Shown: one piece after another, positions 1 through 64,000 of the stretch
How the letters are laid out: each line of letters starts with the position of its first letter
Numbering within the stretch: position 1 is the stretch's first letter
Virus record (IMG/VR): IMGVR_UViG_2675903061_000001
Coordinates: 24,380-88,379 of that record
Direction: 5' to 3' (one strand)
Length of the DNA stretch: 64,000 bases
Origin: a virus
Lineage: Duplodnaviria; Caudoviricetes
Position numbers and translations under genes: made by a program
Notes under the pieces: generated by a model
The model's input: the letters and a program-made list of their open reading frames with translations, nothing else
Told to the model about the DNA's origin: nothing
Database searches by the model: none

Positions 1-13
1 CTGAGGAGACACC

Positions 14-1006
14 GTGAGCTCCACCACCGGCATCGAGTGGACCGATGCCACCTGGAACACCGTGACGGGCTGCACCAAGGTGTCGCCCGGCTGCGACTCC
101 TGTTACGCCGAGACGTTCGCCGAGCGGTTCCGGGGCGTACCCGGCCACCACTTCGAGAACGGCTTCGACGTCACCCTCCGCCCCGAGCGGATCCTGCTGC
201 CGCTGAAGTGGCGCAAGCCCCGCCGCATCTTCGTGAACTCCATGTCCGACCTGTTCCACGACCAGGTCCCGGACGAGCACATCGCCGAAGTGTTCGCCGT
301 CATGGCCCGCACACCGCAGCACACCTACCAGATCCTCACCAAGCGGCACGGCCGGATGCGGTCCCTGCTGTCGAACCCCACCTTCGGGCACCTCGTTGCT
401 GAGCAAGGCCGCGCCGGCCTGATCCGTTGCTCCGAAGACTGGATGGCGGTCGGCGCGATGCTCCTGGGCAAGCCGCTGCCGAACGTGTGGCTCGGGGTGA
501 GCGTAGAGGACCAGAAGCGGGCTGAACTCCGTATCCCCGTGCTGCTGGAAACCCCGGCCGCCGTCCGGTTCCTGTCCTGCGAACCGCTGCTCGGGCCGGT
601 GGACCTGACCCGCATCGCCGCTGGCTCGAAGCAGCAGCCGGACATGGTGTACGACGCGCTGGGTCAGCGGTACGGCGTGCCCGGCCGGTGGCAGGCCGCG
701 ACGTCCGCCCGGGTGGACTGGGTCATCGTCGGCGGTGAGAGCGGCAGGGCAGCGCGCCCCATGAGCCCGGACTGGGCCCGCTCCCTGCGCGACCAGTGCG
801 CCGACGCCGGAGTGCCCTTCCTGTTCAAGCAGTGGGGGGAGTACGCGCCGACCGGCTACATGGCGATCGGTCGCACGGAGCCGGGCCGCGTCCACGTCGG
901 CGACCCGCTCGACGAGCTCGGCCACCGCTGGGAGATGCGGCGCCTCGGCAAGCACCGCGCCGGCCGTGAACTCGACGGCCGCACCTGGGACCAGTACCCC
1001 GCCTGA
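14..1006 (+). CDS. DUF5131 (phage Gp37/Gp68) family protein
   Basis: N-terminal IEWTDATWNTVTGCTKVSPGCDSCYA, FVNSMSDLFH, FLSCEPLLG and WVIVGGESG motifs. Confidence 0.9.
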   Translation: MSSTTGIEWTDATWNTVTGCTKVSPGCDSCYAETFAERFRGVPGHHFENGFDVTLRPERILLPLKWRKPRRIFVNSMSDLFHDQVPDEHIAEVFAVMARTPQHTYQILTKRHGRMRSLLSNPTFGHLVAEQGRAGLIRCSEDWMAVGAMLLGKPLPNVWLGVSVEDQKRAELRIPVLLETPAAVRFLSCEPLLGPVDLTRIAAGSKQQPDMVYDALGQRYGVPGRWQAATSARVDWVIVGGESGRAARPMSPDWARSLRDQCADAGVPFLFKQWGEYAPTGYMAIGRTEPGRVHVGDPLDELGHRWEMRRLGKHRAGRELDGRTWDQYPA

Positions 1007-1077
1007 CCCGCCGTTGGCCGCCCCCGCCCGAATCGGGGGCGGCCACCACCACCGTACCCACCACCCCGGAGGACACC

Positions 1078-1728
1078 GTGAACACCACCACCGCCGCGCC
1101 GCTGATCTCACTGGACACGGAAACAACCGGCCTGGTCCCGGGCCACCACATGCCCTGGGAAATCGCGATCATCCGCCGCGAACCCGACGGCACCGACACC
1201 GAGCACCTCTTCCAGATCCGGCCCTCCGATGCCCACCTCCGCCACGTCGCCGACCCCGAATCCCTCAAGATCAACCGGTTCGCCGAGCGGTTCGCCATCC
1301 CCGACGGCCACGATGCCGCCGACATGCTCACCGGCAACAGCCCGGCCCCTCTCAGCTTCTTCGAAGCCTGCGCCCGCATCCACGCCCTCCTGTCCGGCGC
1401 CGTGGTCATCGGCTCCAACCCCAGCTTCGACACCGCCCACCTCAGCCACCTCCTGGGCGTCGGACCCGGCCGCCCCGAACCGTGGCACTACCGCGTCGTG
1501 GACGTCGCCGACCGCGCCGCCGGCTACCTGACCGGCCTCGGCCCGCAGCGGTCCGGCCTGACACCGCCGAAGCACGCCACGCTGATCACCCCGCCGTTCT
1601 CCTCCAAGGCCCTGTCCCGCGCCGTAGGCGTCGAACCCCCCGGCGACGGCGACGCCCACACCGCCCTCGCCGACGCGAAGTGGGCGATGGCTGTCTACGA
1701 CGCGGTCACCGCTGGGGGTGCACGGTGA
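1078..1728 (+). CDS. DEDDh 3'-5' exonuclease (DnaQ-like)
   Basis: LDTETTG, NPSFD and HTALADA motifs; GGAGG RBS. Confidence 0.85.
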   Translation: MNTTTAAPLISLDTETTGLVPGHHMPWEIAIIRREPDGTDTEHLFQIRPSDAHLRHVADPESLKINRFAERFAIPDGHDAADMLTGNSPAPLSFFEACARIHALLSGAVVIGSNPSFDTAHLSHLLGVGPGRPEPWHYRVVDVADRAAGYLTGLGPQRSGLTPPKHATLITPPFSSKALSRAVGVEPPGDGDAHTALADAKWAMAVYDAVTAGGAR

Positions 1729-2120
1729 CCCAGCTCCAGATGCCGTTCACCCCCGACGGCGCCCTCGACCCCACCCTCGGCGAGCACGCCAAACAGGCCG
1801 GCATGGCCCAAGCCGAAGCCGCCACCGACCCCGACTGGGCCGCCACCTGCGACGAAGCCATAGAGGAAATGGCCCGCCGCGGCCAGCCGTTCCAGGCCAG
1901 CGACCTCGTCCGCGCCGGACTCGTCGGCGAACCCGATGACCACCACAGGTGGGGAGCCCGCTTCGGCCTCGCCGCCCGCCGCGGCGTCATCGAGCACCAC
2001 CACGCCGACAAGTCGGGCCGCGCGACCTCCCGCCGCAGCCTCCTCAACACGTGGATCGGCACCGACACCTACCGCCAGCAGGCCGCCCGGGCCGAGGCCG
2101 GTGAGGGGAGGGCCGCCTGA
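1725..2120 (+). CDS. hypothetical phage protein
   Basis: GTGA overlap with the upstream stop; frame of ORF 966..2120. Confidence 0.7.
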   Translation: MTQLQMPFTPDGALDPTLGEHAKQAGMAQAEAATDPDWAATCDEAIEEMARRGQPFQASDLVRAGLVGEPDDHHRWGARFGLAARRGVIEHHHADKSGRATSRRSLLNTWIGTDTYRQQAARAEAGEGRAA

Positions 2121-2638
2121 TGACCACAGACCGCTGCCGCAACGGCCACCCCCGCACACCCGAAACCGTCCGCATCACCAAACAAGGCTGGCGGATCTGC
2201 CGCACCTGCGCCACCGAGCAGCGCGCCCGCCAGCACGCCTGGCGCCTCAACAAGAACCGCGCCCGCCGCAACCGCGAGTTCGACCGCCGCCACACCGGCC
2301 ACCAAACGCGCCTCGACACCCTCGGACGCCGCCGCTGCCTGGACTGCTCCACCAACCGCAGCGATCCCCGCATCCACGCCGCCGCCACCGCCCTGCGCGG
2401 GCTGCTCACCGCTGCCGAGATCGCCGACGTCCTCGCTATCTCGGAGCGGACCGTCAATCGCATCCACGCCCGCGCAAAGACCACCGCCACCGCGCCGGTA
2501 CCGGCACCGCCCGAGCCCGACGAGGACGACGTCGACCTGGTCGCCGTGCGCCGCTGGATCGCCGGCGACACCACCATCCCCCTCACCCGGCCCGAACGCA
2601 TCACCGCCGCCCACCTCATCTGGAAGGACGCCGCCTGA
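2120..2638 (+). CDS. hypothetical protein with Cys/His motifs and HTH
   Basis: CRNGH..CRTC motif; LTAAEIADVLAISERTVNR helix-turn-helix. Confidence 0.7.
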   Translation: MTTDRCRNGHPRTPETVRITKQGWRICRTCATEQRARQHAWRLNKNRARRNREFDRRHTGHQTRLDTLGRRRCLDCSTNRSDPRIHAAATALRGLLTAAEIADVLAISERTVNRIHARAKTTATAPVPAPPEPDEDDVDLVAVRRWIAGDTTIPLTRPERITAAHLIWKDAA

Positions 2639-4134
2639 TGTACCGCCACGACAACCACATCTGCACCCTGACGGACCTGTTCTGCGGCGCCGGCGGCTCC
2701 TCCACCGGCGCAATCCAGATCCCCGGCGTCCAGGTCATCATGGCCGCCAACCACTCCCGGCACGCCATCGACACCCACCAGGCCAACCACCCCAACACCC
2801 GACACGACTGCGCCGACATCTCCCAAGTCGTCCCCCAGCGCTACCCCCGCACCGACATCCTGTGGGCGTCCCCCGAGTGCACCAACCACTCCGTCGCCAA
2901 AGGCAAGAGCCGGGACCACGGCGAATGGAACGACGGCCTGTTCGCCCCCGACGGCACCAACGAAGCAGAGATCCGCTCCCGCGCCACCATGTGGGACGTC
3001 CCCCGCTTCTGCGAAGCCCACAACTACAGCCTGGTCATCGTCGAAAACGTCGTCGACTCCCGCTGGTGGGGACCCAAGACCCGGCCCGGCGCCATCTACG
3101 ACTCGTGGCTGTACACCATGAAGCACGGCCTCGGCTACGCACACCGCGCCGTGTACCTCAACAGCATGTTCGCCGCCGCGGCCGGCGACCCCGCGGCCCA
3201 GTCCCGCGACCGCAAGTACGACGTGTTCTGGCTCCCAGACCAGGTCAAGCACGCCCCCGACTTCGACAAGTGGCTGCGCCCCACCGCCGTCTGCCCCATG
3301 CACGGCCCAATCCGCGCGATCCAGGCATGGAAAACCACAAGGGTGTGCACGCCGGCCAACCCCTGGGGCCGGTACGGCAAGACAGGCCAGTACCTGTGGC
3401 GCTGCCCTCAGGTCGCCTGCCGCAACTCGGTCGTCACCCCGGCCGTCCGCCACGCCGCCGAGATCATCGACTGGGGGCTGCCCGCCAGGACCATCGGGGA
3501 ACGCAAGGGCACCAGCGACGAGCTCGCGCCCAACACCCTGCGCCGCATCACCGCCGGGTACAAGAAGTTCTCCCGCCCGTTCCTCGTGCCCAACGAGGGC
3601 CGCGAGAAGCCCCCGATGGACATCCTGGAGCCGCTGCGCACCGTCACCACCCGCAACGAGACCGGGGTGGCGCTGCCGCCCTACGTGGTCGAGCTGCGCG
3701 GCGGCGGCTCCTCCCACCGGGCCGTCACCGAACCACTGTCCACCGTCACTGCCGGGGGCAACCACCACTTTCTGGTGACCGCCCCCGACATGGTCCTGCC
3801 GTACTACAGCAGCAGCATCGCCCGGCCGGCCACCGAGCCGCTCGGCACGGTGACCACGACGGAAGGGCACGCCGCGATCTACGGCGGCCCGGTGCGGTCG
3901 GTGGACGACTGCCGCTACCGGATGCTGGAGCCGCACGAGTACCAGGCCGCGATGCACTTCCCGGCGGACTACATCCTCACCCCCCGCGACAAGCGGACCA
4001 AGGTCAAGATGCTGGGCAACGCCGTTACCCCGAACGCGGCCCGGGACCTGGTCGCCATGGCCGTCGAGGCGCTGACCGGGCAGGAGCTGGAGCCCGCCGC
4101 ACCGCCCACGGCCGCGGTGGGGGTGGCGGCGTGA
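2638..4134 (+). CDS. DNA cytosine-5 methyltransferase
   Basis: DLFCGAGG (motif I), SPEC (IV), ENV (VI), QSRDR (VIII), GNAV (X); TGATG coupling. Confidence 0.92.
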   Translation: MYRHDNHICTLTDLFCGAGGSSTGAIQIPGVQVIMAANHSRHAIDTHQANHPNTRHDCADISQVVPQRYPRTDILWASPECTNHSVAKGKSRDHGEWNDGLFAPDGTNEAEIRSRATMWDVPRFCEAHNYSLVIVENVVDSRWWGPKTRPGAIYDSWLYTMKHGLGYAHRAVYLNSMFAAAAGDPAAQSRDRKYDVFWLPDQVKHAPDFDKWLRPTAVCPMHGPIRAIQAWKTTRVCTPANPWGRYGKTGQYLWRCPQVACRNSVVTPAVRHAAEIIDWGLPARTIGERKGTSDELAPNTLRRITAGYKKFSRPFLVPNEGREKPPMDILEPLRTVTTRNETGVALPPYVVELRGGGSSHRAVTEPLSTVTAGGNHHFLVTAPDMVLPYYSSSIARPATEPLGTVTTTEGHAAIYGGPVRSVDDCRYRMLEPHEYQAAMHFPADYILTPRDKRTKVKMLGNAVTPNAARDLVAMAVEALTGQELEPAAPPTAAVGVAA

Positions 4135-4385
4135 CGACGGCAACCACCACCGCACACAACCGCACACGCCGGCCGGTCACCGCCACCGCCTGGCTGACCG
4201 TCCACCTCGGCACCACCACCCGCACCGGCACCTGGCACCCGCGGCCCCGCTGGATCACCCCGCCGGCCGCCGACTACCGGTGCCGCTGCGGATGGCACGA
4301 CACCGCCGCCGGAGACGCCGTGGCGGCGTTCGCCGCAGAGGTCCGCGGCCGGCACGCCAGCCAGTGCAAGGCGGTGCGGCGATGA
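4131..4385 (+). CDS. small hypothetical protein (CxC...H...C motif)
   Basis: GTGA overlap; frame of ORF 2862..4385. Confidence 0.55.
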   Translation: MTTATTTAHNRTRRPVTATAWLTVHLGTTTRTGTWHPRPRWITPPAADYRCRCGWHDTAAGDAVAAFAAEVRGRHASQCKAVRR

Positions 4386-4387
4386 CG

Positions 4388-4690
4388 TCAGGACTCGGCG
4401 CCAGCGCCTTCCTCGTGGATCAGCTCGAGCAGCCGGTCGTAGAGCGACTTCGCGACCGCTCCGCGCTGCTCGTCGGTCAGGTCCCCAAGCGCCCGGGCGA
4501 TCGCCTCGGCCGCCTGCCGGTCCCGCTTCGCCTGCTCGTAGAAGGCATAGCTGACGAGGACGGCGGCTTCCTTGCCGCGGTTCATGAGGATCGTGGGTTC
4601 GCCGGCGAACCGGGCGCGCGCGATGACCTCTCCGAGGACGTTGCGGGCCTCGGCGATCTTCGCGCGGTGCTCGGTGCGGGGCGTGGTCAT
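4388..4690 (-). CDS. Phd/YefM-family antitoxin-like protein (orphan)
   Basis: IAEARNVLGEVIARARFAGEPTILMNRGKEAAVLVS matches the Phd DNA-binding pattern. Confidence 0.8.
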   Translation of the reverse strand: MTTPRTEHRAKIAEARNVLGEVIARARFAGEPTILMNRGKEAAVLVSYAFYEQAKRDRQAAEAIARALGDLTDEQRGAVAKSLYDRLLELIHEEGAGAES

Positions 4691-4753
4691 GGCTACAGCG
4701 TAGCGGATTCGCTACAGACCACAACATCGCCAATTCGCTTTCTTAGCTATGAT
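4691..4753. promoter_or_regulatory. Divergent promoters: leaderless minus-strand -10 for phd, plus-strand -10 for the replication operon, palindromic operator
   Basis: TACGCT (minus, 4697-4702) 6 nt before ATG; GTAGCG-GATT-CGCTAC at 4700-4715; TATGAT at 4748-4753. Confidence 0.55.
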
Positions 4754-4845
4754 GGGCATGTGAGGGTTCGCGAGGCGCCGCCTCCCTGACCTGCAATTCG
4801 ACTCGCCCGCAAACCCTCAGCCCCACCCCCGAGAGAAGGACGCAC

Positions 4846-5748
4846 GTGAGCCTCGACGCCATGCACTGGGTGTGGAACCACTCCCAGACGCGAGGGAACG
4901 CCCGCCTGGCCCTGCTCTTCGTAGCGGACCAGGTGCGTACCCCGGCGTGCGAGGTGCGCGTCAGCGTGGCCGACCTCATGTGCGCGCTGAACGCCTCCAG
5001 GAACACCGCGAGGGAGGCGATCCGGGCGGCCGAGGAGACCGGGGAACTGGAGACGATCGAGCCGGCATCGGGTCGCCGCGCGGCGCTGTACCGGCTCCCG
5101 AAGGCGGTCGGGCACGTCCAGCCGAGCTCTCGTAGAGGGTCAGAACTTGACCCTCTAGAAAACCGTAGAGGGTCAGAACTTGACCCCCTACGGCCCGGCC
5201 CCTCCCCCCGTAGAGGGTCAGAACTTGACCCCCTAGAAAACCGTAGAGGGTCAACTTTCGACCGTAGAGGGTCAGAACTTGACCCCCCTTACCCACACCC
5301 AACTACTAACCAGCAAGCAGGCACGGGCGCGGGTGAGGCCAGCAGCGACCAGACGGACGTCTTCACCGTCTGCGGTCCGCTCATCCAGGCGATGACCGAC
5401 GCCGGGATCACCGTCTCCTGGGACATGTCCACCGAGCAGTGGATGGAGACCGTCCGCGTCGTCCAGCGCGCCGGTGTCGACGCCATGGTCGAGTTCGCCC
5501 TCAAGACGATGCCGACCGCCAAGACGCCGGTCCGGTTCGCCAAGTTCTTCCTCGCCGCCGGATGGCGCGGCCTGCCCCCGGCCAGCGCCCGTCAGCCGTC
5601 GCAAGCCCGAATGCCCCGTTCGCTGCCGCCGCATTGCGGTGAGTGCGACCCGGACACCCGCCTCCGCTCCGGCGAGACACCCGACGGATTCCGCGTCGTC
5701 GCCCCCTGCCCCGACTGCCACCCGAACCGTGAAGGAGCCGCCGCGTGA
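4846..5748 (+). CDS. Phage replication initiator (N-terminal winged HTH, internal iterons)
   Basis: MSLDAMHWVW..RLALLFVAD N-terminus typical of phage initiators; directly upstream of dnaB; RRGSELDP repeats. Confidence 0.8.
   Translation: MSLDAMHWVWNHSQTRGNARLALLFVADQVRTPACEVRVSVADLMCALNASRNTAREAIRAAEETGELETIEPASGRRAALYRLPKAVGHVQPSSRRGSELDPLENRRGSELDPLRPGPSPRRGSELDPLENRRGSTFDRRGSELDPPYPHPTTNQQAGTGAGEASSDQTDVFTVCGPLIQAMTDAGITVSWDMSTEQWMETVRVVQRAGVDAMVEFALKTMPTAKTPVRFAKFFLAAGWRGLPPASARQPSQARMPRSLPPHCGECDPDTRLRSGETPDGFRVVAPCPDCHPNREGAAA
5131..5286 (+). repeat. Iteron array / probable replication origin
   Basis: CGTAGAGGGTCAGAACTTGACCC at 5131, 5164, 5209 and 5263, plus a half copy at 5242; each has a GGGTCA-N5-TGACCC palindrome. 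Confidence 0.85.
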
Positions 5749-7187
5749 GCCACCAGTACGCCGCCGAGCCCGGCTACGCCCCCGCCGGACCCGAGCCCGA
5801 CATGGAGCCGGAGCTGGCCGCTCCGGCGCTGCGGATACCGCGGGACGAGGCCGCCGAGAAGGCGGTCCTGGGCGCCATGCTCATCTCCCCGGCCGCCGTC
5901 AACGACGCCGAGGACGTCCTCGGCGACGGCAGAGCCTTCCGCCACTCCTCCGCCGCCCACCCGCTGATCTACCGGGCGATCCTCGCCGTCCACGGCCGCC
6001 CGGGAGTGGACGCCGACCCCATCACCGTCGCCGACCAGCTCCGCGCCACCGGCGACCTCGACCGCGCAGGCGGACCCGGCTACCTCCACCGCCTCGCCGG
6101 GGAGGTGTCCACCGCCGCGAACTGCGCCTACTACGCCGAGATCGTGCAGGACAAGCACCGCCTCGCGGAGATTCTCGCCGTGGCGATGCGCACCATCGGC
6201 CGGGTCCACGAGGCCGGGGCCGAGCCGGAGCAGATCCTGGACGAGCTGACCACCGAGTGCCACGCCCTGCTCGCGGCGAACGCCGGCCAGACCGAGAAGC
6301 TGTCCGTGGCGGACCGGTGGGAGGGCTTCGTTGACGAGCTCTCCGCCGGTAAGGACCCGGACGCCATGGACACCCCGTGGCCCGACCTCAACGACAAGAT
6401 CGTCTTCAAGCCGAAGGAGCTGGCGGTCGTCGGCGCCGCGACCGGCGGCGGCAAATCCATCCTGGGGCTGAACCTCGGCGCGCACGTCGCGCTGCGCCGC
6501 GGCCAGCCGGCCGCGGTGTTCTCCATGGAGATGTCCGGCAAGGAACTCCTCGCCCGCCTCACCGCGGCCGAGGCCGAGGTCGACCTGAGCCACCTGATCC
6601 ACCGGCGCCTCACCGACTCCGACTGGCAGCGCATCGCCCGTGTCGAGGAGCGGATGCGGAACGCCCGGCACTTCATCCTCGACGACCAGCCCGGGTTGAC
6701 CGTCGGGAAGATCCGGGCCCGGGTGCGGTGGATGACGGCGCAGGGCATGCGGCCGGGCCTGGTGGTCGTGGACTACATGCAGCTCATCACCCCCGAGGCC
6801 ACACGCTCGGAGGCGTCACGGGCGCAGGAGGTCGCGAAGATCTCCCGGGGTTTGAAGCTGCTGGCGGCCGAGGCCGACGTGCCGGTGATCGCCCTGGCCC
6901 AGTTCAACCGCGCCTCCGTGGGGCGCAAGCCGCAGGTCACCGATTTCAAGGACTCCTCGCAGATCGAGCAGGACGCCAGCGTGATCCTCCTGCTGCACCG
7001 GCCGCTGGCCGAGGACGGCTCGGATGTCGGGGAGCGGGCCGGGGAGGTCGACGTGATCGTCGGCAAGAACCGCAACGGCCCGCAGGGCACCGAGATCCCG
7101 CTCGCGTTCCAGGGCCGGTTCGGCCGGCTGTCCTCCCTCGCCCCGAAGTCTTGGGCTCCGACCGACGCCATTGGAGGCGCAGCATGA
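5745..7187 (+). CDS. dnaB: Replicative DNA helicase DnaB
   Basis: AEKAVLGAML, Walker A GAATGGGKS, FSMEMS, VVVDYMQL, IEQDA and KNRNG motifs. Confidence 0.95.
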   Translation: MSHQYAAEPGYAPAGPEPDMEPELAAPALRIPRDEAAEKAVLGAMLISPAAVNDAEDVLGDGRAFRHSSAAHPLIYRAILAVHGRPGVDADPITVADQLRATGDLDRAGGPGYLHRLAGEVSTAANCAYYAEIVQDKHRLAEILAVAMRTIGRVHEAGAEPEQILDELTTECHALLAANAGQTEKLSVADRWEGFVDELSAGKDPDAMDTPWPDLNDKIVFKPKELAVVGAATGGGKSILGLNLGAHVALRRGQPAAVFSMEMSGKELLARLTAAEAEVDLSHLIHRRLTDSDWQRIARVEERMRNARHFILDDQPGLTVGKIRARVRWMTAQGMRPGLVVVDYMQLITPEATRSEASRAQEVAKISRGLKLLAAEADVPVIALAQFNRASVGRKPQVTDFKDSSQIEQDASVILLLHRPLAEDGSDVGERAGEVDVIVGKNRNGPQGTEIPLAFQGRFGRLSSLAPKSWAPTDAIGGAA

Positions 7188-7594
7188 CGACGACCCACAA
7201 TCCGCTGCCCGTGCTGGGTCTGTGCCCGGTGTGCGAGGGCGAGGCCCGCATCCGCAAGACCGGCCGCCTGTACGCGCACCGCTGCGCCGGCGACGGCCGC
7301 CCGCCCGCCGCGCTGCTGACGCCGACGTTCGCCCACTGGCTCCACGCCCAGATCACCCGCCGCGACCCCCACGTCAACCCGGTCACCGCCCTGGCTGTGC
7401 GGGAGTTCCACGGCTGCAGCCGTCGCCGCTCGCCGGCGGATGTGCCGTGGTCCACCGCGGAGGAGCTGCACACCGAGATCCACGCCCGCAGCCGGACCGC
7501 GGGCGCGGGGCCGTGCTGGTGGCTGTGCGACGACATCGCCCGTGCCGGAGAGATCCACGCCGGGCTGCTGGCGCAGGTGGGTGGTGGGTCGTGA
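7184..7594 (+). CDS. hypothetical protein (Zn-binding motif)
   Basis: ATGA overlap, RBS GGAGG; CPVC...HRC. Confidence 0.6.
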   Translation: MTTTHNPLPVLGLCPVCEGEARIRKTGRLYAHRCAGDGRPPAALLTPTFAHWLHAQITRRDPHVNPVTALAVREFHGCSRRRSPADVPWSTAEELHTEIHARSRTAGAGPCWWLCDDIARAGEIHAGLLAQVGGGS

Positions 7595-7785
7595 CGGACA
7601 ACTGCCCGCGGTGTGGCCGGAAGGCCGCCGCGACCCCGCGCGGCCGGCAGGTCCGCGCCCGCTACCGCTGCCCGCGCGGCCACACCTGGACCACCAGCTA
7701 CGACCGCGCCGCCTACGGCTTGACCGACGACACCCCACCCGCCCACTGGACCACCGCCCTGGCCGACACCGAGGAGACCCGCTGA
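7591..7785 (+). CDS. small zinc-ribbon protein
   Basis: CPRC...YRCPRGHTW; GTGA overlap. Confidence 0.6.
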   Translation: MTDNCPRCGRKAAATPRGRQVRARYRCPRGHTWTTSYDRAAYGLTDDTPPAHWTTALADTEETR

Positions 7786-8045
7786 TGAGCACCACCCGCC
7801 CCAGCGCCGCATTCGACCCGGCCGCGCCGCTGAACACCCGGCCCGGCATGCCGCTCGGCCACCGCAGCTTCGGCGCCCACTACGACCCGGCATCGACACA
7901 GCGCGTCATCGGCCGCCACGTCTACGTCTTCCGGCGCCTGCCCGGGCGGCTGGATGTGTGGCGCAGCGAGCTGCGGGACGCCCGCGGCGGCTACCGGTGG
8001 ACCCTCGCCCACCGGTTCGCGACGGCCGGGAAGGCGGACCGCTGA
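7785..8045 (+). CDS. hypothetical protein
   Basis: TGATG coupling, GAGGAG RBS. Confidence 0.55.
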   Translation: MSTTRPSAAFDPAAPLNTRPGMPLGHRSFGAHYDPASTQRVIGRHVYVFRRLPGRLDVWRSELRDARGGYRWTLAHRFATAGKADR

Positions 8046-8242
8046 TGGCCGCCGCGGAGTTTCCGCTGCGGGTGCGGCTGTACGGCGGGCGGCTGGTCCA
8101 CGCGGGGCGGGAGACGTCGGTGACCCGCCTCGTCCTCGGGTGCGGCGCGAATGCCGACGCCGCGTCCCGTGCCCCGCTGCTCCTGCCGTCCGGCACGGCG
8201 GTCACCTGCCGCCGCTGCGAAGCCCGAGAGGACGCCGCCTGA
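8045..8242 (+). CDS. hypothetical protein (H..C..VTCxxC motif)
   Basis: TGATG coupling. Confidence 0.55.
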   Translation: MAAAEFPLRVRLYGGRLVHAGRETSVTRLVLGCGANADAASRAPLLLPSGTAVTCRRCEAREDAA

Positions 8243-8622
8243 TGACCCGTGGATACGGCCGCACGCGGGGCTACCGCCCGCAGGACAGCGAACTGCGCCC
8301 CGGCAAGACCGTCGTGCCGTTCGGCGAACGCACCACCATCTGCCCCGCCTGCCGCAAACACAAGCACGCGTCGTGCTGGGCGCACATGGCCGCGCTCGGC
8401 ATCGGCGGCGAGGACGGCTGCCCCTGCGGCTGCCACGAGCCGCTGGACGAGCCCGAGCTGACGGACGAGGCGATCGACGATATGGCCGCCCACGGCACGC
8501 TCGCCGAGCACGTCAAGGCGCGGAAGGCGTGGGCTCTCGGCAGCGGCCCGGCGCACTTCGGCGAGCCGTGCCGCCGCTGCGCCGCCGCAGCAGCCGTCCG
8601 CACCGCCGGAGGTGCCCGGTGA
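8242..8622 (+). CDS. hypothetical Cys-rich protein
   Basis: TGATG coupling; CPAC..H..C..CPCGCH. Confidence 0.6.
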   Translation: MTRGYGRTRGYRPQDSELRPGKTVVPFGERTTICPACRKHKHASCWAHMAALGIGGEDGCPCGCHEPLDEPELTDEAIDDMAAHGTLAEHVKARKAWALGSGPAHFGEPCRRCAAAAAVRTAGGAR

Positions 8623-9455
8623 AGCCGCCCGTGCCGTACTTCGGCTCCAAAGCCCGCGTCGCCGACTGGATCGCCAGCCTGCTCCCCCCGCACCGGCACT
8701 ACGTCGAGCCCTACGCCGGCGGCCTGTCGGTGCTGCTCGCCAAGACGCCCTCGGTGATGGAGACCGCCAACGACCTCGACCACGAGCTGGTCACCTTCTG
8801 GCGCGTGCTGCGGGACCGGCCGGCCGAACTGCTGCGCGCTTGCATGCTCACCCCGCACTCCCGCGCCGAACTCGCCGCCGCGCACGAGCCCGCACCGCCC
8901 GGCGACGACCTGGAGCTCGCGCGCCGCATCTGGTGCCGCCTCGCCCAGGGCCGGGCCGGGACGCTGCGGAACACCGGCTGGCGGCACTACATCGACCCCG
9001 CCGGGTCGGCGACCGGCATGCCCGGCTACATGGCCGCCTACCGTGACCGGCTCGCCGCAGCTGCGGAGCGGCTGGCCGCGGTATCGCTGGAATGCCTGCC
9101 CGCTCTGGAGATCATCCGCAAGTACGGCGCCGCCGAAAACGTGCTGCTGTACGTCGACCCGCCGTACCTGGGCAGCACCCGCCCGTGGTCGAACTACCGG
9201 TGCGAGATGCGGGGCGAGGGAGAGCACCGGGAGCTCGCGGCCGCGTTGGCCGGCTGTTCCGCGGCGGTGGTGCTGTCGGGCTACGACTCGCCGCTGTACG
9301 CGGAGCTGTACGCGGGCTGGCACCGGGCGGAGCGCCGGACGATGACCGGCAATGCGACCCGCGGTGACAAGGGCCGGGTCGAGGTCCTGTGGTCGAACCG
9401 GCCGCTCACCGTGCCGGAGCCGGCCGCCCTGTTCGCGGCAGAGGCCGCCCGATGA
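8619..9455 (+). CDS. DNA adenine methyltransferase (Dam/D12 class)
   Basis: PYFGSK, YVEPYAGG, NDLD and YVDPPY motifs. Confidence 0.92.
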   Translation: MKPPVPYFGSKARVADWIASLLPPHRHYVEPYAGGLSVLLAKTPSVMETANDLDHELVTFWRVLRDRPAELLRACMLTPHSRAELAAAHEPAPPGDDLELARRIWCRLAQGRAGTLRNTGWRHYIDPAGSATGMPGYMAAYRDRLAAAAERLAAVSLECLPALEIIRKYGAAENVLLYVDPPYLGSTRPWSNYRCEMRGEGEHRELAAALAGCSAAVVLSGYDSPLYAELYAGWHRAERRTMTGNATRGDKGRVEVLWSNRPLTVPEPAALFAAEAAR

Positions 9456-9526
9456 CCTACGCAAGCGTGCCCGCCCCGGGGGTATCGGGGCGGGCGCCCA
9501 CCTACCACACCACACCGGAGGACCTG

Positions 9527-10468
9527 ATGCCCGAGTACTACCCGAACGGGGGCGCGGCGCAGGGCGCTGCGATGGAGCACAACGCCCGCCTCGCCGCCCG
9601 CACCCGCCACACCGGCCCCGCCACGCCGCCCCAGGGCGGCTCTGAGCGCCCCGCAGCCCCTCCGGTGACCAACGAGACGTCCGGGGCCGGGAACGGCCCT
9701 CAGGCGGGCGCTGAGCGCCTCGGCGACCACCGCTGCGGCAACTGCGATGGCATCGACCCCGCCTCGTGCGCCCTCCGGGGCACTCAGCCGCCGTCTGGCG
9801 GCCCCACAGCCCTCCCGGCGGACGTGGAGCCGCACGAGGGCGCCCCGGGCCGTCAGACGGGCGCTGAGGCGCTCACGGTCGCCGATTTCCCCGGGCGGCC
9901 CGGCGTCGCCCTGATCACCCTCCGCGCCGTCGAGTACGTCGACACCCAGCCCGGCACCGTCGAGATCGGCCTCGACACCGCCGTGATCCCCGAACTCCGC
10001 GCCGCTCTCGCCCAGCACGGCCGTCCCGCCGGTGGCCTGGACTATCTGGTCGGCCGGCTGCTGCGCGCGGCCGACGCCTGGGAGCGGCGGTTCCCCGACG
10101 CCGTCCGCACCGCGACCGTGGCCGACGCCGTCCGCGCCATGGCCGAAGCCGCCCTCGCGCGCCGCGACACCACCGACCCGTCGCCGGACGTACAGGGCCG
10201 CTGCCCCGCCTGCGGCAAGCCGTCGCTGTTCCTCGGCGCGGGCGGCCACGTCACGTGCCGCCGCCTCGACTGCCCCAACCCCAGCGCAGCCGACGACCTG
10301 CTCCACGCCGGACCGCAGCCGGACCCGGCCACGCTGACGGACGTCATGGCCGGCCTGCACCGGCTCGTCGCCGACTGGGAAACCACGCCCGGCACCGTCT
10401 CCTACGCCGCCGCGGCCGGAGCCCTCCGCCTCGCCCTCACCCGCACCCAGGAGACCCGCCGTGCCTGA
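9527..10468 (+). CDS. hypothetical mosaic phage protein
   Basis: GGAGG RBS before ATG 9527 (alternative start 9452); CPAC..GGHVTC..LDC module. Confidence 0.6.
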   Translation: MPEYYPNGGAAQGAAMEHNARLAARTRHTGPATPPQGGSERPAAPPVTNETSGAGNGPQAGAERLGDHRCGNCDGIDPASCALRGTQPPSGGPTALPADVEPHEGAPGRQTGAEALTVADFPGRPGVALITLRAVEYVDTQPGTVEIGLDTAVIPELRAALAQHGRPAGGLDYLVGRLLRAADAWERRFPDAVRTATVADAVRAMAEAALARRDTTDPSPDVQGRCPACGKPSLFLGAGGHVTCRRLDCPNPSAADDLLHAGPQPDPATLTDVMAGLHRLVADWETTPGTVSYAAAAGALRLALTRTQETRRA

Positions 10469-11012
10469 ACCCGAGAACACCCCACGCCAGCACGTCGAGT
10501 GGTTTGTGCAGGAGCAAATGCCCGATGGCACGTGGGATCAGGCATCCCGTGCCATCCTCGACCGCCCGGCCGCCGAATACCGCAGAGAGCGGCTGGCCGA
10601 CCGCTACGCCGGCGTGCGGTTCCGGGTCGCCCGCCGCACCACCACGGTCCTGATGGAGCCCGAGCCCGACGACAGCGTCACCGTCCGCCCGACCCGCTAC
10701 GAGGTGAGCCTGCTGCCGCCCGGCCACGACGCCTACCCGCACTACCGGCTGTGGGTTGAGGAGCTCGACCGGTACGGGTGGACGGTCCACGACGGGCACG
10801 CCTGCCTCGGCGCCGTTGACGACGACGGGCGCCTGTGGTGGTCCATCGGCACCAGCGTGTACGGCCGCGACGACGCCTGGACCGCCCGCTACCGCCACCC
10901 GGACCTGGACACGGCGCTGCGCCTCGCGGTGGCCGCCGCACCCCACCTCAACGTCAACGTCCGCACCGCCGCACAGGTACTCGCGGACGCAAAGGAAACC
11001 CGCCATGCCTGA
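10461..11012 (+). CDS. hypothetical phage protein
   Basis: Overlapping start with RBS; typical codon usage. Confidence 0.65.
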   Translation: MPEPENTPRQHVEWFVQEQMPDGTWDQASRAILDRPAAEYRRERLADRYAGVRFRVARRTTTVLMEPEPDDSVTVRPTRYEVSLLPPGHDAYPHYRLWVEELDRYGWTVHDGHACLGAVDDDGRLWWSIGTSVYGRDDAWTARYRHPDLDTALRLAVAAAPHLNVNVRTAAQVLADAKETRHA

Positions 11013-11232
11013 CACCCCGCGCCCCGGAGACGTCTACCACTCCTGCGACCCCCGCGGTGGACCCAGCATCCGCATCGAGTCCATCGACCACACCGGCCGC
11101 TACGCACACATCGTCGACGCCGCCACAGGCAAACGCCGCCGCCGCATCCTCCTCACCGCACTCCACGACAGCCCGACCACCCACACCGGCCGGCCCCGCC
11201 GCACCGGCTACGCCTTCGAGGAGCGTCCGTGA
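11005..11232 (+). CDS. hypothetical protein
   Basis: AAGGA RBS; frame of ORF 10756..11232. Confidence 0.6.
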   Translation: MPDTPRPGDVYHSCDPRGGPSIRIESIDHTGRYAHIVDAATGKRRRRILLTALHDSPTTHTGRPRRTGYAFEERP

Positions 11233-11663
11233 CCGACTTCCGCCTGATCATCACCGGCTCCCGCGACTGGACCGACACCGCAGCCATCCGCGACGCCCTC
11301 GACTACGCCATGTGCTACATCCAGGAACGCCGCCTCGTCGTCGTGCACGGAGCCTGCCCCACCGGAGCAGACCGGCACGCCGACCAGCTCGCCCGGCAGA
11401 TGCGCGCCCGGGGCATGCCCGTGGACATCGAGCCCCACCCGGCCGTCGGGCACCCCACCGAGGATTTCGGCCCCTGGCCCGGGGCGGGGCCACGCCGTAA
11501 CGCCCACATGATCGCGTTGGGTGCGGACGCCTGTTACGCGTTCATCCGCCCCTGCGCCAAGCGGCGCTGCCGCCATCCGGGGCCGCACGGCTCTCACGGC
11601 GCCACCGGATGCGCCGACCGAGCGGAAGCCGCCGGGATCCTCGTGCGGAGGTGGACCGCATGA
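11229..11663 (+). CDS. SLOG superfamily (YspA/DUF2493-like) protein
   Basis: IITGSRDW, VVHGACPTGAD and AGPRRNAHM motifs. Confidence 0.8.
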   Translation: MTDFRLIITGSRDWTDTAAIRDALDYAMCYIQERRLVVVHGACPTGADRHADQLARQMRARGMPVDIEPHPAVGHPTEDFGPWPGAGPRRNAHMIALGADACYAFIRPCAKRRCRHPGPHGSHGATGCADRAEAAGILVRRWTA

Positions 11664-11902
11664 GCAGCCCGGCCCCGGAACAGCAGGAGCGTCCGGTGTG
11701 CGCGGACTGCCGCCGGCCGCTCGTGGACCCCGCGTCCGTCGCGGCCGGCCGGGGCCCGGTGTGCGCCGCGAAACACCACCCCGCCGCCCGCGCACCGCAG
11801 GCGCGCCGCGCCGCTGCCGTTCCGGGGCCGGGCCAGACCTCGCTGCCCATCGCCGCGCAGACCGCCATCACCACCCTGCACATCAACCGGAGCTACCTGT
11901 GA
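11660..11902 (+). CDS. DUF6011-like zinc-finger protein
   Basis: CADCRRPLVDPASVAAGRGPVC motif. Confidence 0.75.
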   Translation: MSSPAPEQQERPVCADCRRPLVDPASVAAGRGPVCAAKHHPAARAPQARRAAAVPGPGQTSLPIAAQTAITTLHINRSYL

Positions 11903-12333
11903 GCCGCACCCACCTCAGCCCACGCCAACGCCAAGTCCTCACCCGCATCGCCCACGGCGCCACCTACCGGCAAGTCGCCACCGAACTCGGCGTCAAGGAA
12001 GCCACCGTCCGCGGCCACGTCCACCGCATCCTGACCGACCTCGGCGCCAACTCCTCCGCCCACGCCATCCACATCGCCCACCAGCGCGGACTCCTCGACA
12101 CCACCGAGCGGCCAGCCGCCCGGTACGCCACCGAGCTGCTCCTCACCGCGCAGGGCCTGACCGCTGAGCAGGTCGCAGACCGCCTCGGCATCACCCGCGG
12201 CGCGGCAGACGACCGCCTCCGGCAGGCCCGGCGCCTCCTCCGGGCGCGCACGATCGCGCACGCGATCGCCCTCGCCATCCGCTCCGGCCTCGTCCATCCC
12301 GACCAGATCACCGAACAGGACACCGCCGCATGA
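11899..12333 (+). CDS. Tandem LuxR-type HTH regulator
   Basis: LSPRQRQVL..GATYRQVATELGVKEATVRGHV, plus a second degenerate LuxR HTH. Confidence 0.8.
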   Translation: MSRTHLSPRQRQVLTRIAHGATYRQVATELGVKEATVRGHVHRILTDLGANSSAHAIHIAHQRGLLDTTERPAARYATELLLTAQGLTAEQVADRLGITRGAADDRLRQARRLLRARTIAHAIALAIRSGLVHPDQITEQDTAA

Positions 12334-12731
12334 CCGACAAACTGGCCGGCCCGGATCTCCTCCGCGCCGCATCCGCACGCCTCCGCCAGCTCGCCGACGC
12401 TGCCACCGAAGGGCCGTGGAGCACCCGATGGAACGGCCAGGACTACGAACTGGTCGGCGCGGGCGAGGTGATCGTCTCCTGGCTCTACACCGTCTCCACC
12501 ACCGAGCCGCACGCCAGCCAGCAGCGTGCCGAGTGCGACACCGCGGACGCCGACTACATCGCCGCCATGCACCCGGGCGTCGGCACCGCGCTGGCCGACT
12601 GGCTGGACTCAGTCGCGGATGAGGCCGACCGGCACGCCGCCGGAGGGTGGGGCAACGACGCCACCGAAATCACCGACGGCCACCCGATCACCCTTGCCCG
12701 CCAGATCCTCAACACCAAGGAGTCGAAATGA
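12330..12731 (+). CDS. hypothetical phage protein
   Basis: ATEGPW..DADYIAAMHP motif common in phage proteins. Confidence 0.7.
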   Translation: MTDKLAGPDLLRAASARLRQLADAATEGPWSTRWNGQDYELVGAGEVIVSWLYTVSTTEPHASQQRAECDTADADYIAAMHPGVGTALADWLDSVADEADRHAAGGWGNDATEITDGHPITLARQILNTKESK

Positions 12732-13168
12732 CCGCCCTTCCCCGCCGCTTCCACCTCCACCGCACCGTCGATGTCACCGGAGCCAGCGGCACCGGCCGCG
12801 TAGCCGACGGCGTGATGTGGCCCGACGGCACCGTCAGCATCCGCTGGCGCGGCCCCCGACCCTCCACCGTCACCTGGAACAACCTGGCCGACGCCGAACA
12901 CGTCCACGGTCACGGCGGCCACACCACGATCGTCTGGGACGACCCCGAACCCGCGCCGGACATCTACCTCGGCTCCCCTGGCTGCCCCCATTGCCCCGAC
13001 GGGCACACCCCGCCCGAACACGGCCAGCCCTGGGTCGCCCACGTCGGCCCCGAACGCGACAGCGACGGCCAGCCCACCCACATCCACGTGCAGCGGTCCG
13101 GCCTCGCCCACGTCGCCGACTCCGACGCCCAGTGGGCCGCCGACCGACTCAACGGCACCGCGCCGTGA
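12728..13168 (+). CDS. conserved actinophage protein
   Basis: DVTGASGTGRVADGV...HGHGGHT motif; AAGGAG RBS. Confidence 0.7.
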   Translation: MTALPRRFHLHRTVDVTGASGTGRVADGVMWPDGTVSIRWRGPRPSTVTWNNLADAEHVHGHGGHTTIVWDDPEPAPDIYLGSPGCPHCPDGHTPPEHGQPWVAHVGPERDSDGQPTHIHVQRSGLAHVADSDAQWAADRLNGTAP

Positions 13169-13848
13169 CCGCGCCTGGCCGCCTGCCGCTGCGCCCCGGC
13201 CGGCCCCTCGTCCACCGCCGCCCCAACGGCGCCTGGGGCCGGACCTGCCACTGCGCCGGACGAGGCCCCCTCCACGCCACCACCAGCGAAGCCCACAACC
13301 TCCCCTGGTGGGTGGCACTCGCCGCCGCCCTCGACCACGCCACCCACCGACACCCGGAGCAGCCGATGAGCATCTACGCCTCCTACCCCGGCATCAGCGA
13401 CGACCCCGACAGCCCCACCGGCCCGCCCTGGATCTACCAGGGCTCTCACGTCCTCCCGCACGAAGACGACCCCCGCGGCGGCGGCGTCGGACTCGCCGGC
13501 ATCCCCCCGCACATCACCCGCGACGGCCGCGACGACCGGTCCGAAAACGAACTCCCGCACCCCTGGCTGCGGCTGTCCCTGGACATGCTGCCGACGGACG
13601 ACCCGGCGGTCGTCCTCAACCCGGCGCAGGTGAGGGAACTCATCGCCCAGCTCACCGGCTGGCTCGGCGCCGTCGAGCCCGGCCGGCACATCTACCTGTC
13701 CACGTCCTGTCTCCACGGCCGGCACGGCCGCTGCTCCGCCCCCACCGCCACCAGCGACCACGGCGAGACCTGGACCAAAACCCCCTCCGTTTGCAAGTTC
13801 TGCAAATCCCCTTGCGTCTGTCCCTGCCACCCGAAGGGCCGGACGTGA
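13165..13848 (+). CDS. hypothetical protein (internal start with RBS at 13366)
   Basis: GTGA overlap at 13165 in frame with GGAG-ATG at 13366. Confidence 0.55.
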   Translation: MTAPGRLPLRPGRPLVHRRPNGAWGRTCHCAGRGPLHATTSEAHNLPWWVALAAALDHATHRHPEQPMSIYASYPGISDDPDSPTGPPWIYQGSHVLPHEDDPRGGGVGLAGIPPHITRDGRDDRSENELPHPWLRLSLDMLPTDDPAVVLNPAQVRELIAQLTGWLGAVEPGRHIYLSTSCLHGRHGRCSAPTATSDHGETWTKTPSVCKFCKSPCVCPCHPKGRT

Positions 13849-14057
13849 CCTACCTGCTGCTCGCCACCGCCGTCCTATACGCCGCCCGCCACCTTGCCAC
13901 GGTGGAGCACCGGCACGCCGGGGCCGCCCCGGCGCCCGACGCCGGACAGTACGCCGTCGGCGCCGTCTACGGCCTCGGCGCCGCCCTCGTCTGGCCCGCC
14001 ACCCTCCTCACCCACGCCACACGCCGAACCGCACCCACGAAGGACACCTGCCAGTGA
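13845..14057 (+). CDS. small membrane protein
   Basis: Two hydrophobic segments; overlaps on both sides. Confidence 0.55.
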   Translation: MTYLLLATAVLYAARHLATVEHRHAGAAPAPDAGQYAVGAVYGLGAALVWPATLLTHATRRTAPTKDTCQ

Positions 14058-14971
14058 CCGCCACACCCGACTTCGCCGAAACCCACCGCGCCCTCATCGC
14101 CGAGCACCTCGGAATCTCACCCGACGCCGCATGGGCCGGCATCCACTCCCGCGCCGCCAGCATCCGCCGGGCGCTGAACGGCGCCACCCTCCGTGCTTCC
14201 AGGGCTGAGAAGAAACTGCTCCGCGTCCGTCGCCTGGTCGCCGAGGTCCGCAACGAGCGCAAGGCGCAAGGTCTCAGCGTGGACGGAGTCATTCAGCGCC
14301 TTGAGGACATCCTCGGCGATCCCGAGCGGCTCCGGCCAGTGCCGGAGCCCACCGTCGAGACCCTGCCGCCGGCCGACATCGCCGCAGACCTCCGCGACCT
14401 GGCCGCCCACGCCCTCAACCCCCAAGTCACACGGGGCGAGCTGAACGCCCGGCTGCGCACGCTCTCCGACATCGCCCGCGGCCATGAGCCGGTCCACTAC
14501 ACCGCGCCGGGCGAGTGCGGTCCGGAGTGCTCGGAGGCGCACACCTACACCGGGCCGTGCGCGGCCCGCAGCGCCAGCACCGAGCCGCCGGCCCCGGCCG
14601 CCAGCACGAACCTGCCGCCCGCCGCCCCCGGCCACACCTTCACCGTCGAGTACGGCGGCGGGGAGCGCCGCCAGCTCGACTGGACCACCGCATGGACCAT
14701 GGACGGCACCGCCCGCGCCACCTGCACATGCGGGCTGGACACCGGATGGACGAGGTACGACACCGCCCACGCGATCGTGCGCCTCCACCTCCCCGACCAC
14801 TGGCCGGCCGCGCCGCTCACCGCCGACCAGCTCGGCCGCCTGATGCGCGCCGCCGAACGCGGAGGCGACGACGGCAAATGGCACGACATCGGCGAGCCGT
14901 GGCGCGAGCACTACCGGCAGCACGCCGCCTACCTGCTGGAACGCCTCCACATCACCCCGAAGGAGGGCTGA
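14054..14971 (+). CDS. hypothetical phage protein
   Basis: 305-aa ORF with coupled start. Confidence 0.65.
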   Translation: MTATPDFAETHRALIAEHLGISPDAAWAGIHSRAASIRRALNGATLRASRAEKKLLRVRRLVAEVRNERKAQGLSVDGVIQRLEDILGDPERLRPVPEPTVETLPPADIAADLRDLAAHALNPQVTRGELNARLRTLSDIARGHEPVHYTAPGECGPECSEAHTYTGPCAARSASTEPPAPAASTNLPPAAPGHTFTVEYGGGERRQLDWTTAWTMDGTARATCTCGLDTGWTRYDTAHAIVRLHLPDHWPAAPLTADQLGRLMRAAERGGDDGKWHDIGEPWREHYRQHAAYLLERLHITPKEG

Positions 14972-14974
14972 GCC

Positions 14975-15160
14975 ATGGACACACTCGCCCTGATCAACGT
15001 CGGCGCCCCGTGTCCCCTGTGCGAGCAGCTCATTCCGCTGCCGTTCACCCACCACACCACCGAGGCCACCCGGTACGGCGCCGCAACCGCAGCCCAGGTA
15101 GACCCCGCGCCACTGTTCGACCACATCAACACCGAGCACACCGAGGAGCAGCCCCGATGA
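14975..15160 (+). CDS. small C2H2-like protein
   Basis: GGAGG RBS; CPLC...HINTEH. Confidence 0.55.
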   Translation: MDTLALINVGAPCPLCEQLIPLPFTHHTTEATRYGAATAAQVDPAPLFDHINTEHTEEQPR

Positions 15161-15297
15161 CCTACATCGACGACACCCGCAATGCACTCGCCGCCAAACC
15201 CCCCGGCGAGGCCCCCGAACTGCTGGACCTGTACACACTGCTCACGCTGGTCAAGGGCCCAGCCGTCACTTGCCCCAACTGCCTCAACCTGCTCTGA
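15157..15297 (+). pseudogene. probably truncated actinophage protein
   Basis: 46 aa; LLDLYTLLTLVKG resembles the N-terminal half of a longer actinophage family (recalled, not searched). Confidence 0.35.
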
Positions 15298-15367
15298 CCC
15301 AGGCGCCCGGCCGACCCCGCCGGCCGGGCACCCGCACCCGCCCGACCCGCGCCATCCGGAGCCGACC

Positions 15368-16162
15368 ATGACCACCCCGCCCACCACCGAACCGGCCGCC
15401 GCGCCCCGCTGCGTCGCCTGCAACCGCCGCCTCCACCCCACCCAAGCCACACGCTGGGCATGCGACGACTGCGAGACCCAGGCACGCGAACACCTCGGCG
15501 ACATCCCCCGCTACTACCGCGCCGTCACCACCGCCCCCGTCGCACTCGGCTCCAACTGGGGCGCCGCACTCGGCACCACCATTCCCGGCTCCCGAACCCC
15601 GCCCGGCTTCGACCCCGGCACAGCCGACCTCGCCAGCCACGACCCCGTCGGCATCCTCCCCGCCCTCCACCAGGCGGTGCAGGACTGGGTACGCGCCGCC
15701 CGCGACACCGGCACCGCCCTGGAGCCGCCTGCGGGCCCGCCCTCGCCGCTCGCCCGAGTGGCCGTGTACTGCCGGTGGCTGCGCTGGCACCTGAACTGGG
15801 CCTGCGGCAACGTCCCCGACATCGACCGCCTCCTCCGCGCCGCCGCCGATGCGCACCGGCAACTCCGCCCCCGCGCCACCGGTGAACGGCCTGAGCGCGT
15901 CATATGGCGCGCCTGCCCGTGTGGAGGGCGTATCGGGTGGCGCCTGTCCAAGGACCGGTACCGGTGCGCCGTCTGCGGCACCGCCTACACCCGCGACACC
16001 GCCCGCGACCTCCCCCCGGCCCCCCGCACCAGAGCCGCCGCCGTCGACGTCGGCATGACCGAGATCCCTGTCAGCGACATCCCGCTGTGCAGTGACCTCT
16101 ACGACTTCTGGCCCTACGCAAGGCCCGGGTGGAGCGCGCCCTGGCGCCTCCTCGACCAGTAG
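15368..16162 (+). CDS. Zn-finger protein, possible late-gene regulator
   Basis: CVAC..CDDC and CPC..CAVC motifs; last gene of the early rightward operon. Confidence 0.65.
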   Translation: MTTPPTTEPAAAPRCVACNRRLHPTQATRWACDDCETQAREHLGDIPRYYRAVTTAPVALGSNWGAALGTTIPGSRTPPGFDPGTADLASHDPVGILPALHQAVQDWVRAARDTGTALEPPAGPPSPLARVAVYCRWLRWHLNWACGNVPDIDRLLRAAADAHRQLRPRATGERPERVIWRACPCGGRIGWRLSKDRYRCAVCGTAYTRDTARDLPPAPRTRAAAVDVGMTEIPVSDIPLCSDLYDFWPYARPGWSAPWRLLDQ

Positions 16163-16237
16163 TCGGTCCTCGCGCAGGCCGTGCGCGGCACGAAGCGAGT
16201 CCCCGCCGGCACCCGCGGCGGGGACTCGCCCGATACG

Positions 16238-16642
16238 TCAGAAGATCACGCCGGCCGTCGCCGCGCGCAGCACGCCCACCTTGTCCGCCAGCGCTGCGAG
16301 GAGCCGCTCGGCCGCCGGCAGGTCCAGTTCCGCCGCATCCCCCGTCGGGTCCGTCACCAGTAGCCGAGGCCCGTGGCCGGGGGACCACCACAGTTCCACG
16401 CCCACCCCCGGAGCGACCGAATCGAGCGGGGAGAAGTGCCCGATGTCGCCGAGCTCGGCCACGCGTTGTCCCTCATGGTCCACCCTGCACCACGACGGGC
16501 ACGCGACCAGCGTCGGCACCCCAGCGACCAGGACCGTCACCGTCCGCGGAACAGCCTGCGATCCTTCAGGGTGCGCCGCCGTGCCGTGTTCCGTGCCCCC
16601 GGCTGGGTCACGCCAGGACACTAGACCCCCTGCTACCGTCAT
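16238..16642 (-). CDS. DUF6907-like protein
   Basis: CPSWCRVDH motif and C-terminal ELDLPAAERLLAAL helix; GGAG RBS. Confidence 0.65.
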   Translation of the reverse strand: MTVAGGLVSWRDPAGGTEHGTAAHPEGSQAVPRTVTVLVAGVPTLVACPSWCRVDHEGQRVAELGDIGHFSPLDSVAPGVGVELWWSPGHGPRLLVTDPTGDAAELDLPAAERLLAALADKVGVLRAATAGVIF

Positions 16643-16678
16643 AGTCGACTCCGTCTCTTTGAGCTGGGACGAGTTGTT

Positions 16679-16739
16679 CAGCGGGCTGCGAACCCGCTGG
16701 TTCTTGCGGCGGCCGGGTGTTGGTAGCACCCGGCCGCCG
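16679..16739 (-). promoter_or_regulatory. Two adjacent stem-loops with 7-nt loops in the leader of the DUF6907 gene
   Basis: CAGCGGG-CTGCGAA-CCCGCTG (16679-16699) and CGGCGGCCGGGTG-TTGGTAG-CACCCGGCCGCCG (16707-16739). Confidence 0.6.
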
Positions 16740-16789
16740 TGCAGCCTGGCGACGAGAGCACGGTGGCAGCCGTGGATACCGAAACGCCA

Positions 16790-16854
16790 GGACATTCAGG
16801 TGGACATTTCCAATGTCCGGTCAGATGTCCGGTCACATGGCGTGACCGGACATC
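16790..16854. repeat. GGACAT/ATGTCC repeat cluster with a 13-bp-arm palindrome
   Basis: GATGTCCGGTCAC-ATGGC-GTGACCGGACATC at 16824-16854; further GGACAT/ATGTCC units upstream. Confidence 0.65.
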
Positions 16855-17321
16855 CAGGGGAACCGTAACCGTCCGCGTGATCAGGCCAAGGTCGCACCGG
16901 CGGAACATCGACACCATCAGAACATGGGAATTCTCGTGAAAGTCCAGTTCAACTAGACAAGGCAACCTCCCCACCTGCGCGGACAACCCCCGGATGTCTC
17001 CTGAAAAGTGACTTTGGGGGTGCGTGACGATGGCCGAATCGCAACGCATACCAGCCTAGGCGCCGACCGTCATCCACAGGCTGGAATCGGAAGGGTCTCA
17101 CGCAGCCCTCTGGCCAGCCGATTTGACACATCCGTTAGGCTTCTGGCGCCCCTCCGTATTGCCAGAAAGCTCGCCTCGACCCGCCAGTACAGGCCGGATC
17201 TCGTCGTGGCCCCGCCGAATCGGCAGTGCAGGCTCGTCCGCTGCTTCGGGCATGGGTATCCCTCCTTGGAGCTACGCCAAGCTTCCGGAAGTCACCTGCT
17301 CCGCGTAGCATCGAGTGTGGC

Positions 17322-17339
17322 CACTTCTTCGGAGAAGTG
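17322..17339. promoter_or_regulatory. Putative GntR (Kor) operator
   Basis: Palindrome CACTTCT-TCGG-AGAAGTG; core recurs at 18255. Confidence 0.65.
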
Positions 17340-17410
17340 CAAGGGATTCGCAGAAGTCGCACCCCAGCGAGGAGGCCGATAGCATCTCCGGAGAACCAAG
17401 GGAGGACGTT

Positions 17411-18160
17411 TTGGCAGGTGATCAGCGGCGCAAGGCGCTCCGGCACGAGGCGATCGCTGCGGATCTGAGCAGCCGCATCGCGAGCGGCGGCCTCCGCCCC
17501 GGGCAGAAGCTGCCCAGCGAGAAGCACCTCATGGAGCACTACGACGTCTCCCGGACCACCCTCCGCCAGGCCCTGGACAATCTCCGGGCAACTGGGCTCA
17601 TCGAGAGCCGACAGGGGGCCGGCATCACGGTCCGGGCCTTCCGGCCCATCAGGCGCTCGGCCGCACAGCGTCTGTCCCAGGAGGTCTGGGGAGAAGGCAA
17701 GTCCATCTGGGATGCCGAACTGGAGGATCGGCCGTGGCGGGTGGATGTCGAGGTGGACGAGGTGGTCCCGCCTCCTCGCGTTGCGCGGATCTTCGAGTCC
17801 GATGGGCCCGTCTGCCGCCGCAGCCGCCACTTCTACGTCGAGGACAAGCCCGTTCAGCACGCCGTCTCCTACCTGCCGGCCAGTCTCGTGGCGGGGACGC
17901 AGATCACCCAGCGGGATACCGGGCCTGGGGGCGTGTATGCCCGGCTCGCCGAGATCGGCCGCCGTCCCACCCGCTTCCGTGAAGAGGTGCGAGCCAGGAT
18001 GCCGTCGGTCACGGAGACCGCTGAACTGTCCCTCTCGCCTGGCACGCCCGTATTCGACATCACCCGTATTGCAGCGGACGACGAGGGACGCCCCGTCGAA
18101 GTCAACGAGATGCTCTTGGACGGCGGAAGCTACATCCTGGACTACGTCTTCTCCGCCTGA
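17411..18160 (+). CDS. GntR/HutC-family repressor with UTRA domain (KorSA/TraR-like)
   Basis: PGQKLPSEKHLMEHYDVSRTTLRQAL wHTH plus UTRA C-terminus; TTG start after GGAGG. Confidence 0.9.
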   Translation: MAGDQRRKALRHEAIAADLSSRIASGGLRPGQKLPSEKHLMEHYDVSRTTLRQALDNLRATGLIESRQGAGITVRAFRPIRRSAAQRLSQEVWGEGKSIWDAELEDRPWRVDVEVDEVVPPPRVARIFESDGPVCRRSRHFYVEDKPVQHAVSYLPASLVAGTQITQRDTGPGGVYARLAEIGRRPTRFREEVRARMPSVTETAELSLSPGTPVFDITRIAADDEGRPVEVNEMLLDGGSYILDYVFSA

Positions 18161-18179
18161 ACCGCAGCACCCCCCTGTG

Positions 18180-18213
18180 GCCCCCGGTCTCCTGACCGGG
18201 GGCTTTGTCGTTT
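18180..18213 (+). terminator. Intrinsic terminator after gntR
   Basis: GCCCCCGGTC-TCCT-GACCGGGGGC followed by TTTGTCGTTT. Confidence 0.75.
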
Positions 18214-18254
18214 CAGCTCATGCGGTCCGAGTAAGAGCGGCTACAGCGAACTGG

Positions 18255-18312
18255 ACTTCTTCGGAGAAGTAGGCTTCACTGGCAATGCGCAGGGGAACTC
18301 CTCCGAAGGAGT
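18255..18312. promoter_or_regulatory. Two putative GntR operators upstream of the transfer operon
   Basis: ACTTCTTCGGAGAAGT (18255-18270) and ACTCCTCCGAAGGAGT (18297-18312). Confidence 0.65.
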
Positions 18313-18560
18313 GCGCCCCGCCATGCCACGCCCAGACAGGAGCCACCGTGTCCAGCTCGAAACCCACAGCTCCGGAGAGGATGCTCCGCGCCCGGGAGGT
18401 CGCCGAACAGCTCCGGGTGCACGTGTCCACCGTCTACCGGCTGACCGAGTCGGGACGTCTCCGCGCGCACCAGATCGGCGAGGGTGCACGGCGCCGACGT
18501 GGTCTGCGCATCCCCGAGTCGGCCGTGGCGGACTTCCTCGACGACTCACGCGTCGCCTGA
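18285..18560 (+). CDS. Excisionase-like HTH_17 DNA-binding protein (start uncertain)
   Basis: MLRAREVAEQLRVHVSTVYRLTESGRLRA..LRIPESAV. Confidence 0.8.
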   Translation: MRRGTPPKECAPPCHAQTGATVSSSKPTAPERMLRAREVAEQLRVHVSTVYRLTESGRLRAHQIGEGARRRRGLRIPESAVADFLDDSRVA

Positions 18561-18568
18561 ACAGAAAA

Positions 18569-18601
18569 GCCCTGGCCGGAGATAGCAGCTCCGGCCAGGG
18601 C
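18569..18601 (+). promoter_or_regulatory. 13-bp stem, 7-nt loop hairpin
   Basis: GCCCTGGCCGGAG-ATAGCAG-CTCCGGCCAGGGC. Confidence 0.55.
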
Positions 18602-18641
18602 CAGTGACCTGCCTCACCTCGGAGAAGACAAGGAGATCACT

Positions 18642-19031
18642 GTGCAGCGTACCGCCGCACCCACCCCGCAGGGCACCCCCACGCCCATCCCCGAGCCCCT
18701 CGCCCAGCGCATCCTCAACCGCATCGGCACCAGCACCAGCACCACCGCCCGCGCCCTCATCACCGGCATCGTCCGCATCGAAGCCCGCCGCTGGTGGCGC
18801 GACAACGCCACCGTGCCGCACATGCCCCCGCCCGAGGGAGGCGGCTACTGGGACGACCACGACCGCAGGCTCGACCAGCGCATCGCCGTCGCCCAGGCCG
18901 AGCAGGCCGCCGAGGCCGCCGTCCAGCCCCTCGTCGACCACCTCCACGCCACCCTCCCCGTTATCAACACCCGCGCCCAGTACCACACCGCCGTCCTCGA
19001 CACCCTCACCACCCCGGCGGTGGCCGCATGA
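18642..19031 (+). CDS. hypothetical protein
   Basis: AAGGAG RBS, GTG start. Confidence 0.65.
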   Translation: MQRTAAPTPQGTPTPIPEPLAQRILNRIGTSTSTTARALITGIVRIEARRWWRDNATVPHMPPPEGGGYWDDHDRRLDQRIAVAQAEQAAEAAVQPLVDHLHATLPVINTRAQYHTAVLDTLTTPAVAA

Positions 19032-19216
19032 GCACCCAGCCCGTGACCCCGGAGCCCGAGCTCCCCGTTCCGCACGCGGCTTCCCCGTCCGGTATCCGCC
19101 GCCGCATCGCCACCCCGCCCCCCGGGGCCCTCGCCGAACAGCGGCACCTCCTCGACGAGCACGACACCGCGTTCGCCTCCCTCGCCCCCGGCCACCCCAA
19201 CGGAGGCACCCGATGA
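19028..19216 (+). CDS. hypothetical protein
   Basis: ATGA overlaps. Confidence 0.55.
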   Translation: MSTQPVTPEPELPVPHAASPSGIRRRIATPPPGALAEQRHLLDEHDTAFASLAPGHPNGGTR

Positions 19217-19488
19217 GCGCTCTGTTCTGCGGCGACACCGCCGCCACCGACCTCGGCCGCCGACGCCGCGCCGCAGTCACGATCGCCGACCTCGCCGACG
19301 ACCAAGCCGCCCACGAGCGCGCAACAATCCTCCACGCCTGGCTCGCCGCCCAGGGCAACCCGGCCGCCGAAATCCGCGCCATGGCCGCCGCCACCCAGTA
19401 CGACGCCCAGCACCCCGACGACGACTCCCTCGCCGAGGAACTCGCCGCCACCACCGCCGGAGACGACGCGACGGAGGCGGCAGCATGA
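19213..19488 (+). CDS. hypothetical protein
   Basis: GGAGG RBS, ATGA overlaps. Confidence 0.6.
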   Translation: MSALFCGDTAATDLGRRRRAAVTIADLADDQAAHERATILHAWLAAQGNPAAEIRAMAAATQYDAQHPDDDSLAEELAATTAGDDATEAAA

Positions 19489-19724
19489 AGAACCTGTTCC
19501 GCCGCACCACCCCCGCGCCGGCCACCGAGCCCTGGCCCAACGGCGTCATCGCCCGCTACCTCACCCTCGCCAGCGCGACCGTGGACATCCACGACAACGA
19601 GACGGCGGCCTGCACCGGCTGCGGCAACGACCTCACCCTCGGCGCAGAAAGCGCACTCCGCGCCTGGGCCCAGACCCACGCCGAGAAATGCCGCGCCCTG
19701 CCCCGATGGGAGGTGGCCCCGTGA
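19485..19724 (+). CDS. small Zn-binding protein typical of Streptomyces plasmids/AICEs
   Basis: RYLT..CTGC..WAQTHAEKCRALP. Confidence 0.65.
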   Translation: MKNLFRRTTPAPATEPWPNGVIARYLTLASATVDIHDNETAACTGCGNDLTLGAESALRAWAQTHAEKCRALPRWEVAP

Positions 19725-19948
19725 TCGGCCGCCGCCGCACGCCGGAGCCGTGTGAGGCACTCGCCGCCGAAGAGCAGGCCCGAGGCGACAACACCGCCGC
19801 GTTCCTCGCCTCCATCACCGGCAACCCCGGCTACAGCCCCACCACCCTCGACGCCTACCGGGCCAGCATCCAGGACGCCTTCGGCAACGCCGCCGCCGCG
19901 ACCGCCCAGCCTGCCGACGTGCCGCGCAAGAAGCGGTGGGGCCAGTGA
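19721..19948 (+). CDS. hypothetical protein
   Basis: GGAGG RBS, GTGA overlap. Confidence 0.6.
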   Translation: MIGRRRTPEPCEALAAEEQARGDNTAAFLASITGNPGYSPTTLDAYRASIQDAFGNAAAATAQPADVPRKKRWGQ

Positions 19949-20028
19949 CCTTCGAATGCCCCGCGTGCGGGACCCGCACCGCGCACCCCGTCACCTGCGG
20001 CGGATGCGGCGCACCCCGCCCCCACTAG
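19945..20028 (+). CDS. 27-aa zinc-ribbon microprotein
   Basis: GTGA overlap; translates as MTFECPACGTRTAHPVTCGGCGAPRPH. Confidence 0.45.
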   Translation: MTFECPACGTRTAHPVTCGGCGAPRPH

Positions 20029-20105
20029 CCACCCCTCCCACCGCCGCCCGCCGGGCCCCACACCCACACCCGGCGGGCGGCCACCCCACCGCCCAGGAGA
20101 CCGCC

Positions 20106-20297
20106 GTGCCCACCCACAAGATCAACGAATCCGCCGCCGGATACCACGCCGGCACCACCGTCTCCGTCCGCCCCCTGCGCACCCTGCCAGGCGGCCTGAC
20201 CGAGGTCCAGGTCGAGGACTGCGGCACCGCCCTGCGGCAGGGCCAGACCCTCACCGTCCCCACCACCGAGATCCGCCCCTGGTGGTGGCGGCCGTGA
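20106..20297 (+). CDS. small hypothetical protein
   Basis: AGGAG RBS, GTG start. Confidence 0.55.
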   Translation: MPTHKINESAAGYHAGTTVSVRPLRTLPGGLTEVQVEDCGTALRQGQTLTVPTTEIRPWWWRP

Positions 20298-20554
20298 TCC
20301 CCACCGCAGAGCACCGCGCCGGCCAGGCGCTGCTGGACCGGCTCCACACCGCGCCCCTGTGGCGCCTGCTCCTCGCGGTCCCCGTCCTGCTGGTCCTGAT
20401 CGCTCTCGCCTCCGCCGCTCTCGCCGTCGCCGTGTTCGGGCTCGTCGGCTGGCGGCTGCTGCTCTACGCCACGACCGAAACCACCCCCGCCACCGAACCG
20501 GCCGCCCGGGGGGCCCACACCCGCTACCGCACTGAGGAGGTGCCCGCCACATGA
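20294..20554 (+). CDS. small membrane protein (Spd-like)
   Basis: Long hydrophobic stretch; lies in the transfer operon. Confidence 0.6.
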   Translation: MIPTAEHRAGQALLDRLHTAPLWRLLLAVPVLLVLIALASAALAVAVFGLVGWRLLLYATTETTPATEPAARGAHTRYRTEEVPAT

Positions 20555-21858
20555 CCACCATCACCGCCGCCAACGGCACCGCTCCCGCCCCCGCCTCCGA
20601 GCACCCGGCCCCCGGCACCGAGCCGTCCGAGGCCGAACTCGCCTCCTACACTCTCGCCGCCGCCCGGGCTGAGGCGATCCGACGCGAGGCCGAAGCCGCC
20701 GCCGAGGCCCAGCGGATCCGCGCGGAGGGAGAGGCCGAAGCCGCCCGCATCAAGGCTGCCGAGGAAGCCGAGCGGCAGCGCCTCGCGAACGAGCGCGCCG
20801 CGATGCGCCTGGAGAAGGAACGAGCCGACCACGAAGCCCGCATGGCGGAGGCCCGCGCCCGCAAGGCCGCAGCCGAAGCCGCCGCCGCCGAGCAGCGGCA
20901 GGCCGCCGAGAAGCAGGCCGCCGCCGAAGCCGCCGCCGCACAGAAGACCGAGAAGGCCGCCACCCGCTGGCGCCGCACCGCGATGGGCTTCTACGCCCTG
21001 TGCGCCGCCGTGGCACTGCCCGTGCAGATGGCCGCCTTCTACGACCCCTACCGCATGTACCTGCTGCTGGCCCCCGTGCTGATCGAGGTGAGCGCGCTCG
21101 TCGTCCTCATCGGCGCCGCCGCCGCGGTCACCGACCGGCGCCCGCACTGGCACTACCGGCTCATCGCCTGGGGCTGCGCCTTCGTCGCCGCCGGCATCAA
21201 CTTCACCCACGGGCTGGAGGCGTTCGACACGGCGACCGCCGTCGGCACCGCGATCGCGTCGATCGCCGGGCCCGGCATCTGGGACCTGCATGAGCACGGC
21301 CGGATCCGGGCGCGGGACGGCAAGCTGTCCTGGACTCAGCGCCGCGCCGCCCGCACCGCGGCCAAGGCCGAGGCGAAGCGCCGCGCGGAGGAGAGCGCCC
21401 GCGCCGAGGCCGAGAAGCAGGCCGCCGAGGAGGCCGCCCGCGCCCGCGCCACCGAGCTCGCCGCGCAGCGGCAGGAGTCGTACCCCGAGGAGTGGAAGCG
21501 CGCCCTGGAGCTGGCCGCCGCCCTCGGCGAAACCGACGTCACCGACACCGTGTGGGCCCGCGCCTGGGACGACCTGCACGCCCTGCCGCCCGGGCAGACC
21601 GTGGACTCCATCCGGGGCCGGAACCAAGCCGCGCGCCGTGTCATCGCCGCCAAGTCCGAGGCCCCCGGAGAGACCCCGCGCAAGATCACGTCGGGGCAGG
21701 TCGCCACCCAAATGCCCACCCCCCGAACACGCGCACGCACCGGCCCCAAGCCCACCCCGCCCGTGCGGCGCCGCGGCGACACCCCCCGCTACTCCACCGG
21801 AGCCCGCCGCGCCGCCTCCATCACCGCCAAGCAGGCCACCCAGAAGGAAGACAAGTGA
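20551..21858 (+). CDS. Coiled-coil plus 4-TM spread protein (SpdB2/DUF2637-like)
   Basis: Ala/Glu/Arg coiled coil, four hydrophobic helices, basic C-terminal tail; upstream of traB. Confidence 0.7.
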   Translation: MTTITAANGTAPAPASEHPAPGTEPSEAELASYTLAAARAEAIRREAEAAAEAQRIRAEGEAEAARIKAAEEAERQRLANERAAMRLEKERADHEARMAEARARKAAAEAAAAEQRQAAEKQAAAEAAAAQKTEKAATRWRRTAMGFYALCAAVALPVQMAAFYDPYRMYLLLAPVLIEVSALVVLIGAAAAVTDRRPHWHYRLIAWGCAFVAAGINFTHGLEAFDTATAVGTAIASIAGPGIWDLHEHGRIRARDGKLSWTQRRAARTAAKAEAKRRAEESARAEAEKQAAEEAARARATELAAQRQESYPEEWKRALELAAALGETDVTDTVWARAWDDLHALPPGQTVDSIRGRNQAARRVIAAKSEAPGETPRKITSGQVATQMPTPRTRARTGPKPTPPVRRRGDTPRYSTGARRAASITAKQATQKEDK

Positions 21859-22052
21859 CCGCCCCCGCCGGCCGCCGGCCGACCCTTCCCGTCATCGTCG
21901 TCCCCGCCGCCGCCGCGGCCGCCGGGACCGCCGCCTTCGGGCTCGTACCCGCCCTCGGCCTGCTCGCCGCCCTCGCCGCATCCGCAGCCCTCATCCTCGC
22001 CGGACTCGCCATCGCCGCGATCCCCGCCGCCGTCGCCCGCTTCCGCCGCTGA
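21855..22052 (+). CDS. small hydrophobic protein (Spd-like)
   Basis: 65 aa, almost entirely hydrophobic; GTGA overlap. Confidence 0.6.
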   Translation: MTAPAGRRPTLPVIVVPAAAAAAGTAAFGLVPALGLLAALAASAALILAGLAIAAIPAAVARFRR

Positions 22053-22067
22053 CCCCGGAGCCACACC

Positions 22068-24185
22068 ATGTCCCAGCCCGCCGAGATGCCCCAGGACGCC
22101 GAGGTGTACGACCTCACCACCCGCCTCCCGCACCCCACCGCCGGGACCGCGCCGGTCATCAAGGAGCCCGCCCCGCCCGCCCGCCGCGACATCCCCGCGG
22201 CACTGCGGGGAGCCGCCTACACCACCGCCGTCGGCACCGGCCACGCCCTCGGCACCGCCTGGGACTACCTCCGCGCCCGCGACGCCTCCTACGCCATCCA
22301 CCTCGCCCACCAGGCCCTCGAAGACCTCCGCCGCCAGATCAACGCGGGCCAGATGGAGCCGGACGAAGGCCGCGCAGCAGTGCAGGAGCGCCGCACCGAG
22401 CTGGAACGCCTCCGCGCCGAACGCAAAGCCCTGCGCCGCGAACGCCTCCGCGAACCCGGCACCGTCACCTGCCTGTCCAGCGCCGCCTTCTACATCGGCC
22501 TGGCCGCCGGCGCGGTCGACGCGTTCGGCGCCCTCACCCTCGCCCCCTGGCTCACCATCCCGGCCCTCGCCGCCTGGCTCGCCGGACGCCGCGCCCTCAC
22601 CCGCCGCAACACCCTCCCGCGGGTCGTGCCCGGCCAAGTCGTCAACACCCGCGACGAACCGCAGCACACCGCGATCGACGGGGACACCACCCGTACCGAC
22701 GCAGACACAACGGCCTCTGACGACGCCCGTATCGTCGCCGCCCTCCGCGACATCAAACTCATCACCGACGCCCAGAGCATCCGGCCGATCGGCATCCCCC
22801 ACCAGGACGAGCACGGCAACACCATCACCGAGTTCACCCTCCCGCCCGGCATCGTGTGCGAAACCCTCCAGCGCAAGGCCAAGCCCTTCGCCGGCGCCCT
22901 CGGCCTGTCCGCCGACCGCATCGACATCGCCCAAGGCGACGCCGAAGGCGACGTCCGGCTGTGGATCGCCACCCGGCCCCCCTTCTCCGGACCCGCCCCA
23001 GCCTCCCCCCTCACCACGGCCGACCGCTGGTCCGTATGGAACGGCGTCCCCTTCGCCACCACCCGCAAGGGCGAGCGCAAGACCCTCCAGCTCCTGTGGT
23101 CGTCGATGCTGTTCGGCGGCGCCCAGGGCTACGGCAAGACCACCGCCATGCGCCTGCCCGCCGCCGCAGGCGTCCTCGACCCCCACTGCCGCCCCCTGCT
23201 CGCCGACTTCAAGGGCGGCGCCGACTGGGAGGAGATGGAGCAGGTCGCCCACACCGCGATCATCGGCGCCGACCCCGACGCCATCGACGCCTTCATCGCC
23301 CTCATCGACGACCTCATCGACGAGATGGACCGCCGCTTCGCCGCGATCCGCGCCATGCCCAAGGCCAAGCGGCCCGACATGCGCATCACACCCGCCATGG
23401 CCCGCGAACACAACATGCCGACCATGCTGCTCCTCATCGACGAACTCCAGGAAGCCTTCGGCGCGATCGCCGCCCGGGGCGCCGACAAGGAGACCGGCAC
23501 CCCGCCCGGGAAGAAGCAGCTGGAGCTGCTGGTGGAGAAACTTGCCCGGCTCATCCGCCGCGGCCGGGCCTGCGGCCTCATCGTCATCGCCTCCGGGCAG
23601 CGGCCCGACGCCGACAGCGTGCCCACCGCCTTCCGCGACGTCATCCTCACCCGCTACAGCGTGCACACCGTCGACGACACCAGCTCCGACATGATCCTCG
23701 GCTCCGGAGCGGCCCGGCAGGGCGTATCAGCCGCCGGGATCGGCCGGATCGGGGTCGGCGCCCTCATGGAGCCCTCCGGCGGTGAACTCGTCCAGCCCGA
23801 CCTGATCACCCCGCAGCAGTTCGAGGCCATCTGCGCCCGCGGCCGGGAACTGCGGGCCGAGGCAGGCACCCTGACCGGCCACGCCGCCGGGCAGACCGGC
23901 GACCGGCCGGCCGGACTGCTGGGCCTGCTGCTGGCCGTGTTCGCCGCTGCCGGAGATCCGGAGTACCTGCGCACTCCCGACCTGCTGGCCGGGCTCACCG
24001 CCCGGGAGCCGGAGCCGTGGGCGGCCGTGGCCGCCGGGGACCCGCGGGCGGCTGGCCGGGAGCTGCGCGAGGCCCTCACCGCCGCCCTCCCGCCAGGCCG
24101 GACGCTGGCGCCGGTCGAGCGTTCCTGGGGCCGCGGCTACCTCCTCACCGACGTCCGCGCCGCCGCCGGGATTGCCACGAAATGA
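22068..24185 (+). CDS. traB: FtsK/SpoIIIE-family conjugative DNA translocase (TraB)
   Basis: N-terminal TM segments, Walker A GGAQGYGKT, ADFKGG, Walker B LLIDE, GRACG..GQRP, C-terminal wHTH-like domain. Confidence 0.88.
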   Translation: MSQPAEMPQDAEVYDLTTRLPHPTAGTAPVIKEPAPPARRDIPAALRGAAYTTAVGTGHALGTAWDYLRARDASYAIHLAHQALEDLRRQINAGQMEPDEGRAAVQERRTELERLRAERKALRRERLREPGTVTCLSSAAFYIGLAAGAVDAFGALTLAPWLTIPALAAWLAGRRALTRRNTLPRVVPGQVVNTRDEPQHTAIDGDTTRTDADTTASDDARIVAALRDIKLITDAQSIRPIGIPHQDEHGNTITEFTLPPGIVCETLQRKAKPFAGALGLSADRIDIAQGDAEGDVRLWIATRPPFSGPAPASPLTTADRWSVWNGVPFATTRKGERKTLQLLWSSMLFGGAQGYGKTTAMRLPAAAGVLDPHCRPLLADFKGGADWEEMEQVAHTAIIGADPDAIDAFIALIDDLIDEMDRRFAAIRAMPKAKRPDMRITPAMAREHNMPTMLLLIDELQEAFGAIAARGADKETGTPPGKKQLELLVEKLARLIRRGRACGLIVIASGQRPDADSVPTAFRDVILTRYSVHTVDDTSSDMILGSGAARQGVSAAGIGRIGVGALMEPSGGELVQPDLITPQQFEAICARGRELRAEAGTLTGHAAGQTGDRPAGLLGLLLAVFAAAGDPEYLRTPDLLAGLTAREPEPWAAVAAGDPRAAGRELREALTAALPPGRTLAPVERSWGRGYLLTDVRAAAGIATK

Positions 24186-24187
24186 TC

Positions 24188-24330
24188 CACGCGACGGGCA
24201 CGCGACACCACGCGACGGTGCAGGTCAGCGACGCGACACCCCACGCGACACCCGGCGCGCCGACGCGACGCCATCGCATGACCAGAGCCCTGCATCGCAT
24301 GCCCATCGCGTCCCTGACCAGCAGCGTCGC
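24188..24330 (+). repeat. clt-like locus: 8-bp TraB recognition repeats
   Basis: (C/G)ACGCGAC at 24188, 24199, 24209, 24230, 24242 and 24262, then degenerate inverted copies; begins 3 nt after the traB stop. Confidence 0.75.
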
Positions 24331-24385
24331 ATCCCGCGCCGCCGCCCATCCCATGCCCAAACCCGTACAAACCGGAGGCCCGCCG

Positions 24386-24910
24386 ATGAGCCAGCCCACG
24401 CCCTACGAGACCCCCGCCTACACCATCACCACCGCCCCCGACACCCCCGGCACAGCCCTGACACCCGCCTCCGGCCACGCCCCGGCCCTGGCGCCCGGCA
24501 CCCAGGTCGTCACCCTCCCCACCGGCGAACACGCCCTCGCCCACCTCCACCCCGGGCCACCCGAACCCGCCCCGCCCCAGGCCGCCCAGCCCATCCCCGC
24601 CTGGGCCAAGGGCACCGCCCTCGTCACCGGCGCCGCAGGAGCCGGCATCGGAGCCGCATCCGCCGGCCTCTCCCTCCTCGTGCCCACCCTCACCAGCGCG
24701 GCCCCCGCCCTGGCGGCCCCCGCCCTGGCGGCTGCCGGCCTCGGTGTCGCCGCGGCCGGAGCCGGGATCGCCGCCGCAGCCCGAGCACTCCGCGCCCCCA
24801 CCACCCCGACTGCTGACACCGGCCCCGACATCGCCGTCGCCACCGCCCACGGACGCGGCCCCCTCGGCCGCCGCATCACCGCAACCGCAACCGCCACCAT
24901 CCGAAAGTAG
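24386..24910 (+). CDS. Pro-rich two-TM protein (SpdD-like)
   Basis: GGAGG RBS; Gly/Ala-rich hydrophobic hairpin. Confidence 0.6.
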   Translation: MSQPTPYETPAYTITTAPDTPGTALTPASGHAPALAPGTQVVTLPTGEHALAHLHPGPPEPAPPQAAQPIPAWAKGTALVTGAAGAGIGAASAGLSLLVPTLTSAAPALAAPALAAAGLGVAAAGAGIAAAARALRAPTTPTADTGPDIAVATAHGRGPLGRRITATATATIRK

Positions 24911-24920
24911 GAGAACCGCC

Positions 24921-25088
24921 ATGCCCACCGACTACCTGGCCCAGTACCGGCAGGCCATCACCGACGGCAACCACGACTTCGCCCGCACCATCCTCACCAC
25001 AGCCGTCAGCGCCGCCCAGGCCGGAGCCATCGGCCCCCACCAGATCCGGGCCCTGGTCGAAGAAGCCAAGGCCAACCCCCCGAAGTGA
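24921..25088 (+). CDS. hypothetical protein
   Basis: AGGAG RBS. Confidence 0.6.
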   Translation: MPTDYLAQYRQAITDGNHDFARTILTTAVSAAQAGAIGPHQIRALVEEAKANPPK

Positions 25089-25111
25089 CCCCAGAGAGGA
25101 AACCAACCGCC

Positions 25112-25444
25112 ATGGGATGGACCATCCCGCATATCGCCGGACGCACCAACCTCCGCCCCTACTCCTTCGTCGCCGACTCCCTGGACATCTTCCAGAAGTC
25201 GGCCCGCACCGACAGCGAGCGCGAAGCCCTGCGCGTACTGCGGGCCCCCATGACCCCGGGCCACCCCGACTTCAGCAACGGCTACCACCAGTACGACCCC
25301 GGCCAGGCCGCGCAAATCCGTGACGGACTCCGTAGCCTCCGCCTCGGGCTGTTCACCAGCAAGGACGTCAAGACCTTCCGGGACCAGCTCGCCGACGCCG
25401 CCGACAAGGCCGCCAAGTCGGGCCGCCCGTGGGAATGGGACTGA
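25112..25444 (+). CDS. hypothetical protein
   Basis: GAGG RBS; frame of ORF 25085..25444. Confidence 0.65.
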   Translation: MGWTIPHIAGRTNLRPYSFVADSLDIFQKSARTDSEREALRVLRAPMTPGHPDFSNGYHQYDPGQAAQIRDGLRSLRLGLFTSKDVKTFRDQLADAADKAAKSGRPWEWD

Positions 25445-25446
25445 CC

Positions 25447-25848
25447 GTGCTGTTCCGCGACCCCGACCGCCGCGCCGCCCGCCGCTTCGCCAAGACGGCG
25501 AAGATCGGCACCACCTACTACTACGCCGCCACCGTCCACCTCTACCCGCCCTTCGGGGACATGCGGCTCCTCGACACCATCGTCTTCGACCGCCGGCACA
25601 TCCTCGACGGCACCCCCTCCCGGGGCGCCTTCTCCGCCGAGAGCTACTGGCTCACCTGCGGCCCGCTCTACGCCAACCGCAACGACCCCGCCATCCGCAA
25701 CCTCAAGACCATCAAGGAGTGGGAAGCCGAAGCCGCCGCCCGCTCCGACGCCTACGCCCGCTCCGGAGCGCTCGACCGCGACCTCGCCAAACAACTCGCC
25801 GCCTACCGCACCAACCGCGACAAAGCCCTCGCCACCGCCGCCCACTGA
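25447..25848 (+). CDS. hypothetical protein
   Basis: GTG start 2 nt after the upstream stop. Confidence 0.65.
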   Translation: MLFRDPDRRAARRFAKTAKIGTTYYYAATVHLYPPFGDMRLLDTIVFDRRHILDGTPSRGAFSAESYWLTCGPLYANRNDPAIRNLKTIKEWEAEAAARSDAYARSGALDRDLAKQLAAYRTNRDKALATAAH

Positions 25849-25914
25849 CCAGACGCCCAACCCCCGGCCCGCACCACACGGTGCGGGCCACCCGCACTGC
25901 GGAACAATGAGCAC

Positions 25915-26154
25915 ATGGAACCCCGCCTCTACGCCGCCGCCCGGACCGGCACGACGCCCGAGGAGATCACCCGGGCCGTCTGCCGAGAGCTGGCCGACTA
26001 CCTGGACGAGGAGCACGCCCTGTATGCGGCCACGCTCACCTCCAGCCGCAACGGCGCCCGCGATCCCGGCCCGGGTGACCACGCACACCTCGGCGCCATC
26101 ACCCAGGCTGCGGAACTGATGCGCCGCGTCGGAGACGAGAGGATGCCGTCATGA
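25915..26154 (+). CDS. hypothetical protein
   Basis: ORF coupled to the next gene. Confidence 0.5.
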   Translation: MEPRLYAAARTGTTPEEITRAVCRELADYLDEEHALYAATLTSSRNGARDPGPGDHAHLGAITQAAELMRRVGDERMPS

Positions 26155-26510
26155 ACCAGACCCCGCCACCCGACAACGCCGCCGCCATGGCAATGACCGC
26201 CTACACCCTCGGCCGCGCCCTCTACACCGCAGCCCTCCGCGGCGGCGTCTCGGAGACAGTCCGGGACCGGATGATGAAGCCACGCCCCGGGGACCTGGTC
26301 ATCGAGGTCACCGCCTTCCACACCCAGCTCGACCCGGACGGCATCGGCCGACTGGTGAGTATCCAGGGAACGCCCGAGATGCCGGAGCGGTACGTCGTCG
26401 AACCGCTGCACCGGCCAGGCACCCAGCAGGGGTGGCGGAACGCGACGTTCGCGGCGGTGCCGGACCAGCCGAGTGCGGAACGGTGGGCCGAAGGAGGGGA
26501 GCCGTCATGA
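26151..26510 (+). CDS. hypothetical protein
   Basis: ATGA overlaps. Confidence 0.6.
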   Translation: MNQTPPPDNAAAMAMTAYTLGRALYTAALRGGVSETVRDRMMKPRPGDLVIEVTAFHTQLDPDGIGRLVSIQGTPEMPERYVVEPLHRPGTQQGWRNATFAAVPDQPSAERWAEGGEPS

Positions 26511-26821
26511 ACCTCGACGAGATCATCCGCCGCACCAACCGAGACGGCCAGCACACCGTGCACGACTACCGGACCCAAACCCTCGGCCACGCCTGCACCG
26601 TCAACCGGCGCATCCACGACGGCCACTACAACGTCACCGGCTTCGGCCCCATCCTCGGCCCACGCCCCAGCATCGGCGACTACGTCATCATGCCAGGCAG
26701 CACCGGCGGCCTGTTCTGCGGCAGGATCGAAACCCTGGACCTGCGCATGAACCCCGACGACATGTGGTTCGCCACCATCAGCAAGCAGCCCGACCCGCCC
26801 TGGATGAAGGACCCCGAATGA
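26507..26821 (+). CDS. hypothetical protein
   Basis: GGAGG RBS, ATGA overlap. Confidence 0.6.
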   Translation: MNLDEIIRRTNRDGQHTVHDYRTQTLGHACTVNRRIHDGHYNVTGFGPILGPRPSIGDYVIMPGSTGGLFCGRIETLDLRMNPDDMWFATISKQPDPPWMKDPE

Positions 26822-26845
26822 CCGACACCCTGATCGAGTTCTTCC

Positions 26846-27238
26846 ATGACCGCGCCCGACCCTGACAAGGACCTGGACGCCTGGATCAGCGAGCACCTCG
26901 CCCGGCCCGAGGTCGCCGCCCGAATGCACGACGAGCTCCTCGCCACCCTCCATGCCGACCGGAACCAGCCCCCCGAACCGCCCCCGGCCACCACGATGCC
27001 CATGCCGGAGTTCCCCCGCTTCGGCGTGGCCCGGTACCGGTGCCCGCGCGGCTGCGGATGGTCGCACGACGAACCCACCGACCCCGGTCCGTCCGCGCTG
27101 ATCCCCCCGGCCGACCCCCGGGAACTGGGCGCGATGCTCACGCTGAACGCGGAGGCGCGTAGCCTGGCGTACCAGGCCCGGGTGGAGGCGGCCATCGCCC
27201 GGCACTACGCCGAAACACACCCCGGAGCCAGCCCATGA
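26846..27238 (+). CDS. hypothetical protein (CPRGC..H motif)
   Basis: ORF coupled to the next gene. Confidence 0.55.
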   Translation: MTAPDPDKDLDAWISEHLARPEVAARMHDELLATLHADRNQPPEPPPATTMPMPEFPRFGVARYRCPRGCGWSHDEPTDPGPSALIPPADPRELGAMLTLNAEARSLAYQARVEAAIARHYAETHPGASP

Positions 27239-27747
27239 CCGACGATCCGACCGCCGCTCTGATCGCCTTCATCCGCGGCCGCCTCGACGAACGAGAGCAG
27301 CGCGCCCAGCGCCAGCGCCGTGTACGGGACTTCTACCGCGAGCCGTGCCCCCGCTGCGGGCGCCCCGCCGATGGCTTCGGCAGCGCCATCGACGAGGGCG
27401 CCGCCGCCCGGATCACCCACCAGGGCGACCCGCTCGGGTGCGCGCTCACCGCCGAGGAGTGGGCCGCGTTCGGTGACGGCGGACCCACCCCGGAGGCCAC
27501 CGCGCAACTGCGGGAGACCGAGGTCGACCGAAGCCTGCTCCAGGAGTACCAGAACCTGCTGAGCGCCCAGCAAGAGAACGCCCGCGAGACCGCAGAACAA
27601 GGCGAACACGACACCCTCCGCGGCGAGGCCGACTACATCGCCGCCGGCCTCCGCGTACTGGAGCGATGGGCGTGGCGCAAGGCCGCCATCTGGGCAGACC
27701 ACCCTGACTACCAGCCCGCAGCGGACACCACAATCCCCGAGAGTTGA
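27235..27747 (+). CDS. DUF6221-like phage protein
   Basis: LIAFIRGRLDE N-terminus and WADHPDY C-terminus. Confidence 0.65.
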   Translation: MTDDPTAALIAFIRGRLDEREQRAQRQRRVRDFYREPCPRCGRPADGFGSAIDEGAAARITHQGDPLGCALTAEEWAAFGDGGPTPEATAQLRETEVDRSLLQEYQNLLSAQQENARETAEQGEHDTLRGEADYIAAGLRVLERWAWRKAAIWADHPDYQPAADTTIPES

Positions 27748-27773
27748 CGCCCTCACCTGCGCCAACGTATCGT
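27744..27773 (+). promoter_or_regulatory. Putative late promoter
   Basis: TTGACG-N18-TATCGT. Confidence 0.55.
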
Positions 27774-27799
27774 GACGTTGAATCGGCAGACTCGCGCCT

Positions 27800-27832
27800 A
27801 GGGCCACCCCCACCGGGTGGCCCTTCGTCGTT
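27800..27832 (+). terminator. Terminator/attenuator just downstream of the late promoter
   Basis: AGGGCCACCC-CCACC-GGGTGGCCCT followed by TCGTCGTT. Confidence 0.65.
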
Positions 27833-27847
27833 CCCGGGGAGGTGACC

Positions 27848-28090
27848 ATGCCCCCCATCCTCATCGACATCAAAGCCGCCGCATGGCAAGCCGGCAGACC
27901 CGAATCCACCATCCGCTGGTGGGCCCACACCGGCCGCATCACCACCCACCGCCTCGGACCCGGCCGCGGCCAAGTCCGCTACGACGCCGACGAAATCCCC
28001 ATCGCCGTCCGCGACGAACACAACGCCGACGTCATCCTCGTGCCATGCAAGCCGCCCCCACTCCCGGAACGGCAGCCCGCCGCTGCCTGA
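27848..28090 (+). CDS. MerR/Xis-like HTH protein
   Basis: AAAWQAGRPESTIRWWAHTGRI..VRYD. Confidence 0.7.
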   Translation: MPPILIDIKAAAWQAGRPESTIRWWAHTGRITTHRLGPGRGQVRYDADEIPIAVRDEHNADVILVPCKPPPLPERQPAAA

Positions 28091-28477
28091 ACCCCGCGCC
28101 CCCATCCCCTCGGGGCGCGGCCGGTGCCCTTGGCCCTCCCCACGCCGGGCACCAGCTCCCCGCCCCCAGGGGTGGCGGCGGGGAGCACAACCCTCTCTCC
28201 CGCTGCCCGGCGATGGGGCAGAGAGCCTCCCTGGGGCCGTGTTCGAGCCCATGCGCGCGCAGCGACCGGGCAGCGGGCACCAGCCCATGGCTCCGACGAC
28301 CGATGGACACCACAGGCACCAACCGATCAAGACCCCGCGTCGGGCGACCGACACGGAACACACCATCCGGCAGGGTGGGCGGGAGACGGTGGGGCGCCCG
28401 AAACCGAGGGCGCCCCACCGTCACAGAACAGCAACACCCCCCACACCACGACACCCAGTTCGGCATCGTGGGGCGGC

Positions 28478-28972
28478 ATGACACACCCGCAACAGCCCAC
28501 CCCGCCCGGACAGTGGAAACCCGCACCGCCACCCCGGAAGAACCGCTGGCCCCTCATCATCGGCCTCGGCATCTTCCTCGCCTTCGCAGCCTTCGGCGGC
28601 ATCCTCGAACTCACCGGCAACAGCGACGACGACACGTCCGCCGGCCAAGACACCACCGAGACCCCGCCGAAAGACGTCCCCGACTACACCGTCGTAAGCA
28701 AAGAGACCGAGGGCAACCAGCGCACCATCATCATCGAGGTCAACCACACCAAGAACCTCGACCTCATCTTCGAAGACGCCATCGCCGACCTCACCGACAA
28801 CGCCGGCTACATCGTCCAACTCAACTGCACCACCGGAGCAACCGAACACGTCGACAACCGCCTCGCCAACGGCTGGTACGCCATCGGCAACATCGGCAGG
28901 GCAACCACCGGCCTGGACGACGGCGAGACAAAGTTCGAGATCAACGACGGCCGGAGTTGCCCCGCGACGTAA
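28478..28972 (+). CDS. Single-pass membrane protein with acidic extracellular domain
   Basis: Pro-rich N-terminus, TM helix WPLIIGLGIFLAFAAFGGIL, two Cys. Confidence 0.7.
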   Translation: MTHPQQPTPPGQWKPAPPPRKNRWPLIIGLGIFLAFAAFGGILELTGNSDDDTSAGQDTTETPPKDVPDYTVVSKETEGNQRTIIIEVNHTKNLDLIFEDAIADLTDNAGYIVQLNCTTGATEHVDNRLANGWYAIGNIGRATTGLDDGETKFEINDGRSCPAT

Positions 28973-28992
28973 CCCCCGGGGAGGTGGTGGCC

Positions 28993-29364
28993 GTGGGCAC
29001 CTGGCAAGAAGGCCCCACCTCCCGCAGGACCCACCCCAGACCCCAGGGATGGAAGACCCTCCGGCAGGAGATCCTCAACCGCGACCAGCACCGCTGCACC
29101 TGGATCGACGACGGCCAGCGCTGCACCGCCCGCGGCACCGACGTCGACCACATCGGCAACCCCAACGACCACACCCCGGACAACCTCCGCACCCTCTGCG
29201 GCCCCCACCACCGCCGCCGAACAGCCCTCCAAGCCAGAGCCGCACGCGGAGAAACACCCCCGCGGAAACGCCCCCGCGACCCCCACCCAGGGCTGCTCAC
29301 CACCGAGACAAGGCTCGACCGCATGCGGCGCGAAGCAGCGAAGCGTTACGAGCCGCCGTTCTGA
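28993..29364 (+). CDS. HNH endonuclease (packaging-associated)
   Basis: RDQHRC..C..DVDHI..NLRTLCGPHH. Confidence 0.85.
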   Translation: MGTWQEGPTSRRTHPRPQGWKTLRQEILNRDQHRCTWIDDGQRCTARGTDVDHIGNPNDHTPDNLRTLCGPHHRRRTALQARAARGETPPRKRPRDPHPGLLTTETRLDRMRREAAKRYEPPF

Positions 29365-29565
29365 CCTGCATGCATGCCGCACAGGGGTGGGGGGTGACCC
29401 ACCCCTCCCCCCACGCGGGCCCACGGTGCGGCATAGCCGGTCGCGGTGGGTACGGGTCTCCCACCTGGGGCGATGTCGGAGGGTGATTGACCTTCTGCGG
29501 CGCTCACGGATGGTGGTGCAGGTCGGTGGCTCTACTCGTAACGCGTCATGGGGTAGACTGGGGGC
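29365..29565. other. Probable cos/genome-end region
   Basis: Non-coding gap after HNH and before the packaging genes; abrupt switch from C-rich to G-rich plus strand. Confidence 0.45.
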
Positions 29566-30177
29566 ATGCAGGTTACGGAGCGTGCGGGTTGCCGGAGGTG
29601 CGGAGGTCCGCTGCCGGTGGCCGGGCGCGGTCCGGTGCCGGTGTTCTGCTCGGGGGCGTGCCGTCAGGCGGCGTACCGGGAGTGGAAAGCGGCTGAGGCG
29701 CTGCCGCAGGAGTTGACCGCGCGGCGCCGGTGGGTGCGGCGGGACGAGAGCAAGCGTCCGGTGCGTGCGGACAACGGGCGGCCGGCGTCGGTGACGAATC
29801 CGTTCGACCGCACGACGTTCCCGAAGGCGTCCCGCTCGCGGCACGGTGTCGGGCTGGGGTTCGTGCTGGACGCGGGTGACGGTCTGGTGTGTGTGGACCT
29901 GGACCATGCCCTCGGCACCGACGGGCGGCCGCTGCCGTGGGCGCGGGAGATCCTGGACCGCTGCCCGCCGACGTTCGTTGAGGTGTCGCCGTCAGGGACG
30001 GGCCTGCACATCTGGGGGCGTGGCCGTGTGCGGCAGGGGCGGCGTATCCGCCGCGCGGACGGGGCGGGGATCGAGGTGTACGGGGACGGACGCTATATCG
30101 CGGTCGGGCGCCGGTTCGGTCGGGCGCCGCTGCGCGTGGCCGACCTGACGGAACTGGTGGCCGAGCTGACGGAGTGA
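29566..30177 (+). CDS. Small prim-pol (AEP-like) protein with N-terminal Zn finger
   Basis: CRRC..FCSGACR; CVDLD, EVSPSGTGLH and IEVY motifs. Confidence 0.75.
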   Translation: MQVTERAGCRRCGGPLPVAGRGPVPVFCSGACRQAAYREWKAAEALPQELTARRRWVRRDESKRPVRADNGRPASVTNPFDRTTFPKASRSRHGVGLGFVLDAGDGLVCVDLDHALGTDGRPLPWAREILDRCPPTFVEVSPSGTGLHIWGRGRVRQGRRIRRADGAGIEVYGDGRYIAVGRRFGRAPLRVADLTELVAELTE

Positions 30178-30328
30178 GGCTTCCGGCGGGTGCTGCCCGT
30201 CGGGTTGTTGATTGAGGAGGGCCGCCCACGGCGGCCCTTTGTCGTGTAGGCGCCCGCCGTTGATCCCGGCGGGTAGGAAGCCCCGGTGGTCTCCAGGCAC
30301 CGGGGCTTCCGCATTCCCTGGAGGCTCC

Positions 30329-31084
30329 ATGTCCTGGAAGTGCAGAAATGACAGACGCTTCACCACGCTGCGGCACTACGCCGTGGTCTCCCTCGAGGGT
30401 GACGTCCCCAAGGTCTTGGGATGCGTCGAGTGCGACTGGGGAGACCTTGTGGACGGAGGCCTGGAGGAAGACACAACCCCGGGGGAAGCTCTGCCCCGGC
30501 ATCGGCCAGACCGATGCACTGCTCCTACTCAGTATGGCGCCCGGTGCCAGGCTCAGGCGTGGTCGAACGGCAGATGCCACCGCCATGACCGCGATTTCTG
30601 GGAGAGGGCATACAGGGGTTTCCGGTCTCCATGGAGCGCAATCTCGATGCCGGAGGCGTATCGCGAGGTATTCATCCGGGCAATCAGGGATGCCGGGCTC
30701 GTCGCTGACGAGCAGCAGGTGACCCGAGAGACTTTTGAGTCGGCGAGGAGCCGCCGTCACGGTTCGGTGGTCTACTTCGTGGAGCGCGAGGGGTTCATCA
30801 AGATCGGCACAACTAGGGATCTCCGGGGGCGGTTGGCGGCATTGGAGCAGGGCGGCGTGCTGATGCCCGACGGCGTGCCGCCGGGGCCGGTCACACTGCT
30901 CGCCACCACCCTGGGAGACCGGGACGTGGAATCTGGCTATCACACCCGCTTCCGTCGTCAACGCGTGAAAGGCGAGTGGTTTCGCCCCAGCAAGGCGCTG
31001 CGCCACCTCATCGAAGACCTCCAGCGGGCTGAGCAGCAAGGGCGCCCAGACGTACTGGACGAGGCATTGGCTGCGATGGCATAG
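30329..31084 (+). CDS. GIY-YIG-like (T5orf172/MUG113) domain protein
   Basis: VVYFV..IKIGTT..RL..E..H..F..GEWF. Confidence 0.8.
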   Translation: MSWKCRNDRRFTTLRHYAVVSLEGDVPKVLGCVECDWGDLVDGGLEEDTTPGEALPRHRPDRCTAPTQYGARCQAQAWSNGRCHRHDRDFWERAYRGFRSPWSAISMPEAYREVFIRAIRDAGLVADEQQVTRETFESARSRRHGSVVYFVEREGFIKIGTTRDLRGRLAALEQGGVLMPDGVPPGPVTLLATTLGDRDVESGYHTRFRRQRVKGEWFRPSKALRHLIEDLQRAEQQGRPDVLDEALAAMA

Positions 31085-31097
31085 GGGGTGAGTGGCT

Positions 31098-31535
31098 ATG
31101 GCCGGGTTCGGTCCCCCGCCGTCGGAGAACAAGCGGCGGCGGAACGCGGACACCTTCGAAGGCTTCGAGACCACCGTCCCCACCGACAGCGGCGAGGAAC
31201 TGCGCGGCCCCGAGCTGCCGCACGCGGCGCTGTACGGGCCGCAGACCATCGCCTGGTACGACACCTGGCGCCGCTCCCCCCAGTCCGCGGCGTTCCTGCC
31301 CACGGACTGGCAGCGGCTGCTCATGCTCGCCCCGCTGGTGGACGCCTACTTCCTCGAACCCAGCACGAAGCTGCTGGCGGAGATCCGGCTGAACGAGGGC
31401 CTCCTCGGGGCGACGCACACCGACCGGCTGCGGGCCCGTATCAAGGTGGAGGCGCCGAAGCCGAAACCCGCGGCCCCGCCGGCCGGGGTCGCTGACCTGA
31501 CGTCGCGCCGTCGTCGGCTGACCGATGCCTCGTGA
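31098..31535 (+). CDS. Terminase small subunit
   Basis: MAGFGPPP..WRRSPQ..TDW..EIRL..GAT..DRLR; upstream of the large subunit. Confidence 0.85.
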   Translation: MAGFGPPPSENKRRRNADTFEGFETTVPTDSGEELRGPELPHAALYGPQTIAWYDTWRRSPQSAAFLPTDWQRLLMLAPLVDAYFLEPSTKLLAEIRLNEGLLGATHTDRLRARIKVEAPKPKPAAPPAGVADLTSRRRRLTDAS

Positions 31536-33246
31536 GCTGGTCCGGCACCCGGACCACTCGCGGCGCCGGTCGCTGGGGGTGGCGCTGGCGTTCATCGAGT
31601 GGTTCTGCGTGCACGGCCCCGGTGATGTGCAGGGCGTGCCGCTGCACCCGCGGCACGGCGGGGAGTGCCTTCCGCTGGACGACGAGTTCGCCGGGCTGAT
31701 CCTGGACTGCTACGCGCTGGACGAGACAGGGCGCCGGCTGTACGACACGGTGGCGATTTCCCGGGCGAAGGGCCGCGCGAAGTCGGAGCTGGCCGGGTTC
31801 GTGTCGCTGGCGGAGGCGTTCGGCCCGGTGCGGTTCTGCGGGTGGGCCGAGGGCGGCGAGCAGTACGAGTGGCGGGACTTTGTCTACGAGTACGAGCCCG
31901 GGGAGCCGATGGGGCGGCCGGTGACGTATCCGTTCATCCGGTGCCTGGCCACGGAGGAGTCGCAGAGCGGGAACACCTACGACAACATCCTGTTCAACCT
32001 GGAGCACGGCCCTCTGGCGGAGGATCTGCCGTCGGGCACGGCCGGCGTGACGCGGATCTTCCTCCCCGGCGGCGGGGAGGTGCGCCCCTCGACGGCGGCT
32101 GCGGCCTCGCGGGACGGCGGGAAGGAGACCCTCGCGGTCTTCGACGAGCCGCACCTGTACACCCAGCCGGAGCTGCGGCAGATGTACCGCACGGTGGACC
32201 GGAACCTGCGCAAGCGGAAGGCTGCGGAGCCGTGGGCGCTGCTCACCTCGACGATGTACCAGCCGGGCGAGAACAGTGTGCTGGAGAAGTTGCATGAGCG
32301 GGCGAAGCTGATCGCTGAGGGCAAGACCCGCGGCCGGCGGCTGATGCTGGACCACCGCGAGGCGCCGGCGGATGTGGACCTGACCGACCGGGAGCAGATG
32401 CGGGCCGCGCTGCGGGAGGTGTACGGGCCGTTCGCAGGCGCGCTGGACCTGGACGGGATCATCGAGTCGGAGTTCTGGAACATCGAGAAGGACCCCGAGG
32501 AGTCCCGGCGGTACTTCTTCAACCAGCCCACCGCCGCGAGGGATGCGTGGACGACGCACCCGGCGTGGGCGGCGTGCACGGACGTGGAGCTGGTGGTGGC
32601 GGACGGCGCGCCGATGGTGATGTTCTTCGACGGCTCGAAGTCTGATGACGCCACGGGCCTGGTCGGGTGCGATGTGGAGACCGGGCACGTCATGACGCTG
32701 GCGTGCTGGGAGAAGCCACGCGGCCAGGACGGCGAGGGCTGGGAGGTGGACCGGACGGATGTGGACCGGGTCGTGCGGCAGGTCTTCGCCGAGCGGAACG
32801 TGGTCGCCTTCTTCGGCGATGTGAAGGAGTTCGAGTCCTACATCGACACCTGGGGCCAGGACTTCGGCGAACGTCTGCTGATCCACGCCACGGCCGGCCG
32901 CTACGCGCACCCGGTGGCGTGGGACATGCGGGGCCGGGTGCGGGAGTTCACGGCGGCGTGCGAGCGGATGGAAGTGGACATCCGGGAGCGGGACGTCACT
33001 CACGACGGGGACAGCCGGTTGCAGCGGCATGTGCTGAACGCCCGCAGGCGGCCGAACCGGTACGGGGTGAGCGTCGCGAAGGAGTCCCGGGACTCCCCGC
33101 ACAAGATCGACCTGGCGGTGTGCGCGATCGGAGCGCGGATGGCGCGGCGGATGCTGCTCGCCTCGCCGGAATGGGCCAAGCATCAGGCGGCGCAGACGAA
33201 GAAGCGCCGGGGTGAGCGGGGCACGAGGGCATTCGGCTGGAGGTGA
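31525..33246 (+). CDS. Terminase large subunit
   Basis: SRAKGRAKS Walker A, AVFDEPH Walker B, FDGSKSDD and KIDLAV nuclease motifs. Confidence 0.93.
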   Translation: MPRELVRHPDHSRRRSLGVALAFIEWFCVHGPGDVQGVPLHPRHGGECLPLDDEFAGLILDCYALDETGRRLYDTVAISRAKGRAKSELAGFVSLAEAFGPVRFCGWAEGGEQYEWRDFVYEYEPGEPMGRPVTYPFIRCLATEESQSGNTYDNILFNLEHGPLAEDLPSGTAGVTRIFLPGGGEVRPSTAAAASRDGGKETLAVFDEPHLYTQPELRQMYRTVDRNLRKRKAAEPWALLTSTMYQPGENSVLEKLHERAKLIAEGKTRGRRLMLDHREAPADVDLTDREQMRAALREVYGPFAGALDLDGIIESEFWNIEKDPEESRRYFFNQPTAARDAWTTHPAWAACTDVELVVADGAPMVMFFDGSKSDDATGLVGCDVETGHVMTLACWEKPRGQDGEGWEVDRTDVDRVVRQVFAERNVVAFFGDVKEFESYIDTWGQDFGERLLIHATAGRYAHPVAWDMRGRVREFTAACERMEVDIRERDVTHDGDSRLQRHVLNARRRPNRYGVSVAKESRDSPHKIDLAVCAIGARMARRMLLASPEWAKHQAAQTKKRRGERGTRAFGWR

Positions 33247-33249
33247 CCC

Positions 33250-34653
33250 GTGCTGCTGGAGACGAAGAAGGAGGTTGAGGAGGCCGCGGGCCGTCTGACC
33301 GAGGCGCATCAGGCGGAGAAGCGGCGCCTGGACCCGATCCACGCGGCGGTGCGGGGCGAGGACAACGCGCTGTACGTGCCGCAGAAGGCGACCGAGGAGT
33401 ACAGGCGGATTGTTGAGCAGTCCCGGTTCAATGTGCTGCCGCTGGTGATCACGCAGCTTGCGCAGGCGCTGTTCGTGGACGGCTACCTCACCGGGGACGG
33501 GAAGCGGTCGCCGGTGTGGGAGGCGGTGTGGCAGCCGAACCGGATGGACGCCAGGCAGGGCGGCCTGTACCGGTCGGCGATCGAGTACGGGGCGTCGTAT
33601 GCGCTGGGCCTGCCCGGGGACCCGGTGCCGGTGATCACGCCGCTGTCGCCGCGGCGGTGCACCGCGCTGTACGAGGACCCGGTCAATGACGAGTGGCCGG
33701 AGCTGGCGCTGGTTTTCGGGCCGAAGGTCAAGGTCGGGGAGGGGTGGGCGCGCAAGGCGCGTCTGTTTGACGAGCAGCAGGCGCACCCGATGCTGGTGGG
33801 CGAGTCGGGAGCGCGGCCGGCGCCGGGTGAGAAGCCGAAGAAGCACGGGCTGGGTGTGGTGCCGCTGGTGCGGTATCTGGACAGCCTGGAGGACTTGGAC
33901 GACGGGCCGTGCGGCAAGGTGGAGCCGCTGGTCCCGGTGCAGCGGCAGCTCAACCAGACGACGTACTCCCTGTTGATGGCGCAGCACTACGGGGCGTTCC
34001 GGCAGCGGTGGGTCACGGGGATGCTGGTGCAGGAGGACGCCGACGGCAATCCGCGTGAGCCGTTCGATGTGGGCGTGGACCGGATGCTGCACGCGGAGGA
34101 GGCGACGGCGAAGTTCGGCGACTTCGCCGAGACCAGCCTGGACGGCTACCTGAAGTCGCGTGAGGCGGCGCTGCTGTTCATCGCCTCGGTGGCGCAGATC
34201 CCCCCGCACAACCTGATCATCGGATCCGGCATCTCCAACATCTCGGCGGAGGCGCTGGCCGCCCTGGAGGCAGGCCACCGTCAGGATGTGGCTGAGCACC
34301 AGCAGTCGTTCGGCGAGTCGACCGAGCAGCTGATGCGGCTGTGCGGGCGGGCGATGGGCGATGAGGCGGCGTGGAAGGACACCTCCGGGCAGGTGATCTG
34401 GCGCGACACGACGCCGAGGTCGCTGGCGCAGGTCGCGGACGCCTGGGGCAAGGTGGCGCAGATGCTAGGTGTGCCGCCGCGGGCGTTGTGGTCGCGTTTG
34501 CCGGGGGTGACGCAGCAGGACGTGCGGGCGTGGGAGCGGATGGCGGACGAGCAGGACGCGCTGCTGAACTTGGAGCAGATGTTCCGCGAGGACGCCGAAG
34601 GCTCGCCGGCCGGTGAGCCGGAGCCGGAGCCCGCGCCGTCGGCGGCCGGCTGA
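33250..34653 (+). CDS. Portal protein (SPP1 gp6-like)
   Basis: 467 aa after terminase; WQPNRMD, YGAFRQRW and ISAEAL motifs. Confidence 0.9.
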   Translation: MLLETKKEVEEAAGRLTEAHQAEKRRLDPIHAAVRGEDNALYVPQKATEEYRRIVEQSRFNVLPLVITQLAQALFVDGYLTGDGKRSPVWEAVWQPNRMDARQGGLYRSAIEYGASYALGLPGDPVPVITPLSPRRCTALYEDPVNDEWPELALVFGPKVKVGEGWARKARLFDEQQAHPMLVGESGARPAPGEKPKKHGLGVVPLVRYLDSLEDLDDGPCGKVEPLVPVQRQLNQTTYSLLMAQHYGAFRQRWVTGMLVQEDADGNPREPFDVGVDRMLHAEEATAKFGDFAETSLDGYLKSREAALLFIASVAQIPPHNLIIGSGISNISAEALAALEAGHRQDVAEHQQSFGESTEQLMRLCGRAMGDEAAWKDTSGQVIWRDTTPRSLAQVADAWGKVAQMLGVPPRALWSRLPGVTQQDVRAWERMADEQDALLNLEQMFREDAEGSPAGEPEPEPAPSAAG

Positions 34654-35375
34654 TGCCGTCGCCGGAGGCGCAGGCCCTGACCCGCACCTATCGGCAGCGG
34701 GTGCTGGACATTGCGGGGCTGATCGGCCGCAGGCTGCGGACGGTGGCGCTGGCCGCCGACACCGACGACATTGACAGCTGGTGGGACCGGGTGGCGCCGC
34801 GGGTGCAGCAGGAGATCCTGACCGGGGCGTCGGCGCTGGCGGTGCTGGCGCGCAGATATCTGGTGGCGCACGCAGAGATCGAGGGCGTCGTGCTGGAGCC
34901 GGTGGTGGTGGATCCGCCGGGCCGGCCGCAGATCGCCGCCTCGACGCGGGTGACAGGGCCGGTGGCGTTCAAGACCCACATGTCGGCGACAGGGTCGGCG
35001 CCGGGTTCGGTGCGGACGATGGCGTCGCAACTGTCGGGCTCGGGGCAGCGGCTCGCGATGGAGGGCGCCCGGGAGACGGTGATGCGCACCTTCGCCGAGC
35101 GCGATGAGATCGCCGGGTGGCGCCGTGTCGCCTCGGGGTCGCCGTGCGCGTTCTGCCTGATGCTGGTGGGCCGCGGGGCGGTGTACTCGAAGAGGACTGC
35201 GGATTTCCAGTCGCATGACCGGTGCGCGTGCACGCCGGAGCCGCTGTACCGGCGGGAGGACGAGCCCGCTGAGGTGCGCAGGTTGCAGCGGCAGTGGCGG
35301 GAGGCCACGGCCGGGACATCGGGCAACGCGGCGATCGCCGCGTGGCGTGCCTACGTGGCGGACCAGCGGCAGTAG
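34653..35375 (+). CDS. Minor capsid / head maturation protein (MuF-related)
   Basis: WRRV..PCAFCLML..HDRCAC..P. Confidence 0.75.
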   Translation: MPSPEAQALTRTYRQRVLDIAGLIGRRLRTVALAADTDDIDSWWDRVAPRVQQEILTGASALAVLARRYLVAHAEIEGVVLEPVVVDPPGRPQIAASTRVTGPVAFKTHMSATGSAPGSVRTMASQLSGSGQRLAMEGARETVMRTFAERDEIAGWRRVASGSPCAFCLMLVGRGAVYSKRTADFQSHDRCACTPEPLYRREDEPAEVRRLQRQWREATAGTSGNAAIAAWRAYVADQRQ

Positions 35376-35409
35376 TTGAGACTTCCCCGCCCAGACCGGG
35401 GCGGGGTGC

Positions 35410-35471
35410 GTGGACGGCCAGCGCACAAGTGGCCGGTGCGGTGTGGACGGCCAGCGCCATGAAGTGGCCGG
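35410..35471 (+). repeat. Imperfect tandem duplication upstream of the scaffold gene
   Basis: GTGGACGGCCAGCGC..AAGTGGCCGG at 35410 and 35443. Confidence 0.55.
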
Positions 35472-35492
35472 GAGTCAGGAGAAACGGAACGG

Positions 35493-36089
35493 ATGAGTAC
35501 ACCCACCGAGACGCCGCCTGCGCCGGAAGGGCAGCAGGGCGGCGGCAGCCCGCCGGAGCCTGCGCCGCAGCCGGAGCCTCCGAAGCCGGGGCCGCCTCCG
35601 GGGCAGACGTACACACAGGCCGACCTGGACCGGATCGTGCGGGAGCGCCTGGCCCGGGAGCAGAAGAAGGCATCCGACCGGTACGGCGACTACGACGACC
35701 TGAAGGCCAAGGCGGCCCGGCTGGCCGAGCTGGAAGAGGCCCAGCAGTCCGAGCAGGAGAAGCTCGCCAAGCGCCTGGAGAAGGCAGAGAAGGACCGGAA
35801 GGCCGCCGAGGAACGCATCGCGCAGATGGAGATCGAGGCGCTGCGTTCCCGGATCGCGGCGGAGAAGGGCCTGACTCCGATACAGGCTGCGCGGCTGCGC
35901 GGCACCACGGAGGAGGAGATCACCGCGGACGCGGACGATCTCCTCGCCGCTTTCAAGCCGCCGGAGCCTCCCGCTTCGGCGCCACAGGGCCGGCCGCTGG
36001 AGTCGCTTTCTCCGGGGTCGATCCCGGCGGCCGGTGACACGCCGACCGACATGAACGAGTGGATGCGCGCCAGGTCCCGCAATGGGTAG
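35493..36089 (+). CDS. Capsid scaffolding protein
   Basis: YTQADLDRIVRERLARE..YGDYDDLKAKA coiled coil. Confidence 0.88.
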   Translation: MSTPTETPPAPEGQQGGGSPPEPAPQPEPPKPGPPPGQTYTQADLDRIVRERLAREQKKASDRYGDYDDLKAKAARLAELEEAQQSEQEKLAKRLEKAEKDRKAAEERIAQMEIEALRSRIAAEKGLTPIQAARLRGTTEEEITADADDLLAAFKPPEPPASAPQGRPLESLSPGSIPAAGDTPTDMNEWMRARSRNG

Positions 36090-36195
36090 CCGCGGCCGCA
36101 GCCACACCTACCTGTAGTCGGCCGGGCGCTGTCCCGGCCTCCGTCCCATGACCCCGCCACTGAGCGGGGTTTTCGCATGTTTGGAGGTTGGGGCT

Positions 36196-37170
36196 GTGGC
36201 CCTCACCAGTGACTCTGACCTGCTTCCCATCGAATGGGCGCAGGACGTCATCAAGGAGATGAGCAAGTCCTCGGCAGTGCTGGGCCTGTCGCGGCGCCGC
36301 ACGATGACCACGCGGCAGCAGCGGCTTCCCGCGACCGCAGTGCTGGCCGACGCCTACTGGGTCGGCTCCGGGGACAACGACTTCACCGACCTGAAGCAGC
36401 AGACCAACGCCGAGTGGAACGGCGTGAACCTGATCGTGGAGGAGCTCGCCTGCCTGGTCGGCATCCCCCACGCCTACGAGCAGGACAACTCCTTCCCCGT
36501 GTGGGAGGAGGTGCGTCCGCAGATCGTGGAGGCGATGGGCAAGCGTCTGGACGCGGCCGCCCTGTTCGGGGTGGGCAAGCCTTCCACTTGGCCGGCGGCG
36601 ATCCTGCCGTCGATCGTGGCGGCCGGGCAGACGGTGGAGCGCGGCACCGAGGACGACCTGGCGGCGGACATCGCCGAGTCGGCGCGGGTGCTGAAGCAGC
36701 AGGGGTTCCGCACCACCGGGTGGGCGGCCGAGCCCGGGTTCCACTGGGAACTGGTGGGGCTGCGGTCGCTGGACGGCGCGCCGATCTACCAGCCGAACCT
36801 GTCGGGGCCGATCAATCAGGGCCTGTACGGGCTGCCGCTGGTGGAGGTGGAGAACGGGGCGTGGCTCACCACGACTGACGCCTCGGTGATCCACGGGGAC
36901 TGGTCCAAGTCGATCGTCGGTATCCGGCAGGACATCACCTTCACTCGGCACGACTCCGGCGTGATCGGCGACTCCTCCGGCAACATCGTGTTCAACGCGA
37001 TGCAGCAGGACGCGACGATCTGGCGTGCGGTGTTCCGGGTGGCGTGGGCTCGCGCGAACCCGGCGACCCGGACCGGTGACCAGCCGGGCGAGTCCGGTGA
37101 CAACTCCCCGTCCTCGGAATCCTCGCCGGCGAAGTTCCCGTGGGCGGCCGTGGTGCCGGCCGGCTCGTGA
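36196..37170 (+). CDS. Major capsid protein (HK97 fold)
   Basis: Follows the scaffold; GGAGG-GTG start; GDWS..VGIRQDI and FNAMQQD motifs. Confidence 0.9.
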   Translation: MALTSDSDLLPIEWAQDVIKEMSKSSAVLGLSRRRTMTTRQQRLPATAVLADAYWVGSGDNDFTDLKQQTNAEWNGVNLIVEELACLVGIPHAYEQDNSFPVWEEVRPQIVEAMGKRLDAAALFGVGKPSTWPAAILPSIVAAGQTVERGTEDDLAADIAESARVLKQQGFRTTGWAAEPGFHWELVGLRSLDGAPIYQPNLSGPINQGLYGLPLVEVENGAWLTTTDASVIHGDWSKSIVGIRQDITFTRHDSGVIGDSSGNIVFNAMQQDATIWRAVFRVAWARANPATRTGDQPGESGDNSPSSESSPAKFPWAAVVPAGS

Positions 37171-37850
37171 CGACGCATCTGGTGGTGGGCGCAGGAGAGG
37201 TGGGCACTGCGGTGCACGCGGTGCTGTCCTGCGCCCACGACGCCCTCATCCGAGACATCGAGCCGGTGCCTGTGGGGGCGGAGGTGCTGCACGTGTGCTT
37301 CCCCTGGTCGGAGGATTTCGCTGCGCAGGTCAAGGCGTATGCCGACGAGCACGGTGCCGGCCTGGTGGTGGTGCATTCCACCGTGCCGCCCGGGACGTGC
37401 GATCCGCACGGGTGGGTGCATTCCCCGGTTCGGGGGCGGCATCCGCACCTGGCGCCGGCCCTGCGCGCGTTCATCAAGCACTTCGGCGGCCACCACGCCG
37501 CCGAGGCCGCGCAGGCCTGGGAGGACGCGGGCGTCCGCACCCGCGTGCACACGCTGGCCGCCGACACCGAGGCGGGGAAATTGTGGGAGCTGGTCCAGTT
37601 CGGTGTGCAGGTGCGGGTGGAGAAAGCCATCCATGCGTGGTGTGCCGAGAGAGGGCTGGACGCCGATGTGGTGTACCGGCAGATGGCCGAGACCTACAAC
37701 GACGGCTACGCCGACCTCGGCGAGCACCGGTTTCTGCGGCCGGTGCTGGCCCACATGCCCGGCGATATCGGGGGGCACTGCGTGCGGCCCATGGCCGCGC
37801 TGCTCGATCACCCCCTGGCCGAGATGGTGACCCGTGGCCTCGATTCCTGA
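37167..37850 (+). CDS. UDP-glucose/GDP-mannose dehydrogenase-like protein (no C-terminal domain)
   Basis: GAGEVG Rossmann motif, HSTVPPG, EAGKL, catalytic-type GGHC. Confidence 0.8.
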   Translation: MTTHLVVGAGEVGTAVHAVLSCAHDALIRDIEPVPVGAEVLHVCFPWSEDFAAQVKAYADEHGAGLVVVHSTVPPGTCDPHGWVHSPVRGRHPHLAPALRAFIKHFGGHHAAEAAQAWEDAGVRTRVHTLAADTEAGKLWELVQFGVQVRVEKAIHAWCAERGLDADVVYRQMAETYNDGYADLGEHRFLRPVLAHMPGDIGGHCVRPMAALLDHPLAEMVTRGLDS

Positions 37851-38502
37851 GGTGCTTCACCGTATCTGGCTGGATGACCCGATGCCGCCGGAGTTCGAGG
37901 AGTACGGGCGGCGCTGGGCCGAGCTGCACCCGGGGTGGGAGATCCGGGAGTGGCGCAGCTCGGCCGAGCTTCCGGTGCTGGCCACCCAGGACCTGTTCGA
38001 CGCCGCGCGCGAGGTGTGTCCGCGGGACTGGAAGCGGTTCCAGGCGGACCTGCTGCGCCTGGAGCTGCTGGACCAGTATGGCGGGGTGTATGTGGACACC
38101 GATGTGCAGCCGCTGCGGCCGCTCGGGCCGCTGCTGGCGCAGGTCGGAGACCAGGCGTTCGTGCCGTGGTCGCCGAACCGGGGCGCGGGCGGGCGCAGGC
38201 TGCTGACGCAGTGCGTGCTCGGTGCGCCGCCGGGGCACCGGTGGATCCGGGCGTGCATCGCCGGCATCCCCGACGCGGTCAGCCGGTACCGGGGGCGTCC
38301 GTTGGCGCAGATGGTCGGCCCGCACCACGTCACCCGCGTGTGGGAGCAGAACCCGCAGGGCGTGACGGTGCTGGACGAGGAGCTGTTCGGGCCGCAGAGC
38401 AACCGCGCGCGGGACCGCGGGCAGGCCCCCGACCTGTCGCGGTCCTACGCGTGGCACCGGTGGGCGAACACCCGGGACCGGCGGCGGGGAGGTGTGCGAT
38501 GA
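37834..38502 (+). CDS. Glycosyltransferase family 32 (DXD)
   Basis: IPEVLHRIWL, HPGWE, ADLLRLELL..YGGVYVDTD and VGP motifs. Confidence 0.9.
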   Translation: MASIPEVLHRIWLDDPMPPEFEEYGRRWAELHPGWEIREWRSSAELPVLATQDLFDAAREVCPRDWKRFQADLLRLELLDQYGGVYVDTDVQPLRPLGPLLAQVGDQAFVPWSPNRGAGGRRLLTQCVLGAPPGHRWIRACIAGIPDAVSRYRGRPLAQMVGPHHVTRVWEQNPQGVTVLDEELFGPQSNRARDRGQAPDLSRSYAWHRWANTRDRRRGGVR

Positions 38503-39449
38503 CGTCGTATCAGCCTGTGTGGCGCGGCGGGCAGGCCGTCGCCGAAGGGGAGCGGGAGTGCGCGGACCGGTGGGAGCCGATCCGCGAAGTCCTCGCCGCC
38601 GTGGAGCAGCCGTTCACGGTGCTGGACCTGGGCGCGGCGCAGGGCTACTTCTCGGCCCGGGCGGCGGAGGAGTTCGGCTGCCGCGTCTCCGCGATCGACT
38701 CCGACCGGGCGGTTGCGCAGGCGGCCAGTTCGCTGGTCACGCCGTATGTGCGGCGCGTCGACGCCTCCGGCCTGCGGCACATGGCCCGGCACGATGTGGT
38801 GCTGGCGCTGTCGGTGCTGCACCACTTCGGCGACTGGCGTGCGGTGCTGCGGCAGGTGCGTGCCTGCCGGCGCTGGGCGGTGGTGGAGGTGCCGCACCCG
38901 GGCGAGCGGTGGCTGCGCTCGGCCGCCGCCCGGCACCAGCTGGCCGCGATTCATGACGCGGTCGCCGCGGTGGCCGAGCGCAGGCTGGGCGAGTTCGAGC
39001 GCACCGGCCGGGACGGCTCGCGGCACATGCGGCCGATGTACCTGCTGCGCGGCACCGTCCGCACGGTGGAGGGCGAGGTGTTCGGCGGCTCGGGCACCTG
39101 CTCGCGCAAGCTGCGCCCGCACCTCCACGCCGCGGGCCTGGACCGGGAGCTGGGCTACCAGCCGTTCCCGGGCAGCCTGAACCTGCGCTGCAAGGAGCCG
39201 CCCGTCCTGGGGGCGCCGGCGGTGAACTGGCCCGGCCGCGTCGGCGGCAAGAGCCGGCCGTACTGGTTCTGGGAGGCGTGGGTCGGGAAGCTCGCGGTCC
39301 ACGCCATGGACCCGGCCGGCCGCGGACACGGCCCCGACTGCATTGAGGTCGTCGCCCCCGTCCGTCTGCGGGACCGGCTGTCCCTGGCCGACGGCGACAC
39401 CGTCCGCCTGGACGTCGAGACCACCGAGAAGGGAGCGGACCATGGTTGA
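38499..39449 (+). CDS. Class I SAM methyltransferase fused to a CTP-dependent riboflavin kinase-like (DUF120) domain
   Basis: VLDLGAAQGYFS and LALSVLHH; then GEVFGGSG, LGYQPFPGSLNL and IEVVAPVRLRDRLSLADGDTV. Confidence 0.78.
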   Translation: MTSYQPVWRGGQAVAEGERECADRWEPIREVLAAVEQPFTVLDLGAAQGYFSARAAEEFGCRVSAIDSDRAVAQAASSLVTPYVRRVDASGLRHMARHDVVLALSVLHHFGDWRAVLRQVRACRRWAVVEVPHPGERWLRSAAARHQLAAIHDAVAAVAERRLGEFERTGRDGSRHMRPMYLLRGTVRTVEGEVFGGSGTCSRKLRPHLHAAGLDRELGYQPFPGSLNLRCKEPPVLGAPAVNWPGRVGGKSRPYWFWEAWVGKLAVHAMDPAGRGHGPDCIEVVAPVRLRDRLSLADGDTVRLDVETTEKGADHG

Positions 39450-40164
39450 CCGCTGGTCCCTGTCCCCGGCCGAGCGGGCCGCGCGGCGGGAGCGGGTGCG
39501 CCGCCGCGCCGCCGCCCGCGACGCGCGGGTGCCGGAGGGCAAGACCTACACCCTACGCAAGCACCGCAAGTCCTTTCAGATGTGGGCGTGGCCGGGGAAG
39601 ATCGCGGCCTGCCTGGAAGCCGGGAAGCCGTATGAGCAGCCGCTCCTGGAGCACATCTACGCCGAGGAATTCCGCGGTACCGCGGTCGATGCCGGCGCCA
39701 ACCTCGGCAACCACAGCCTGTGGTTCGCCGTCATGTGCGGTTTGGACGTGGCGGCGTTCGAGCCGCTGTGGGCGCAGCAGCTGCGGCACAACGTGCAGCT
39801 CAACAACCTCGGCGAGCAGATTCGGGTGGAGGCGGTCGCGCTCGGCGATGCGGACGGGGTGGCCGAGCACCAGGGCAAGGGGCGCCTGGAAACCGGCCGC
39901 GGCCAGCTGCCGGTGCGGCGCCTGGACGACTACGGCCTGACCGGCGTCTCCCTGATCAAGGCGGATGTGGAGGGCATGGAGCCGGCGGTGCTGCGCGGCG
40001 GGGAGGCCACTATCCGCCGCGACCGGCCGGTCATCTTCGCCGAGGCCTGGAACGGCACAGCCCACGAAGCTCTTGGGCAAGTGCTGGAGCCGTGGGGCTA
40101 TTCGATGACGCGGCGCTTCAAGTCCAGAGGCGTGGCGACCGCGGTGGAGAGGTGGGACGGGTGA
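39442..40164 (+). CDS. FkbM-family methyltransferase
   Basis: VDAGANLGNHS, AFEP, LIKADVEGME and RPVIFAE motifs. Confidence 0.9.
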   Translation: MVDRWSLSPAERAARRERVRRRAAARDARVPEGKTYTLRKHRKSFQMWAWPGKIAACLEAGKPYEQPLLEHIYAEEFRGTAVDAGANLGNHSLWFAVMCGLDVAAFEPLWAQQLRHNVQLNNLGEQIRVEAVALGDADGVAEHQGKGRLETGRGQLPVRRLDDYGLTGVSLIKADVEGMEPAVLRGGEATIRRDRPVIFAEAWNGTAHEALGQVLEPWGYSMTRRFKSRGVATAVERWDG

Positions 40165-40961
40165 GCGTGTCCCTGTCGGTGGCGGTGATGGCCCACCCCA
40201 AGCGCCGGCACTTCGTCGCCGAGCTCACCGCGGCGCTGGACGTGGAGGCGCCGGTGGTGTGGGACGAGCGCAACGACCGGTGGGACACCGGCCGCCGCTC
40301 CCTCCTCGCCCACGACCCGCAGGCCAGTCACCACCTGGTGGTGCAGGACGATGCGGTCGTCTGCCGCGACCTCGCCGCCGCCGCCGCTCGTGCCGCGGAG
40401 GCGGCCGGGGAGCGGCCGGTGGCCCTGTACACGGGGCGGGTGCGGCCCTACCGGGCGCGGGTGGCGCAGGCCATCGAGGGCGCCCGGGCGGCCGGTGCGA
40501 CGTGGCTGGAGATGGAAGGCCCCTGGTGGGGCGTGGCGCTGGTCATCCCCACAGCCCACATCCCCGACCTGGTCGCATGGGGCGACGGCCGCCCCGACGT
40601 GCCGAACTACGACAAGCGCATCGCCCGCTGGTACGGCCACCAGGGCATTGCCTGCTGGTACAGCATTCCGTCCCTGGTGGACCACCGCAGCGTGGCCGAG
40701 AACCCCTCCCTGGTGCCCGGGCGCACCGGGGACCGGCACGCCCACTGCTTCATCGGGCACGGCTCCTCGGGCCTGGACGTCGAGTGGTCCACCTGGGCCT
40801 TCCGGGCCGCTCAGGAGGAGCGTGACCTGCGGCGGCAGGTGCGGGAAGCACGCCGGGACCAGAAGATCCAGGCGCGGCGGCTGCGGCTTGAGGCCCGCGC
40901 GGCGCGCGCGGCCCGGCCGAGGGTGGTGAGCGCGGATGCCGGCGCTGGCAACACAGGCTGA
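40161..40961 (+). CDS. Putative GT-A glycosyltransferase
   Basis: VMAHPKR, HLVVQDDA and PSLVDH motifs seen in actinophage GTs; cassette context. Confidence 0.65.
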   Translation: MSVSLSVAVMAHPKRRHFVAELTAALDVEAPVVWDERNDRWDTGRRSLLAHDPQASHHLVVQDDAVVCRDLAAAAARAAEAAGERPVALYTGRVRPYRARVAQAIEGARAAGATWLEMEGPWWGVALVIPTAHIPDLVAWGDGRPDVPNYDKRIARWYGHQGIACWYSIPSLVDHRSVAENPSLVPGRTGDRHAHCFIGHGSSGLDVEWSTWAFRAAQEERDLRRQVREARRDQKIQARRLRLEARAARAARPRVVSADAGAGNTG

Positions 40962-41577
40962 CCTGGAGGCCCGGCTGGGCCGGCCGCTGACGGCGGAGGA
41001 GCAGGCGCGGGCGGGCGCGCTGCTGGCGGGGGCATCGGCCCGGGTCCGCGCCTATACGCGGCAGGAGTTCGACCTCGTCCATGGCGACGTGGTGGTGCTG
41101 CGGCCGGTCGGCACGGTGGTGCGGCTGCCGCAGCGGCCCGTCCTCGCGGTGTCGTCCGTGGTCGCCCTCGGCGGGGCGGAGACGATCCCGGACATCACAC
41201 TCCCGGGCGGGGCGTGGACGTGGGACGGCGCGGACAAGGTCGACATCTGGCCGCCCGATCAGGGGTGGCTGCTGAGCCTGCCCGAGTCGTGGTCCTCCGG
41301 GTGGGGCGGTGTGGACTCCTACCGCGTCACCTACGACCACGGCTACGCCACGATACCGGAGCAGGTGGTCGAGGCGGTGTGCGCGATGGTGCTGCGCAGT
41401 CTGCTGTCGCCGTCGCTGGCGCCGGGCATGGTGTCCGAGCGGATCGGCAACTACTCCTACCAGATGCAGCAGGGCGGCGGCGCGGCCGGGGCGACGGTGT
41501 CCATGACGGAGGACGACCGGGATCTGCTGCGGGACTTCCGGGTGCGCGCCACGACGATCCAGACCAGGGCGCGGTGA
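40936..41577 (+). CDS. Head-to-tail adaptor
   Basis: LATQADLEARLGRPL..RVTYDHGY..SERIGNYSY. Confidence 0.82.
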   Translation: MPALATQADLEARLGRPLTAEEQARAGALLAGASARVRAYTRQEFDLVHGDVVVLRPVGTVVRLPQRPVLAVSSVVALGGAETIPDITLPGGAWTWDGADKVDIWPPDQGWLLSLPESWSSGWGGVDSYRVTYDHGYATIPEQVVEAVCAMVLRSLLSPSLAPGMVSERIGNYSYQMQQGGGAAGATVSMTEDDRDLLRDFRVRATTIQTRAR

Positions 41578-41580
41578 CGC

Positions 41581-41949
41581 GTGAGTACCGCGATCCCCGC
41601 GGGCCTGATGCCGCAGACCCTGACGCAGGTCCGCCCGGTGGAAATCACCGACGGGTACGGGTCGCAGGAGTGGGACTACGGGCCGGACGCGACCCGCACC
41701 GAGATCACCGGGTGGCTGCAGCAGGACCAGCGGCAGGCTGTGACCGGCGGCATTACCGAGGGCCGGGACCCGCAGCGCGAGAAGTGGCTGCTGATCACCA
41801 ATCATACGGATGTGCGGGCACTGGACCGCTACGAGTGGAGCGGGCCGGCGGGCGCGGTGGTGTTCGAGACCGACGGGCCGCCGGCGCCGGTGTTCACCCC
41901 GCGGGGCTTCCACCACAGCGAGGTCGCCCTGCGGATCCTCACCGGCTGA
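41581..41949 (+). CDS. Head-to-tail stopper
   Basis: Position, size, DGYG..DY motif. Confidence 0.75.
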   Translation: MSTAIPAGLMPQTLTQVRPVEITDGYGSQEWDYGPDATRTEITGWLQQDQRQAVTGGITEGRDPQREKWLLITNHTDVRALDRYEWSGPAGAVVFETDGPPAPVFTPRGFHHSEVALRILTG

Positions 41950-41970
41950 CGACGCAAGAGGAGGCAGGCT

Positions 41971-42243
41971 ATGAGCGGTGTGCGGTTTCGTCTGAACGGG
42001 CGCGGGGTGCGGGAGCTGCTGCGCTCCGAGGGTGTGCGGCAGGATCTGGAGCGGCGTGCGGAGGCGGTGGCGCAGCAGGTCCGCGGCCGTGCGCCGGGGG
42101 TGCTTTCGGCCCATCCGGGCGGGATCGCCGCGGACTCCTACACCGGCCGCGGGAGGGCGGGCGCCACGGTGATCGGTGTGCCGCTGGATTACGAGGAGGA
42201 GCACCGGCCGCTGGGCGGCGCGATCGACGCGGCGAGGGACTGA
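41971..42243 (+). CDS. Neck/minor structural protein
   Basis: FRLNGRGVRELLRS motif typical of actinophage neck genes. Confidence 0.7.
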   Translation: MSGVRFRLNGRGVRELLRSEGVRQDLERRAEAVAQQVRGRAPGVLSAHPGGIAADSYTGRGRAGATVIGVPLDYEEEHRPLGGAIDAARD

Positions 42244-42245
42244 CC

Positions 42246-42464
42246 ATGGACACCCCGGAGCTGCGTGTGCCCGGGCACATCGAGGTCGTCGGTCAGGGGC
42301 GGCAGGCGGTGCTTCGGGTCGACGGCGAGGACTTCCCCTACGTCGTGGCGGACGGCACGGTGACGGTGCGGGTGGCGCCCGGCGAGATGCCGTCGGTGAC
42401 GCTGACACTCCTGGCGGACCGGGTGACCGTGGATGACCGGCTGCCCTGGGCCGTGGAGGAGTGA
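42246..42464 (+). CDS. hypothetical protein
   Basis: Fills the gap between structural genes; coupled to the next gene. Confidence 0.6.
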   Translation: MDTPELRVPGHIEVVGQGRQAVLRVDGEDFPYVVADGTVTVRVAPGEMPSVTLTLLADRVTVDDRLPWAVEE

Positions 42465-42880
42465 TGGCGTGGCCCGACGCGACCGGTCTGGTCATCGCCT
42501 ACCTCGGCCCGGTCGTCGCCCCCGTGGCGGTGGCGGCCAGGGTGCCGCAGCAGTCCGCGCCGCGCGAACCGCTGGTGCAGGTCCGGCGCGCCGGCGGCCC
42601 GGCGCTGCCCCCAGTGCGGGACCGGGCCCGGCTGGACATCTGGACGTGGCAGACCACCGACGACCTTGCGATGGACCTGGCCCTCCAGGTGCGGGCAGCG
42701 GTGTGGGCGTTGTCCGGCACCACGCTCCTGGGCGGCGTGACCTGCTACCGGGTGGGTGAGTTCCTCGGCCCGCGGCACGCTGATGACCCGGAGTCGACCA
42801 CGCCGCGGGTGTGGGCGACCTACGAGCTTGACCTGCGGGCGGACCAGGTGATCCAGCCCGCCCCCACGATCTGGCCCTGA
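42464..42880 (+). CDS. Tail terminator
   Basis: VQVRRAGG..RLDIWTW; position before the tail tube gene. Confidence 0.75.
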   Translation: MAWPDATGLVIAYLGPVVAPVAVAARVPQQSAPREPLVQVRRAGGPALPPVRDRARLDIWTWQTTDDLAMDLALQVRAAVWALSGTTLLGGVTCYRVGEFLGPRHADDPESTTPRVWATYELDLRADQVIQPAPTIWP

Positions 42881-42958
42881 CCGGCTGACGCTTCATTCCC
42901 CCCGGCCGCACCCGGGGCGACCAGAGAACTGACTGATCGCCCATGGAGGTGCATCACC

Positions 42959-43525
42959 ATGACGCTCGACGCCACCCAGGTGAGGGTGGGAATCACCGGG
43001 GAGGTCTACCGGGCGCCTGCCGGAACCGCCGCCCCGACCGGCCCGACGACGGCCCTGGACGCGGCCTTTGAGGGCCTGGGCTACGTCTCCGAGGACGGGG
43101 TGACCGAGGCTCACGACGACTCGGTGGACAACATCGTCGCCTGGCAGGGCGCCACGGTGGTGCGCTCCGCCGTCACCGAGTCCGTGATGACGCTGGCTTT
43201 CACCCTCATCCAGACCAACACCGTCACCCTGGAGACTTTCCACCGCGGCTCGACGATGACCGAGCCCACGCCCGGGGTGTTCAAGCTGGAGGTCAAGCCG
43301 CCGACCGCCGACCCGGGTGTGTGGGTGCTGGATGTGATCGACGGCGACAAGCACGAGCGGATCTACCTCGGCAACGCGGAGATCACCGAGCGCGGCGAGC
43401 TGATGTACGCCAACGGGGAGCCGATCGGCTATCCCATCACCATCACCGCCTACCCCGACACGGACGGCAACCTCGCGGTGAAGTGGTCGGACGACCCTGC
43501 GTGGGGCGAGTCTCTCGGCTCCTGA
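42959..43525 (+). CDS. Major tail (tube) protein
   Basis: LGYVSEDGV, AWQG and YPITITAYP motifs; GGAGG RBS. Confidence 0.88.
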   Translation: MTLDATQVRVGITGEVYRAPAGTAAPTGPTTALDAAFEGLGYVSEDGVTEAHDDSVDNIVAWQGATVVRSAVTESVMTLAFTLIQTNTVTLETFHRGSTMTEPTPGVFKLEVKPPTADPGVWVLDVIDGDKHERIYLGNAEITERGELMYANGEPIGYPITITAYPDTDGNLAVKWSDDPAWGESLGS

Positions 43526-43637
43526 CCACACGCATCTGCCGTATCCACAGACCTGCCCGGGGCCGGGTGTGCGGACCCGCCCCGGGCAGCCCCCTCACCT
43601 CCGCACACCCATCCGCACACCAGCAAGGGAGCACGTC

Positions 43638-44030
43638 ATGGGCTACGACGCCGATGCGGCAGCCGCGCGAATCGCGGCCCGCGGGGACTTCACGTTCACC
43701 TGGAAGGGCACCGAGCACGCGGTGCCGCCGATCACCGCGCTGCCCATCGGGGCCGCGAAAGCTTTCGTCGCGTCCCTTCCCGAGGGAGACGACGACGCGG
43801 CGGCGATCGCCTCCTTCGACCGGCTGCCCGACCTCTGGCCCGAGGACGCCTACCAGGCGCTGATGGAGACCCCGGGGGAGGTCAGCATCGAGATCGTCAA
43901 AGCGTGGGTCAACCACCGGCCCGAAGAGGCGGCCGGAGGTGACCCGGGAAAATCCGGCTCGCGCTCGCCGTCGCGCTCGACCCGGCCCGCTGGCACGCAG
44001 CGGAAGCGGACCTCGCGCTCCGCGGCATAG
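43638..44030 (+). CDS. Tail assembly chaperone (G)
   Basis: Between tail tube and tape measure genes; contains a slippery site. Confidence 0.8.
   Translation: MGYDADAAAARIAARGDFTFTWKGTEHAVPPITALPIGAAKAFVASLPEGDDDAAAIASFDRLPDLWPEDAYQALMETPGEVSIEIVKAWVNHRPEEAAGGDPGKSGSRSPSRSTRPAGTQRKRTSRSAA
43946..43952 (+). other. -1 programmed frameshift site GGGAAAA
   Basis: CCG GGA AAA; the -1 frame stays open to 44347. Confidence 0.85.
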
Positions 44031-44347
44031 ACGCCGAGCGGCTGCCGGTCACGCAATGGGCCGCGTGCGTGCGGGGCCTGCTGGCCGACCCCACCAGCCT
44101 GCTGGCCAAGGCGTGCGGAGCCGACGGCTACACCCTGGACCAGCACCTGCTGATGCTGATCCTCGATGCGCTGCGGACCGCTAACTGGATGCGGTCCCGG
44201 GACGGGCAGAAAGGGCGGAACCGGCCCAAGCCCGTGTCCCCGCTGGCCCGCAAGAAGGGGCGCCGGATCGGCCGCACCACCCGCTCCCCGCAGCAGGTCG
44301 CCGCCTACCTCGCCTCGATCGGGCCGCCTCGTAAGTCCGTCACCTGA
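43952..44347 (+). CDS. Tail assembly chaperone frameshift extension (GT; DUF5361-like)
   Basis: -1 frame IRLALAVALD..LRTANWMRSRDGQKGRNRPKP. Confidence 0.78.
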   Translation: MRLALAVALDPARWHAAEADLALRGIDAERLPVTQWAACVRGLLADPTSLLAKACGADGYTLDQHLLMLILDALRTANWMRSRDGQKGRNRPKPVSPLARKKGRRIGRTTRSPQQVAAYLASIGPPRKSVT

Positions 44348-44393
44348 CTGGCCCTCGCTGGCTGGCCTCCGAGCAGGCAGGGGGTGAGGCCGG

Positions 44394-46838
44394 GTGGCTA
44401 CCGAGGTCGGCACCGCTTTCGTCCGTATCATCCCCACCGCCCGCGGTATCGGCCGTGAGATCCAGTCCGTGCTCAACCGGGAGGTCTCCGGAGCCGGGCG
44501 TGAAGCCGGCCGGGAGATCAGCCAGGAGCTTCAGGAGCAGGTCGCCGACACCGGCACTGGGGCGGGGCGGGAGATCGAGCGGGATCTCCAGCAGGCCGTG
44601 GACGGCGCCGGCACCGAGGCCGGGCGGGAGATCGAACGCGAACTGGAGCGGGAGCTCGACGACACCGGCCGCCAGATCGGCGAGGAAGTCGGCCGTGAGG
44701 TCGCCGAAGGCGCCGAGGCCGGGGTCCGCCAGATCGAGGGCCCGGCCGGTGACGCCGGAGCGCAGGCCGGACAGGCGGCCGGGTCCAGATTCGGTACCGC
44801 GCTGAAGGCCGGCGTGGCCGCCGCGGCGGTGGCCGCGGGCGCGCTGCTGGTGAAGGGCTTCTCCGACTGGCTGGAACAGGGCCGCATCACCTCCCGGCTC
44901 CAGGCCCAGCTCGGGGAGACGCCGGAGCAGGCCCAGCGCTACGGCCGGATCGCCGGGCAGCTGTACGCCGAGGCGATCACGGCCGACTTCCAGGGCGCGG
45001 CGGACGCCATCCAGGCCACGATGCGGGCCGGTCTGCTGCCTCCGGAGGCCACAGACGCGCAGATCAAGCAGATGTCGACGAGCATCTCGGATCTCGCAAC
45101 CCTGATGGAGGAGGACGTCGGGCAGACTGCCCGCGCCGTCGGCAAGATGATCCGCACGGGGCTGGCGGAGGACGGCGCGCAGGCCCTGGACATCCTCACC
45201 CGCGGCGTGCAGCTGGGCGGCAACGAGGCCGGGGATCTGCTGGATACCTTCTCGGAATACTCCACCCAGTTCCGCTCGATGGGGCTGTCCGGGGAGCAGG
45301 CCATGGGGCTGATTGCCCAGGGCCTGAAGGGTGGTGCCCGCGACGCGGATGTGGTCGCGGACACCATCAAAGAGTTCTCCATCGAGGCCGTGGCCGGCGC
45401 CGAGCGCGTCGTCGGTGGCTTCGAGTCGCTGGGGCTGAACGCGGACGAGATGGTGGCCAAGCTGGCGGCCGGTGGCCCGGAGGCCGCCGAGGCGCTGGAC
45501 CTGGTTTTTGACGAGCTGCGCGGCATCGAGGACGAGGCCACCCGCAACGCCATCGCCATTGAGCTTTTCGGCACCAAGGCTGAGGACATGGCGGCCGCGC
45601 TGCTATCCATGGACCCCTCCAGCGCGGTCAAGGCGCTGGGTGAAGTCGGCGGCGCTGCTCAGGAGATGGGCGACACTCTGCGGGACAACGCCGCGCACCG
45701 GGTGGAGGCTTTCAAGCGGACCCTGGAGCAGGACCTCGTCACCTTTGTCGGCGGCACGCTGATCCCGGTCTTGTCCGATCTCAAGAGCCGGGTTGCCGCC
45801 GCGTTCAAGGGCGCCGGGATCGACAAGGCGAGCCTCGCGTCTGGTATCCGAGCGTGGTGGGCGGGCGGCAAGGGGGAGCTCGGGGGTGCGGTCACCGAGC
45901 TGAAAAGCATGGTCGCCACCGCGACGCAGGCCATCCGTGACATCTGGGCCCAGTGGGGCGGCGAGATCACCGCCGCGTACCGCGAGCACTGGTCCAGCCT
46001 GGTGCAGATCCTCAAGGGAGCCTTCCAGATCATCAAGGGCCTGTTCGATGTCTTCGCAGGGCTGCTGACCGGGGACTGGTCCCGGATGTGGGAGGGCGTG
46101 AAGTCCATCGGCAAGGGCGCCTGGAACGCCATCGTCGGCCTCATCCGCAACTCCTGGAACATCCTGCACCGCGTCCTCAAGACCGGGTTCACGATCGCCA
46201 AGAACCTCGTGACCTCCGCCTGGCGGTTCATCACGGAGCGGACCGGCGCGGCCTGGCGGTGGGTGAAAGACAAGATCGCCGAGATGATGCGCCGGGGCTA
46301 CGAAGCCGTCCGGGACAGGGCCCGCGGCATCCGCGACCGCATCGTGGCCATCAAGGACTGGGTCGTCGGCGCGTTCAAGGGCGCCGGGACGTGGCTGCTG
46401 TCGGCCGGCCTGAACATCGTGCGCGGCCTGTGGAACGGGATCCAGGCCATGGGCGGATGGCTGAAAAGCCAGGTGGTGGGCTGGGCGAAGTCCGTGCTGC
46501 CGGGTCCGATCGAGGATCTGCTGGGCATCTCGTCGCCGTCGAAGTACATGCGGGACCAGATCGGTCGGCAGGTGGCTGCCGGTCTGGCGCTGGGCATCCG
46601 GGACGGCCTGGGCGGCATCCGGGACGCGGCCGGAATGGCGGCTGATGCGGCGGTGCCGGGGCTGCCCGCGCACGCCGCGATGACCCCGGCCGGCGCCGGA
46701 GCCGCAGCCGCACCCCCGCAGCTCGTGATCCGGCCCGACGGCACGCAGATGTCCCGCCTCCTGGTGCAGATGATCCAGCTCGCGGTGGACACCCAGCTCG
46801 GCGGCAACGTCCAGCGCCTCAGCGGCCGAAGGGGGTAG
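44394..46838 (+). CDS. Tape measure protein
   Basis: 814 aa, helical, Trp-periodic repeats, LGISSPSK motif. Confidence 0.92.
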   Translation: MATEVGTAFVRIIPTARGIGREIQSVLNREVSGAGREAGREISQELQEQVADTGTGAGREIERDLQQAVDGAGTEAGREIERELERELDDTGRQIGEEVGREVAEGAEAGVRQIEGPAGDAGAQAGQAAGSRFGTALKAGVAAAAVAAGALLVKGFSDWLEQGRITSRLQAQLGETPEQAQRYGRIAGQLYAEAITADFQGAADAIQATMRAGLLPPEATDAQIKQMSTSISDLATLMEEDVGQTARAVGKMIRTGLAEDGAQALDILTRGVQLGGNEAGDLLDTFSEYSTQFRSMGLSGEQAMGLIAQGLKGGARDADVVADTIKEFSIEAVAGAERVVGGFESLGLNADEMVAKLAAGGPEAAEALDLVFDELRGIEDEATRNAIAIELFGTKAEDMAAALLSMDPSSAVKALGEVGGAAQEMGDTLRDNAAHRVEAFKRTLEQDLVTFVGGTLIPVLSDLKSRVAAAFKGAGIDKASLASGIRAWWAGGKGELGGAVTELKSMVATATQAIRDIWAQWGGEITAAYREHWSSLVQILKGAFQIIKGLFDVFAGLLTGDWSRMWEGVKSIGKGAWNAIVGLIRNSWNILHRVLKTGFTIAKNLVTSAWRFITERTGAAWRWVKDKIAEMMRRGYEAVRDRARGIRDRIVAIKDWVVGAFKGAGTWLLSAGLNIVRGLWNGIQAMGGWLKSQVVGWAKSVLPGPIEDLLGISSPSKYMRDQIGRQVAAGLALGIRDGLGGIRDAAGMAADAAVPGLPAHAAMTPAGAGAAAAPPQLVIRPDGTQMSRLLVQMIQLAVDTQLGGNVQRLSGRRG

Positions 46839-46840
46839 GC

Positions 46841-49800
46841 GTGCCTGACATTCGTGTGGAGATGGCGTTCGGCGCCGACCCGGGCGCCGACCCGGCGTCC
46901 TGGACGTGGACCGATGTGACCTCCACCCCGCGCGGGCATCTGCTCGCGCAGCAGGTCACGATCTCTCTCGGGCGCCCCGATCGGGGCAGCGAGACACAGC
47001 CTGCGCAGGCCGCGGTGATGCTGGACAACCCGGAGGGCTGGCTGACCCCCGGCAATCCTGTCTCGCCGTGGTGGCCGGATGTGGTGCTGGGTGTGCCGAC
47101 CCGGGTGTGGGTGCGCGCCGGGGACACGCATTTGCTGGCGCCCGATACGGCAGGGTCTCGCGCGCGCGTGGCGTCGTCTGCCGCGCTCAATGTCGCCGGT
47201 GACCTGGACGTGCGTGTCGAGATGGCGCTCGACCGTCTCCCCGCGCAGGACGCCCAGTTCGCCAATGTGGCCAACGAACTGATGGCCCGGTACAACACTG
47301 CGGCCAACGCGCGGATGTGGCGGCTGCTGCTGTCCGGCTTCGGCCGGCCCACGCTCACGTGGTCCACCACTGGGGCAGACTTCACCGAGATCATCGGGCC
47401 CGAGGCGGTGCCGTATGTCTCAGGGCAGCGGTTCGCGCTGCGCGCCACCCTGGATGTGGACGACGGCGCCGGAGGCCATGCGGTCGCCTTCTACGTCTCC
47501 GGGGCGCTCAGCGGCCCGTGGGTGCCCCTCGGGCGCCCGGTCACCGGGTCAGGTACGACCTCCATCAACACCTCCGGGGCGGCCGACCTGGAGCTGGCGG
47601 ACCTGTCCACCCAGGGTCTCGCGCGCGGAGCGGGCCGCTGGTACGGAGCCGAGCTGCGCAGCGGCATCGATGGCACGGTGCTGGCGGCGGCGGACTTCAC
47701 CACCCACGATCCAGGCACCACGTCCTTCACCGACCCGCAGGGCAACCTGTGGGAGATCCAGGGTGACGCCGGCTTCACCGACTACCAGCGCCGTCTCACC
47801 GGAGAGGTGGCGGAGATCGCGCCGTCGTGGCCGTATGGCGACCTGTCCGACCCCGACGACCCGGAGGGCACCCCCGGCGAGGCACGGGTCGCGGTCACGG
47901 TAGCCGGGGTCCTGCGCCGCCTCAGCTCCGGCCAGCCGCCGCTCCAGAGCACGCTGCGCCGCCGCATCCCCTCGGCCGACCCGGCGCCCCTGGCGTACTG
48001 GCCCATGGAGGACGGCCGCGACACGGGGGGCGAGGCTGCGTCCGCACTGCCCGACGGTGCTCCGCTGTCGCTGACGGGCGTGTCCTGGGCGGCCGATGAC
48101 ACCCTCGGCGGGTCCGCCGCGCTGCCCACCATGGGCAGCACGACCCGGCTGTACGGCACCGTCCAGGGCGCAGCGGCCGGGGGCTGGCAAGCCGAAATGG
48201 TGTACCGGCTGGAGGCGCTGCCGGCCACCGAACAGACCATGCTGCGGCTGTACCTGGAGTCCGCGTCCGGCGGCGTGCAGGCGGTGCGGGTGCGCTGCTC
48301 CACTGCCGGCATCAGGGTGCAGGCCCTCGGCGAAGACGATGCGGTCGTGGCCCAGTTTCTGTTCACCGACGCCGACGCGCTGGCGGATTTCGCCGGCACC
48401 TGGAACCGGCTGGCGCTCTTCTCCTACCAGGCAGGCACCGACTGCTATGTGCGGGCAGCCTGGCGGGACATCTCCGCCGGCTCCTACTGGTACGCCGGCA
48501 CCATCTGGGCGGGCACCACGGTCGGGAGCGTCCGCGCGGTGCGCGGCGCATGGGGCAGCGATTTCCAGGGCGCCGCCATCGGGCACCTGGCTGTATGGGC
48601 CGTCGGCGGCACCAGCTCGACTGCCCCGGGCGTCACCATCTACAACGGCGCGGACGACGGCTACGCGGGCGAGACCGCGCTGGCCCGGATGCGGCGCCTG
48701 GCACAGGAAGAGGGCTTCCCTCTCAGCGTGCCGGGCGACTCGTCGCTGTCGGCCCGGATGGGCCCGCAGCGCGTGGCCACCCTGCTGGACCTGCTCCAGG
48801 AGTGCGCCGACGCCGACGGCGGCATCCTGACCGAGCGCCGCACCGTAGCGGGCTTGCAGTACCTGCCGCGCCACTTGCTGTACAACCGGCCTGCGGCGAC
48901 CCTGGACGCGCGGGCCACGCTCGACGGGGCACCCGCGAGCGAGATCGCGCAGCCGTTCGAGCCGGTACTGGACGACCAGCGGCGCCGCAACAGCGTCACC
49001 GTGACCCGCACCGACGGGGCGAGCGCCCTGGCCCAGGACCCGGCCGACATCGCCCAGTCCGGCCTCCGGTCCGGAGGCCGTGAGCTCAACGTGGCCTCCG
49101 ACAATGTCCTGCCCGACATAGCCGCCTGGGAGGTGCACCTGGGGACCTGGCCCGGGATGCGCTACCCCGACATCACCACCGACCTGGTCGTGGCGCCTCA
49201 GCGCGCCGAGGACTGGCTCAGCGCCGCTCCCGGTACCCGCGTGCAGGTCACGGGCCTGCCGCCCCAGCACCCCCCGGGGGGCGCCGATCTGCTGATGGAG
49301 TACATCAGCGAGACGATCACCCCCACCCGGTGGTCCGCCACCGCGGCCTGCTCCCCGGCCGGCCCCTGGACGGTCGGCACGCTGGCGGGCGATGATCCGG
49401 CGCCTTCCGACCCGCCGCACCACCTGGATGCCGAGGATTCGGTGCTGGCGGTGCCCGCGACGGCCACGGACGGCACGCTGTGGGTGGACCCGCAGACCGA
49501 TCCGGACTGGGTGGTCACCGGCAGCTCGGAGTCCGACCCGGCGGATGTGCCGGTGGACATCTCGCTCGGCGGCGAGGTGGTGACGGTCACGAACATCGGG
49601 GAGCGGCGGGACACGGTGCTGCCCGCCGCGGCCGGGGGCGGGGACGCAGACGCGGCTGCAGCCACCGGCCATGTGGCGCCGGACGTGACCGCGGCGGCGG
49701 CCGGGCTGCTGGTCTGCTGCTGGGCCAGCTACTTCGAGCCGGGCACCTACACCATCCCCGTCAGCATGACCGAGGTCTCGCAGGGAGCCGGGTCCTTTTC

Positions 49801-50350
49801 GGCGGCGGCCTTGGCCACCGAGGCACTGGCCGGGGCCGGCGCGACCGGCACCCGCACCGCCGTGCTCGACATCGCCGACGCGTGGTCCGCGGTCTCCCTG
49901 GCGCTGCCGGGCGCCGTCACGGTGGAGGAGGCGCTGACCGGCTACGCCGCGGGCGACGACGTGCAGCTGACCACCGCCGCAGGCACCGCGGCCGGCTGGT
50001 GGCTCCTGGCGGTGCAGGCCGTGGACGAGGACGCGGCCGGGGAGATGGCCCCGCCGTCCGGCACCGGCTGGACCCTGGCCGCCGAGTCGGGCGGCGCGAC
50101 CGGCGCCACCTCCCGTATCCGGGCGTGGATGCGGCGGGTGGAGACCGCGGGCGCCCAGGAGGTCACCGTCACCGGCGGCTCCGGCATCACCGACTCCCGG
50201 GTGTGGCTGCTGACCCTGTCCGGCACCGACGGCGCACTGGTCGGCACCGGCCAGCCGTTCGCCGCGTCCCGCTCTGTCAACGGCATCAGCAAGAGCCACG
50301 CGGCCGGGACAGATGTGCGGCTCGCCCGCCCGATGATCGTGGCCCTGTAG
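46841..50350 (+). CDS. Large minor tail/baseplate protein with LamG-like domains
   Basis: 1169 aa after the tape measure; AYWPMEDG motif; RSVNGISKSHAAG C-terminus. Confidence 0.75.
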   Translation: MPDIRVEMAFGADPGADPASWTWTDVTSTPRGHLLAQQVTISLGRPDRGSETQPAQAAVMLDNPEGWLTPGNPVSPWWPDVVLGVPTRVWVRAGDTHLLAPDTAGSRARVASSAALNVAGDLDVRVEMALDRLPAQDAQFANVANELMARYNTAANARMWRLLLSGFGRPTLTWSTTGADFTEIIGPEAVPYVSGQRFALRATLDVDDGAGGHAVAFYVSGALSGPWVPLGRPVTGSGTTSINTSGAADLELADLSTQGLARGAGRWYGAELRSGIDGTVLAAADFTTHDPGTTSFTDPQGNLWEIQGDAGFTDYQRRLTGEVAEIAPSWPYGDLSDPDDPEGTPGEARVAVTVAGVLRRLSSGQPPLQSTLRRRIPSADPAPLAYWPMEDGRDTGGEAASALPDGAPLSLTGVSWAADDTLGGSAALPTMGSTTRLYGTVQGAAAGGWQAEMVYRLEALPATEQTMLRLYLESASGGVQAVRVRCSTAGIRVQALGEDDAVVAQFLFTDADALADFAGTWNRLALFSYQAGTDCYVRAAWRDISAGSYWYAGTIWAGTTVGSVRAVRGAWGSDFQGAAIGHLAVWAVGGTSSTAPGVTIYNGADDGYAGETALARMRRLAQEEGFPLSVPGDSSLSARMGPQRVATLLDLLQECADADGGILTERRTVAGLQYLPRHLLYNRPAATLDARATLDGAPASEIAQPFEPVLDDQRRRNSVTVTRTDGASALAQDPADIAQSGLRSGGRELNVASDNVLPDIAAWEVHLGTWPGMRYPDITTDLVVAPQRAEDWLSAAPGTRVQVTGLPPQHPPGGADLLMEYISETITPTRWSATAACSPAGPWTVGTLAGDDPAPSDPPHHLDAEDSVLAVPATATDGTLWVDPQTDPDWVVTGSSESDPADVPVDISLGGEVVTVTNIGERRDTVLPAAAGGGDADAAAATGHVAPDVTAAAAGLLVCCWASYFEPGTYTIPVSMTEVSQGAGSFSAAALATEALAGAGATGTRTAVLDIADAWSAVSLALPGAVTVEEALTGYAAGDDVQLTTAAGTAAGWWLLAVQAVDEDAAGEMAPPSGTGWTLAAESGGATGATSRIRAWMRRVETAGAQEVTVTGGSGITDSRVWLLTLSGTDGALVGTGQPFAASRSVNGISKSHAAGTDVRLARPMIVAL

Positions 50351-50359
50351 GAGGCACAG

Positions 50360-50875
50360 ATGACGACACCGCCGGGCCCGGCACGCCCGGGCATGGCCCT
50401 GACCGCCGGCCGCGTCAACCAGTGGCTGCTGCCGGGCACCGTGCTGTTCGAGGCGGGCCGGGAGCTCGCGCAGTCCATCACGACCGGCGCGACGCCCTCA
50501 TCCGCCAACGCCCTGTCCTGGGACGATGTGGAGCTCGACCCGCTGGAGGGGTGGGACGCGGGCGCGCCAACGCGCTACACCTGCCAGATTGCCGGCCGCT
50601 ACCGCCTGGAAGGCCGCGTGTCCTTCGTGGCATCGACCAGCGGCACCGTGCGGGCGGGCGGATGGTTCGTCAACGGCTCCCTGGTGGCGCAGTCCCGGGA
50701 CGCGATCACCCCCACGAGCCAGATTCACACCGTGGCGGCGGCTGTGACGCCGGTACTGCTGGCGGTCGGGGACTACGTCGAGCTGGCGGCCGGCCAGAAC
50801 AGCGGCGGGAATCTGGACACCGGCCCCGGCTCCACGCGCCCTCAGATCGTCATCACCTACACCGGCCAGCCATAA
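50360..50875 (+). CDS. Minor tail protein (C1q/beta-sandwich-like)
   Basis: TRYTCQIAGRY..GDYVEL..QNSGG. Confidence 0.65.
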   Translation: MTTPPGPARPGMALTAGRVNQWLLPGTVLFEAGRELAQSITTGATPSSANALSWDDVELDPLEGWDAGAPTRYTCQIAGRYRLEGRVSFVASTSGTVRAGGWFVNGSLVAQSRDAITPTSQIHTVAAAVTPVLLAVGDYVELAAGQNSGGNLDTGPGSTRPQIVITYTGQP

Positions 50876-50885
50876 GGGAGGACCC

Positions 50886-51146
50886 GTGGCCGCAGTCACC
50901 CAGCGGTACAGCTCTATCCAGTACGACGGCACCAACGGCGCGCACATCGTCACCGAGTGGCTGGAGTACGCCGACCTGATCTCGGACGACGGTCAGATGC
51001 TGCGGTTCCGCAGCAATGACCAGGATCACGCCGTGCCGGTCGGGCACTGGCTGATCCGCACGCCGCGGCCCCGTTTTTTCCACGAGTCCATGGATGCGGC
51101 CGACTACGCCCGGTACTGGGTTGAGGTCGGATCCGAACCGGCCTGA
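50886..51146 (+). CDS. hypothetical protein
   Basis: GGAGG RBS; IQYDGTN motif. Confidence 0.65.
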   Translation: MAAVTQRYSSIQYDGTNGAHIVTEWLEYADLISDDGQMLRFRSNDQDHAVPVGHWLIRTPRPRFFHESMDAADYARYWVEVGSEPA

Positions 51147-51206
51147 TTGCCGTCCTTGGCCGACGCCCCGCCCCTGTGCGGGGTGTGGCCAGAAAGGAGG
51201 TGTGCC

Positions 51207-52043
51207 GTGGCTTGGTATCCGGGCGCGATCAAGATGGAGCTCCAGCCCGAGTCGGACGCCCAGCCGGCGATCCGGCCGACGCAGTTCATCGTGCACAGCA
51301 TCGTGGCGCCGTGGACTCCGGAGCGGACCTACGAGCACTGGAAGAACTCCACGAATCTGGAGTCCCACTTCGGTCTCGGTTACGACGGCCGGATGGGCCA
51401 GTACATCGGCACCGAGACGAGGGCCGACGCCAATGCGGCGGCCAACCGGCGGCCGGACGGGACGGGCGCAGTCTCCATTGAGACCGCCTCCAACACCTCC
51501 GCGACGGACCCGTGGACGCCGGAGCAGGTCGAGGCGCTGGTGCGCCTCGGGGTGTGGCTGCACCGCACCCACGGCATCCCGCTGCGCGTCTGCCGCAGCC
51601 ATTCGGACCCGGGCTACGGCTACCACTCGCTTCACCGCGAATGGTCCACGAGCGGGACGGCGTGCCCGGGGCGGCCGCGCATCGCGCAGTTCCGGGACGA
51701 GGTGTTCCCGGCCATCGTGGCCCGCGCCTCTGGGGCGTCGGCCACGCCGAGCAAGGAGGACGACATGCCGAGTGCCGAAGAAGTGGCCGCGGAGGTGTGG
51801 CGGCATCGTCTGCCTCACCCGCGGGCGGACATCACGATCACCGCGGCGACGCTGCTCCGGCAGGCGTGGATCAAGGTGGAGCGGACCGAGGCGCGGATCG
51901 TCGCACAGGCGGCCGTGATCGAGCAGCTCGCCGCCGCCCTGGCCGCGCACCACCAGGAGATCGATCCGGACGGCCTGATCGCGCGGATCGAGGCCGCGAT
52001 CGAGGGCATCACCGTGCGCCTCGACGTACAGGAAGAGAGCTGA
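51207..52043 (+). CDS. Endolysin, N-acetylmuramoyl-L-alanine amidase
   Basis: IVHS, SHF, ADAN, SIET, H..WS..TACPG amidase_2 motifs. Confidence 0.88.
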   Translation: MAWYPGAIKMELQPESDAQPAIRPTQFIVHSIVAPWTPERTYEHWKNSTNLESHFGLGYDGRMGQYIGTETRADANAAANRRPDGTGAVSIETASNTSATDPWTPEQVEALVRLGVWLHRTHGIPLRVCRSHSDPGYGYHSLHREWSTSGTACPGRPRIAQFRDEVFPAIVARASGASATPSKEDDMPSAEEVAAEVWRHRLPHPRADITITAATLLRQAWIKVERTEARIVAQAAVIEQLAAALAAHHQEIDPDGLIARIEAAIEGITVRLDVQEES

Positions 52044-52045
52044 AC

Positions 52046-52321
52046 GTGGGAGACAAGGCGGTCGTGGTGCTGGCGCAGGTGGCGGTCTTCGCTATCAGCG
52101 TGGCCGGGTACGTGGCGCTGTCCGTGAAGGGTGAGGCGACGGCGGAGTACGTCGCCCTGGTCGGTCCCGTGCTGGGCGCGGCGTTCCTGATGACGCACCT
52201 GAAAGGCCAGGACGGGGTGCTGGCGAAAATCGAGGAGAACACCAACGGCGTGCTCACCAAGCGGATCGAGGACGCGGTGCGGGAGGCCCTCAGCGGCCGG
52301 GACGGGGGCGATGGTGCCTGA
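52046..52321 (+). CDS. Holin-like membrane protein
   Basis: Two TM helices; follows the endolysin. Confidence 0.6.
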   Translation: MGDKAVVVLAQVAVFAISVAGYVALSVKGEATAEYVALVGPVLGAAFLMTHLKGQDGVLAKIEENTNGVLTKRIEDAVREALSGRDGGDGA

Positions 52322-52538
52322 GGCGGTGTGGGGTCCGCTGCTGGCGGCGGTCGGCGCGGCGGTGGTGGTCGGGGCCGGGTTCGAGACGCGGGCCCTGATC
52401 TCCCGGCGCACCGGGGACACCCTGAGCGAGTTCATGCGCCCGTGGGCGCGGCGGCACCCGCGGACGTTCATCGCGGCCTGCGCGGCGCTGGTCGCGGTCG
52501 GCGCCTGGCTGCCGTTCCACATCCTCGGCGGCGAGTGA
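52311..52538 (+). CDS. Small two-TM membrane protein (lysis accessory)
   Basis: GDTLSE motif, two hydrophobic helices. Confidence 0.6.
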   Translation: MVPEAVWGPLLAAVGAAVVVGAGFETRALISRRTGDTLSEFMRPWARRHPRTFIAACAALVAVGAWLPFHILGGE

Positions 52539-52648
52539 CCTACCAACGATCTACCAATTGCCGTCCGCTGGCCGAAGCCAGTGTTTCACCCCCTTTCCGA
52601 AACAGGAAAACCCCTCATCTCCTCCCGGGCGCCCCCATACTGCGGTGC

Positions 52649-52939
52649 ATGGCTGATGACATTGCCGCGTTCGTCGCGGCCCATCCGGTACGTCCTGGCT
52701 TCACCGCCGCGCAGATGATCGACGTGTGGGAGCACGTCGCGGGCATCCATGCCCGCGCTGCTGCTTCCGCGGCCAGCAATGAGGAGACCGAGCAGCACAT
52801 GGACGCTGCCGCGACCCGGTGGCAGGTGATTGCCGCGACCCGGTGGGTGCAGAGGCACCACGGCACCGCGGCCGCGGACGCCTTCGTGACGTACCTCGGA
52901 GACACGTCCAGCGCCCGGGCATCCGCCGCCAGGGCCTAA
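52649..52939 (+). CDS. hypothetical protein (probably leaderless)
   Basis: CATACT -10 seven nt before ATG; no RBS. Confidence 0.55.
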   Translation: MADDIAAFVAAHPVRPGFTAAQMIDVWEHVAGIHARAAASAASNEETEQHMDAAATRWQVIAATRWVQRHHGTAAADAFVTYLGDTSSARASAARA

Positions 52940-52962
52940 CCCCGCCCTGCGGCACACACGAT

Positions 52963-52998
52963 GCCCCCGCTCGCTGGCTACGGCCGGCGAGCGGGGGC
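52963..52998. terminator. Terminator between convergent genes
   Basis: GCCCCCGCTCGCTGG..CCGGCGAGCGGGGGC hairpin. Confidence 0.7.
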
Positions 52999-53015
52999 TT
53001 CTGTCGTGCCCGAGG

Positions 53016-53321
53016 TCAGTTCTTGCGGCGGGGGCAGGCCAGGCAGATGCGGGCGCTGACGGTGGGGCGCCTGACCTCTCCTCCCAGGGGCGTGCCGTAG
53101 CCTCGGCGGCATGTCTCGACGGCGGCTGCGTCGAGGTAAGGGTCGTGGTCGCACTCGCCCTCCCCTCGCGGGGTGCGCCGCGCGACGGCGAGGGCCTTGT
53201 CGAGCATCTCGTCGTCGCCGTCGGTTGGGTCGAGTTCGATCTCGTAGGTCTCCAGGATGTGGCCGCGGGCTACGACGCACGCGTCAGCCACGAGCCCGGC
53301 CATGATGTTTCTGCTGGTCAT
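53016..53321 (-). CDS. hypothetical protein
   Basis: ATGA overlap with the upstream gene; frame of ORF 53016..53960. Confidence 0.6.
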   Translation of the reverse strand: MTSRNIMAGLVADACVVARGHILETYEIELDPTDGDDEMLDKALAVARRTPRGEGECDHDPYLDAAAVETCRRGYGTPLGGEVRRPTVSARICLACPRRKN

Positions 53322-53896
53322 GATGCCACCTTCTCCGTGAGGTTTCCGCGCTGCACGTAGTACGCGCGCATGAAGGCGATCGCTTCGGCGTCGTTCATGC
53401 GCTCTTCGACGCCGAGGCCGCTGCCTTCCTGCGCCCCCCGGGCGTAGATCTCTTCCAGGGTCTGTTCGGCGAGTTCGGCGGCGGCGGGGTGGGTCTCGCG
53501 CAGGGTCTTGAGGTCCCGCGCGATGGCCGGGGTGGCCTGGGCCACGACGCCGGCGGGGAGGTGGCTCTGCGTCCACCACGGCTCGATGGTCTTCCACGCC
53601 TGCCCGCGTCCGCGCAGTTGGTCGTCGATGAAGGACAGGACGCCGGACCAGCAGCCGGTCACGTCGGCCGGGTGGAGGTTCTCCAGTGGGTTGTCGACCG
53701 CGCGGGCGAGGATGCGGGAGACGGCCTGCTGGGTGATGCCGGCGGCTTGGGCGAGGCGGACCTGGGTCCAGAGTTCGGGGTCCTCGCGGCGCAGTTGAAG
53801 GATCAGGTCGGCGCGGGCGGCCTCGGCGGCGCGGCCTTCGGCGACCTTCCGGTTGAGTTCGGCGAAGCGGTCGGCCTGTGTGGACGGGGTGGGCAT
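53318..53896 (-). CDS. HTH domain protein
   Basis: WTQVRLAQAAGITQQAVSRIL; AAGGAG RBS. Confidence 0.7.
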   Translation of the reverse strand: MPTPSTQADRFAELNRKVAEGRAAEAARADLILQLRREDPELWTQVRLAQAAGITQQAVSRILARAVDNPLENLHPADVTGCWSGVLSFIDDQLRGRGQAWKTIEPWWTQSHLPAGVVAQATPAIARDLKTLRETHPAAAELAEQTLEEIYARGAQEGSGLGVEERMNDAEAIAFMRAYYVQRGNLTEKVAS

Positions 53897-53917
53897 GGGT
53901 GGTGGGCTCCTTGGTGG

Positions 53918-54499
53918 TCAGCAGCAGGTGCAGACGCCGCCGTAGCGGCCGGAGGGGCACTCGCAGCGGATGCTGCGGCGGCCCGGGGTGGCGAGGGGCT
54001 TGAGGGTGTCAATCCAGTGGCTGGCGCCGGCGGAGGTGAGGAGGTGGGCGTCGTCGGCGGGGTAGTTGGGGGGGAGGCGGTGGCTGTCGGCGGCGCGGCG
54101 GGCGAGGCTGCGCAGGTAGTCGAGCTGGCGGGCGGTGGCGGGGCGGCCGTGGCCGTAGCGCTGGGCGAGGTGCTGGCGGGTGGTGTTCTCGCGGGCCATG
54201 CGCTGGATGGTGTCGGCCTTGTGGGAGCAGGTGAAGCAGGGGCGGGTGGTGGCGCCGGGCAGTGCGTGCCAGCGCAGCCAGGTGTCGTGGCCGCAGGTGT
54301 GGGTGATGCGCCAGGTGGGGGTGTGGGTGCGGCGGGCGAAGTGGCGGCGCTGTTCGATCAGGACGCGGGTGCGGAGGCTGGTGGCGTCGATGTCCCACCG
54401 CCCGGCGGTCTTGGTGGCGGCGACGACGCCCGTCCGGCACCAGTTGCGGATGGTCGCGACGGTGCGGCCGGTGGTCTGTGCAGCGGTGGCGGTGTCCAT
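53918..54499 (-). CDS. Xis-like HTH fused to an unknown domain
   Basis: MDTATAAQTTGRTVATIRNWCRTG..GRWDID; ATARQLDYL motif. Confidence 0.7.
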   Translation of the reverse strand: MDTATAAQTTGRTVATIRNWCRTGVVAATKTAGRWDIDATSLRTRVLIEQRRHFARRTHTPTWRITHTCGHDTWLRWHALPGATTRPCFTCSHKADTIQRMARENTTRQHLAQRYGHGRPATARQLDYLRSLARRAADSHRLPPNYPADDAHLLTSAGASHWIDTLKPLATPGRRSIRCECPSGRYGGVCTCC

Positions 54500-54510
54500 C
54501 GGAGTCCCCC

Positions 54511-54561
54511 TACAACTTCGGCGTACAACTCGATAGTACAACCGCGTTGTGGGGGGTGCAA
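54511..54561 (-). promoter_or_regulatory. Sigma70-type promoter with operator repeats
   Basis: TTGCAC-N17-TACTAT; TACAAC at 54511, 54524 and 54537 (13-bp period). Confidence 0.7.
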
Positions 54562-54598
54562 GTCGCATGCCGAGCTCCTTTCAGAAAGCGAGTCAGCC

Positions 54599-54865
54599 TC
54601 AGAACGGCGCTGGCCCGGACCCCTGCACGTCCAGCCGGCCAGCGCCTTCGTGGTGCTGCCGGGGGACGACGCGCCCTGCCCGGCCGCTGGGCAGCTCCAG
54701 GCGCAGCTCTGTCGCGCCGTAGGCGTCGTACAGGTCGGCGTCCGGGCCGAGCAGGTGGCCGAGCCAGCAGGGGAACGGGCCGCCCGGCTCCACCCTGAGC
54801 ACGGCCGTGACCTCGGTGGGGATGCTGTCGGCGACCAGGGTTGCCGCCCCCTCGTAGCTGTCCAC
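54599..54865 (-). CDS. small beta-rich protein (probably leaderless)
   Basis: CACACT seven nt before GTG; YEGAATL..GSGPAPF. Confidence 0.55.
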   Translation of the reverse strand: MDSYEGAATLVADSIPTEVTAVLRVEPGGPFPCWLGHLLGPDADLYDAYGATELRLELPSGRAGRVVPRQHHEGAGRLDVQGSGPAPF

Positions 54866-54915
54866 GGCGCCCAGTGTGCCGGGCCGCACCGACAGCCCCA
54901 GCCCGGCCCGGCCCG

Positions 54916-55419
54916 TCAATCGATCGCGTCCAGGCCGCGCTCGATGATCTCCCGCAGCGCGGCAGCCTTCTCCAGCCCTCGCTCCTGCGCGTAGGCGTCC
55001 ACCTGCGCCCACCGCTCCGGCGACAGCCGCACCTCCCGCTTCGGCCCGACCGACGGCCGGCCCACCGTGGTGCCCTCCTCCGGCAGCCCAGTGAAGTACC
55101 GCTCCACGGCGTCCTGGTGCTGGCTGCGTATCAGCCAGTCCCGGGCCACATCCGGCGGAACGTACTCATAGCGGGCCATGGTGTCGTGGTACTGACTCCA
55201 GGAGCACAGCACCCACTTCCCGCCCCGGGTGCGGTACAGCTCCTGGTGGTGGCCCATCTTCTCGGTGGCCAGGGACATCTGGCCGTCCCGGCCGCCGGTC
55301 GCCTCTTCGAAACGCTCGGCCTTGTCGGGGTCGAACCAGCCCGCCGCGCGGGGCGTGACGGGCTCGTCGGGGTGAGCATGCGCAGGGCGGCTGTAGTCGT
55401 AGATCCCGGTGCGTGCCAT
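54916..55419 (-). CDS. Protein with C-terminal ribbon-helix-helix domain
   Basis: GRPSVGPKREVRL..VDAYAQERGLEKAAALREIIERGL. Confidence 0.72.
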   Translation of the reverse strand: MARTGIYDYSRPAHAHPDEPVTPRAAGWFDPDKAERFEEATGGRDGQMSLATEKMGHHQELYRTRGGKWVLCSWSQYHDTMARYEYVPPDVARDWLIRSQHQDAVERYFTGLPEEGTTVGRPSVGPKREVRLSPERWAQVDAYAQERGLEKAAALREIIERGLDAID

Positions 55420-55438
55420 GGCAGGTGCTCCTGTCAGG

Positions 55439-56074
55439 TCAGAGGGAGGCGAAGGGGCGCTCGGTGAAGTGGGCGTCGGCCTCGCAGTCGGGGCAGACGA
55501 ACGCGACGCGGTCGAGGCTGTCGCGGCGCAGGATGGATGCGCCGTAGGTGCCGCACTCGGCGCAGGCGAGGCCCCGCTGGGGGTGGTGGGTGTTGGGGGC
55601 GGGTTCGGCCCAGGTCATGCCGGGGTCGGTGTCGCCGAGTTCGCGGCGGCGGCCGGTGAGGATCTGCCGCGTGGTGCCGCGCGTGGTGCGCACCTGCACG
55701 ATGGCGTAGTTCTTCTCCACCAGGCGGCCGTCCTTGAGGCGGACGGCGGCGGTGTAGTGGGTGCCGTGGTCGCCGGGCGTGTCGGTGGGGGCTTCCTTGG
55801 CGGCGTCCAGGGCGGCACGGAATGCGGTGGTGGGCAGATGGACCATGCGCGTGTCGCCGGTGGTCTGGTAGGTGGGGGCGATGGTGGTGGTGTCCCAGCC
55901 GGCGCGCTGGCAGAGGGTGGCGAGGCGGAGGCGCCCGGCGGCCCACTGGGAGGCGCGGTTGAGGTTGGCGGCGACCTGGGAGAGGGAGGTGTGGACGCCG
56001 TAGTCGCGGAGGCTGTCGAGGAGGTCGCGGGCGTGCTGCTGGTCGTCTTTGGTGAGTTTGTTCCAGGTGGTCAT
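55439..56074 (-). CDS. hypothetical protein with C-terminal Zn ribbon
   Basis: GGAGG RBS; CAEC..CPDC. Confidence 0.65.
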   Translation of the reverse strand: MTTWNKLTKDDQQHARDLLDSLRDYGVHTSLSQVAANLNRASQWAAGRLRLATLCQRAGWDTTTIAPTYQTTGDTRMVHLPTTAFRAALDAAKEAPTDTPGDHGTHYTAAVRLKDGRLVEKNYAIVQVRTTRGTTRQILTGRRRELGDTDPGMTWAEPAPNTHHPQRGLACAECGTYGASILRRDSLDRVAFVCPDCEADAHFTERPFASL

Positions 56075-56113
56075 GGTGGTCTCCCTCCCATCGCGGCATT
56101 TCCGCATGTGTTA

Positions 56114-56142
56114 ACCATGGCAGGGATTAGCGCATGCGTCAA
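56114..56142 (-). promoter_or_regulatory. Sigma70-type promoter
   Basis: TTGACG-N17-CATGGT. Confidence 0.55.
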
Positions 56143-56212
56143 TTATGGCTGCAATGGGCAACGGCCCTGACGCGCCGCCCCGCTGTCACACCCCCGTGCG
56201 ACACTGCCGTCC

Positions 56213-56449
56213 GTGGTGACTGTGCCTGAGCTCGTGGCCGTTGAGGGCCGCCGCCTCGGCCTGGACGAGCGCATGGTGGCCGAGGTGTACGACGCCCTCA
56301 CCTGTGAGGAGGGCCCCGGCCGGCCGTGGCCGGACGACGACGTCGTCCAGGTGATGGAGTCCCTCATCGTGCCCGACTGGGCCTCCCCGGACACCATCGC
56401 CGCCATTGTGCGCGGAGTGGTCGCAGCAGACCGGAAGGAACTCGGGTAG
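56213..56449 (+). CDS. small acidic hypothetical protein (probably leaderless)
   Basis: GACACT seven nt before GTG. Confidence 0.5.
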   Translation: MVTVPELVAVEGRRLGLDERMVAEVYDALTCEEGPGRPWPDDDVVQVMESLIVPDWASPDTIAAIVRGVVAADRKELG

Positions 56450-56459
56450 ACGGCGGCGC

Positions 56460-57911
56460 CTACCGGGTCGGCAGGCCGAGCCTCAGCACCCACATGGTGA
56501 CGGTCTCGCGCGTCACCCCCAGCTCCTCGGCGATCTCAGCGATACCCCGGCCATCTGCCCACAGTGCCCGCAGGCGGGCTTCGGACTGCTCCAGCTTGGG
56601 CATCCTCCGTGCCCGGCGCGGCGGGAGCCCCAGCTCCGCGACCCGACGGCGCAGGGTGGGCAATGCGACGCCGAGTTCGGCGGCGATCGATCTCACGGTC
56701 CGCTCCTGGTCCGCCCACATCTCCGCGACCTTGTCGAGCTGGTCCGCGCGCCGGGCCGCCTGCCGTGGCGGGAGCCCTTCCTCCTGCGCCCACTTGTGCA
56801 CGGTGACGCGGCTGATCCCCAGCTCCTCGGCGATGCTGGTGGGGCTGCGGTCCGGGTCGGCCCACAGCTCCCCCAAGCGGCGCCGGGCGTCCGCGCTGTC
56901 CCGTCCTGACCGGCGTGGGGGCAGTTCGGCTTTCGCTGCCCAGCGATGCACGGTAACCGGGGTGACGCCGAGTTCAGCCGCGATGTCCCGCACTCTCGCC
57001 CCGTCGGCCCACAGCTCCCGCAGCCTCGGCATGGCCTGGTCCAGCGTCGTGGCCGGGCGACTCCGAGGCCCGCCCAGCTCCCCTGCCTGCTGGGCCTCGC
57101 CCTCGGTCACGGGCTGCTGTCGAGGAGCGCGACCCGGCCGGGTTGCCCCGATCCTCTCGATCCAGTTCAGGACCGACTGGTCGCTGACCCCCAGCTCCCG
57201 GGCCATCTCCGTGACGCTCCTGCCCTCCTCCAGCAGTTCCTCCAGCCGCTCTCTGCTCTCGGCGAACCGTGCCCCTGGAGGCTTGGCCCGGGGCGGGAGC
57301 CCCAGCTGGCGAGCCCACTGCCACACCGTGTTATCGGACGCCCCGAGGGTCTTGCCGATCTCGAGTACCGTGATGCTGCGGTCGGCCCACAGCTCCCGCA
57401 ACTGCGCCACCCGGTCCGCCGTCAGCAGGATCTTCCAGCTCGGCGAGGTCTCCCGGGCTGCCCCCGTCAGCAGGGCGACGACCGCGGCTTCCGCCTGGGC
57501 GACCCCCGGCCGCCCTCGCAGATCCTCCAGCTCACTATCTGACAGGCCGCACACATACGCCGCCAGGCCCGCATCACCCGCGGTCCGCGTCAAGGCGGCC
57601 AGGTAGTCCCCGACCCGCGCCGCCTGCTGTACTTCCTCGGGGTATCCGTCCAAGGCGGCGCGCAGTTCACCGTCCCGGCTGGCCTGGGCACCTAGGCGAG
57701 CGACGGGCAGGCCGACGCCGTCGGCCGCCGCTTCCGGCCGCGATCCTGCCCGCAGCGCGTCCAGCACCGTGCGCCGCTGCTCCAGGGTCATGCCGCGGTA
57801 GCGGCCGGTCTCGGCGTTGTGGGCGGTGCGGCAGCGCGGGCACCGGCCGCCCCTTCGCCACCCGGAGGGGGTGCCGCAGAAACGACCGGCCTCGGCGCAG
57901 TGCTTGATCAC
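56460..57911 (-). CDS. Multi-HTH repeat protein (six tandem C-terminal HTH units)
   Basis: Repeated LRELWAD..IAxELGV...WxxxxGLPPR units. Confidence 0.8.
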   Translation of the reverse strand: MIKHCAEAGRFCGTPSGWRRGGRCPRCRTAHNAETGRYRGMTLEQRRTVLDALRAGSRPEAAADGVGLPVARLGAQASRDGELRAALDGYPEEVQQAARVGDYLAALTRTAGDAGLAAYVCGLSDSELEDLRGRPGVAQAEAAVVALLTGAARETSPSWKILLTADRVAQLRELWADRSITVLEIGKTLGASDNTVWQWARQLGLPPRAKPPGARFAESRERLEELLEEGRSVTEMARELGVSDQSVLNWIERIGATRPGRAPRQQPVTEGEAQQAGELGGPRSRPATTLDQAMPRLRELWADGARVRDIAAELGVTPVTVHRWAAKAELPPRRSGRDSADARRRLGELWADPDRSPTSIAEELGISRVTVHKWAQEEGLPPRQAARRADQLDKVAEMWADQERTVRSIAAELGVALPTLRRRVAELGLPPRRARRMPKLEQSEARLRALWADGRGIAEIAEELGVTRETVTMWVLRLGLPTR

Positions 57912-58348
57912 CGAGTCCCGCTTCCCGCGTCGCTGGCGTAGGTGATGGCCAGGCCGGGCACCTCCTGGGCGACCCGGGCGACGACAGCGCGGTGCCAGGA
58001 CGCGGGGAACGGGATCTCGGGGTGCGCCTTGTGGTATTCGGTGTCGTCGCGGTAGGTGATCACCCCGGGTTCGGGCATGTCCATCAGCGCGGTGATGAGG
58101 CCGCTGACGAACTCCCCGGTGCGGCGCTCCAGGTCCTCGATCTCCAGGCGGACGCCGTCGGGGATGACGTAGGTGCCGGCTTCCCAGTGGCGTACCGTGC
58201 GGCCGGTCACGCGCAGGTGGGCGGCGAGCCAGTCCACGGACAGGCCCAGGAATTCGCGCACGACGCGCAGTTCGGCGGGGGTCATCCGCTCGTCCTCGGG
58301 CATCCCGGGCGGGTCACTGTGGGCGCGTTCGGTGTTCTTGGCGTTCAC
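57908..58348 (-). CDS. DUF1870 / Aca2-like XRE regulator
   Basis: MTPAELRVVREFLGLS..TVRHWEAG..IP..YRDD..WHRAVVARV. Confidence 0.75.
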   Translation of the reverse strand: MNAKNTERAHSDPPGMPEDERMTPAELRVVREFLGLSVDWLAAHLRVTGRTVRHWEAGTYVIPDGVRLEIEDLERRTGEFVSGLITALMDMPEPGVITYRDDTEYHKAHPEIPFPASWHRAVVARVAQEVPGLAITYASDAGSGTR

Positions 58349-58411
58349 GTCGGTCTCTCCAGGGGTGGGCCCCGGCCGACTCGCGGCCGGGGCTGTGGGG
58401 GTGGGTCTTGG

Positions 58412-58711
58412 TCAGCGGGCTGCGGGCTCGACGGTGACGGTGCAGCCGGTGGGCACTGCCTCCCACCGTCCGGTCAGGTGCCAGCCGGCCGCCTCCAGGG
58501 CGTCCTCGGCCTGCTTAATGGCGTCGGTGCCGTCGGCGTCGTGCCGGGCGTCCAGCTCGGCGCGGAAGAGGGGGTCACCGAAGGAGGAGCGGGCACCCCG
58601 GTCGTCGGGGCTGTCGCCGCGGATCTCGTCCTCCAGGACGACCACGTCGCAGTGGTCACCGTCCAGGACGGAGCGGTCGGTGCTGAGCCAGGCGGTGAAG
58701 TAGCGGGACAT
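58412..58711 (-). CDS. small acidic hypothetical protein
   Basis: 99 aa, Asp/Glu-rich; RBS present. Confidence 0.7.
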   Translation of the reverse strand: MSRYFTAWLSTDRSVLDGDHCDVVVLEDEIRGDSPDDRGARSSFGDPLFRAELDARHDADGTDAIKQAEDALEAAGWHLTGRWEAVPTGCTVTVEPAAR

Positions 58712-58753
58712 AGCGGTTCCCTTCTGAGGGTTGGTGGTGGGTGGTGAGGCGGT

Positions 58754-59272
58754 TCACAGGGCGGCGACGGCGGCCTCGACGCCGGCGAAGGCAGCGGCGA
58801 CCAGGTCCACGGTCTCGCGGTCGCCGTTGAGGTAGCGGACCTCGTAGGCGCGGGCGCCGTAGTGCAGGGCGACCAGGCGGCCCTCGGCGACGTCGAAGTA
58901 CAGCTTCTGGACGGCGCTGGCGATACCGGCGGCGCGGCCGTTGGCGATGCCGCGGCCGTTCAGGGCGGCGGAGGAGACGTTGCCGGTGCGGTAGTGGGTC
59001 AGCTCCAGGCCGATGAAGCCGGCGATGTTGTTGAGGTAGACGCGGTCCTTGCCGGCCTTGGTCCAGCGCCGGCCGCCGATCGCGATGATGTCGTCGGCGG
59101 TCAGCGGCTTGGGGGCGGCCGGCTTGTCGAGGCTGATGCGGTACTCCAGGCTGGCCTCGTCGATGTCCCAGCCGTGGCCGGTCTTGACGGCGGCGACGGC
59201 CCCCATGCGGCACCAAGTGCGGATGGTCGCGACGGTGCGGTTGGCCTTGGCGGCGGCGAGGGTGGTGTTCAT
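58754..59272 (-). CDS. Xis-like HTH fused to an unknown domain
   Basis: RTVATIRTWCRMG..GWDIDEASL; WTKAGKDRVYLN motif. Confidence 0.72.
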   Translation of the reverse strand: MNTTLAAAKANRTVATIRTWCRMGAVAAVKTGHGWDIDEASLEYRISLDKPAAPKPLTADDIIAIGGRRWTKAGKDRVYLNNIAGFIGLELTHYRTGNVSSAALNGRGIANGRAAGIASAVQKLYFDVAEGRLVALHYGARAYEVRYLNGDRETVDLVAAAFAGVEAAVAAL

Positions 59273-59325
59273 GGCCGGTTCCTCCCGGTCGGGTCTGGGG
59301 CTGATCCCCTTGACCTGATGACACC

Positions 59326-59354
59326 ATCATAGCTTCCAAATACGGAAGCCGCAA
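59326..59354 (-). promoter_or_regulatory. Sigma70-type promoter with an inverted repeat in the spacer
   Basis: TTGCGG-N17-TATGAT; GCTTCC-N6-GGAAGC at 59332-59349. Confidence 0.72.
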
Positions 59355-59760
59355 GCCTGGGTGCAGGCAGAACCCACCGGGCGCCCCCAACCCACCCCGT
59401 GCTGCAATCACCCCATGAGGACGGACATCGCGCATGGCGCCCCCAATAAGGTCCAGCCCGGCTCAGTCACCCCGCCGCGGATGAGGAACGCCCTCAGGGG
59501 AGAAGAGGACGTTCAAGGGCCGGGTGTAGTCGGCGGTGCTCATCGGCCGCGCCTCAGGGCCCCAGTCCTCCTCCCACTGGACTTTCGTGCCCGACTCACC
59601 GACTACACCGCCGACCGTGCACCTCCGCCAGGCGCCGCGGCCCGCGCTCACATCCCTCCTCATGCCCAGCCAAACGCCCGGTCGGCTGGTCCGACCCTCG
59701 ATAACATGCCGTATTGCCGGTTCCACCACTTCCCTCGTTCCCCGGCGAACCGTCATAGAG

Positions 59761-59788
59761 ATAGTGGATAATGACAGTTATCCCATAC
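59761..59788. other. dif/res-like tyrosine recombinase site
   Basis: ATAGTGGATAA-TGACAG-TTATCCCATAC (11-6-11, ATAA/TTAT core). Confidence 0.5.
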
Positions 59789-59808
59789 ACGCGAGTGAGG
59801 AGAAGGAC

Positions 59809-59988
59809 GTGAGCAAGGACCCCAACGCTTGCGGCGCGCGACCGCTGTACGGCAGCGCCCGCTGCCACCTGCCAAGCGGACATGACGGGAAGCACCGTGC
59901 CCGCGTAGCTGTAGGCGGGGAGATCGTGTACGCCGACAGCTACGTGAACCTGGTCGATCGAGCGGGACGCACCACGGCGGTCCGATGA
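59809..59988 (+). CDS. small hypothetical protein (C..CHLPSGHDGKH motif)
   Basis: AGGAG/AAGGA RBS; coupled to the recombinase gene. Confidence 0.55.
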   Translation: MSKDPNACGARPLYGSARCHLPSGHDGKHRARVAVGGEIVYADSYVNLVDRAGRTTAVR

Positions 59989-61052
59989 CGCCCCTCGTCC
60001 CCCGCCCGTCGGCGGAGCTGTCGACTGACCGTCACGACCCGCGCGACGACTGGCCGTCCGAAGCCCGCGCCCTCGCCGACCACCTCACCGCCATCTACGG
60101 CGACCGCGACCCGCTGCCCACCGTCGCCGGAGGATGGTGCGCCCGCCAGCGCTCCCGCCACACCCGCCGCGCCTACGCCCGCGCGTTCCTGCGCTGGGAG
60201 ACCTACACCCGGGAAGCCGGCATCCACCCCCTGCAAGCAAGGCTTCCCCTCGCCGACGCCTACGCCTCCTACCTGGAGACCGCGCCGACCATGCGCCGCG
60301 TCAAGGGCGGACGCCGGAACGAGATGACCCCCACCGGGCCACCCCTGTCCGACTCCGGCCGCGCCCAAGCCCTCTCAGCCGCCGGGTCCTTCTACACCTA
60401 CGCCGTCCGCGTCCAAGCCGCCCCCGCCAGCCCGTTCACCTCCATCAACCGGCCCCTCATCGACCCCGACCACTCACCCACCGAAGGCATGCTCCCCGAG
60501 GAGACCGCCGCCCTCATCGAAACCGCCCACACCTGGCACCCCCGCTCCTACGCCCTCGTCACCCTGCTCTACCTCCTCGGCCCCCGCGTCGACGAGATCC
60601 TGTCCCTCAACGCTGGCCAGCTCGGCTACGACCGCGGCCACCGCACCCTCCCCCTCACCCTCAAGGGAGGAAAGCGGAAGCCCGTCCCCGTCCCGCCGCT
60701 CGCCCTCGACGCCCTCCTGACCTACCTCAACGGGCGCCGCGACGGCCCGCTGTTCGCGACGAGCACAGGGCAGCGCTGGACGGAGCCCCAGGTGTGGAAG
60801 CACCTGCGGATGCTCGCCCGCCGCGCCGGCATCCCGCAGGCCAACAGCATCAAGCCCCACACCCTGCGGCACGGCTTCATCACCGACAGCCTGGAGAACA
60901 AGGTCCCGCTGCAGGACGTGCAAGACGCTGTCGGACACGCCGATCCGCGTACCACCCAGCGGTACAACCGTCGCCGACGCCGCCTCGACGACCACCCTGC
61001 TTACGCCCTCGCCGCGAGCCTGGCCGTCCGTCTCCGGCCTGGCGACGCCTGA
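59985..61052 (+). CDS. Tyrosine recombinase (XerC/D-like)
   Basis: GPRVDE (R), KGG (K), HTLRH, VGHADPRTTQRY catalytic motifs. Confidence 0.93.
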   Translation: MTPLVPRPSAELSTDRHDPRDDWPSEARALADHLTAIYGDRDPLPTVAGGWCARQRSRHTRRAYARAFLRWETYTREAGIHPLQARLPLADAYASYLETAPTMRRVKGGRRNEMTPTGPPLSDSGRAQALSAAGSFYTYAVRVQAAPASPFTSINRPLIDPDHSPTEGMLPEETAALIETAHTWHPRSYALVTLLYLLGPRVDEILSLNAGQLGYDRGHRTLPLTLKGGKRKPVPVPPLALDALLTYLNGRRDGPLFATSTGQRWTEPQVWKHLRMLARRAGIPQANSIKPHTLRHGFITDSLENKVPLQDVQDAVGHADPRTTQRYNRRRRRLDDHPAYALAASLAVRLRPGDA

Positions 61053-61116
61053 CCCCCGGCAGCGCAACGGCCCTGCTCAGCTGCAGCCAGGCGCGTTCCT
61101 GCGGAGCCGTGTGCGG

Positions 61117-61617
61117 TCAGGAGGGCAGGTCAGACTTCCGTTGGGCGCCCTCCGGCCACACCACATCTACCGGAAGTCCGCGTTCCCGAGCGGCCATCAC
61201 CACGTCCGCGGTGCCGCCGCCCTTCCCACCGGGAGGCGCACCGTTCCACACCGCGACCAGCCGGTCCGCGCGGCCCAGGAGAACTTCGTTGGCCGCCTCG
61301 TAGGCCGCCCGGTCGGCGGTCTCGCACGGCATGACCAACACCTCATCAGCCGCAGCGGCCAGCCGGTCGAAGAGCGCGGCGTGCTCCGGCTTGACCTTCC
61401 GCGCCCGGTAGTCGCGGGAGGGCAGGACCACCGCCAGCCGGCCGCCGATTTCCAGCACCGCCTCAGCGAACAGCGCGTCGGCGCCCGCGGCGATGCAGGA
61501 CACCCCTACGAGTTCGGCCGGGTCATGCCCGGCAAGCAGCTCCTTCAGCGCTGCGCGCACCAGCGGTTCGGTCTCCGCGGTGATGTCCATGTGCCCGGTC
61601 ACCGAGATCGTCGTCAA
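61117..61617 (-). CDS. SLOG/DprA-like Rossmann-fold protein
   Basis: VTGH, CIAAGADALFA and AVWNG..GGTADVV motifs. Confidence 0.75.
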   Translation of the reverse strand: MTTISVTGHMDITAETEPLVRAALKELLAGHDPAELVGVSCIAAGADALFAEAVLEIGGRLAVVLPSRDYRARKVKPEHAALFDRLAAAADEVLVMPCETADRAAYEAANEVLLGRADRLVAVWNGAPPGGKGGGTADVVMAARERGLPVDVVWPEGAQRKSDLPS

Positions 61618-61626
61618 CTCGCCCTC

Positions 61627-63066
61627 CTAGCTGGCCAGTGCAGTGCGAATACGGTCACGCGCCTCGCGGACAGGCGCCAGATCACGCCCCACCGTATAGC
61701 GGTAGAGGGCACCGAGCTTGACCCGAACGCGTCCCGACTGCGTCCTGGCCGCCGCGTCCACCGCGCGGTGTGTGTCCTCCACGCCGGATGCGAGATCGCC
61801 GGCGATGAACCGGGCCTCGGCCAGGCCGATGAGGTCCAAGGCGTGGCTGCGGGCGGCCTCCTCGCCTCGCAGCCGCAGCGCCTCCGTGATATGGGCCGCG
61901 GCTTGGTCGGCGAACCGGCGGTCCGCGCGGGCCATGCTCAGATACCGGCCGCCTGTCACGCCCGCGAGTTCGGCTTGGTCGAAGTAGCCGATCCAGTGCG
62001 GCTCGCCCTCCTGTGCTGCCTCGGGGAGGGCTTCGCGGGCCTGCTCCGTGGCCCGGTGGAACGCGGCTGGGCGGCCCATCGCCGCATACGCCCACGCTTC
62101 CCTGGTGTGCAGCATCGCTCTGGTGCGCTCTCCATGGGCGCCTTGGGAACCTTCCTGCGCGAGGCGCACCAGTTCCAGTGCGTCTTGTGGCCTGTCCTGA
62201 TACAGCAACTGCCGGGCCATGCCCGCCAGGACGTTCGCCCCAAACGCCCTGTCCTCGCCGGCGTGTGAAGCGTGAAGCGCGAGGCGGTAGTAGTCCTGGG
62301 CGCGGCGCTGATGACCGCAGTCCCAGGCCATGATCGCGGCGGTCTCGGAGAGCTGGGCCATGACTTGGTACAGGCGTTGTTCGATCGGGTCGGTCTGGTG
62401 GTCGGAAAGCGCGGCGGCGACCTCGTTGAGCTGGCCAATCACGGCCTTCTGGCGCAGGCCGCCGCCGAAGCGGTGGTCCCACTGCCGGAAGACGCGGGCG
62501 GTCTGCTCCAGCTCGTCGACGTCGCGGGCGCCAAGGCGGCCGGTGCTGCGCTGCAAGCGGCGGACGCCGACGGTGTTGAGCCACCCGTCCAGGGCGTCGA
62601 GCAGGGCGGGCCCGGTGGTGAGGGCGGCGGTAAGGGCACGGGAAGCGGTACGGCGGTCCATCACGAGATCGGTCCTTGTCATACGCAGGGCAAGGTCCAC
62701 AGCGGCAACGGGCTGCCAGGCGTCAGCAGGGATGGTGTCGGGGGGTGAGGGGCCGGCTGGCCGCCGGTCGTCCTGTTCCCACCGCCGCGGGGTAAGGCCG
62801 ACCATGTGCCCGGGAATGCGCAGGCCGTCGGCGATCCGAGAGATTACCTGGTAAGACGTGACCCGGTGGGTGCCTTTGAGGATGGTGGAGACCTTGCCTG
62901 GAGTGAGGGCACAGGCGGCAGCGATGCGGTTCTGAGAGAGACCGCCGTATTTCTTGATGATGCTGAATGCGGCGGAGAAATCGTGCTCGGCGAGGGCTTG
63001 GCGCAGGTCGGGGCGGTCCAGTAACTCGGCGGGGACGGGGGCGGCCTGGTCTGGGGTGGGGGGCAT
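61627..63066 (-). CDS. XRE-HTH plus helical-repeat regulator (NsdA-like)
   Basis: GLSQNRIAAAC..RIADGLRIP; DHRFGGG and AQDYYRLAL motifs typical of this Streptomyces family. Confidence 0.78.
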   Translation of the reverse strand: MPPTPDQAAPVPAELLDRPDLRQALAEHDFSAAFSIIKKYGGLSQNRIAAACALTPGKVSTILKGTHRVTSYQVISRIADGLRIPGHMVGLTPRRWEQDDRRPAGPSPPDTIPADAWQPVAAVDLALRMTRTDLVMDRRTASRALTAALTTGPALLDALDGWLNTVGVRRLQRSTGRLGARDVDELEQTARVFRQWDHRFGGGLRQKAVIGQLNEVAAALSDHQTDPIEQRLYQVMAQLSETAAIMAWDCGHQRRAQDYYRLALHASHAGEDRAFGANVLAGMARQLLYQDRPQDALELVRLAQEGSQGAHGERTRAMLHTREAWAYAAMGRPAAFHRATEQAREALPEAAQEGEPHWIGYFDQAELAGVTGGRYLSMARADRRFADQAAAHITEALRLRGEEAARSHALDLIGLAEARFIAGDLASGVEDTHRAVDAAARTQSGRVRVKLGALYRYTVGRDLAPVREARDRIRTALAS

Positions 63067-63331
63067 CGGGCACCTCAAGTCCGGTCCGGTGGTTCTGTCG
63101 GGCACAACGAGCCTATTACCGCTGCGGTAACCCTCGCTGGGAATCCCGGAAGGGCAGGCGCGGCGGGAACCTCGTGTGTATGAGCCGAGGACACACCCGC
63201 GGTGATGCCTGGGATTGGCCTGAGGGCACTCCGCTGCATCAGATGGTTCCCATTCCTCCGGTCGGGGGCGAGCCGGGGCCGGCTGGCGACGATGGCGGCG
63301 GCCCTGCGGGCGGGGCCGGGGAGGAGGAGCA

Positions 63332-63604
63332 GTGAGCAGCGCGCAGCCGTGCATCCACTGCCACCAGGTCACCGGGCGGCCCATCATGGTCGCGAGCGTG
63401 GAGCAGAACAGCGGCGCCGGCTGGGCCGGGTACGCCTGCCCCGCCCACGCCCACCACTACCGCACCGCCGGGGACCTCGCCGCAGCCCTCGCCGGGCACC
63501 GGCAGGTGTGCAGCCACTGCCACCTCACCGGCGCCGACTGCCCGACCGCGGCCGCGCTCCGCGAGGCGCACGAACACGCCGCGGCGGCCGGGGCCGAGCG
63601 GTGA
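63332..63604 (+). CDS. small Cys-rich protein
   Basis: GGAGG RBS; CIHC..EQNSGAG..YAC..H. Confidence 0.6.
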   Translation: MSSAQPCIHCHQVTGRPIMVASVEQNSGAGWAGYACPAHAHHYRTAGDLAAALAGHRQVCSHCHLTGADCPTAAALREAHEHAAAAGAER

Positions 63605-63855
63605 GCAGCACCGTCCTCGCCCCGGCCTGCGCCACTGCGGACCAGGTAGGGGCTCCGGAGATGCACCGCTGGTGCCACGGCACCTACGCCATGACCATCC
63701 CCGCCTCCGGCCCGGTACCCGTCGCCCGGCAACGCTGCGACTGCGAGTGCCACACGGCTACGGCGGAGGAGGAGGCGCCTCCGGCAGCAGATCACCCGGC
63801 GGCACCCGGAGGGCCTGGGCGATCTGGAGAAGGCGGGACAGCGGCAGATCGGTGA
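63601..63855 (+). CDS. small Cys-rich hypothetical protein
   Basis: GTGA overlap; HRWC..CDCECH; 3' end overlaps a convergent gene. Confidence 0.45.
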   Translation: MSSTVLAPACATADQVGAPEMHRWCHGTYAMTIPASGPVPVARQRCDCECHTATAEEEAPPAADHPAAPGGPGRSGEGGTAADR

Positions 63856-64000
63856 GCGCCAGCTCGTAGCGGACCACCGTCCGCCGCTCGACCTCCAGGA
63901 GCTCGGCGAGCTGCTCCTGGCTCAGGCGTGCCCGGGTGCGCGCGTCGCGGATACGGCGGCCGGTCTCAAGCCGCCCGGACGTGACGTGATCATGGGGCAC
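63758..64000 (-). CDS. XRE-family HTH regulator (may be 5'-truncated by the window edge)
   Basis: IRDARTRARLSQEQLAELLEVERRTVVRYE. Confidence 0.8.
   Translation of the reverse strand: MPHDHVTSGRLETGRRIRDARTRARLSQEQLAELLEVERRTVVRYELALTDLPLSRLLQIAQALRVPPGDLLPEAPPPPP

Follow-up and report, generated by a model that had tools for sequence, protein, structure and literature searches.

A prophage gene joining a WbdD-type methyltransferase to a RibK-fold domain, a candidate methyl-phosphate-adding enzyme for phage glycans

One enzyme related to the one described here is WbdD of E. coli O9a, in which a methyltransferase is joined to a kinase and which caps the O9a sugar chains with methyl phosphate. 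Methylation of phosphate by WbdD depends on Y16, H132, H133 and R203, each found essential by mutagenesis in the available text of PMC3482155, whose authors state there that the O8 enzyme and other known sugar methyltransferases lack counterparts of R203, H132 and H133. Methyl phosphate is also made in Klebsiella O7, by a methyltransferase-kinase pair that is unlike WbdD in sequence and predicted structure; according to the accessible part of PMC11231755, the O7 kinase works with ATP, carries a catalytic Asp and shows a weak resemblance to AmiN (Z 7.4). For the other fold considered here, that of the riboflavin kinases RibK and RbkR, the available part of PMC5397151 names Y109, Y115, F165, P185, Y190 and E195 as flavin-contact residues of taRbkR and proposes Glu195 as the catalytic base, and the LR motif of RibK contacts the cytosine base (bioRxiv 10.1101/2021.04.15.440061).

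Domain architecture and the methyltransferase half

We analysed a window of 64,000 nucleotides from a viral genome record, to which all coordinates refer. The prophage gene under study encodes a protein of 316 aa, P0001, whose ORF extends from an ATG at 38499 to a stop codon at 39447-39449; it is preceded by a Shine-Dalgarno sequence (GGGGAGG, 38486-38492), and its stop overlaps the ATG of the next gene at 39442. Its main features are as follows:

38499..39449, + strand: complete gene for the 316-aa P0001, in which a RibK-fold kinase domain follows a WbdD-type methyltransferase (ORF, translation, Pfam, AF2)
38486..38502, + strand: Shine-Dalgarno sequence, followed by an ATGA in which the start codon overlaps the stop of the upstream glycosyltransferase gene (direct sequence reading)
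38499..39053, + strand: N-domain (aa 1-185), a WbdD-type SAM methyltransferase of class I (Pfam, VIA-align, profile)
39054..39446, + strand: C-domain (aa 186-316), a PF01982 cradle-loop barrel with the fold of archaeal CTP-dependent riboflavin kinases (Pfam, VIA-align, profile)

The two-domain architecture and the folds of P0001 are confirmed. Pfam, AF2 and VIA-align together place a methyltransferase and a RibK-fold domain in this single gene, as a preliminary description had proposed from the sequence, and the motifs which it quoted for the two domains (YQ..RECADR, VLDLGAAQGYFS, LSVLHH, GEVFGGSG, LGYQPFPGSLNL and IEVVAPVRLRDRLSLADGD) are all present in the translation. The AF2 model used for the structural comparisons has a pLDDT of 93.1 and a pTM of 0.91.

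The N-domain is homologous to the methyltransferase of WbdD. Over aa 30-135 it matches the Pfam families Methyltransf_23, 12, 25 and 11 (E 6e-9 to 6e-6, each above cut-off), and the SAM-motif residues D43, G45 and G49 are invariant in alignment A1, which, like the family profile, comprises 31 family members. WbdD is the best methyltransferase match of P0001 in a PDB sequence search (E 0.007), and with the family profile it reaches E 1.3e-10 over profile positions 4-186, against 3.7e-5 for the next methyltransferase. VIA-align of the AF2 model gives the same answer, with Z 19.2 and an rmsd of 2.3 Å over 177 residues at 24% identity for WbdD (4azs); the next methyltransferase family is TehB, with Z 15.9. 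The likeness of the methyltransferase motifs to those of WbdD, proposed earlier, is thus borne out by alignment, WbdD being the top match in both sequence and structure. Residue equivalences to WbdD and to RibK were taken from HMM alignments, and those to the residues essential in WbdD are:

38508..38510, + strand: Tyr4 codon, aligned with WbdD Tyr16 (HMM alignment, conservation)
38820..38825, + strand: His108-His109 codons (in LSVLHH), aligned with WbdD His132/His133 (HMM alignment, conservation)
39030..39032, + strand: Arg178 codon (in RPMYL), aligned with WbdD Arg203 (HMM alignment, conservation)

Among 75 two-domain proteins, Tyr4 is Tyr in all 52 sequences aligned at that position and Arg178 is Arg in all 69; H108 is present in 75/75 and H109 in 72/75. 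Within A1, Tyr4 is conserved in at least 90% of members, H108 and H109 are invariant, and R178 is invariant both there and in A3. The WbdD pocket residues R31, C33 and R36 correspond to R19, C21 and R24 of P0001. Since NodS and RebM have His-His or Tyr-Tyr at the position of the WbdD His-His (available text of PMC3482155), the case for a phosphate methyltransferase rests mainly on R178 and Y4.

We consider it unlikely that the two domains are both active but independent, the methyltransferase working on a sugar hydroxyl and the kinase adding a free phosphate at a different position or to a different sugar. The O8 WbdD methylates hydroxyls directly, and a His-His pair is present in methyltransferases that do not act on phosphate, both according to the accessible text of PMC3482155, which would suit independent domains. 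Against them, R178 is invariant, and its WbdD counterpart R203 is described in the same text as having no equivalent in the O8 enzyme.

The RibK-fold half

PF01982 (CTP-dep_RFKase) matches aa 210-306 with E 8.9e-12 and 45.5 bits, compared with a cut-off of 25. The riboflavin kinase Mj0056 is found by P0001 in a PDB sequence search (E 9e-6) and by the 31-member family profile (E 1.9e-15), and its structure (2vbv) aligns with the AF2 model with Z 16.1 and an rmsd of 2.1 Å over 127 residues in VIA-align, where RbkR (T. acidophilum, PDB 5trd/3cta) scores Z 14.7. Foldseek alone against the PDB put RbkR first, with a poor whole-chain rmsd, and the ranking was taken from the VIA re-alignment. The RibK fold first proposed for the C-domain from its motifs is therefore upheld by the Pfam match and by the comparison with Mj0056. 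The RibK signatures lie at:

39087..39095, + strand: Gly197-Ser-Gly199, Gly-rich polyphosphate loop, corresponding to taRbkR Gly102/Gly104 (alignments; available part of PMC5397151)
39174..39182, + strand: Ser226-Leu227-Asn228 of GSLN, the local version of the phosphate-binding GTLN motif (G225, L227 and N228 invariant)
39345..39347, + strand: Glu283 codon, aligned with taRbkR Glu195 (HMM alignment; available part of PMC5397151)
39366..39371, + strand: Leu290-Arg291, LR motif (alignments)

G197, G225, N228 and E283 occur in 76/76 methyltransferase-fused domains, and Glu283 is also invariant in A1 and A2. Among the 16 most diverse domains the invariant columns are G197, G199, G219, G225, L227, N228, P272, E283 and R291, all of which except G219 are CTP-site, FMN-site or catalytic-base positions of taRbkR as given in the accessible part of PMC5397151. 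The third Gly of the RibK loop is Cys201 in P0001, and this column holds Cys, Asn, His and other residues in the 76 domains, Gly being absent from the five commonest.

The flavin side of the site has a different composition. At the columns of taRbkR Y108 and Y109 the methyltransferase-fused domains have Arg in 52/76 and Lys in 30/76, respectively, compared with Tyr in 22/37 and 25/37 members of an 'archaeal-type' group (n=37) that was defined by RbkR-like protein length (190-245 aa) and not by taxonomy. The F165 column holds G, T, R or K in the fused domains and Phe or Tyr in 29/37 of this RbkR-length group, and the Y115 column varies (H26, F20 and Y11 of 76), so that P185 and E195 alone of the taRbkR flavin-contact list are retained. 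Residues specific to the family appear instead, namely R253 (51/76), Y255 (67/76), W258 (73/76) and H268 (68/76), together with R203 and R275 of P0001, which are likewise conserved and new relative to RibK. As judged from these alignments, the C-domain has an intact phosphoryl-transfer core and an altered flavin pocket.

This pattern bears on two alternatives. A true riboflavin kinase, that is, an auxiliary metabolic gene boosting FMN during infection to which the methyltransferase was fused incidentally, could be argued from the PF01982 score above gathering and from the JGI naming of some members. P0001, however, falls far short of both RibK/RbkR equivalog cut-offs (33.2 vs 168 for NCBIfam ribK_Meth and 29.8 vs 279 for PRK14165), its flavin-contact aromatics have given way to Arg, Lys or small residues, and in the loci seen the gene is always accompanied by glycosyltransferases and never by riboflavin genes. 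In addition, 70/76 methyltransferase-fused domains fall into a single 76-tip clade apart from most other PF01982 sequences (support 0.873). We regard this alternative as exceedingly improbable and reject it on the equivalog scores, the altered flavin pocket and the glycan-synthesis context of P0001. It is also very improbable that the C-domain is a non-catalytic module which binds a nucleotide or sugar and so positions or regulates the methyltransferase. Such a role would fit the lost third Gly of the polyphosphate loop and the remodelled acceptor-side residues, yet the most constrained columns are almost all RibK phosphoryl-transfer, FMN-site and catalytic-base residues, even in the most diverged copies of the domain (L025 and L026), and the presence of Glu283 and Asn228 in every one of the 76 sequences would be unexpected for a mere binding module.

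Gene setting, distribution and other kinase partners

P0001 lies in a glycosyltransferase cassette within the head module, which agrees with the virion-glycan context proposed in the preliminary description. As in actinophage virion-glycosylation cassettes, the glycosyltransferase genes are embedded among virion structural genes. The genes are ordered terminase, portal, protease, scaffold, capsid, a gene with weak matches to nucleotide-sugar dehydrogenases, glycosyltransferase, P0001, FkbM, glycosyltransferase, adaptor, major tail and tape measure, and those of the cassette to which a function was assigned are:

36148..37170, + strand: major capsid protein, first gene of the cassette (Pfam Phage_capsid, aa 25-305 of 340)
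37834..38502, + strand: DXD glycosyltransferase (PF04488), upstream gene (Pfam E 1.2e-11)
39442..40164, + strand: FkbM-family methyltransferase, downstream gene (Pfam, NCBIfam)
40161..40961, + strand: glycosyltransferase, phrog_854 'glucosyltransferase' (PHROG E 3.2e-33)
40936..41577, + strand: head-tail adaptor, last gene of the cassette (phrog_442, E 4.4e-31)

The final 35 aa of the capsid protein are Ser/Pro-rich and lie outside the capsid domain. By tblastn synteny, the DXD glycosyltransferase shares the cassette in 23/23 related loci, and in 11 of these 23 a portal gene lies 2.5-4 kb upstream of the cassette. The 6.48-Mb genome contains one copy of PF01982, a family seen in 2/301 of the genomes sampled from the class and in 0/14 from the same genus; given this rarity, P0001 does not belong to host riboflavin metabolism, which we counted in favour of the reading that it modifies glycans.

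The same chemistry might be directed at a target other than the virion, such as a soluble precursor or, in lysogenic conversion or superinfection exclusion, a host envelope glycopolymer or lipid-linked glycan. That P0001 is a prophage gene and that WbdD itself works on a lipid-linked polymer (available text of PMC3482155) speak for such a target, which we nevertheless judge quite improbable. P0001 is translationally coupled in a late head operon between capsid and adaptor genes, a portal gene is found at the distance given above in 11 of the related loci, and the AF2 model has neither a membrane anchor nor a coiled coil. Moreover, the kinase-methyltransferase-glycosyltransferase block of the cheoctovirus DeadP occupies the site of the Che8 glycosyltransferase genes, and glycosylation of the Che8 capsid has been reported, according to the accessible text of papers citing that work.

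The fusion occurs in 25/34 viral metagenome loci and in ~50 protein clusters, at locus GC contents from 33% to 72%. Some members are further extended, with an FkbM domain in P0029 and P0062 and a GT2 domain in P0056 and P0072. Some also bear the JGI name 'CTP-dependent riboflavin kinase', which on these viral proteins is probably wrong. In isolated phage genomes the fusion was not found: whole-protein matches, in 45 Mycobacterium phage records, run through the N-domain only, and a search with just the C-domain returned nothing at E <= 0.1. The best two BFVD matches cover the methyltransferase only (185 columns), and none of the best 50 spans both domains. A scan of genome contigs, which used a single peptide pattern and is weak evidence of absence, yielded only two Halobacillus loci with the N-domain. 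A standalone methyltransferase with the same signature stands between PAPS-reductase/DUF3440 and ParB_N genes in three loci (L027, L032 and L034); this neighbourhood has no glycosyltransferase and counts against the methyl-phosphate glycan reading.

Related methyltransferases are paired with kinases of other types. One family (the L035-type 'mini-WbdD' family, alignment A4, ~45 clusters of viral contigs) resembles P0001 in having a WbdD-type methyltransferase (Z 18.7) followed at the same junction by a second domain of ~130 aa. Unlike that of P0001, this second domain appears to be of the WbdD kinase type and not of the RibK fold, judging from an HDDLRPWN..AID motif that can be aligned to the catalytic loop of the WbdD kinase; by sequence comparison only, it matches the WbdD kinase with a phmmer E of 0.02, and the profile reaches the loop in a second stretch with an i-E of 0.095. 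The L035 gene itself lies between GDP-mannose dehydratase and GT8 genes. In the mycobacteriophages LittleE (gp16/gp17) and DeadP (gp101/gp102/gp103), a mini-kinase gene sits directly upstream of a methyltransferase of the same clade as that of P0001 (36-40% identity), beside glycosyltransferases, and the LittleE block is located between capsid and connector genes. These methyltransferases share the Y/RxCxxR/LSVLHH/RP signature, with Ala at the Cys position in LittleE. In contrast to P0001, their kinase is encoded by a separate gene of 167 aa, has an APH/protein-kinase catalytic loop and contains no PF01982 domain.

The recurrence of the methyltransferase-kinase pairing is as expected for a phosphate substrate, and the repeated fusion or adjacency of one methyltransferase clade to a kinase of some type argues against independently acting domains. 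Two further observations favour independence: the cassette already has a second methyltransferase, of the FkbM type, and one of the 23 fusion loci (L022), within the available flanks, has an additional mini-kinase like LittleE gp16 alongside the RibK-like fusion. Because L022 has both kinases, the RibK-like domain need not be the one that feeds the methyltransferase, and a simple account in which one kinase replaces the other is weakened.

Proposed reaction and comparison with known systems

On balance, and by a modest preference, we favour P0001 as a kinase and phosphate methyltransferase that adds methyl phosphate to a glycan sugar by means of a kinase non-homologous to that of WbdD. The kinase activity, the nucleotide, the acceptor, the order of the reactions and the presence of the glycan on virion proteins are what we infer. 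P0001 would act as a compact two-domain enzyme of the prophage virion-glycosylation cassette: its RibK-fold domain may use an NTP, by homology probably CTP, to phosphorylate a glycan sugar at one of its hydroxyls in place of riboflavin, the acceptor most likely being the sugar that the adjacent DXD glycosyltransferase attaches. The WbdD-type domain would then methylate that phosphate from SAM, and the methyl-phosphate product should block extension of the glycan. The chemistry would be that of E. coli O9a WbdD, with a non-homologous kinase at the same junction and without a coiled-coil ruler. Somewhat more tentatively, the RibK barrel may be a phage CTP-dependent glycan kinase, in which case its acceptor would be the first PF01982 substrate other than a flavin and its fold the third independent kinase fold in methyl-phosphate capping.

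If this is so, virions of a widespread phage group would bear methyl-phosphate-capped O-glycans, for which we found no report on any virus in the searchable literature; the predicted cap would add +94 Da (phosphate plus methyl) to virion O-glycans. The PF01982 fold, whose one known role so far is that of archaeal CTP-dependent riboflavin kinase, would gain a second function, and the phosphate methyltransferase would be seen to keep the activity of its partner while exchanging the partner's fold, the RibK type being the third kinase after those of WbdD and Klebsiella O7. Mycobacteriophage virion glycans shield virions from antibodies, according to the accessible text of citing papers. A charged or capped glycan terminus could alter such shielding, a point relevant to selecting phages for therapy, and a small, soluble, ruler-free kinase/methyltransferase could serve in enzymatic glycan modification.

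The architecture had been thought undescribed, and our search of the open-access literature likewise returned no description of it. Compared with WbdD (E. coli O9a / K. pneumoniae O3; 4azs, 4azw, 4uw0), P0001 has a homologous N-terminal methyltransferase, and in both proteins the kinase domain comes immediately after the last strand of the methyltransferase, from residue 211 in WbdD and from ~186 in P0001, after the aligned RPMYL. The second domains differ, being a eukaryotic-type protein kinase of ~250 aa in WbdD and a PF01982 barrel of ~130 aa in P0001, which has no kinase match in Pfam. The preliminary proposal of a convergent WbdD analogue thus stands for the kinase half, which is non-homologous, and fails for the methyltransferase half, whose homology (Z 19.2, profile E 1.3e-10) rules out an analogue that is convergent throughout. 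P0001 also has no counterpart of the WbdD trimer ruler or of its WbdA-recruiting region: in the AF2 model a C-terminal coiled coil is absent, the last strand spanning 301-307 and residues 312-316, at the end of the protein (aa 316), being disordered. The suggestion that the enzyme might size the glycan is accordingly dropped. The settings differ too, a phage head operon for P0001 and an ABC-transporter O-antigen locus for WbdD.

With RibK (Mj0056) and RbkR, P0001 shares the fold, PF01982, the Gly-rich loop, the G[ST]LN and LR motifs and the catalytic-base Glu; it differs from them in the replaced flavin-contact aromatics, the lost third loop Gly, its viral origin and its fusion to a methyltransferase. 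ORF6 of K. pneumoniae O7, likened here by its description in the available text of PMC11231755, provides a precedent for methyl-phosphate capping by a pair other than that of WbdD; unlike the short P0001, the O7 kinase is described there as part of a large protein that has a coiled coil and GT2 modules.

Gene context and fold of the fusion protein

The studied prophage protein, P0001 (316 aa), is encoded by one uninterrupted reading frame within a siphovirus late module. The gene order is large terminase, portal, protease, scaffold and major capsid protein, followed by a 236-aa protein, a DXD glycosyltransferase (PF04488), the P0001 gene, an FkbM methyltransferase and a phrog_854 glycosyltransferase, and then head-tail adaptor, major tail protein and tape measure. 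The genes discussed here are, in window coordinates:

36148-37170, capsid gene
37140-37850, + strand, gene of the 236-aa protein, its start overlapping the capsid gene end
38499-39449, + strand, P0001 gene
46841-50350, + strand, gene of a 1169-aa protein, 3' of the tape measure

A GGGGAGG site lies six bases 5' of the P0001 ATG, which overlaps the upstream gene's stop (ATGA), and the P0001 stop overlaps the ATG of the next gene; these overlaps at both ends therefore indicate a translationally coupled gene run. The motifs quoted in the preliminary description are all present in the translation.

Several neighbours have features of their own. The Pfam capsid domain stops at residue 305 of 340, and the C-terminal 35 aa (37063-37170) are Ser/Pro-rich (…GESGDNSPSSESSP…), making this tail a plausible candidate O-glycan acceptor. 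The 236-aa protein has weak matches to nucleotide-sugar dehydrogenases in their NAD-binding N-domain (PF03721, E 0.046; TIGR03026, E 0.0059; phrog_9148, E 0.0075), is about half as long as these usually are, and among related loci has a homologue, 57% identical, in L017 only. The 1169-aa protein matches phrog_5313 (E 6.8e-198), with an inner stretch (aa 700-849) matching a 'phosphodiesterase' PHROG (E 2.5e-27).

Pfam assigned P0001 residues 30-135 to class I SAM methyltransferase families and residues 210-306 to PF01982 (CTP-dep_RFKase, formerly DUF120; 45.5 bits, cut-off 25). An AlphaFold2 model built from 31 family members was confident (pLDDT 93.1, pTM 0.91), the high pTM suggesting that the two predicted domains may be packed in a fixed arrangement. 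For structure comparison, the best 1000 PDB chains from Foldseek were re-aligned with VIA-align. Among these chains, the top match of the N-domain (residues 1-185) was the methyltransferase domain of WbdD (4azs), the Escherichia coli O9a enzyme that ends glycan chains with methyl phosphate (Z 19.2, rmsd 2.3 Å over 177 residues, 24% identity), followed by the TehB family (Z 15.9); the C-domain (residues 186-316) matched the riboflavin kinase Mj0056 (2vbv; Z 16.1, rmsd 2.1 Å over 127 residues) and RbkR (5trd; Z 14.7). Searching PDB sequences with the family profile likewise retrieved Mj0056 (E 1.9e-15) and WbdD (E 1.3e-10), with the next methyltransferase at E 3.7e-5. The proposed fusion of a methyltransferase with a RibK fold is thus borne out by Pfam and by the modelled structure. 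The proposal of a convergent WbdD analogue is supported as far as computation reaches, but needs amending for the methyltransferase, which is homologous to that of WbdD.

Residues conserved in the two halves

In WbdD, the substitutions Y16F, H132A, H133A and R203A each abolish 3-phosphate methylation while sparing kinase activity, and the same report credits R203, H132 and H133 with the use of a phosphate nucleophile, stating that neither the O8 enzyme nor any other known sugar methyltransferase has counterparts of them (PMC3482155). In the profile alignment, where the WbdD residue number is the PDB chain index minus 13, Y16, H132, H133 and R203 correspond to P0001 Y4, H108, H109 and R178, and the pocket residues R31/C33/R36 to R19/C21/R24. 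H108, H109, R178, R19 and R24 are invariant in the 31-member alignment, with Y4 and C21 conserved in at least 90%. Across 75 proteins with both domains, H108 is present in all and H109 in 72 (Asn in the other three); R178 is Arg in 69/69 aligned sequences (six gaps) and Y4 is Tyr in 52/52, its 23 gaps arising because the local alignment begins later there. Since His-His or Tyr-Tyr is also found at the H132/H133 position of NodS and RebM (PMC3482155), R178 and Y4 carry most weight for the phosphate-methyltransferase reading.

For the RibK-fold half, the published description of taRbkR lists a CTP site (G102, G104, G106, T131, L132, N133, L202, R203), an FMN site (Y109, Y115, F165, P185, Y190, E195) and E195 as the likely catalytic base (PMC5397151). 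In an alignment of 16 C-domain sequences, very diverged copies included, G197, G199, G219, G225, L227, N228, P272, E283 and R291 are invariant, and all except G219 fall on CTP-site, FMN-site or catalytic-base positions of taRbkR. A profile of this alignment, run against 1.84 billion representatives, gave 2335 matches at E ≤ 0.001, of which 923 reached E ≤ 1e-10. We aligned the 196 domains present in the proteins collected for this analysis and sorted them by architecture, with groups set by protein length and methyltransferase presence rather than taxonomy: 76 are joined to a WbdD-type methyltransferase, 72 belong to proteins no longer than 160 aa, 37 to proteins of 190-245 aa, a length like that of RbkR, and 11 to none of these groups. 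G197, G225, N228 and E283 are kept in all 76 fused domains. The flavin-pocket columns differ between the groups, as summarized below.

Residues at taRbkR columns in fused domains and in domains of 190-245-aa proteins
taRbkR column; fused (n = 76); 190-245 aa (n = 37)
Y108; Arg 52; Tyr 22
Y109; Lys 30; Tyr 25
F165; Gly/Thr/Arg/Lys; Phe or Tyr 29
Y115; His 26, Phe 20, Tyr 11; Tyr 34
G106; Cys/Asn/His/Ala/Ser the five commonest, Gly absent among them; Gly 32

The fused group has conserved residues specific to it: R253 (51/76), Y255 (67/76), W258 (73/76), H268 (68/76) and R275 (60/76). From these alignments, the C-domain is read as a putative NTP-dependent phosphoryl-transfer machinery that would be kept beside a rebuilt acceptor pocket, whose basic and aromatic side chains may fit a sugar or anionic acceptor. 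P0001 scores 33.2 and 29.8 bits against the NCBIfam RibK and RbkR equivalog models, whose cut-offs are 168 and 279. In a FastTree phylogeny of the 196 domains, 70 of the 76 fused domains lie in one 76-tip clade (support 0.873), whose remaining tips are two fragments and four standalone proteins of ~129 aa; the other six fused domains lie outside.

Where the fusion occurs

A word-indexed search with P0001 returned 53 proteins at E ≤ 0.001, 51 of which (P0001 counted) have at least 92% query coverage and PF01982, down to 39% identity. Database names of some relatives include 'CTP-dependent riboflavin kinase', 'riboflavin kinase', 'SAM-dependent methyltransferase' and 'hypothetical protein'. IMG/VR yielded 34 loci; both halves were found by tblastn in 23 (L002-L024) and by Pfam in L025 (GC 33%). 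The 23 loci, whose counts are not independent, several being incomplete and some near-duplicates, contain a DXD glycosyltransferase in 23/23, a phrog_854-type glycosyltransferase in 17, an upstream portal gene in 11 and an FkbM methyltransferase in nine. Larger fusions add FkbM (P0029, 515 aa; P0062, 518 aa) or a GT2-like domain (P0072, 529 aa), and a 768-aa viral protein, P0056 (L026:5818-8124), combines the methyltransferase with a GT2 domain and a tandem pair of PF01982 domains; its methyltransferase has His-Asn instead of His-His. In the ESM Atlas, the methyltransferase-PF01982 architecture is represented by a cluster of 51 members, 91% of them labelled viral. Neither whole P0001 (E ≤ 1e-5) nor the C-domain alone (E ≤ 0.1) gave a C-domain match in 50,697 genomes of isolated phages.

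The window belongs to contig C12, one of 43 that make up a 6.48-Mb genome in which no second PF01982 gene was found. PF01982 occurs in 2/301 sampled genomes of the class (source genome counted) and in 0/14 of the same genus. The other positive genome, G167, has two copies (L039 and L040), whose reading frames encode 129 and 222 aa, lengths like those of RibK and RbkR. The preliminary description knew of no account of the methyltransferase-RibK-fold architecture, and we likewise met none in the open-access literature searched.

The methyltransferase in other settings and with other kinases

Standalone WbdD-type methyltransferases of ~180 aa sharing the Y/RxCxxR/LSVLHH/RP signature occur in low-GC viral contigs (L027:6004-6546, L032:5995-6543, L034:931-1494), flanked by a PAPS-reductase+DUF3440 gene and a ParB_N gene, a setting that looks like modification of DNA rather than glycan. 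In two Halobacillus genomes (L036:5248-6564 and L037:5248-6564), a 438-aa protein carries the methyltransferase C-terminal to a domain of 260 aa without Pfam matches. The signature is therefore not limited to glycan loci. The 260-aa domain has a 54%-identical paralogue encoded directly upstream (4521-5216) and, by eye, a GGQHR motif reminiscent of ParB/Srx proteins.

Like these other settings, L022 speaks against the capping reading: one cassette there holds both the fusion and a gp16-like mini-kinase. This mini-kinase (L022:8184-8651) is 32% identical to gp16 of LittleE and scores 22.7 bits against APH, slightly below the 23.2 cut-off; the cassette also holds a DXD glycosyltransferase and an FkbM methyltransferase. 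Nothing points to a length ruler, so the suggested role in sizing the glycan is dropped. On balance, we lean slightly towards P0001 being a coupled kinase/phosphate-methyltransferase that caps a phage glycan; its use of CTP, its acceptor and its virion target we infer.

The methyltransferase also occurs with other kinases. In LittleE, a Cluster J-type mycobacteriophage, the order is capsid, glycosyltransferase gp15, kinase gp16 (with an APH/protein-kinase catalytic loop), methyltransferase-GT2 gp17, glycosyltransferase gp18, further genes, glycosyltransferase gp21 and connector. DeadP encodes gp101 (51% identical to LittleE gp16), methyltransferase gp102 (36% identical to the P0001 N-domain) and glycosyltransferase gp103, a block occupying the place of glycosyltransferases 108-110 in the related phage Che8, whose capsids are said to be glycosylated in papers citing the original work. 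Within one genus, the right-end glycosylation block is thus kinase-methyltransferase-glycosyltransferase in DeadP (L041, 53003-54727) and three glycosyltransferases in Che8 (L042, 56171-58673), with no kinase or methyltransferase in the Che8 block, making the two phages a natural pair for learning what the kinase-methyltransferase contributes to the glycan.

In a second viral family of ~45 clusters (L035-type), a WbdD-type methyltransferase (Z 18.7 to WbdD, rmsd 2.3 Å over 181 residues) is fused to a ~130-aa domain with invariant D275, N280 and D292. With the family profile, HDDLRPWN..AID pairs with HDDVRPWN..LID in the WbdD kinase (i-E 0.095 for this second stretch), and single-sequence searches returned WbdD alone at E 0.02-0.03, other matches having E near 1. 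The L035 gene lies between genes for a GDP-mannose 4,6-dehydratase and a GT8. The methyl-phosphate terminus of Klebsiella O7 is made by a methyltransferase-kinase pair unlike that of WbdD (PMC11231755). Across these lineages, the kinase coupled to a WbdD-type methyltransferase varies in type, and this pairing is the strongest indirect argument for the RibK-fold domain as the phosphate supplier.
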